A stretch of 64,000 nucleotides of DNA from assembly GCA_964016885.1 (NCBI GenBank), contig OZ024756.1, positions 19,034,001 through 19,098,000 of the forward strand, read 5' to 3'. Numbering within the stretch: position 1 is the first letter of the stretch; each line of letters opens with the position of its first letter. A program made the translations under genes and the position numbers. Shown piece after piece: positions 1 through 64,000 of the stretch. The DNA is from Eledone cirrhosa (taxonomy: Eukaryota). The notes under the pieces are model-generated. The model did no database searches and had not been told where the DNA came from. It was given only the letters and a program-made list of their open reading frames with translations.

Positions 1-40
1 ATAAGAATCAAAGAACTGTTCAAAACATTATATTTCATAT

Positions 41-531
41 ATATATATAAAGTTGTAGTTCCTGTTTGTTTGTTTGTTTGTTCACAAACTACTCCTATGG
101 TTTTGGAGATAGACCCCCCCCCCCCCATAACCATATATATTCTGAAACTTGGATAAGTATATTTCATTTTAATCAAAGGGTTCCCCGGGGGCACAAACCC
201 CCACTGAAAACCCCTGGTGAAAATGTTGTCCCTTCGATGTATATGAAATTTAAACCATAGGTAAATGACAAGATATGATGCCTATTCACAAAAGTTTTGA
301 ATTGATATTTTGAAAAAAATTATTTACAAGAAACAAAATAAGAATAAGATTTAATAATGTAATTTTGATTTGATATATTACAAAAAATAACGTTTTCCAA
401 TTTTAAATGCATTCCATTTTACATTGAGTAATATTGAAATGCAGAGTTTTTCTCCATAAATTATATCACTGATTTGAAATTTCTTACAAAAAAATGTGTG
501 AAATGCAGCAAGGCGTGGGTAATTCAGCTAG
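41..531 (+). mobile_element. Non-autonomous Helitron-like element
   Basis: Starts TATATAAAG..(GTTT)n and ends gcaaggcgtgggtaattcagCTAG followed by T. Confidence 0.55.
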
Positions 532-1013
532 TAAAATATATAAAGTATAATCGGTTTCGATGTATTAGTAAAATTCATCTTATCAAATGTTGAGTATTAC
601 AATTAAAAAGAATTAATAAGAATTAAAAACTAAAAATTAAAGATTTAAAATTAAGTGTTGAGGCAAGTTTTTTTCATCTTCCTTGTTGGGAAGGAGACTG
701 GAAAAATGAAATCTTGTATATATAGAGAGAGGTGTAGTTATATATATATATGTATAATACACACATATATATATACATATCAAATATTAAGCAAGCAAAC
801 CAATCAAAGAGAAGAGATAAGTGATTAGTTAAGAAGATTACAAGCCAGTAGAGAGAGGGTTAGAGTGCTCGATGTGTATAGATTGCAAGACGAGTGAACA
901 AAGCAAGTAAATCGAAGAAAATATGTCTAGCAAAATTATTATAAGCAGAGCTAAATAGCATGAATTAAATGTCAGAGAAAACAACAATAAACTTTTTAAT
1001 ACATTTATTTACA

Positions 1014-1135
1014 AGCTGACAACTTGTTTCAGACACTAAATCATCAATTTGTACATTGAGGATATAAATACCGATCCAAAAATCGAAACTCGTACAGTGA
1101 AAATAAATCCGTGATTTAGTGCCCTCATCAGAGCC
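1014..1135 (-). ncRNA. Type I hammerhead ribozyme motif with long stem II
   Basis: Minus strand: ggct-CTGATGA-gggcactaaatca..tgatttagtgtct-GAAAC-aagtt-GTC-agct, followed by AATAAA. Confidence 0.75.
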
Positions 1136-1539
1136 AAAAGTAAAGATGAAAATATATTAATTCAAAAACAAAAACATATCACCGATGTGAAGATCCTACA
1201 GTACAGGCTTTACTTGGATAGGAATAGTCCACATGTTAAAAACCATTACTATGTCCATGTTCATGTTGGTTGGATTCAAATGTGACTGGACGAGTAATTG
1301 CTAACAGGGTTTTTGATCCCACTTAGATTCCATTAGTTTAATTTATTATCTCCCCCCCCCCCCCCCATATTTTATTTTAAAAAATTTTTTATTATGTGTT
1401 CTCCACCCATGCATCAGACTTTTAACTAATTTCTTCCTCCCCTATCTAATCCAAACCTTACTTATTCCAGATTTTACCTTATCCTCTCCCATCTTAAATT
1501 GAAGGGAAGAGTGACAGTGATATAAAACTTTTCCAGTCT

Positions 1540-2030
1540 CAGGAATGGTCCATAGAAGGGATTGATAGCCTCTGCTATCTAGGTGACTTAGTGGAGAAGG
1601 GCCTCTGAGAGCATAATAGCTAGAATAAGGATAGGATGGAAAAAGTTTAGAGAGCTACACCCACTGTTGACCACAAAAGGTTTCTCCCTATGTACAAAAA
1701 GGAGGTCAGTATGATGCCTGTGTGATGCGTGGTAGTGAAACATGGGCTGAGACTGCAGAAGACATGCGTAGACTGGAGAGAAATGAAGCAGCTATGCTTT
1801 GTTGGATGTGCAATGTAAGTCTGAGAGAAAAGCAGATGAGCTGAGGGAAAAGCTGGGTTTAAGGGAAATCTGAGATGGTCTGCAAGAGAGAAAACTGTGT
1901 TGGTATGAAAATGTGATGTGCATGGATGATGATCACTGGGTAAAGAATTGCCAGGAAATGTCAATGGAAGGAACCTACAGTAGGGGTGGACCAAGAAAGA
2001 CCTGAATAGTGGTGGTAAGAGCTGACCTTG
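1540..2030 (+). mobile_element. Degenerate RTE LINE 3' fragment
   Basis: Reads [37 protein letters not shown], matching the C-terminus of the 37502-40030 ORF. Confidence 0.75.
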
Positions 2031-2101
2031 AAATATGTATTTTTCATAGATATTATGCATTTTTGTATGTGTACAAATTACTGTTTTTCTCAAAATCTCT
2101 C

Positions 2102-2235
<134 letters not shown>

Positions 2236-2629
2236 GGAGGCACATGGCTTAGTGATTAGAGCATTGGCCTTGCAATTGAAAGGTTGTGAGTTCAATTCTC
2301 AGACCGGGTGATGTGTTGTTTCCTTGAGCAAGACACTTTATTTCACATTGCTCCAGTTTACTCAGCTGTAGAAATGAGATGATAGGGACTGGGGTCCATT
2401 ATCATTCCACTGCAAAGTGGTTGTGGAGGTGCCACGGCAAAAAAGCACCCAGCCCACACTGTAAAGTGGTCGTGGAGGTGCCATGGCAAAAAAGCACCCA
2501 GCACTCACTGTAAATGAGGTTGGTGTTAGGAAGGGCATCCAGTTGTAGAAATCAAGCCAGAATCAGTTCCCGTCCCACCCTTGCAAGCAGGGAAAAAGCG
2601 GACATAAAATGATGATGATGATGATGATG
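2236..2629 (+). mobile_element. tRNA-derived SINE family A, full copy (others: 4699-5133+, 5996-6385+, 9462-9799+, 17342-17676-, 58884-59291-; partial or variant at 2868-3063, 17700-17880, 19350-19465, 22456-22778, 33230-33583)
   Basis: A box TGGCTTAGTG(G/A) and B box GAGTTCAATTC; central tccttgagcaagacactttatttcacattgctcc; 3' part shared with the RTE 3' UTR; (GAT)n tail. Confidence 0.9.
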
Positions 2630-3935
2630 ATATATATATATTTGTTGAAGTCTTTGTGGTTTAGTGGTAAGACATGAGACTAGGGAATATCGTGGTTGGA
2701 TTTCGAATCAAGGTATTAAATATATATATATATACTAGCTGGCCCGTCCGGTTGGCGCCCAGCTACCATTGACGTGTTCTACGGCATCTATATATATATA
2801 TAAATATATATATAGCTGACATACCTAGCTTCACTTGGATAAACAGACAATAAGCCGATTACTGGGTGCTTTTTTTCCATGGCGCCTACACGTCCACTTT
2901 ACAATGTGAGTGCTGGGTGCTTTTTTGCCGTGGCACCTCCACAAGCACTTTGCAGTAGAATGATAGGGACCCCAGTCCCTATCATCTCATTTCTACAGCT
3001 GAGTAAACTGTAGCAATGTGAAATAAAGTGTCTTGCTCAAGGAAACAATACATCACCCGGTCTGAGAATATATCATCATCATCATCATCTTCGTTTAACG
3101 TCCATATTCCACGCTTGCATGGGTTTGGATGGGAGTTTTCCCACTTGAGGCAAGAGTGGTTGTCTTGCTTGCATAGGACTGTCTGGCGGGTTTTCTACGG
3201 CTGGATGCCCTTCCTAACACCAACCACATTTACAGTGTGGAACTGGGAGGTTTTTACCGTGTTGCCTACACGGCCACATTACAGCGTGGACTGTGTGTTT
3301 TTTTGTCGTGACACCTACACGACCTCATTTGTTTCGGGCTGGATGTTGTGGTACCAACATAACTTTACATTGAAAGGGTTGGTGTGGATGGGGTGGGGGT
3401 AGTGGGACGGGGGTGTATTTTGTTAGAGGTGCCTACTGACTGTAGTAGGTTTCACTTTGCACTTAGGTAAGGCGGGTCTTCTCTATTACTGTGTAACGCC
3501 AAAGATCTCGGTCCAGTGACATTGTCTTGGAGAGGTGTATATATATACAGAAAGGTTGAAATCTAACCTGGACCATATCATATTGATTAAAATTGATATA
3601 ATCAATAAAAATCTCAGATAGGTTTCTGGGACTGCTGGAATTATTGATGCTCTGGATAAAGAAGCACATCTATCATACATAATATATATGTTTTTATACC
3701 TTAAATTTGTATATAACAGTTGCAAATTCTTTATTTGTTAGCTGATCACACTGTGACTAATATTTTGCACCTCTTTCTAGCGGAAATGACATCCAGCTTT
3801 GTTTATATCTGCCAACAAGAGTTAAACGTTGTTACACCATGCTGTCTATGGTCTTGGCATTACTCGTAGATCCTGACAGATATAGATAGGTATCTTGTAC
3901 TGTATACTCTATTGCAAATTTATTCAAAGATGTAA

Positions 3936-4064
3936 ATTTCTCTGATGATTGATTCACATCTCCCATAACTTTACTAAATTCGATAGTTGGTGATTGATGA
4001 TCGATCAGTTAGATCGATTTTAAGTTGTGGTTCTTTGAATCATGAAATAGTGCTATAAGGAAAT
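3936..4064 (+). ncRNA. Type I hammerhead ribozyme motif with long stem II
   Basis: atttct-CTGATGA(3942)-t-tgattca..tgaatca-t-GAAA(4044)-TAGTGCTA-TA-aggaaat; near-palindromic stem III. Confidence 0.7.
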
Positions 4065-6385
4065 AAGAACTTTTTCGACCTTGAGAAAAATAAGGGATTG
4101 TCTGCATTGGCAATTAACAAGCATAAACAGTTTCAAGAATGAAATAAACTAGTTTAAAATGAGAGAAAAAGATGAGAAAGTCTAAGAGAGAGATTTTCTG
4201 ATGGTACCTACTGAATAGATCAAGGATAATGAGGAGAGGATGAGGAATACTAAAGTAAGAGAAGCTGTTCTATAAGGGAGACTGACTTTGATAGTAAACA
4301 TTACAATAATTAATGGTATACATACATCTGTACCACCTGAGTCATGGCTGGATGTCTAGAGAGAGAGAAATAAAATAAGGAAGATTAGCTTAACTTGGGA
4401 GCAATTTCTTCTAATTTTGATATATAATATCATTTATGGTGTCTCTGATATCAGAGTTTCACCAGATATTTGGGTGGTATCGGTAGGGTGGTGGATTGGC
4501 TGTAGAATCGGTAGAACGTTAGACAACATGCTTTACAGCATAGAGTTACGTCCTTTTACATTCTGAGTTCAAATCCCGCTGAGGTAAGCTTTGCCTTTCA
4601 TCCTAACAGGGAGTCGATAAAATAAAGTACCAGTCAACATATTTAGTGTGCATATGGATATTATACGCAAATATATATGCATATAGATATGATATATGGA
4701 GACACATGGCTTAGTGGTTAGAGCATTGGCCTTGCAATCGAAAGGTTGTGAGTTCAATTCTCAGACCGGATGATGTGTTGTTTCCTTGAGCAAGACATTT
4801 ATTTCACATTGCTCCAGTTTACTCAGCTGTAGAAATGAGATGATAGGGACTGGGGTCCCTATCATTCCACTGCAAAGTGGTCGTGGAGGTGCCACGACAA
4901 AAAGCACCCAGCCTACATTGTAAAGTGGTCGTGTAAGAGAGATACCAAAAAAGCACCCAGTGCACACTGTAAATGTGGTTGGTGTTAGGAAGGGCATCCA
5001 GCTGTAGAAAACCAGCCAGAAACAGTCCTATATGAGCAAGACACAGTCACCCGACCCAACTTTCCTTTAAATGGGACAAACCCATCTAACCGATGCTAGC
5101 ATGGAAGATAGACGTTAAACGATGATGATGATAATGAAATTGAAAAGTAAATTGTGTTCATTAGTGGCTTGCCTAACTGAGGTAACTGGTGATGCTTGAG
5201 AGGGCGCTTGGTTATTCCAGCGCATCAGCCTCGCCTTCACCTGAAGTAACGCTACAAGTATGCTGGCTTGCCTCAAAAATTATTAGAGAGGTTTCCCAGT
5301 GCTCCTCGCGATATTGTTAACTTTTGTTCTGGCAGCAGTTTGTTTGTCCACCCTTTTTGCCTGCCTTTTGTTAAATGTAGTCCTAGATGTATGCGTTACC
5401 TAATATACGTTTTTTTTCCTTTCCGTTTTCTTTCTTTTTCTTATGCTTGTAAAACAATAAAATAAAAATACATTTGCAACGGTATTTACACAACTGTGAA
5501 TAAAATCATAATTGACAATAAGCACAGAAATTGAACAAAGACTGTGTTACACTGTCTTCTATAATCAGTAAAGTAATCCATGATACATTTAAAAAAGACA
5601 ATATTATATTTACATTACAGCGAAATGTTATGATATTGATATAACGGACGCTAACGGAAGTGTTGACATTTAAAAGTTTTAACAGAAGTTAATCTTGAAA
5701 TAAGCAATACATTATATATAAGAATATTTATGTTTAATTAAGAGCTACAAAATTTAGTAGATAAATTACATAATATTCATTCATGATTTATTCAAAGTAA
5801 TCCAACTTATTTTAATAACGTGTTCAGAAACAATATCCCTGACACAGTCTCACAATTCTCCAATCATTATATATTAGATTGTTATTATTATTATTATTAG
5901 TAATAGTAGTAGTAGTAGTAGTAGTAGTAGTGATGGTGCCAGTAAAGATGGTGGTGGTTGTAGCTGCAGCAGCAACACCCACTATATATATATATGAGGC
6001 ACATGGCTTAGTGGTTTGAGCATTGGCCTTGCAAGCGAAAGGATGTGAGTTCAATTCTCAGACCAGGTGATGTGTTGTTTCCTTGAAAGACACTTTATTT
6101 CACATTGCTCCAGTTTGCTCAGCTGTAGAAATGAGATGATAGGGACTTGGGTCCCTATCATTCCACTGCAAAGTGCTCGTGGAGGTGCCACGGCAAAAAA
6201 GCAGCCGGCACTCACTGTAAAGTGGACGACTAGGCGCCACGGAAAAAAAGCACCCAGCACTCACTGTAAATGAGGTTGGTGTTAGGGAGGGCATCCAGCT
6301 GTAGAAATCAAGCCAGAATCAGTTCCCGTCCCACCCTTGCAAGCAGGGAAAAGCGTACATAGAAAAAAAAAAATGAAATGATGAG

Positions 6386-6418
<33 letters not shown>

Positions 6419-6755
6419 TACTGTAGTACAAGTTTGGTAGAAATATCCAAGGGTAAGAGCACTCAGTCCATAGGACGAGTTAAGTATAATTAGTTACAAC
6501 AGTGACATATACAGGTACTTAAGTTTTGTTGGGTTATACACCCCAACTCATTCAACCCGTTACATAAACAAAGATGGCTACCTCCACAAAAGACTTTGTA
6601 ACTATATATATATATATATTATATATAATGTAGGAGGTGAGTTTTATTGTAGTACAATAAAGCAATGCAGATATCGGATAAGAAGCACTCTACAGTTTGT
6701 AGGACTGGAGTATACATAATATAAGATCAAAAGATGGTTAAAGGAGTTCCATGTA

Positions 6756-6822
6756 TTTTATTATGCGCATTTCAAAAACAAACATCATCATGCAATAATA
6801 TCTGTGTTTTCATCAGATAAAA
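6756..6822 (-). ncRNA. Minimal type I hammerhead ribozyme, left arm of the same palindrome
   Basis: Reverse complement of 6920-6986 with one substitution in stem II; the core is intact. Confidence 0.78.
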
Positions 6823-6919
6823 CAGGAGAACATGATATGAAGGCTAAAAAACACTTGTGGATTGATTTAAAATTGCACTATCCACAAGTGTTTTTTAGCC
6901 TTCATATCATGTTCTCCTG

Positions 6920-6986
6920 TTTTATCTGATGAAAACACAAATATTATTGCATGATGATGTTTGTTTTTGAAATGCGCATAATAAAA
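6920..6986 (+). ncRNA. Minimal type I hammerhead ribozyme, right arm of a palindrome
   Basis: ttttat-CTGATGA(6926)-aaacacaaata..tgtttgttttt-GAAA(6969)-TGCGCA-TA-ataaaa; palindromic stem III loop. Confidence 0.8.
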
Positions 6987-7513
6987 TACATGGAACTCCT
7001 TTAACCATCTTTTGATCTTATATTATATTATATATATATAGTTATGTAATAAACAACATAAGATAATTATTCATGCCTAAAGAAAATTAATTATCACAGG
7101 AATGCTTCCACTTAAAATAAAATTTTGCCGGAGATAGATAAGCAAAATTTAATAAGCAAGGGGTGGGGGTGAGATAACAGCGGGGGTGGGGGTGAGATAA
7201 CAGCGGGGGTGGAGGGTGGAAAAAAATCTGAAAAATTGATAAGTGGAGGAGACGAGGGGACGTTTATTCAAGTTCATGACCCAAGAGTAGTTACAGATAT
7301 TGTGGTGTGGTGTTAGTCAAGGGACATTACTGCAGGCATCTTATTCAAGTGGAAGTAGAAAAAGAGAAGAAACCGAAACCAAAGGACAAGCAATTTGTGT
7401 AGGAGAGATTCTCACCTTATAAAAGATAGCCATGCAAGCAGACATCATTGAACATTCCATATAAATTTGAAAGCATGCACAAAACCTACACCCTATCCAC
7501 TATCAAATAATAA

Positions 7514-7898
7514 TTGTTTCCACTTTTGGCACAAGGCCAGCAATTACCCAGTGCATTACTGGTACTTTATTTTATCGACCCCGTAAGGATGAAAGGCAAA
7601 GTCAACCTGGGCGAGATTTGAACTCAGACCGTAAAGAGACGTAACTATGCTGGAAAGCATGACGTCTGACTCTCTACTGATACTGCCAATCCACCGCCTT
7701 ATAATAATAATAATTGTTTCTACTTTTGGCACAAGGCCAGCAATTGCCCAGTACATTACTGGTACTTTATTTTATCGACCCCATAAGGATGAAAGGCAAA
7801 GTTAACCTCGGCGAGATTTGAACTCAGACCGTAAAGGGGCGTAACTATGCTGGAAAGCATGACGTCCGACTCTCTACCGGTACTGCCAATCCACCGCT
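7514..7898 (-). mobile_element. Two tandem copies of tRNA-derived SINE family B (others near 4486-4635, 21190-21475, 23630-24040, 29525-29705, 33825-33920, 52295-52690, 57735-57815, 58660-58760, 61340-61460)
   Basis: Head ggcggtggattggcag..gagttcaaatc; core ctttgcctttcatccttacggggtcgataaaataaagtaccagt resembles the Nin/Deu SINE domain. Confidence 0.85.
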
Positions 7899-8731
7899 GC
7901 CAATCCACTACTGTCAAATAATAATGATTTCTTTTTACAAATATACACACATACCATATACAGTGTACCCCTGGCATTCGCAATCCTGGTTATTCGTGTA
8001 ATTTTCCTTAGAACCTAACTAATAATTGTTCGTGAAAACCACCCCATTTTTGCGGATTTTTAATGGATCTTTTCGTGGCACTATTTTTTACATTTTTAAT
8101 GCTAAATTATTTAATAACAATGAAACGGGATTTGCCGGCCTATATTTTACATTATGTTTTGATCTTTATAGGTATTTTTATGAACGGCGTCCAATATTAG
8201 TGGTTTTTCACTCTTCACAAGTGCTCTAGGAATGTAATCCTTATATATATTGGGGGAAAACTTTATATATATATATATATGCATCTCTGAGTTAGTCTTG
8301 TCTATTCTTGAACTATATGTATATATATATTTGCCTACTGCTGCTGCTGTTCCTGCCAGAATAACAGACAGCCTCTTTTCGGGTCGACCACTGCTTGACA
8401 CAGATGTGTCCCACCGCTCTTTTCTCATGTCTTGTTTATTTTGCCTATGCCAACGTCAGACCAACAGACATTTTGCACCTGTTGCACAGGATAGCCTTAT
8501 ATACACAGTACTTCCTACTGCGCGAAACCATGTGGGTCTAGTAGGAAGCTGAAGAGGTCATTATGATGTTCTGTATTTCTCTTTAGTTCACATTCTTCAT
8601 CCTTTCTCCATTTTTTATCTTTCACAATTCTCCAAAAATATTTTGCTCCATCAATCTCATTCCTGCTTTTCTCTATTCCTCTTCTCATCTCTTTCTATAC
8701 TCCCTCTCATTTCTCAACTCATGCTTTAGAC

Positions 8732-9280
8732 CAGAGTTTCCCAAACTTTTTCAGGCTGGCGCTCCCTTGGCTTCCAGATAGATTCCTAGCGCCCCCTCTC
8801 CCAATATACACATGCAAGCTTTTTTTTTCAAAGTGAAAACAACAATATTAAACACAAAATATGTATTTCAAAAATAATAATTAATTCAATAAACCATTTT
8901 ATTTGGTCTTCACAATTACCGCCAATACACGCATGCAAGCATTTTTTATTTTGTTTCAAATTGAAAACAACAATATTAAACACAAAATATGTTTGTGGGT
9001 GTGTGTGTGTGTCTGTGTGTGTGTGTGTGCATACGAGTTCTTCTACCTTAGTGGCTGAGTCTATGACATATTTTGTCATTCAGATTTTGTAAAAAAAAAC
9101 AAAAAAAAACAAGCTATTTATTGTTTAAAATTTAAACAATAAAAAGCTTGTTTTTTTCTTTTTTTTAATACTACACTGTCGCCCCCTAACCGCCCCCCTG
9201 TTATCAAAGCACCGCCCCCTGATATCAAAGCACCGCCCCATGGAGGAGGGGGGGTGTACTGCCCACTTTGGGAAACAATG
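8732..9280. mobile_element. Non-autonomous hAT-type element
   Basis: TIRs CAGAGTTTCCCAAA / TTTGGGAAACAATG and a perfect 8 bp TSD CTTTAGAC. Confidence 0.85.
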
Positions 9281-10472
9281 CTTTAGACTCTCTTCCATTC
9301 TCTCTCTCCATTCTGCCGTTCAATATGTGGTTACATTTTAACCCAACTTTTTGCTATGCTTATAGCAATCAGCTGTTCACAGCTGCCCCCACTCTGAGAT
9401 TCCTACAATTTTTTGAAAATTCACATACACTTATCACTTCAAACCTTTTCAATTAATGTTTACATGGCTTAGTCGTTAGAGCATTGGCCTTGCAATCGAA
9501 AGGTTGTGAGTTCAATTCTCAGACCGGGTGATGTGTTGTTTCCTTGAGCAAGACACTTTATTTCACATTGCTCCAGTTTCCTCAGCTGTAGAAATGAGAT
9601 GATTGGGACTGGGGTCCCTATCATTCCACTGCAAAGTGGTCGTGGAGGTACCACGGCAAAAAAGCACCTAGCACTCACTGTAAATGAGGTTGGTGTTAGG
9701 AAGGGCATCCAGCTGTAGAAATCAAGCCAGAATCTGTTCCCGTCCCACCCTTGCAAGCAGGGAAAAGCGGACGTAAAATGAAATGATGATGATGATGATT
9801 ATATATATATATACATATATATATAAAGAAAATCGATGAAGTTTTGTTTACATGTATTTAGGTCTTTATTGTGTATCAGCCAGTTATGTGCAATTCACAG
9901 AGGATTGGCTTAAGGTCACCCAAAGAAGTTATGGACCTGACTCCAATATTGATCTCAATAAAAACTTGTAAATGAGACTTCATCATTTTTCTTAATATAT
10001 ACACTCTGCTTGTGCATTGTATATTCATATTGGTACCACCAACAACTGAATCACATACTATATATATATAGTATGAACAAGACACGGTCTCCCGACCATT
10101 CTCGCATCAAATGGAACAAAACCGTCTAACCCATGCTAGTGTGGAAGATGGATGTTAAATGATGATGATGATGATGATGATATATATCTATATATATATT
10201 AGGAAATATGCTATCAGCCAAAGTGTATAATAAATATATATCTGTATAAATACAGAGTGTGTAACCAAGACTGCAACAATATGTATATAAATATACACAT
10301 GTAACCATGGCAGAAAATACTCTGGACGCTCTAGGCGCATTATGTCGCCAATAGAGTAATCTCCCCTTAATAAATAATACAGTGCCAAGGGAAGCAACTC
10401 ATAAAAATTTCTAGCATTCTAAAGATTAAATTGAAATAATAATTTCAATTAATTAAAATTAATTATAAATCA

Positions 10473-31243
<20,771 letters not shown>

Positions 31244-32213
31244 CTGGAAAAGAGTGAAATATATATTACAGTTGAACCTCAGTTCAAGAACTTAAACCTT
31301 TCCTTTAACATTTAAAACTGTAACTGGCCACTCACACAGATTTTAAGGCATTGTTCTCAAAATAAATAATATGAAAATTTCATAGATTTGATATCATGTG
31401 GGATAATTATGTAAGATAAAGCCTTTACCATGGAAATACAATAATAAATATAGAGTAATGTAAAAGTTAAAGGGTTAATTCGTTCCTGTGTATGTCTATG
31501 TGCCTATTGAAATGTGTGTGAGGAGAGGTGCAGGGTTGCTAGATTAAAAACAGTGTAAAATTTTCAAAAAATAGCAGATTATGTTATAAATCAGGCTTGC
31601 TAGCCAGCCTGCTGATCTGGAGTTCAATCTCCAAGTTAGTCTATATATACTTTAGTTTAACCCTTTAGCATTTAAAGCAGCTGTAATCAGCAGCTCATAC
31701 TAATGTTAGGGTATTGTTCTCAAAATAAATAATATGAAAATCTCATAGATTCAATATTGTGTGAGATAAAGACTTTACGATGAAAATATAATAGTAAATA
31801 TAGAGTAATACAAATGCTATGTGAGATATTATGCAAGATAATCATGCGAGATAAAGCCTTTACCATGAACATATAATAGTAAATATAGAGTAATACAAAT
31901 GCTATGTGAGATATTATGCAAGATAATCATGTGAGATAAAGCCTTTACCACGAACATATAATAGTATATATAGAGCAATGTAAATGCTAGAGTTAAGCAG
32001 AACAAGCAATCAACATCCCAAGTTACTAATTAACTAATTAATACAAGGTTATCTCAGGAATTTGGTAATGGAATTAGTACAATCTATCTCTTCAGTTTGA
32101 AATTCTGAGAACATTATCAAACAAGATGGATATCTAAACAGTGTTGGTGAATACAACCTGAAATGTCATTATAACAAACAATATGAGAACTGTTGTCTGT
32201 AAAAATTCAGTTG

Positions 32214-32853
32214 ACCATCATCACCACCACCACTGCCATCATCATCCTTACCAACACCACCACCACTACCGTCATCACTACCACCACTACCACTGTCATC
32301 ATCACCACCACCACCACCACCACTGCCATTATCACCACCACCACCACCACCATTATCACCACCACCACCAGTACCACTGCCATTATCACCACCACCACTG
32401 TCACTGCCATCACCACCACCACCACCACTGTCACTGCCATCATCACCACCACCACCACTGCCATCATTACCACCACCACCACTGCCATCATCACCACCAC
32501 CACCACCACTGTCACTGCCATTATCACCAGCATCACCACCACTACTACTGCCATCACCATCACCACCACCATCACCATCACCACCACCACCACTGTCACT
32601 GCCATCATCACCACCACCACCACCACCGCCATCATCACCACCACCACCACCACCGCCATCATCATCATCACCACCACCACCGCCATCATCATCATCACCA
32701 CCACCACCACCACCACTGCCATTATAACCAGCATCACCACCACCACCACCACTGTCACTGCCATTATCACCAGCATCACCATCACCACCACTACTGCCAT
32801 CATCATCATCACCGCTACCGCCACTGCCACCGCCACCACCACCACCACCACCA
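32214..32853. repeat. Compound (CAC/CAT)n microsatellite
   Basis: Direct reading. Confidence 0.9.
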
Positions 32854-33921
32854 CGTCTGCTTTCCACACTAGCATACTTTGGATTGGTTGTCATGGTTTC
32901 AGATCAGACAGGTTGGAGTGACCTGTCTTGCTCATATATTCCATATTTGGTATGGCTTCTAAGACTGTGTGCTCCTTCTTAATGTCAACCAACTTACAAA
33001 GTGTACTGGGTGCAATTTTTCGATTTTTCCTGGCTCCAATACTGCCTCTTTACGAAGTGTACTGGGTGTGATTTTTGTGGCACCACCACTAACTCTATAC
33101 AGAGTGTACTAGGTGCGATATTTTGTGGCCCCAATACTGCCTCTTTACAGAGTGTACTGGGTGCATGTCTTTATTTTCTTTTGTTTCACTGACACTATAA
33201 CAGATTGACATATATATAAACTGCAATATGGGTAAAGGGTAACGGATAAAGACCCCCTTCGGTCACAAATGACCCTGGGATTTGCACTGAGAAAGTTCCC
33301 CTCTGAGGCACAAGTCCAAGAAAGGTTGTTTGTGGAAGACCAGCAGTCGCCCATGTATACCAGTCTTCCCTCCTCACGCCAACGATGTTGTCCAAGGGAA
33401 AGGCAATGGACGATACAACATGGCACCAGTGACGTCACAACTCATTTTTACAGCTGAATAACTGGAGCAACGTGAAATAAAGTGTCTTGCTCAAGACCAC
33501 AACGCAAAGCCCGGTCCGAGAATCAAACTGACAACCTCACAACTGGAAGCCCGATGTTCTAACCACTAAGCTATGTACCTTCACAAGCTACAATATAACC
33601 ATATATGTTATTAAACTCTGTGCCATACTAAAGTGACTCCAATCTAACGCAATCGATAAAACAAACAATTCCATCCAAACATCTAACTGACCATTTACAC
33701 ACCACACTCATCAGCATCATCAACACCACTACCATCATCACCACCACCACCACCACCACCGCCATCATCATAATCATCACCACCACCATAATCATCATCA
33801 TCATTATATCATTATCATCATCGAGGTTGACTTTGCCTTTCATCCTTACGGGGTCGATAAAATAAAGTACCAGTAATGCACTGGGGTAATTGCTGGCCTT
33901 GTGCCTAAAGTAGAAACAATT

Positions 33922-34860
33922 ACATCATTATCATCATCAACATCACCACCACACCACCACCACCACCGCATTACCACCACCACCACGATCACATCACCAC
34001 CACTACCACCACGATCACATCACCACCAACACGATCACATCACCACCACCACCACAATCACATCAACATCATCACCACTATCATCACACCACCACCATCA
34101 CATCAACATCACCACCACTATCATCACACCACCACCATCATCACATCACCACCATCATCACATCACCACCACCACGATCACATCACCACCACCACGATCA
34201 CATCACCACCACGATCACATCACCACCACCACGATCACATCACCACCACCACGATCACACCACCACCACCACCACCACCACGATCACATCACCACCACCA
34301 CCACGATCACATCACCACCACCACCACGATCACATCACCACCACCACCACCACCACGATCACATCACCACCACCACCACGATCACATCACCACCACCACC
34401 ACCACGATCACATCACCACCACCACCACCACAATCACATCACCACCACCACCACCACAATCACATCAACATCACCACCACTGCCACCACCACCATCACAT
34501 CACCACCATCACATCACCACCACCATCATTATCACACCACCACCATCACCACTGCCACCACCACCATCATATCACCACCATCACATCACCACCACCACCA
34601 TCACCACTGCCACCACCACCATCACATCACCACCATCATCACACCACCACCATCACCACTGCCACCACCACCATCACATCACCACCATCATCACACCACC
34701 ACCATCACCACTGCCACCACCACCATCATATCACCACCATCACATCACCACCACCACCATCACCACTGCCACCACCACCATCACATCACCACCATCATCA
34801 CACCACCACCATCACCACTGCCACCACCACCATCACATCACCACCACCATCATCATCATC
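33922..34860. repeat. Compound (CAC/CAT)n microsatellite
   Basis: Direct reading. Confidence 0.9.
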
Positions 34861-34879
34861 CAGTAAAAAAAAAAAAAAA

Positions 34880-37150
34880 TCGAAAGCCACAGAACTGTAA
34901 CACCGACTTCCAACCGGTAGAAACAATAGTTTATAACTTTGACTATTAATCCGTATGGTGAGCAAATGGGGTCCCTCGTGCTGGCCTCCCCACAGCCCTG
35001 GCGGACAGGATGGAGAAGGCGTTTCCCTGGAAGAGCCATTCCAACTCACGAGGCTCACACCTGTGGCTGGCCAGCTCAGCGCCTATGGCGGTGAGTAGGG
35101 AGGTAGCCCTAGGGCCAAGGACACCAGAAGTCTCCACTGCTAGGGTCACGACCGTAGACCTGTCGGAGAGCGACCGGTACTTGGAGAGTTTGGCCTCCTC
35201 AGCTCGACGTGCAGCAGAACCTGGGTTAGTTGCAGACTGTACCAGGTTGCAGCTGGAGAAAGTGTTGGTGCAAGTGGCATCCCAGACGAGGGGTTTGCCA
35301 CCGCGGAACGGGAAGATGGTCATACCGTCTGGCCTTTTGCCGTCCCCTCGGTCCAGCCCCACCGGCTCGAGCTGGGAGGGGAAGCCTGCAGTGTCCAAGC
35401 CATGCTTAATGACCTCATTGAGGGCAGCATGGCGTGGAAGGCGATCGGCACTGTGGCGACAGGAAAGTGGGTGGAGTCTGAAAGAGTCCACGGTGGATCG
35501 ACAGCGACATCTATGTGGCTCGCAGATCCGAAGTCCAAGCCTCAAAGGAAATGCCGATGCGCAGGCTATCGTTATCCAGCAGCGTGCCAGTGGAGAAGGA
35601 GGGCAAGGCATGGAGCCAGGCACCACTGTGGGGTTTGGAGGCTGCGTGAAAACAGGCAAAGGCGGTGCTGGTCGAGCTGGCGTGTGAGCCTGTCTGAGGC
35701 CTGGCTGCTCTGGATGGCATCCCATACGCTTTGCGGGGTCAGGGCTCCATATGGCAAGTAGGCCAGCAGGTAGACAGAGGGGGCTCGGCTGAGGCAGGCA
35801 TTGAGCAGATGGTCCCGGCGTATGCAGTTAAAAGCATTCCTCATGTCAAGCTTGACAATGAGGGGCCTGGAGTCCCTGGATGCCGGTTCCGGTGGGCAGC
35901 TGTTGAAGAACTGCTTGGTTGCATTTGCAGTCCCCTCACAGCCACCGGACATGCCAGTTGCACCGGATTGAACTCCTCACCCAGTTCAGGTGTCATGGAC
36001 CTGCAGACCACCTTAGCAGCCAGCCTCCGGAAGACATTGCCCACAGCTATGGGGCGTATACTACCCTCTTTCTTTCTGAGAGCAGTCAGGCTAGCCGAAA
36101 AAAAGAGGCCCCAGGCGTGAGGATCCAGGGCGCCATAGATAAGCCTATTGGTGAGTGCCACAATTGCACTCAGAAGGCGGAAACTCCTTGAGGTGACCTG
36201 GTCAGAAACCATCAGCACCTCCACTGCTGCTAGCTGGGAAGGACTTGATGGCAGACATGATGTCTGCGTCGGAAGCCACAAGGAGCAGGTGGGGATCGGG
36301 TGGGGGTATGGGTCGGATGCCAGCAGGTGGCTCAGGGTGCTTGAGTCGCAGGGCAGCCAGGACCTCCTCGGTAGGTTGGAGGACAGTGTCCTCTGAGGCA
36401 ACCACTCTGACTACCGCCTTGACATCACCCATGATAAGTTTAGCATTTACACGGTCACGCAAACGCTTGGTGCTGGCCTCAGGGGTGGAGGATTGGAGGC
36501 ACCCAAGAGCAGGGGTTGTGGCGTCCTTCAGCATGCTTGGAATGGGCGCTTGCCCAAAGGACGAAACATTGGCCTTGACAAAGGGTGCTGTCGACATGCT
36601 GCCTCAGTCAGCGCCAGAGCTGGGGAGGCCGAGGGTGAGTGGGACGAAATAGAAGAGGCGCTCCCAGTCGCTGGCTCGATTGGAGTCCAGAGCACTCTCA
36701 ATCGAGGAAGTGAGGGCATTGGCTACTGGCACCCGGGCCGCTTTCGGGATCCTGAGTGGGATCTTCCGGAGCCGCCTGAGCTGAGCAATGTTGACCAGTG
36801 AGGCTTGGGCATCCGGCAAGCTTGCTGTCTCATCCGGTGGAGTGCCAGACGGTGATGGCTGGGCAGACGATGGTGGCTGGGCAGACGTAGGGAAGAGACA
36901 GTTTCTGCATCTCCACGCTGCGAGGGCACTGGATGAGTCAAGCCAACACAGGTGAGGTGGTGGAAGCAGCCGCACTCCGAACAGTTCCGGCCCTCTTTCG
37001 TCTGTTCGTGCTGCAGATGTCGACTGATAGAGGATGGAGCGTGGAGCCGGGGACTGGGGCACCAAGCGCATCAGGGGTGAGTGGCTGGTTGTCACCACCC
37101 TAGGTGCTAGGCACAACTGCACGTGGGTGAAAGGGAAAGTGTTGGTATGA
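34880..37150 (-). mobile_element. Decayed CRE-like non-LTR retrotransposon (RT + restriction-like endonuclease), frameshifted and internally deleted
   Basis: GC-rich island. Fragments: LTALRKKEGSIRPIAVGNVFRRLAAK, VKLDMRNAFNCIRRD, CRC..H..SC zinc knuckle, RHAALNEVI..EP..DGKRPDG..WDAT (RLE). The central RT YxDD region is missing near 35735. Confidence 0.8.
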
Positions 37151-37200
37151 GTGAGGCCTCATAGCTCATCTACATCAGATATGGAGGCGACAGAAGACAA

Positions 37201-39972
37201 TCATCATCATCATCATCATCACCGTTTTACGTCCGTTCTTCCACGCTAGCATGGGTTAGACGGGTTGTCCTGTTGTGGGCAGTGTCTGGTCGGCTGACCA
37301 TGCCTTGCTCATACAGGAACTGATCTGGCTTGATTTCTACAGCTGGATGCCCTTCCTAACACCAACCTCATTTACAGTGAGTGCTGGGTGCTTTTTCGTG
37401 GCGCCTACACGTCCACTTTACAGTGTGGGCTGGGTGCTTTTTTGCCGTGGCACCTCCACGACCACCTTGCGGTGGGGGGGGGGGCATATTGTTTATATGC
37501 TTCAGCATGTACCCATGGGAGGTCGGGTACCCTGTATTACTGCGTGACGCCAGAAGTCACGGTCGTGTGTCATTGACTTTGAGAGGTGTAGTTGGGTAAG
37601 GTCGGCTTTTATCACCTCATCCCAAGTCATCTTGGGTCTCCCCACTCCGCGGTTTCCATCAACTTCTAGTGCTCTGCACCTTTTTATGCAGCTGTCATCC
37701 TTCATACGCATCACATGTCCATACCAGCGTAACCGCCTCTCCTGCACGCAGCATTTGATTCCTCTTATGCTCAGTCTCTCTCTCAATTCATTTATGCTTT
37801 GTCGTTCACGTATATTACTGTTACACATCCATCGGAGCATGCAGGCTTCGTTTCTCTCTAATCTACGTAAGTCTTCCACCTTCAGCGCCCAGGTCTCACT
37901 ACCATGCAACATCGCTGTTCGGATACACGCATCATACAGTCTGCCTTTCATTCTGAGGGAGAAGCCTTTTGCAGCTAGCAGTGGTAGTAGTTCCCTAAAC
38001 TTCTTCCATCCCGTTCTTACCCTAGTTATTGTACTTTCTGAGCACCCACCTCCGTTGCTAATTCGGTCACCTAGGTAGCAGAAGCTGTCTACTGTTTCTA
38101 CAGGGCCCTCCCAGAGATTGGTGGTACTTGTTTCCTGTGGCTGTTTGCTTGCTGTTTCAGCACAGCTGCTGCATGTGAATCCTACATTCTTAATTAAGCT
38201 TCCTGAGATCCCGCTACATCTCTTGTGTACCCATTGTTTGCATTTGGGGCAAAGAATGGAGTTCCTACCTACACCTTTCCTACATACTGAGCAAGGCCAT
38301 TTCCCTGAGGGGATCTGGGTTCTGTTTTCTCGTCTACTTATAAGGACCTTAGTCTTTGTCATGTTGACTTTGAGGCCCTTTCTCTCTAGTCCCTGCTTCC
38401 AGGTTTGGAATTTATTCTCTAGTTCTACCATAGATTCAGCTATGAGTGCGAGGTCATCAGCATACAGGAGTTCCCATGGGCATCCGGTCTTAAACTCCTC
38501 CGTTATTGCCTGCAGGACTATGATGAACAGGAGAGGGCTAAGAACAGAGCCCTGGTGGACCCCAACCTGTACGCTAAATTCCTCGCTATACTCATTGCCA
38601 ATCCTAACTTTGCTGACTGCTCCCCTATACATGGCTTGTACCGCTTTCACAAGCCATTCATCTACTCCTAGTTTTCTAAGAGCCCACCAGATTACTGCAC
38701 GTGGAACTCTGTCAAAGGCTTTCTCAAGGTCGACAAATGCCAAGTAGAGTGGCTTACTTTTAGCTAGGTACTTTTCCTGTAATTGCCTCACAAGGAAGAG
38801 CGCATCAGTGGTGCCTTTCCCTGGAACAAACCCAAATTGCATCTCGTCTATATTCACCCGGTCCCTAATCAGCTGTGCTATAACTCTTTCTGTTACTTTC
38901 ATGACCTGGTCCATCAACTTTATACCTCTATAGTTTCCTCTATCTAGTGCATCGCCTTTACCTTTGTAGCAGTTGACAATGATGCTACTGCACCAATCTT
39001 TTGGTATGGCCCCCTCTAGTATTACCTGGTTAACGATACGTGTGGTTATAGTGTGACCTACAGACCCAGATGCCTTCAGCATCTCGGCAGCTATACCCGA
39101 TGGACCGGTTGCCTTCCCTATCTTCATATCTCTGATTGCCTTACTTACTACGCTGCCGCTGACTTGTACTGCTGGTCCCTCTATAGGGTCTACGTGGGGT
39201 AGGGTCTCTTCTTCCCATGCATTCTCCTCATTTAGTAATCTATCATAATGACTCTTCCATGCATCTTTCTTCTCAGCACTTGTGAGGGCAAGCTCACCTT
39301 TATCATTCCGGATACACTTCTCTCCAATGACATCACAACTATCTCTGACACACTGCCTCGCAATCTTGAATACCTCCTGTTTCTGGTCCTCACGTTGTAA
39401 AACATGCTTGAATTTTCTATCCTCTGCTTCCCTCCTAGCTAAGTATACTTGTCGCCTAGCTTCCCTCTTGGTCTCTATGTAATGTACCCTGCTCCCCCCG
39501 TTCTTCCATTCTTTCCATGCCTGTCTCTTGGCCTTGACTGCTTCATCTACCTTATTGTTCCACCACCAAGTCACTCTCCTCCTGCTTGAGGTCTTACTCC
39601 AGCCACAAACCTCATCCGTCGCCTCTAGTAAGTTATTTTTTAGGAACTCCCAGTTCTCTTCTACGTTAAATGTCTCTATCTGTTCTTCTTTACTGTCGTA
39701 GGCGTTGAGTAAAATATCTTTAAATCTGTTACTGGTTGAGGGGACTTTCAGCTTCCAGATCTTTCTTCTCCAGGTTGGCCTCTGTTTCAGGGCTCGTCTA
39801 GTTCTGACCGTGAGGTCGCTGACAACTAAGCTATGTTGGGATGTACATTCCTCACTAGGGAAGGCTTTTGTGTTTACGACCGTCCATCTGTCACGTCCTC
39901 TGATGAGGATAAAATCTAACTGACTAGAGTGCTCCCCTGATCTATAGGTGATCAGGTGGTTGTCGGGTTTTT
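37201..39972 (-). mobile_element. RTE-clade LINE, 5'-truncated, uninterrupted ORF (APE C-terminus, RT, PHD-like Cys/His finger), 3' UTR ending in (GAT)n
   Basis: ORF 37502-40030 contains SQLDFIL..SQHSLV (APE end), NYRGIKL, QFGF, FVDLEKAFDRV, GVHQGSVLSPLLF, LYADD, FCYLG and RRLRWYGHV. The tail reads tcatcatc on plus at 37201. Confidence 0.93.
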
Positions 39973-40934
39973 TAAAAGAGAAGGGGGGCTTGCATGGAGG
40001 GAGACACACACAAAAGTAGAAAGTTAGCAAATAAATAAATGAATGAATGGATGAATGTACAAAAAGAAAACAGGGGGTTATTCCCAGCGGAATGACCCAA
40101 AGGTTGTTATTCTCACTGATGCTGGAGTTGGCTTCCTCTTGTTAATGGTGGTGGTAGTGATTGCTGGTAAGATATTGGTGTATACACATATGTTGTTGTT
40201 GTTATTGTCACTGCCGCTGTCATATCCTTCCTCTTGTTAATGGTAGTGGTAGTTGATACTGATCCCTATTTCGGCTGCCAGGCTGGTTGCTGGGTCTCGA
40301 ATGCCTTCTTTCACCCAAGATGCGGTGTCGTTATTGTCTCTGTTGCTGTCGTTGCCTTCTTCTTGGTAATGGTAGTGATAATTGTTGGTACTACCTATTT
40401 CGGCTGTCAAGCTGGCTGCTGAATCTATGGCGTTATTATAGAAGACTCCCACCACCACCGCTATTTCAATGGTAAATTTTCTTTCTTCAGATTTTTCGTG
40501 TGCTGTTCACTAATTTAACCTTCAAGATTAAACCACTGGCCTTGTACCTATGAAAGAAACAATTATTTGTCGAGAGGACCCTTCAGTCGTGTCAAGAACA
40601 TGACAGCCCCACTAGTGCTTCGTGATCCACACAATAAACGCACCCAGTACATGCTGTAAAGTGGTTGGTGGTAGGAAGAACATACAGCCGTAGAAAGCCT
40701 GCCAAAGGTTTGAGGAGATCCTTTAGTTGTGTCAAGAACATCACAACTTCCTTCGTGTTTGGTGATCCACACGATAAACGCATCCAGTAGGCGCTGTAAA
40801 GTGGCTGGTGATAGGAAGAACAGGGAACTTTCTAGGCACAAATCCCATGGATGGTCATTCGTAACCGAAGTGGGTCTTTATATATATAGTAATAATATTT
40901 ACGAAGACCAAAATCCGTAGAAGGCTTGATATGT

Positions 40935-40993
<59 letters not shown>

Positions 40994-41224
40994 CATTCCA
41001 GCCTTTAACAACGAAAGCGGAGAGTAAAATGAAAAAAAAGGTGCCCCAAAACGGGGAGAAATGGGGAGATTTTACATAATAAAAACGATACTCATTTTTA
41101 CAAGGCCCCGTCGGACAGGGAGAATTGACAGGTCTGTTTATATATAAAAGTATTATAAACCCGTAGAACAAATATTTATTATTAGTACAGATTAAAGTTT
41201 AAGCAAAGAATTGCTGCTTTCACC

Positions 41225-41364
41225 CTTTTACGGGATCTTGTTTCAGAAGATCCCATAATAGGGTGAAAGCACACACACACACATATATATCAAATCAAAA
41301 GGTCGAGTTAAAAACTCTCAATAATTCCTCGGACACATATATGTGTATTTCTCTCCTTACTATG

Positions 41365-41403
<39 letters not shown>

Positions 41404-41576
41404 TTATAAAGAGTCGGGACCCGACGGGCTGAGTTCTTGTCGTTTCAACGGGTAGGTCCCGACTCTTTATAATTTAACCACACTATATAATATAATCATA
41501 CTACCCCAAGTACTCTGTTGAGTAATGGTCTAACCAGTTTCAAACTGAATCCACCCTTATATATATATTATATATA

Positions 41577-41616
<40 letters not shown>

Positions 41617-42134
41617 CATGAGAAGAAAGAGGAATACTGCGTGGTTGCACATGGGTTACATATTATAAAATTAGTCCCTCGTCAGTGATTTGCCAACCAT
41701 CATTGGTATTTCATCGCATTAAAAATCATATACCCCAGGTTGGTGCGAGCAATAACTAAAAAAAGCTATTGGGACAAGTGAGTCGCGTAAAGCGAGTGAG
41801 ACAAGTAAACAACATAGAAGGAAAAGCAAACCGAAGATAGGAAAAAAACAAGCAACATGATATATATATATATATATATTTGATATGTATGTATCATGTT
41901 GCTTGTTTTTTTCCTATCTTCGGTTTGCTTTTCCTTCTATGTTGTTTACTTGTCTCACTCGCTTTACGCGACTCACTTGTCCCAATAGCTTTTTTTAGTT
42001 ATTGCTCGCACCAACCTGGGGTATATGATTTTTAATGCGATGAAATACCAATGATGGTTGGCAAATCACTGACGAGGGACTAATTTTATAATATGTAACC
42101 CATGTGCAACCACGCAGTATTCCTCTTTCTTCTC

Positions 42135-42189
<55 letters not shown>

Positions 42190-42344
42190 AGGGTGGATTC
42201 AGTTTGAAACTGGTTAGACCATTACTCAACAGAGTACTTGGGGTAGTATGATTATATTATATAGTGTGGTTAAATTATAAAGAGTCGGGACCTACCCGTT
42301 GAAACGACAAGAACTCAGCCCGTCGGGTCCCGACTCTTTATAAC

Positions 42345-42377
<33 letters not shown>

Positions 42378-42516
42378 ACATAGTAAGGAGAGAAATACAC
42401 ATATATGTGTCCGAGGAATTATTGAGAGTTTTTAACTCGACCTTTTGATTTGATATATATGTGTGTGTGTGCTTTCACCCTATTATGGGATCTTCTGAAA
42501 CAAGATCCCGTAAAAG
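41225..42516. repeat. Near-perfect large palindrome (~630 bp arms, ~30 bp TA-rich spacer)
   Basis: 41225-41862 is the reverse complement of 41892-42516, apart from microsatellite length changes and a few substitutions. Confidence 0.95.
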
Positions 42517-42567
42517 AGCTTCCTGATGATTTCTCACGAATGAAACAGTTCTAGTCCTGTAGAAGCT
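42517..42567 (+). ncRNA. Type I hammerhead ribozyme motif
   Basis: agcttc-CTGATGA(42523)-tttc tcac gaat-GAAAC-ag ttctagtc ct-GTA-gaagct; stem I is 6 bp perfect. Confidence 0.78.
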
Positions 42568-42890
42568 TTTCTATATTAAAACATTTATACTCTGCTATGT
42601 ATTGAGTACCTTACTTACTGTGGTTAGCCACGATTGAACCCGGAATAACTTATATAATAAAAAAACGGAGTTAAAGACGCGTTAATCCCCTGTAATTTAA
42701 TGAGCTCAACGAGCTCAAGGATTAAGTACGGGGCTCTTCATAATACAGTATATAGAGAATAAAACACAAAAAGGGGTGTTTTCAATTACGAGGGGTAGAG
42801 AACCACTAGAGTGAAGAACATAAAGTCTACGAAAATTACCCCTCGTATTTGAAAACATACCCCCTTTTGTGTTTTCTTCTCTGTATACTG

Positions 42891-42932
<42 letters not shown>

Positions 42933-43563
42933 CACTTATAACGTTTACTGTGCATGTGAAGACGAGATTTTTTGTCTTGAAGATTTATCAAAAGCTTTAG
43001 AATTTGTCAGCATGTACATCTAGGTGTGGTTACCAGACACACACACACACAGACAGCATATAATATACTTTACTTCTCGACACTTTTCGTTGTGTTTTTC
43101 TGACCTAAATGCTAAGATCAATTTAGTGTTTTGGTTTTTTCTAGTCTATTACATCGCCTATGTATAACTCCCGTAAATTCGAAATACAATAAACATAGTA
43201 TATGGTTTTATGTAACGATACTTGGAAACAGAAGCAACACAAAATAACAGCTGTGTTGGGTGTTTTGTTTTGTTGTATTGTTTTTTTGTTATTTTCTTCG
43301 TATTTATAGTTACTTAAATTCAATATATAAGATTAAAATAACGAAAAATCTTCATTAGATGAAAGAATTTCGTAATTTTACTTTCAAAATAATTTCGGTC
43401 AGTAGATTGGGTGTTGTCGAGATTTGGCAAAGCTACAATATTGATATACATACAAATAAATAACGTAGAAAACTGTCATAGAAACTTTTTTTTTAAATCC
43501 CAACTGTAAACTCTGTGTAAAAGTATGTAAAGTATGACATGGTTAACAGGTTAAGATACTTAC

Positions 43564-43875
43564 AGTGGCTTCAAGTGGCTAATGAGTAAATTGCCCCAAT
43601 TTTAGTAATGGTATTAATATTAATATTATTCTTATTATTTTTTACATTCGTTGACACCGTTTACTTTGCCAAGACTACGATTCCCGATTTGAAGAAATTT
43701 TCTGATATGTTATTTGTTATTTTCTGTTTTTATTAACTATAATTTCTTTCTAATCTCGTTCGTTGGTTTGTTTGTTTTTATTGAACGTTATAACTACTGA
43801 AATGTAAATTAATAAAATTATTGTAAATGTCTTCAACATAAACTAATCGTTCTGGTAAGAAGGGACAGATTTTAG
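43564..43875. promoter_or_regulatory. Putative bidirectional promoter / 5' UTR region of copine (-) and IMPACT (+)
   Basis: The copine ATG at 31243 directly follows a splice acceptor, so an upstream exon is needed. A consensus minus-strand donor (GTAAGT) lies at 43563-43558 in repeat-free DNA about 310 bp before the first IMPACT ATG. Confidence 0.45.
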
Positions 43876-46800
43876 ATGTTCACCGCCGGAGTTGACACAA
43901 CATCAACTGTAATGGACGTAATAGAGGATAATTTAACACGGCAGGTTAGTGTTATAAAGTAATTATTGACTCTCACGCCATCAATGTTCAGACTATTAAT
44001 ATTAAACATATTTTATATCTTCGTCTGCTCATAGTGATTTAAACTGAAATGAAGACATCGAACGTAAGTTACCTTCTGAATGTAACAAACTTGTTACGGA
44101 GGAGCCCCTGAGTAGTCGCTCAACCTGCTAGAAATAATAGCCAGACCTTCCTGAAATCACACTCCAACCGTCGTAAATAGAGAAGGATACGGATTCATTA
44201 AACAATGTCACCTCCCTAATATACATAAAATACGGAATGATCACGCCTGGAACGGCGTTCCTTGATCATAAGCCTACTCGATCAGCTGGCACGTGATTAA
44301 AAAACTTTTTACTAATCGTCAATGTTAATTCAATAGTTAGCGGGTGACAGATCAGCAGAATTGGTTGAGCGTCCGATAAAATACCATTGCGGTATTTGTT
44401 TTGGCTCTTTACTTTCTGAGTTCAACTTTACGTCAACTTCACCTTTCATTCTTCCGAGGTCGATGAAATGAAATACTAATCAAATACTAGGGAGAGAAGG
44501 GGTTATTTAATCAACTTTGCTCCTCCCACAGAATTTACTTGCTTTCTGTCGAAATTAGAAATCGATATTTATCATTAGTTTTAAAAATTATATTAAAAAT
44601 AAATTGATTAAAAAAAAAAGAAACTTGGCAGTTATTCGCTTGTATACATGGACCAGAAACTCCTAATCGGGCCGTAGCGGCATCGTAGTAATATGTCTTG
44701 GTCACTTTAAACCTGGCGGAGCTCATCTCCTCTCCAGGACTTATTTATTAAACCGAGATTTTTTACCCTCCTAACTAACTATTCTAGTGTGCCATGTTTT
44801 AGACTCCTTCGCAATTCTATGTTTTTAAACCAGATTTTGTAGATTTAGAATCTACAAAAAGAAATTTGGAAACTTAGGTAGCAATACAAACAAACATCGT
44901 TATTTTTATATTAAATTATGAAAGCTAACTTTAGATTAGATATCATGTTTAAGGTAAATTACCTTTTCAAAGCATTAGTCTTCTTCATCTTCTTCCACTT
45001 ATTCCCGAGAGGGTCGTGGGATCAGAGTACTGAAACACTTCTTCCAGCGGGTCCTGTCAGAAGCAACCATCTCCAACTTCTTGCATTTAATTCAGCCATC
45101 TGCCTTCCACCAATCGTGAACACAACCCTGAGATACTTTAACTTCTCCACCTGCTTCAGTGGAACTCTATTTACATGGAAGGATTAGTCTATTTTTTACT
45201 TGTATTTAGATTGTTGTCTCTTTAGGATGAGAAATATATATAAGGTACAGCACTGGGGGTGTAATCCAGCATCTCTTTTAAGCTGTTGATTCCTGCGTAT
45301 ATTTTACACAGCTACAGTTGCTGTGTCGGATATTTTTCAGTAAAATGACTATTTTTTAAAACAAACATTTAACAACACATATCAGAAAGATTGTCAAACG
45401 TCACATCAATAAACTAGTAACCCCATCTAGCTCTGAAGTTATGAACTGTTGGAAAAGAGTTCAAACATGCTAGGACGACTGGAATGCATACATTTTAGGA
45501 CGAATTATCTCGTCTATGGCACTGAAGAGGTTAATATCGAATACATGAACAATCACTCAAACTGGGAAATTTGCGTTTTGACATCATACATTCTACCCTT
45601 TGCTTGTAGAGACAATCTATTAGTTGTCAACAGGGGTAGTAGCTCCTTAGACTTTTTCCACCCAAAACTTATTCTAGCTATTTTGCTTTCAAAACAATTT
45701 TATATATAGAATGAACCCTTTAGCATTGAAACCGGCTGTATCTGGCCAGAATCCTCTTTCTGTTCAAACTGGCCACTCATACTGATGTTAAGGTATTATT
45801 CTTAACATAAATAATATCAAAATCTCATAGATTCGATATTATGTGAAGTAAAGCCTTTACAGTGAAAATATAACAGTAAATATAGAATAATATAAATGCT
45901 AAAGGGTTAATGTAAAGAATGACGTGTTCATGTACAGAGATGCTATAAAATAACTTATAAAATAGGGTCAAGACCCTTAAAAGACAGAAAAAGAAGTTGT
46001 CATCAGCCAGTATGAGGTATTGAACCCCATATCTCCCAGATACCAGCTTGGGTTAATCGGTGTCTGGAAGATATAGAGTTCAATTTCTCATAGTGGCTGA
46101 TGGCTACTTCTTTTAAAGGTCTTCACCTTATTTTAAAGCATATCTGCACATCATTCTCAGCGCCTCAACGTCCGATCTCTCGGCTATGTATAACTTTATA
46201 TATATATATATATACTGTCATCGTTTTTACATCCATTTTTCCACACTTGCAATGGCTGAGACGGGTCCTTTTCAGCACAGCATCTCTCCTCTCATCACAA
46301 TCCTTTGTCATCTCCTCTGTGAGTCTCAGCAATTTGAGATCAGCTCACCACCTCCACCCAGGTCTTTCATGGTCTACCTCTACTGCAGCTTCCTTCCACT
46401 GGGATGTATATATAAGGGATGGATGATACTTTAGAGTTACCTAGTAATATTTGTTTCTACTTTTTTTTTTAGTAATATTGAAGTTAAAACATGTGTAGAC
46501 ATTAATAAAATGATTTGAAGTACTTTCTTTGTTGTCAATTGATTTAAATATATATAGAGATTTCATCATCCTCATCGTTTTATGTCATTTTTCCATGCTG
46601 GCATGGGTTATATGAGTTGTTCTGTTGTGTGCAATGTTAGGTCAGGTGATCGTGTCTTGCTCCTACAGAACTGATTTTGGCTTGGTTTCTACAGCTGGAT
46701 GCCCTCCTAATGCCAACCTCATTTAAAGTGAGTACTGGGAGCTTTTTGTTGTGACGCTTACACAACCACTTTACAGTGTGGACTGGGTGCTTTTTTGTCG

Positions 46801-49800
46801 TGACACCTACACAACCACTTTACAGTGTGGACTGGGTACTTTTTTGTCGTGACACCTACACAACCACTTTACAGTGTGGACTGGGTACTTTTTTGTCGTG
46901 ACACCTACACAACCACTTTACAGTGTGGACTGGGTGCTTTTTTGTCGTGACACCTACACAACCACTTTACAGTGTGGACTGGGTACTTTTTTGTCGTGAC
47001 ACCTACACAACCACTTTACAGTGTGGACTGGGTACTTTTTTGTCGTGACACCTACACAACCACTTTACAGTGTGGACTGGGTGCTTTTTTGTCGTGACAC
47101 CTACACAACCACTTTACAGTGTGGACTGGGTACTTTTTTGTCGTGACACCTACACAACCACTTTACAGTGTGGACTGGGTACTTTTTTGTCGTGACACCT
47201 ACACAACCACTTTACAGTGTGGACTGGGTACTTTTTTGTCGTGACACCTACACAACCACTTTACAGTGTGGACTGGGTACTTTTTTGTCGTGACACCTAC
47301 ACAACCACTTTACAGTGTGGACTGGGTGCTTTTTTGTCGTGACACCTACACAACCACTTTACAGTGTGGACTGGGTACTTTTTTGTCGTGACACCTACAC
47401 AACCACTTTACAGTGTGGACTGGGTACTTTTTTGTCGTGACACCTACACAACCACTTTACAGTGTGGACTGGGTACTTTTTTGTCGTGACACCTACACAA
47501 CCACTTTACAGTGTGGACTGGGTGCTTTTTTACCGAGTCACCATCATGACCACTTTACAGTGTTTCGGCCTGTCCTCATGAAAGATGTATGGGAGGGTGG
47601 GGTGGGGTGGGGTGGTACATACTGTATATATGCTTCAGCCTTGGGTTGTGCCCGTGGGAAGTCGGGTTTTCCGTATTACCTCATAATTCCAGAGATTTCG
47701 GTCCTTTGAGAGGTGCAATTGGGCAAGGTCGGCTTTTATCACCTCATCCCAAGTCTTCCTAGGTTCTCCCCACTCCAAAGCTTCCATTAACTTTGAGTTC
47801 CTCTGCACCTTTTTATGCAGCTGTCATCCTTCATATGCATCACATGTCCATGCCAACACAATCTCCTCTCTTGCACACAGCATTTGATTCTTCTTATGCT
47901 TTGCCGTTCACACACACACACATATATATATAAAAGCAACTAAACTCTAATTTGTCTTTTTTTTTTAAAACTTGGTCTGCTTTATTCAACATTTGCAGGT
48001 TGATGAAATAGAAGCTCTAACTGCAATCTATGGAGATGACTGGTGTGTTGTTGACAGCACTTCTCGCATATACTGCATCCAGATTACAGATGGGCAAGAT
48101 GAACCAAAGTGGAAACTGGACCTGCAAGTAAAAAAAAAATATATATATATATATATATTTTTAATATAAATTGATCTGTAAAGGTTGTGGCTTGGTAGAA
48201 ATGGTAGAGTATTGAACAAAATGTCTTTGTGATATTTGGTAGAGAGTGTTCGACAAAATACCATTACAGTTTTTAGTAAGATTGGTAGAGAGTGTCCAAC
48301 AAAAAAAAAACCATTGCAGTTTTTGGTAAAATTGGTAGAGCATCAGACAAAATATCAGAGTTTTTAGTAAGATTGGTAGAGTGTCAGACAAAATATCATT
48401 GCAGTTTTTGGTAAAATTGGTAGAGAGTGTCAGACAAAAACCCATTGCAGTTTTTGGTAAAATTGGTAGAGAGTGTCGGACAAAAAACCATTGCAGTTTT
48501 TGGTAAAATTGGTAGAGAGTGTCAGACAAAATACCATTACAGTTTTTGGTAAGATTGGTTGAGAGTGTCAGACAAAATATCATTGCAGTTTTTGGTAAAA
48601 TTGGTAGAGTGTGTCAGACAAAATACCATTGTAGGATTTTGAAGAGTCAGTAAAGAGTCTTCATCTTCAGCCACTTATTCCTGAGAGGGTCGTGAGGGCA
48701 GAGTCCTCAAACAATCCTTCCAGCAAGTCCTGTCAAAAGCAACCATCTCCAACTGACCTGGCTGGATCCCCAAATGAGACCAGCCAAGCTCATAGATGTT
48801 ATCTAACCATCTTGCTCTGGGTCTCCTGCTGGTTGGTTTTGCCCATAAAATCTGTCTAGTGATTCTTTCCTGTGACATTCTAACCACAAGCCCATAGTAT
48901 CAGAGCTGTGATCTATCAATTTGGAGAAGTAGCAGTTCTACTTTGAGTGACTCACTGATCTCCGAGCTACGCCCTCTATCAAGTAACGTTACTCCAAATA
49001 ACCCTATTTCAGCCACTTCTATTCCCGATCGTATTTTTTTAGTCATTACCCAAGATTGGCATGAATACCGTATTGAAGATAGCGAGTTTAACTTTTTTGT
49101 TGTGTCACTAACATGACTTTACAGAGTGGACTGGGTACTTTTGTAAAACAAATATAAATTAATAATATAATAAATAAACTGTTGAAATATTTTCAGGTTC
49201 AAATGCCCGAAGATTACCCCAGTGTGTCCCCACCCCAGTACCAACTCAGTTGCCCCTGGATACGAGGAGATGAACGGACACAGATTGAAAACCAATTACA
49301 AGAGATTTATCTGTAAGTATAAATATTTGAACTTTACCTTTCATCCATTCGAAGTCAATAAAAAAAGTACCAGTCTAATACTGGGGTTGATTCTTCCTCT
49401 ATATCTTTTTCTCACTTCCTATCTCCCACTCACTCTATCCTTCTCTGTAAGAAATCTGCTGTATTCAGACCTGGAGTGTGGATTGACTCTGCAAGGTTTT
49501 AACTGTCCAAGAAACACCATATGCGACTCCCTCACAAGTTATGGTATCATGTATGTGTATGGTGTCAAACCATGCAGAACTCATTCTGATTTCTATTGTA
49601 ATATATCTCCACCATTTTGTAAATTAGGTGCCTCTTTATACAGCAGGGTTATTTCTCAGGCTCTATTTTTCTATCTTTTTCTCTCCTGCCCTCCTTTATT
49701 CGAGCTATTATTTTCTTTCAGAGATAACTTAGGTGAATGCATCATTTTCAAATGGGTAGAAGAAATTCGAAACATGTTAGCCAAAAAAACTGATGACACT

Positions 49801-52800
49801 TCAAGTGAGTATAAAATATTTTCTCTTATTCAGACTGCTTGTATTTCATTGTTATTGAAGCCCTGTAATATTTTCCAAAATTACCACTAGGCTGTTAATT
49901 TGCTTTTTTAACTATGATCTTATCTTATTTCTAACCAAACAATAGAGTTGGTTGATCTACTAGAAATAGCCACCAAATCTCCTTCGAAGGACACACTGAA
50001 TAATGTGACAATTTGATATTTGTTATACTTTTATGTCTCTTCTAACCTTTCTGTCACTAGATGTGTGTGAAGGTTAACCAGCTCCATTGATCTATCTAAT
50101 GTCCAGTTCACATATACCCTAATGTCCAGATCTTTCTAATTCCAGTTCAGTCATACCCTGATGTCCAGTTACAGAATGTTACTTTGAAAGAACCTCAGGA
50201 AAATAAGGATTTCAACTTTGATGTTGAAGCTGAAATTGAAGAAGATTTTCTCAATACTAAAAATGTAGAAGGTACAGTTCATTCTTTTATATTCCTTATT
50301 AATCTTTCTTGTTGACCAATACACACACACACACACTTTCTTTTTAGTTCCGACTAATGATGGGAAATTTGATTTATGATTCTAAGCTTTATCTATTTTG
50401 TCATTATCATCATCATTTTACAACCACTTTCCCATGCTTGCATGGGTTGGACAGATCTCTTCCAACACACAATCTCTCCACCTCCTCTGGAAGCTTCAAT
50501 GATTTCAGATCAGCTTTCACAACCACTGTTCTGGTCTTCCTTGGTTTCCCTCTGCTACATTTTCTTTCCACTGGAAGTTTTTGCCATTTCTCTCAATCAT
50601 CTGTGCAATCTTCTCTCTTCTTACATCTGATTCCTGTTATACCCAGCTTTTCTCTCAGCTCATTCATACTCTGTCATTCACATCCATAAACTATGACCAG
50701 TGCAGAATATAAGGTGGAGGGATGCTGTGCCAGAAAAGACCTGTCAAACCCATGCAAGCATGGAAAAACGGATGTAAAATAGCTAATTCTTGTTGTTGTA
50801 GCTGTTGAATGCCCTGTGATACACCATGGCGAGCCTATGACAGAGAAACGAAGTACATTTCAAGCTCATTTAGCTGCTCTCAAACACAAGTGCCAAGTAA
50901 GAGAAAAACTTTGTTGCTTTACTGTTCAAGGTGGCAAATTGACAGAATCATTAGAATGTCGGATAGAATGCTTTGCGGCATTCATTCTGGCTTTCTCCTC
51001 TCTGAGTTCAAATCCTGCCAATGTCAACTTTGATTTTCTTCCTTTCAATAATAAAAGTACCAGTTCAGTACTAGGGTCGATTCTTCCTCTATATATTTCT
51101 CTTCTTCTTCTCTGAAAAATATTTGACTGTGTTCAAACCTGAACAGAGATGGGCCCTGCCAAGTTTAAAATGCACAAGAAACGATGTAAAGTAGTTGGCA
51201 ATAGCAAGGACATCTATCTATAAACACCACATAAAAACAGGAAGAAAAATTATGGAGTCATGGACTCTGCAAACTGTAGTGAAGGCAACCCATATAGTAG
51301 AGCTGTTACTCCAAAATAAAAACTGATACAGGTTAGAGAGGATTCTATTCCTGGCAGAAAACCTTTCATGTTGATGGCATGATAGAATGTACCCAATCCA
51401 TGCTGTAAAGTAGTTGGTGATTGGACGGGCATCCAACCATGAGAAATTATCCAAAAAAAACAAAACATACTTAACAAAGATTGGTGATTTTGTATGTTGT
51501 TGAATAAGACAGCAATAAGTGTTAAGATGCTGTTCTGGTGCAGAACCGTCCAACATATGTCAGCAGCAGGGAACAAAACAGATGTAAATTAGATTTAAAG
51601 TGTTGACATCATATAATTATCTAACCTTGCTTCTTTTAGTTACCTGTTTTTAATTAACCTCTTCAGTGACAAAGACAAGATAACTCATCCTAATATGTAT
51701 GCATTTCAGTGCCACAGACGAGATAACTCGTCCTAACATGATTGAACTCTTTTCGTAACTTCAAATTATGAACTCATTTCCAACAGTTCATAACTTCGAA
51801 GCTAGATAGGGTTACTAGTTTATTGATGTGACATTTGTCAATCAAAATAGTTATTTTACTGAAAAAAAACCCCAGCACAGCAACTCTAGCTGTGTAAAAT
51901 ACACATAGCCGTATTTGTTCCAGTTTTTTACATTCTGAGTTCAAATCTTACTTGATATCAATTTTGCCTTTCATCCTTCCAAGATTGATAAAATAAAGTA
52001 CCAGTAAGGTGCTGGGGGTCAATATAATATAATTTCTAGTCACCCCCAAAATTGCTGGCCCTGTGCTAAAATTAGAAACCATTATTTAGAAAAATATTTT
52101 TGTCTTCTACATTTGTTCTGTCTCAGAACATTTATGTAAATTTAAGGATTATTGATCTAATCTCTTCTAATATTATTCTAGGTAACCATGGTTATGGATA
52201 CACTTCTTCAGAATAAGAAGGTGGCGAATGCAACTCACAATATTATGGCGTACAGGTAAACACTCAGTGTTCACTTAAAGTATATAATACATAGGGCGGT
52301 GGCGTGTCGGACACCATGCTTTGCGGCATAGAGTTACGGCCCTTTACATTCTGAGTTCAAATCCTGCCGAAGCTAGCTTTGCATTTTATCCTTACGGGGT
52401 CAATAAATAATTGTTTCTACTTTAGGCACAAGGCCAGCAATTACCCAGTACATTACTGGTACTTTATTTTATCGACCTCGTAAGGATGAAAGGCAAAGTC
52501 AACCTCGGCGGGATTTGAACTCGAATCGTAAAGGGACGTAACTATGCTGGAAAGCATGGCTTCCGACCCTCTACCGATTCTGCCAATCCACCGCCCTATG
52601 TATGGGGTCAATAAATAATGCACTGGGGTCGATTTAATCAATTTTCCCTGTGCCTTCAAATTGCTGGTCTTGTGCCTAAAGTAGAAATAATATATATAAA
52701 CTTTTCATTGTTGGCTTGGGTTGGACAGGACTTTGTGAGGCAATGTTTTACAGCCAGATGCCCTTTCTCACCTTTTTTAGTTGTTTCTTATAACATACAA

Positions 52801-55330
52801 AGATAGGGTGTACCTATTCCAAACCAGATATTTGCTTAGTATTAATGGTTGCAAGAATGAGTACTCAGTAGCATAGTAGAAATTAAATGTATTCTTTATT
52901 AAGGCCAAGCTGGAGCCTTGTTACTCTCGAGTTTCTTTTGTGTACTCACTGATAGCGCTGTAAGTACACAGGAGAAACTCTAGAGTACTAAGGCTCCAGC
53001 TTGCCCTTAATAAAGACTATCATCATCATCAATTAACATCTATCTTCCACGCTAGCATAGGTTAAACGGGGTTGTCTCATTTATATAGGAGTGTTTCTGG
53101 CTGGATGCCCTTTCTAATGCCAACTACATTGACAGCAAGAAAGGACCACATATTGTAAAGGGAACACTATATTGTATATATACTAAATACATATTCCATA
53201 GAAGAATATGTACTCTTGATTTTGAACTACACTCTACAGAGTGTGAAATAGCGCTATAAGGTTTCTAATGATTCCACCTTGAGTACATATTTTTCTATGG
53301 AATATGTATTTAGTAAATATACAACATACTCCTCTACGATATATGATTCTTTCCCTATATACATATATCTTTTTCATTTAATTTATTATAGCTCTGGATA
53401 ATGTCTATTGAGCTTGCTCATTGAGAAACACAAAATCCTAACATATTTTATATGTTTTGATTCAGAGAGAGAGAGAGAGTACAAACATCCCATTATCATA
53501 CAGCTATATAATCATGGCTGATCTGGGGCTAAACAACAACCACCATTGGCCTACACTATACCTGCATGTTGCTGAAAACAGTTTCTATATTTCTAGGATC
53601 CTACCTGGAGATAGTAATATAGTTATCCAAGGCTGTGATGATGATGGAGAAGTTCATGCTGGTTCTCGATTGCTACACTTGCTCCAGGTAAATATGACAT
53701 ACGAGACAATCACTGTAAATACGAGACAATCACTGTAGCCAAACCAGGTAAATGATACACTCTATACTAGCCAACATTTTCTTTTCTCTTCATAGACTCA
53801 TCATCATCATTTAACTATTTTCACTGCCAGCATGGGTTGGACATGTCATAACTGATTCCCCAGTGGGCTGGGGTCACCACACATGTGAAACCACTGACTC
53901 CCTGGTTGGCTGGGGAGCAAGCTGCCTCTATTATTTTATTGGTTTCAGGTGTTGGATGGCATCACACCATAGTTGGTCTTACTTTCTACCAAGTACACAG
54001 AAGAGGTTATCATGTCTTTGACACAAACTGAAGGGTCTTCCCAACTTTCTATGGTATCAGAAATTCCAATTTTGGGGCAAGGCCAGCAAAGTTGATTAAA
54101 TCAACCCTTGTACATAACTGATACTTTATTTTATTGACCTCGACAGGATTTGAAATCAGACTGTAGAAAGCCATAACTAAATCCCACAAGCCATTTTATC
54201 CAATACTGCAAATCTGCCGGCCTCAACATTGACAGGGTCGTTAGAACATTGGATAGAACGCTTTATGGTATTCGTTCTAGCTCTGAGTTAAAAAAAAACA
54301 AGTACCAGTCAAGTATTGGGGTCGATTCTTCCTCCCTCTGGTAGAAATCTGCTGCACTCAGGCCTGGAGAAGGATGGGCTCTGCCAGGCTTAAAATGCCC
54401 CTACAACTATCAAGAGTTACAGGACCATACATACATACTACCACTCCACTACCCTTAAACTTTTCTGTTTTAATCTATTTGTTCATTGAAGTTTGTCATA
54501 ATTTGTAGATAATTGAGGCCACAAACGTTATTGTTGTCATCTCCCGATGGTTTGGAGGAATTCTCTTGGGACCAGACCGTTTCAAATTTATCAATAATTG
54601 TGCCAGGCAAATCTGTGATCAACATGGTTACATCAAAGTAAAGGTAAGGCTTTCTTTATATATATATAAAGGAAAATTCATCTGAAAATTATATCTCTAT
54701 AATAGATAAAATACACCCAGTCTACCCTGTAAAGTAGTAGTGCTGGTGCTCCAACAAAAAGGACCCAGTCCATTCAGGAATAATGAGATAATTTTCCAAG
54801 GGTTAGCTGAAAAGTTTATAGGCTGACCAAGACTCATGGAATGACCAAATGAGGTTTTTCTTTTTCAACATGGTCCCCTAAAAAGAAACATTGCAGTTAT
54901 TAAGAAGAGTTGAAATTAATGCATGCAAGATTTCACATCATTGTTTCATAGTCAGCCTATGAACTTTTCAGCCGTCCCTCCTAGTAAATCCTCAATTCAT
55001 ATACAGTATATTTTATTACAAATATAATTTAACCCTTTAGCATTTAAACTGGCTGCATCTGGCCACTCATACTGATATTAAGGTATTGTTCTCAAAATAA
55101 ATAATACCAAAATCTCAGATTCAATATTATGTGAGATAAAGCCTTTTCTGTGAAAATACAATTGTATATATAAAGTAATGTAAATGCTAAAGGATTAAGG
55201 GTTAAAAATAGGTATCATATTCAACTTTAGTCATTTGTGTGGGTCAAATCTTTTGATGCTAATGAAACATTTTCTTTTTTTACCCTAGCAAAGTGAAAAA
55301 CATTCACGAAAATCCAAGAAGACAAAATAA
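43876..55330 (+). CDS. IMPACT: Protein IMPACT (RWD domain + ancient UPF0029 domain; GCN2 regulator), 10 exons, complete
   Basis: Exons 43876(or ATG 43912)-43944, 47999-48127 (VDEIEALTAIYGDDW), 49197-49312 (MPEDYPSVSPPQYQLSCPW), 49722-49804 (NLGECIIFKWVEEIR), 50146-50271 (acidic linker, acceptor less certain), 50802-50896 (IHHGEPMTEKRSTFQAH), 52182-52255 (NKKVANATHNIMAYR), 53597-53687 (CDDDGEVHAGSRLLHLLQ), 54509-54643 (VISRWFGGILLGPDRFKFINNCAR), 55289-55330 (QSEKHSRKSKKTK*). All junctions are GT-AG and phases match. Confidence 0.95.
46563..47910 (-). mobile_element. RTE LINE 3' fragment with an amplified 44 bp 3' UTR unit
   Basis: 47640-47910 matches 37500-37810; about 17-18 tandem copies of a 44 bp unit lie at 46757-47530. 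Confidence 0.8.
48232..48632. repeat. ~46 bp degenerate tandem repeat
   Basis: Unit attggtagagagtgtcagacaaaa..cattgcagtttttggtaaa, about 9 copies. Confidence 0.8.
48660..49030 (-). mobile_element. RTE-type LINE 3' fragment (related pieces at 21530-21860, 44985-45110, 63690-64000)
   Basis: VRMSQERITRQILWAKPTSRRPRARWLD..; shared end ccacttattcc(c/t)gagaggg. Confidence 0.7.
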
Positions 55331-57024
55331 TATTTTAAGACATTTTCAAGAAAATATGAGAGTGTTTACTGTTTTTTTGGTTTTATTTCCAAATGGTCTC
55401 TGGCTGCCTTATGATATATCCAACCATTTTACGGAAAGGAACCCCCTTTTTTTTATATATATATATATTTTATATAAATTACAATGGTGTTCATACCGTT
55501 TTCTCTCCATCCCTTGTACTGTTAAAATAATCATTAGTCAATCCATCTCCTATATCAACTCTGGACATTTTAGTTCAGAATCTTCCCCCAAAACAGTACA
55601 CTGATTTCAGGAATCAGTAATACTACAGACTTTTGTAAATAAAGATGATGGTATTGTGAAAATGCTAAAAAAACCAAAAAAAACCACAGATTTCTATTCA
55701 GTCTTCACTAAAACTCCAGGCTTTTATAAAGTTGGTGTTGATGTGACGTGTAAAGAACTACATATTTCTGTTCTGTTTAACCTGTTAACTGCTGCGTATA
55801 TTTTACACAACTACAGTTGCTGTGCCAGGTTTTTTTCCAGTAAAATGACTATTTTGATTGACAAACATCACATCAATAAACTAGTAACCCCATCTAGCTT
55901 TGAAGTTATGAACTGTTGGAAAGGAGTCCAAATGTGTTAGTTATTTCGTCTACGGAACTGAAGAGGTTAATTCAGAGTCTTCACCAAAACAACAAACCAT
56001 TCTGAAGATCACTAAAACTCCAGGCTTTTATAAATATATAAAGTTGTTGTTGATGTTGTGGAGTGTAAAGACAACACATTTCTGTTCTGTTTAGTTCAGA
56101 ATCTTCAGTAAAATTCCAATCTACTTTTGTAAATAAAGACAGATTTGTGAAGTGTAAAGAACTAAAGATTTCTGTTCTACCTTATGAGGCTAAGTAATCA
56201 TAAAACTGGACAGTGCTGCTTAATGAGCAGTGAAAACCACAATCCTTTTGGTGCACGGGGGGGGGGGGGTTGAACCTTCTACAGCAGAATCAAATTAACT
56301 GTATAAACAACTTAAACAATTCTATTTTCTGAATCAGTAAATATGTGGAGGAGAAAATCAAGTTTTCAATTCAATATACATATCTAACTTTCTGGGCGCA
56401 TTATGTCGCCAATGGAGTAATCTCCCCTTAATACAGAATGCAATGTCAAGGGAAGCAATTCATAAAAAAGATTCAGTGTGCTAAAGATTAAAATCTCTAC
56501 TTTGATTGTCTGCCTTTCATCTACTCCTCCCTTTTTTTATACATTGTTATGTCTTACTTTTCTCATTTCTCCATTGAGAAACCTCTAAAAGCTACAGACA
56601 ATTTTGTTATTCAATTCTTACTCTAAATATATGGAAAATGAAGAGAAAATATTTAAATTCTAAGCCAGGACAATCACTCCTAATCTAAAAGACACAATAA
56701 TGCAAAAATGGGGGTTAAATCTGTAAAAATATTTCAAAAAAAATTTGAAGAAGGTAAAAAAAAAAAAAAAAAAAAAAATACCTGCATCATTGAATTCTGA
56801 GCAAATATATAAATATTTTTTCCTTGGAATTCATTAATAAAATTCAAGATTCTTTCCCAAAAATATTTATTACGTTATTACCACAATGGTTATGGTTTTT
56901 TTCAGTTTGGTTTTGTTTTTGGTTATTCTTAAATTCATAAAAAAAAATTTATTTTTACTGAAGAAGGAAAAGAGTTTCTTATGGAAAAAAAAAACATCTC
57001 TTTATACTTGTTCATGATTTCAAG

Positions 57025-57066
<42 letters not shown>

Positions 57067-57437
57067 GTTCATCTACTACAGTGCAGCTGCAACTTCAGTT
57101 GTACTCATTTTATATATATATATATCTTGACATATAACATAATATAATTAATTTATAGTCCATGGAAGAGATTGCAATAAGTCTATAGCAAAAAAAAAAA
57201 AAAAAAAAAAAAAAAGAAAATGGATTCAATACATAATAAAGAGTAAATGTTGATTTAGTAAGGATTCAATACCTTACAATTGTACAAATATTTCAATACA
57301 TTAGAAGCTCTTCAAAAAGGCGTACATTTGAAAAAGTATTGATGTATTGAAACATTTTTACGGTATTCATTTGTGTGTATGTAAATATATATATATAATA
57401 TTAAAATATAAATATTAATAAAATAGATGTTCTTTTG

Positions 57438-57494
57438 ACATTTTATTATACATATTTCGGATGTACAACAGTACGTCCTCATCAGACAAAATAT
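57438..57494 (-). ncRNA. Minimal type I hammerhead ribozyme downstream of SIRT5
   Basis: Minus strand: atattttgt-CTGATGA-ggacgtac tgtt gtacatcc-GAAA-TATGTA-TA-ataaaatgt. Confidence 0.8.
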
Positions 57495-57866
57495 AATGAT
57501 ACATCTATTTTATTAATATTTATATTTTAATATTAATAACTCCGGAAAATTGTTTTTCCGTAGAGTGCTTCCAATCTACTGTAAAACTCATTCTTTGACA
57601 TAATCATTGAATATTGTTTAACATTTTAATGTATATATATATATATATATATATTTATATCTTCACATTTGATGAGTTGTAGTGCACCTGAGCATTGTAC
57701 ACATTTTCACACTCATTATTATTATATCAGAACTTTCATCCTTATGGGGTCGATAAAATAAAGTACCAGTAATACACTGGGGTAATTGCTGGCCTTGTGC
57801 CTAAAGTAGAAACAATTATTATTATATCAGAACTTTCCTGATTTCTAGTCCTCTAGAAGTCATAAC

Positions 57867-57907
<41 letters not shown>

Positions 57908-58349
57908 GGATAGTTATTGAAGGTGAATAGACTACTGGTTAGAGCAATAACAGTCTTGTTTACATGTGTGTGTGTGTTTATATATATACTCTTAAATTTT
58001 ATATATAGACAGACAGAAAGATAGATGTAGGTGCCTTAGGTTATAATTGTTTCTGAGCAGAGACATTAGTATCAAATTCAGAATTGTAGCTAACTGGTGA
58101 TGGTCAATATTGCCAAAAATCAATCAATAGTCGAGTTTTAATAAGTTCGTTTGCCATAAGGAATGTGTAGTGGAGTCAAACATTTCTTGTTCTTACCTTT
58201 CATCTTAGAGGGAAGCAAAAGAAAGAAAAAAAAAATGTTCTTAGGTCTGGAGTCAAATGTTCAAAAAAATTAGACTCTATATTCTTCACAACAAATGAAC
58301 CTATCCAGCTCTACACAGAGAAAGGAGCAGCCATATCCATTCAGCCCCC

Positions 58350-58882
58350 TCATTCTGTCGGTTCACTCTTGTCTTCTGCCAGAATGGCGGGTAAGGTAGT
58401 TCCAGCTAAACCTTCAAAATGAAAGCTGCAGAGGGAAAGAAAATAAAATGAACAACAACGTAGATATTTAAAAGTCATATATAATTATAAATGATGTCCT
58501 CAAGCACATACATGCTATAAAATAGCTTATAAAATTCTTTTTCCATTTTTTAAGGGTCTTCACCTTCCTTTGTAAGCTTTTTTTGTAATATCTCTACATG
58601 TGAACACATCCTTTGAAGAAAAATAAATGTTAAACAGTGATGATGATGATATATATATATAGGTTAACTTTGCCTTTCATCCTTACGAGGGTCGATAAAA
58701 TAAAGTACCAGTAATGCACTGGGGTAATTGCTGACCTTGTGCCAAAAGTAGAAACAATTATTATTATTACACTCCGCTTAGTACGACCCCAAAATACATA
58801 CTGAAGACTACGTATTGAGTGCTCACTATGATGAACCAACAGTAACTTGATTTTACACTCTCTAAACTATATATATATATAT

Positions 58883-58917
<35 letters not shown>

Positions 58918-59290
58918 ACGTCCGCTTTTCCCTGCTTGCAAGGGTGGGACGGGAACTGATTCTGGCTTGATTTCTACAGCTGGATGCCCTTCTTAACACC
59001 AACCTCATTTACGGTGAGTGCTGGGTGCTTTTTTTCCATGGTGCCTACACATCCACTTTACTGTGTGGGCTGGGTACTTTTTTTTTTTTTTTTTGCCGTG
59101 GCACTTCCACGACCACTTTGCAGTGGAATGATATGGACCCCAGTCCTATCATCTCATTTCTACAGCTGAGTAAACTGGAGAAATGTGAAATAAAGTGTCT
59201 TGCTCAAGGAAACAACACATCAGCCGGTCCGAGAATTGAACTCATAACCTTTCAATTGCAAGGCCAATGCTCTAACCACTAAGCCATGTG

Positions 59291-59331
<41 letters not shown>

Positions 59332-60352
59332 ATGTATACTCTCTGCACTTAAAAGTTCGAGAATGTGGCTTACATACATTGTTTATTTAAAAGTTAATTT
59401 CAACAAGGACAGAATGTAAATATTTTACAATATATAAAAAGTTCAGTTGTCAACCCATCTCCTTCCAAATACAAAGACCTCTATGTAGTTACTCAGCTTG
59501 CTAGAAATAGAAGCCACGTCTACTCCAAATTGCACACTGCTAGCATAATAGAAAAATAAAGGATGAGGAAGCACTTATGGAATAATGTAGTCCTAAATAA
59601 ACTGCAGCAGGAACTAGGAGCTCATTTGTACACTAACTACAATATCTCTTTGCTCCCTCCCTGTCTATATATTCTCCCACAAGACGGAGTTCTATATGTT
59701 CTCCCACCCTAGCTGTATGTTGTCAATCACAAGACACAGAGCTCTATACATTCTCCCACCCTAGCTGTATGTTCTGTAAATCTCTAGAAATAGAAATAAA
59801 ATAATAGAACCCTCACTGCAACGAATTAGTGGCTGGAGTCTCTTCAGTGTTGAATTCTGCAACTGGGATTCCTCGGTTGGCTAACATTGGTGCATACATG
59901 GCAGCTGGGTACACAATTGATGAAGTACCGACCTGGATAGAGAAAATAATTTATTGACTTAACAACACAGGCATTTTAAGGCCAATTTTCCAATATAAAT
60001 TATATATATATATTTATTTATTTATTATTAGTACAGATTAAAGTTTAACCCTTTAGCCTTTAAACTGGCTGTATCTGACCAGAATTCTCTCACCTCTTTC
60101 TGCTCAAACCGGCTGTAACTGCACACTCATACTGATGTTAAGGTATTATTCTCAAAATAAATGTCACAGCAAAAAAAAGCACCCAGCCCACACTGTAAAT
60201 GAGGTTGGTGTTAGGAAGGGCATCCAGCTGTAGAAATCAAGCCAGAATCAGTTCCTGTTTGAAGTCAAGGTCAGCCGACCGGACACTGCTCACAACAGGA
60301 CAACCCGTCTAACCCATGCTAGCATGGAAGAATGGACGTAAAATGGTGATGA

Positions 60353-60387
<35 letters not shown>

Positions 60388-63300
60388 TATATCAATCATC
60401 ATTCAATGTTCATTTCCCACACTAGCATGGCTTAGACGACTTGTCCCATTTAAGACAAGTCTGGTTATGTGACCATGTCTTATTCTTACAGAATTAATGT
60501 CAACCACATTGACAAGGTTGATAAATGAAATATCAGTCCAGTGCTGGGAGTCAATGTGTCCCAATCTGAAGAGAAGGATGGACTGCCAGGTTTTAAAATG
60601 CCCCAAACCTATGACTATTAGGAATGAAGGGCCCTTTATCTTTTGAGCCCTTTTCTTTTAGCACTGAAAGATAAGTAAATAGTTTTTAAAAAAAAAAAAA
60701 ATTTAAGTTTAACCGTTTAGCATTTACATTACTCTATATATACTATTGTATTTTAGTGGTAAAAGCTTTACCTTACATAATTATCTCACATAATATCGAA
60801 TCTAAGAGATTTTGATATTGTTTATTTTGAGAACAATACCTTAACATCAGTATGAGCAACCAGTTTGAACAGAAAGTGGTGAGAGAATTCTGGCCGGATA
60901 CAGCCAGTTTAAATGCTAAAGCGTTAAGTTTAAATGCTAAAGCGTTAAGTTTAAAAAGGTTAAAAAAAAACTGAGGTGTACTTACAACCAAGCAAAGGTC
61001 ACATGAATTAAGTATCTCTTGAGTTTTTATCAAGACATTCTGGTCAAGACTTTCTCCAAACCAAACAACATGGGGTCGAAGAAGGCCATTACAACCTGAT
61101 GTTTTGCATCTGAAGAAGATAAACTACAAATACAGACTTCTTTATTTACAGTAGTGCGAGTTAATAGTAAAAAATATCAAATCATTTACACCAGATGTTC
61201 TCAAACTTTTTGGGCCACAGCACCACCACCCCCAACCCTATTTCCAGAGAAACCTGCCTACATGCAAATTGTAAATAATATATACTATGTAAAAATAAAT
61301 AAATATTTTTTATTTTACTATATATGTAATATGTCATCACCGTAAGGATGAAAGGCAAAGTTAACCTCGGCAGGATTTGAACTCAGATCATAAATGGCCG
61401 TAACTCTTTGCTGCAAAGCATGGCGTCTGACCCTCTACTGATACTGCCAATCCACCGCCGTAATAATAATAACAATAATTCAACTTACCGAGGAAGAAGT
61501 TCTTTAGGGATTCTAGCATCTTCTGCAGTTGGATCTGGGGATCTACATACAAAAGGAACAACAAATAATATTGGTTATAAACTTAGAAAGGAACATTTTA
61601 AAGACAGCAATCAAATTGTGGAAAATGTGTCACGGTCAGTATACACGCAGACACACACACACACACACACACACACAGTGCATAAGGAGCAAGTTACATT
61701 CAGGACTATCCAGGAGACTTATGTATGTTACATCTGTGAAAGAGTATGCGGAAGCAAGGCAGGTTTACAGAATCATTTGCTGGCCCATGACCATTCAGCA
61801 CAATGTTGAAAAGATTGCCCTTTTCTGTAAAGAAGTGGCAGTTATATATATATATATATAAATTCTGTAAACATGACCACCTTATAGGGTGAACTGGGTG
61901 GGTGCCTTTTGTCATGTCACGATCACAATGATTTTACAGGATGAACAGGGTGCTTTTGTTGTTGTGCTGCCATGGTAAAAAGAATTTTCTCACCCTTTGT
62001 CAGCCAAAGCCTCACAAATTGGGCTGTCGTTATTCACAGCGACTTCTCCACACTTCGTACATCTGGTCTTGAACAAGTTACCTTAAATAAAGATGGATGG
62101 GAAATGTTTTAAGCAAAAAGACAATGATCCTTCATAATCATATCTTTTGAGAAAGATTTGTGTATGTCGAAACCCATAACTCCTGATGAAATCATAGAGG
62201 CACTGTAGTGACATACTTGAGTGTTTTAAACGTGGTGGAGCCCATCCCTTCTCCAGGCCTGAAAACAGCCAATTTCTTCCAGAGAATAGAATTAAAAGCT
62301 TTCACTGTAAACTGACTCCAGAAAATAGTGTAATATTAGGGTATATGAGCATACATAAGGGAAAATATTGGTATTAGTGGATTCAATTCTCACGTACACT
62401 AATGCCAGGTTTTTTTGCCCAATTTTTTTACCACAGTAACGCCCAATTTTTATCACACACTAATACCTCTTTTTACCACACACTAATGCCCAATTTTTTA
62501 AAAATCAAAAGAATCAAAAGAGAAGAGATGAAAGAATTTACCATGAAGTTCAATGATATTTGTAGAACCAGCTCTATGATGTAGTCCATCAATATTCTGA
62601 GTGACCACAGATACTGTACGGCCCTGTTTAGCTAAACGCTGTTCACATTCAGCAATAGCAATGTGAGCCTAGAGTAGAGTTAAGAGAAAAGCTGTAATTA
62701 GAACATCTAGCTGTGACAATATTGGAGATATAATGGATAGATAAGTAAGATGAAGATATTTAACCCTTTAACATTTAAACCGGCCATATCCGGCCAGAAT
62801 TCTCTCAACTCTTTCTGTTCAAACCAGCCATAACCGACTGCTCATACTTATGTTAAGATATTGCTCTCAAAATAAATAATATCAAAATCTCATAGATTCA
62901 ATATTATGTGAGATAATTCTGTGAAATAAAGTGATTACTGTGAAAATACAATAGTAAATATAGAGTAACAGTTAAAGGGTTAAGACATTTTATTTGTTTT
63001 AAATATGTTTCAACAGGAAAAAGTTAAAAAAAAAAAGAAAGAAAATGGAAAGAGATTCACTGAAGCTCTATTATTATATTGAGATCATCAACATCACCAC
63101 TATTTAATGACAATTTTTCCACACTAGCATGGGTTAGACGAGTTATCCTGTTATGAGACAAGTCGGGTCAGGTGACCATGTCTTGCTTATACAGAACTGG
63201 TTCTGGCTTGGTTTCTACAACTGGATGCCCTTCCTAACACCAACCATATTTACAGTGTGTACTGAATGCTTTTTGTCATGACACCTACATGACCACTTTA

Positions 63301-63603
63301 CAGTGTGGACTGGGTGCTTTTTGTCGTGACACCTACATGACCAGTTTAAAGTGTGGACCGGGTGCTTTTTGTCGTGACACCTACATGACCACTTTACAGG
63401 GTGGACCGAGAGGTTCATGGCAGGAATGCATTTGATCCCAGCTCAGGATGACCAAGGGTTAAACAGTATCAACATCAAAGAACAATAATTCAGTGAGTAC
63501 TTACCTTGTTCGGCTGTTTATTAGCCATCAATTCACGCCGATAATGGTAGAATTCCCAGACCAATGATGGATTTTTGGAAAATGCTGTTGGACTAGCTAG
63601 TTC
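58350..63603 (-). CDS. SIRT5: NAD-dependent protein deacylase sirtuin-5 (class III sirtuin); last 7 coding exons, 5' part beyond the window
   Basis: Exons 63603-63505 ([13 protein letters not shown], the class III Y-x-x-R motif), 62668-62542 ([19 protein letters not shown]), 62081-61994 ([17 protein letters not shown]), 61542-61489, 61109-60986 ([27 protein letters not shown]), 59932-59817 ([17 protein letters not shown]), 58425-58350 ([12 protein letters not shown]). Phases are consistent. Confidence 0.96.
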
Positions 63604-64000
63604 CTGGGTGGAAGAGAGAGATTTGAATATATGGTAAAAGGTGCTGAATTCTTCAATCATTCAAAACAAGTCAGTTGGCTCTAATACTTCTTTTCTTCAC
63701 CCACTTATTCCTGAGAGGGGCGTGGGAGCAGAGTCCTCCTCAAACACTTCTTCCAGCAAGTACTGCCAGAAGCAACCATCTCCAACTGATCTGGCTGGAT
63801 CCCCAAGCGAGACCAGCCAAGCTCATGGATCTTATCCAACCATCTTGATCAGGATCTACCCCTGGGTCTCCTGCTGGTTGGTTTTGCCCCTAAAATCTGG
63901 CCAGTGATTCTTTCCTGAGACATTCTAACCACATGTCCGTAATATCGGAGCTGTGATCTCTCAATTTGGAGAAACAGTGGCTCTACCTGGAGTGAATATC

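Follow-up and report, generated by a model that had tools for sequence, protein, structure and literature searches.

We asked how a palindrome of about 1.3 kb came to be joined directly to a hammerhead-bearing element in a 64,000-nucleotide stretch of Eledone cirrhosa DNA (the window), which is repeat-rich animal DNA with repeats of octopus-like appearance. A sequence-only reading of this stretch had described two arms that turn at a (TA)n spacer, and both blastn and an alignment of the arms bear this out. When 40801–43000 was compared with the whole window, blastn returned one inverted match at 41225–42516 (97.1% over 1306 columns, E = 0), which is also the longest local inverted repeat in a self-comparison of the window. 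The left arm (41225–41862, plus strand) pairs with the right arm (41892–42516, minus strand), and the pairing ends at 41862/41892 as had been claimed. The earlier description of the arm as a mosaic of TA-separated segments also holds, in that the left arm is a chain of short segments with TA and CA microsatellites between them. Aligned over 41225–41860 and 41894–42516, the arms share 622 matches and are distinguished by two base changes and by the lengths of four microsatellites. One change is a substitution at 41402 and the other, at about 41616, adjoins a TA run; in all four of the microsatellite runs that differ, the left arm is the longer.

The spacer (41863–41891) consists of a (TA)n tract that passes into an imperfect run of the ATGT type. 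Watson-Crick pairing reaches 41862/41892 and then continues to 41871/41883 through two G.T positions. Two of the 12 inner pairs are of this kind, a higher density of mismatch than in the arms, where 622 positions hold two changes (Fisher p = 0.002). It is the top strand that reads as G.T at both positions, and this is also the strand that would fold in the fold-back model set out below. The centre of the palindrome folds at −14.2 kcal/mol on the top strand versus −11.8 kcal/mol on the bottom strand, while the short 3′ end alone (41850–41895) folds weakly on both (−3.5 versus −2.8). We read the spacer as the original microsatellite, which would have folded back and primed synthesis. A near-identical run of 14–15 bases beginning TTGATATGTA is found at 40927–40941 and at 41880–41893, where it precedes or ends both of the nearby TA tracts; its presence at both may be chance, or it may be a templated piece at the palindrome centre.

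The right arm ends at 42516, and the next base begins stem I of a type I hammerhead motif (42517–42567, plus strand), exactly where the sequence-only reading had put it. Stem I is formed by 42517–42522 and 42562–42567. The conserved core of CUGAnGA, GAAA and NUH is present with all three helices, as CTGATGA at 42523–42529, GAAA at 42542–42545 and a GUA triplet at 42559–42561, with cleavage predicted after 42561. Stem II is 3 bp long and opened by a T.T, and the short stem III closes a loop that contains the palindrome CTAG. A type I hammerhead descriptor gave seven matches in the window and none in 30 block shuffles, and it missed the hammerhead at 22188, whose stem I is under 5 bp. Rfam returned no hammerhead match in the window at gathering score, the sole match there being a weak tRNA at 6004, and no hammerhead among the 92 matches at E ≤ 10 in 41100–42900. 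Those 92 sub-threshold matches, mostly hairpin models on the palindrome, were set aside. The free fold of 42510–42580 is no better than that of shuffled sequence (z = −0.85). Because there is neither an Rfam match nor an excess of folding over shuffles, the assignment rests on core letters and stems, and self-cleavage is a prediction. Two stem III regions co-fold at −14.8 kcal/mol, a value taken without a shuffle control. A 28-base core pattern had no match in metagenome contigs and none in viral contigs.

The whole element (42517–42649, plus strand) is 133 bp long and consists of the hammerhead and a tail of about 80 bp. An ACTC hairpin had been proposed for this tail; the complementary letters are visible by eye as a TACTC/GAGTA pair (42588–42592 and 42604–42608), but the minimum-energy fold favours other small hairpins. 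The element is followed by a short stretch of TA (42650–42656) that may be the right half of the target microsatellite; at this point other copies continue as (TA)n or (CA)n.

The element belongs to a very abundant family. Region 42380–42750 was aligned at 80% likeness to the contigs of four of eight sequencing runs, leaving out X3 and the RAD runs X6–X8; X1 and X2 come from the same sample, which may also have been the source of the window. Matching contigs numbered 13,394, 13,372, 10,358 and 431 in the four runs, with depth concentrated on 42517–42650. The summed depth in X1 is 1.2–2.3 million over 42523–42561 versus 18.2, from a single contig, over 42380–42405. Taken at face value this ratio would suggest copies of the order of 10^5, but summed depth of contigs is not a copy number. 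Family copies start at 42517–42520, their upstream sequences being unlike one another in 338 X1 contigs (agreement 0.4), and the arm/element junction coincides with this usual 5′ edge. Among the matches listed, family pieces end at about 42625 or at 42640–42648, which is suggestive of two 3′ ends some 20 bp apart (the optional tail of Penelope-like elements, PLEs, is 30–40 bp). In X1 and X4, the loose ends of copies past 42643–42648 continue as TA or CA repeats. Of 37 joints, 15 were listed; 13 of these 15 join opposite strands within the element, and one steps back, by 45 bases. The family is common to organisms A and B and extremely abundant in both.

A second family copy in the window (22106–22314, plus strand) has the usual PLE-type form, its own 5′ part being repeated in inverted orientation at 22106–22178. 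The sequence-only reading had named this copy, at 22184, as a relative, and it is 83% alike to the 42517 element over 141 columns; another relative lies at 19210. The arms of its palindrome (22106–22257) share 61 matches and differ by 10 substitutions. The family carries a type I hammerhead with a short palindromic helix III in a terminal repeat, lies at AT-rich or microsatellite targets and includes head-to-head inverted copies at the 5′ end, a feature absent from the 42517 copy itself. An open reading frame for reverse transcriptase and GIY-YIG endonuclease is absent from the locus, and none was found by a Pfam scan of 300 of the 332 candidate frames of at least 45 aa in the window. The family behaves like a PLE end fragment, and we call it PLE-like because no open reading frame ties it to a PLE here. 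A non-LTR retrozyme was considered and rejected: head-to-tail tandems of 150–450 bp with canonical type I hammerheads were not seen among the joints listed, and the window copies are dispersed singles. PLE hammerheads have been described as type I with a short palindromic helix III, mostly as dispersed singles with some close opposite-strand pairs (Cervera and de la Peña 2014, PMC4209133). The account in PMC4209133 stresses a G10.1–C11.1 pair and a long helix II, whereas stem II here has 3 bp and is opened by a U.U; an axolotl retrozyme family is reported to have a U.U in this position (PMC7229834). For octopus-type genomes we found no published hammerhead report in a search that left most subscription papers outside, and the word "hammerhead" has no occurrence in the main text of PMC13282606.

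Hammerheads also accompany other palindromes in the window. In the other two long ones, at 6716–7026 and 30452–30826, each arm holds an outward-pointing type I hammerhead with a six-base palindromic stem III, and these represent two further families unlike that of 42517. Their arms differ by one change in 147 and by eight in 158, respectively, half of the latter near the centre, where there is also a small tandem duplication; judged by their arms, both palindromes appear young. A looser scan of 12 local inverted repeats found a core-like pattern in six, one of them (53139) doubtful, and none in the other six. Two more type I hammerheads lie on the minus strand, one at 57396–57535 (core at 57485) flanked by a 36-bp inverted pair, and one at 30085–30185 (core at 30171) with a long stem III.

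The mirrored DNA itself is pre-existing flank, as the earlier reading had argued from sequence. In X1, depth over 42380–42405 is five orders of magnitude below that of the element, so the repeat unit does not include the arm. Because of this contrast in depth and the heterogeneous 5′ flanks of other copies, the idea that arm and hammerhead recur together as one unit is contradicted. The left boundary at 41225 falls inside a 57-bp hairpin (41215–41271, z = −10.1) that belongs to an older repeat at 41172–41271 on the minus strand, which by eye contains a degenerate hammerhead and its own short inverted copy. This repeat has relatives at 60019–60048 and at 11719–11788, the latter already noted at about 11725–11772 and now slightly extended; it links both sides of the 41225 boundary. 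Since the left arm continues unbroken into the older repeat, we take the left arm as the original and the right arm as the copy. Organism B covers 42380–42418 at a depth of 32–43, fitting an old flank. The arm contig has a depth of 18.2 in X1 versus 5.2–11.8 for seven other listed X1 pieces, a rough doubling of the kind that two collapsed arms would give, though the indication is weak.

Some segments of the arm look by eye like decayed hammerheads, with CTGACGA at about 42061, GAAA-led pieces near 42302 and 42391, and a CAGAAGA repeat. A relaxed descriptor that allows single core changes gave no matches to them, and they remain by-eye readings; if real, they would make the site an old insertion hotspot. 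Likewise by eye, 41172–41271 and 11719–11788 share a hammerhead with the core CAGAAGA, which may be a decayed family or a core variant.

What can be observed directly is the product, and the steps that gave rise to it are reconstructed from it. The product reads, in order, original arm, microsatellite loop, inverted arm, element and a short TA remnant. Only about six bases of TA lie to the right of the element, and the long tract is found instead at the centre of the palindrome; in a test for target-site-like overlap, both break ends fell within TA repeats. We consider it likely (roughly 60%) that insertion of the element, accompanied by fold-back repair of a host DNA end, made the inverted copy of about 625 bp of flank that is joined to the element. 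A PLE reverse transcriptase–endonuclease supplied in trans would have cut a (TA)n tract, and the 133-nt element would have been reverse-transcribed tail first from the right-hand end. Resection of the left-hand end would leave a 3′ overhang ending in the TA and ATGT repeats, which, to judge by the spacer, could form a fold-back stem of 12 bp, two of its pairs being G.T, and prime its own copying. Synthesis would have halted at 41225, within the older hairpin repeat, after which the new end would have been ligated to that of the cDNA at 42517, the two sharing no clear homology. The hammerhead probably had no catalytic part in these events, being copied intact across its cut site. The earlier claim that insertion drove the flank duplication is upheld in part: the geometry fits a 5′-junction duplication, and the two may have arisen in one event. 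Neither an empty allele nor a bridging record was found among the matches listed.

The same product could have arisen in two steps, with the element landing in (TA)n and a later break in the tract being repaired by host fold-back independently of the element. The element differs from the family majority at at least four sites (42568, 42583, 42627 and 42630, where 78, 74, 84 and 98% of X1 depth carries another letter) while the arms are about 0.3% apart, which would favour an older element and a younger palindrome. Such a history also draws on the fragile (TA)n tract that would have adjoined 42517 and on fold-back inversions at nuclease breaks, which need no retroelement (PMC11724301). However, one near-private change in 133 bases would be expected about one time in five even if everything had happened at once (from 2/622). 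The remaining differences may mark a subfamily, 49 X2 contigs matching back to 42517; the divergence could otherwise reflect homogenisation of the arms by arm-to-arm conversion. Moreover, no TA remnant separates arm and element, the joint falling exactly at stem I. We regard two events as a real but distinctly less probable history, and the sample of events is this one locus. A single event driven by the reverse transcriptase, in which the enzyme jumped at 41225 to the bottom DNA strand or to minus-strand copine pre-mRNA (see below) and copied back to the cut site, would give an identical product and would account for a right arm with the sense of the minus-strand transcript; template jumps and host-DNA capture have been proposed for PLEs (PMC3846280). 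It seems improbable to us: the joint at 42516/42517 shows no clear microhomology, the G.T stem that the top strand forms at the centre is left unexplained, and a template of RNA would need, by coincidence, to end at the cut site.

Ordinary PLE architecture, with arm and hammerhead transposed as a unit through 5′ read-through and the left arm as the usual inverted copy, has clear models in PLE insertions that often have a 5′ inverted copy and can carry host DNA (PMC8557442, PMC3846280) and, in this window, in the forms at 6716–7026, 22106–22257 and 30452–30826. It is largely refuted, and very improbable, given that the repeat outside the left arm runs on into it without a break and that the arm is near single-copy in X1. 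An assembly or read fold-back artefact is the least credible account. Small differences between the arms had been held to argue against it, and the two sites and four microsatellites that differ do so; the right arm also enters different sequence rather than retracing the left flank, and the arm depth is about doubled. The read evidence covers 42380–42750, a region to the right of both the centre and the left boundary. One X1 contig matches 42380–42499 without other letters, none of the 32 pieces listed (there are a further 38,793) bridges 42516/42517, a point in favour of an artefact, and no empty allele appears among the matches listed, the right flank being itself repeated. That flank (42656–42745) is moderately repeated, with depths of 570–5100 in X1 and about 3000 in X5. 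Directly to the right of the locus lies a MITE-like hairpin element (42745–42889, z = −12.8) with CAGT...ACTG ends set between TA.

Insertion with fold-back repair has its closest counterpart in LINE-1 insertions with an inverted genomic duplication on the reciprocal end, primed by TA/AT hairpins (10.1101/2024.12.14.628481, Fig 4A outcome 3, 4D and 4E). As there, an inverted flank copy stands on the 5′ side of the insert and turns at a small TA-type hairpin, and homology-free end-joining is described in that work for a related inversion case. The present insert differs in that it is PLE-like, a fragment of 133 bp that bears a hammerhead and lacks poly(A), and in that it comes from the assembly of a non-human animal; the event is deduced from one allele rather than seen de novo, and a target duplication is unreadable in the microsatellite. 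In yeast, fold-back insertions have been described in which imperfect inverted microhomology at a break end primes self-copying, followed by end-joining; these measure 2–150 bp and arise without a retroelement, whereas the palindrome here copies about 625 bp (PMC11724301). Purified PLE protein has been reported to cut both strands of AT-rich DNA and to insert uncleaved RNA, hammerhead cleavage being dispensable (PMC11167929), and by analogy this two-strand cut and use of uncleaved RNA would fit a two-ended break and an intact hammerhead. PLE insertions are described with an inverted pLTR and tail, a head-to-head palindrome at the 5′ end, a hammerhead in the terminal repeat and AT-rich or microsatellite targets (PMC8557442, PMC3846280). 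The hammerhead, such targets, truncated copies and a head-to-head palindrome are likenesses shared with the present case, but the mirrored DNA here is host flank ending at the start of the element, where it is usually element sequence, and there is no open reading frame. Dualen LINE insertions in Chlamydomonas are accompanied by flank duplications of hundreds of bases (median 900 bp), which lie on both sides like long target-site duplications, whereas the duplication here is inverted and one-sided (PMC9977147). A report of flank-mirroring by PLEs was not found in a search that left most subscription papers and older Penelope work outside. Our preferred reading of the locus is that of a PLE-type equivalent of an outcome already known from retrotransposition repair. 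The LINE-1 precedent, the family's routine self-inversion and the other hammerhead palindromes all lower the surprise, and it is a single-locus footprint, not a new system.

The palindrome likely lies within a gene. Pfam matches identify copine exons on the minus strand (C2 at 29225–29476; Copine at 17175, 13644 and 10473), RWD and UPF0029 exons that belong to a plus-strand IMPACT-like gene with its start codon at 43912, and Sir2 exons near 60.8–62.7 kb. The first coding exon of copine is at about 31070–31230, and a candidate donor motif on the minus strand at 43563 suggests a further 5′ exon. The interval 43564–43920, between this donor and the IMPACT-like start, is the likely shared promoter of the two head-to-head genes. 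The palindrome would then sit in a 12-kb first copine intron, about 0.9–1 kb from the donor. The same presumed intron holds a LINE with reverse transcriptase (37505–40520, minus strand, or 37505–40141 as read from the Pfam scan), whose uninterrupted 879-aa frame has RVT_1 and PHD matches in Pfam and which is probably young. Also on the minus strand, 34946–36650 contains GC-rich broken frames with no Pfam match, which by eye we take to resemble a non-LTR element of the restriction-like-endonuclease kind. A Copine match at 27965–28138 (E = 6e-06) runs along the plus strand, against the direction of the gene, and starts at the profile position where the match of the exon at 17175 also starts; it is possibly an inverted copy of a copine exon.

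A minus-strand transcript through the palindrome would fold as a near-perfect duplex of about 620 bp (−1102.6 kcal/mol), and in copine pre-mRNA this duplex could be a substrate for editing or small-RNA production. The cruciform foreseen by the sequence-only reading, and an effect on the promoter, would be further possible consequences. Being antisense to copine, the hammerhead would not be expected to cut this pre-mRNA.

How PLE integration is completed and how inverted structures form are stated as unresolved in PMC8557442 and PMC11167929. Integration by PLEs can be pictured as leaving two free ends, either of which may fold: the cDNA end would give an element palindrome and the host end a palindrome of host DNA. 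On this speculative and, in our view, rather unlikely reading, a family so abundant and aimed at self-complementary (TA)n would leave host-DNA palindromes as a recurrent genome-wide by-product, seeding long intronic dsRNA and exposing the second-end step of integration. The hammerhead mini-element family is perhaps of greater interest than this one locus. The flank-copying variant, for its part, suggests that the host mended a two-ended break by fold-back, and it can be counted genome-wide from one assembly.
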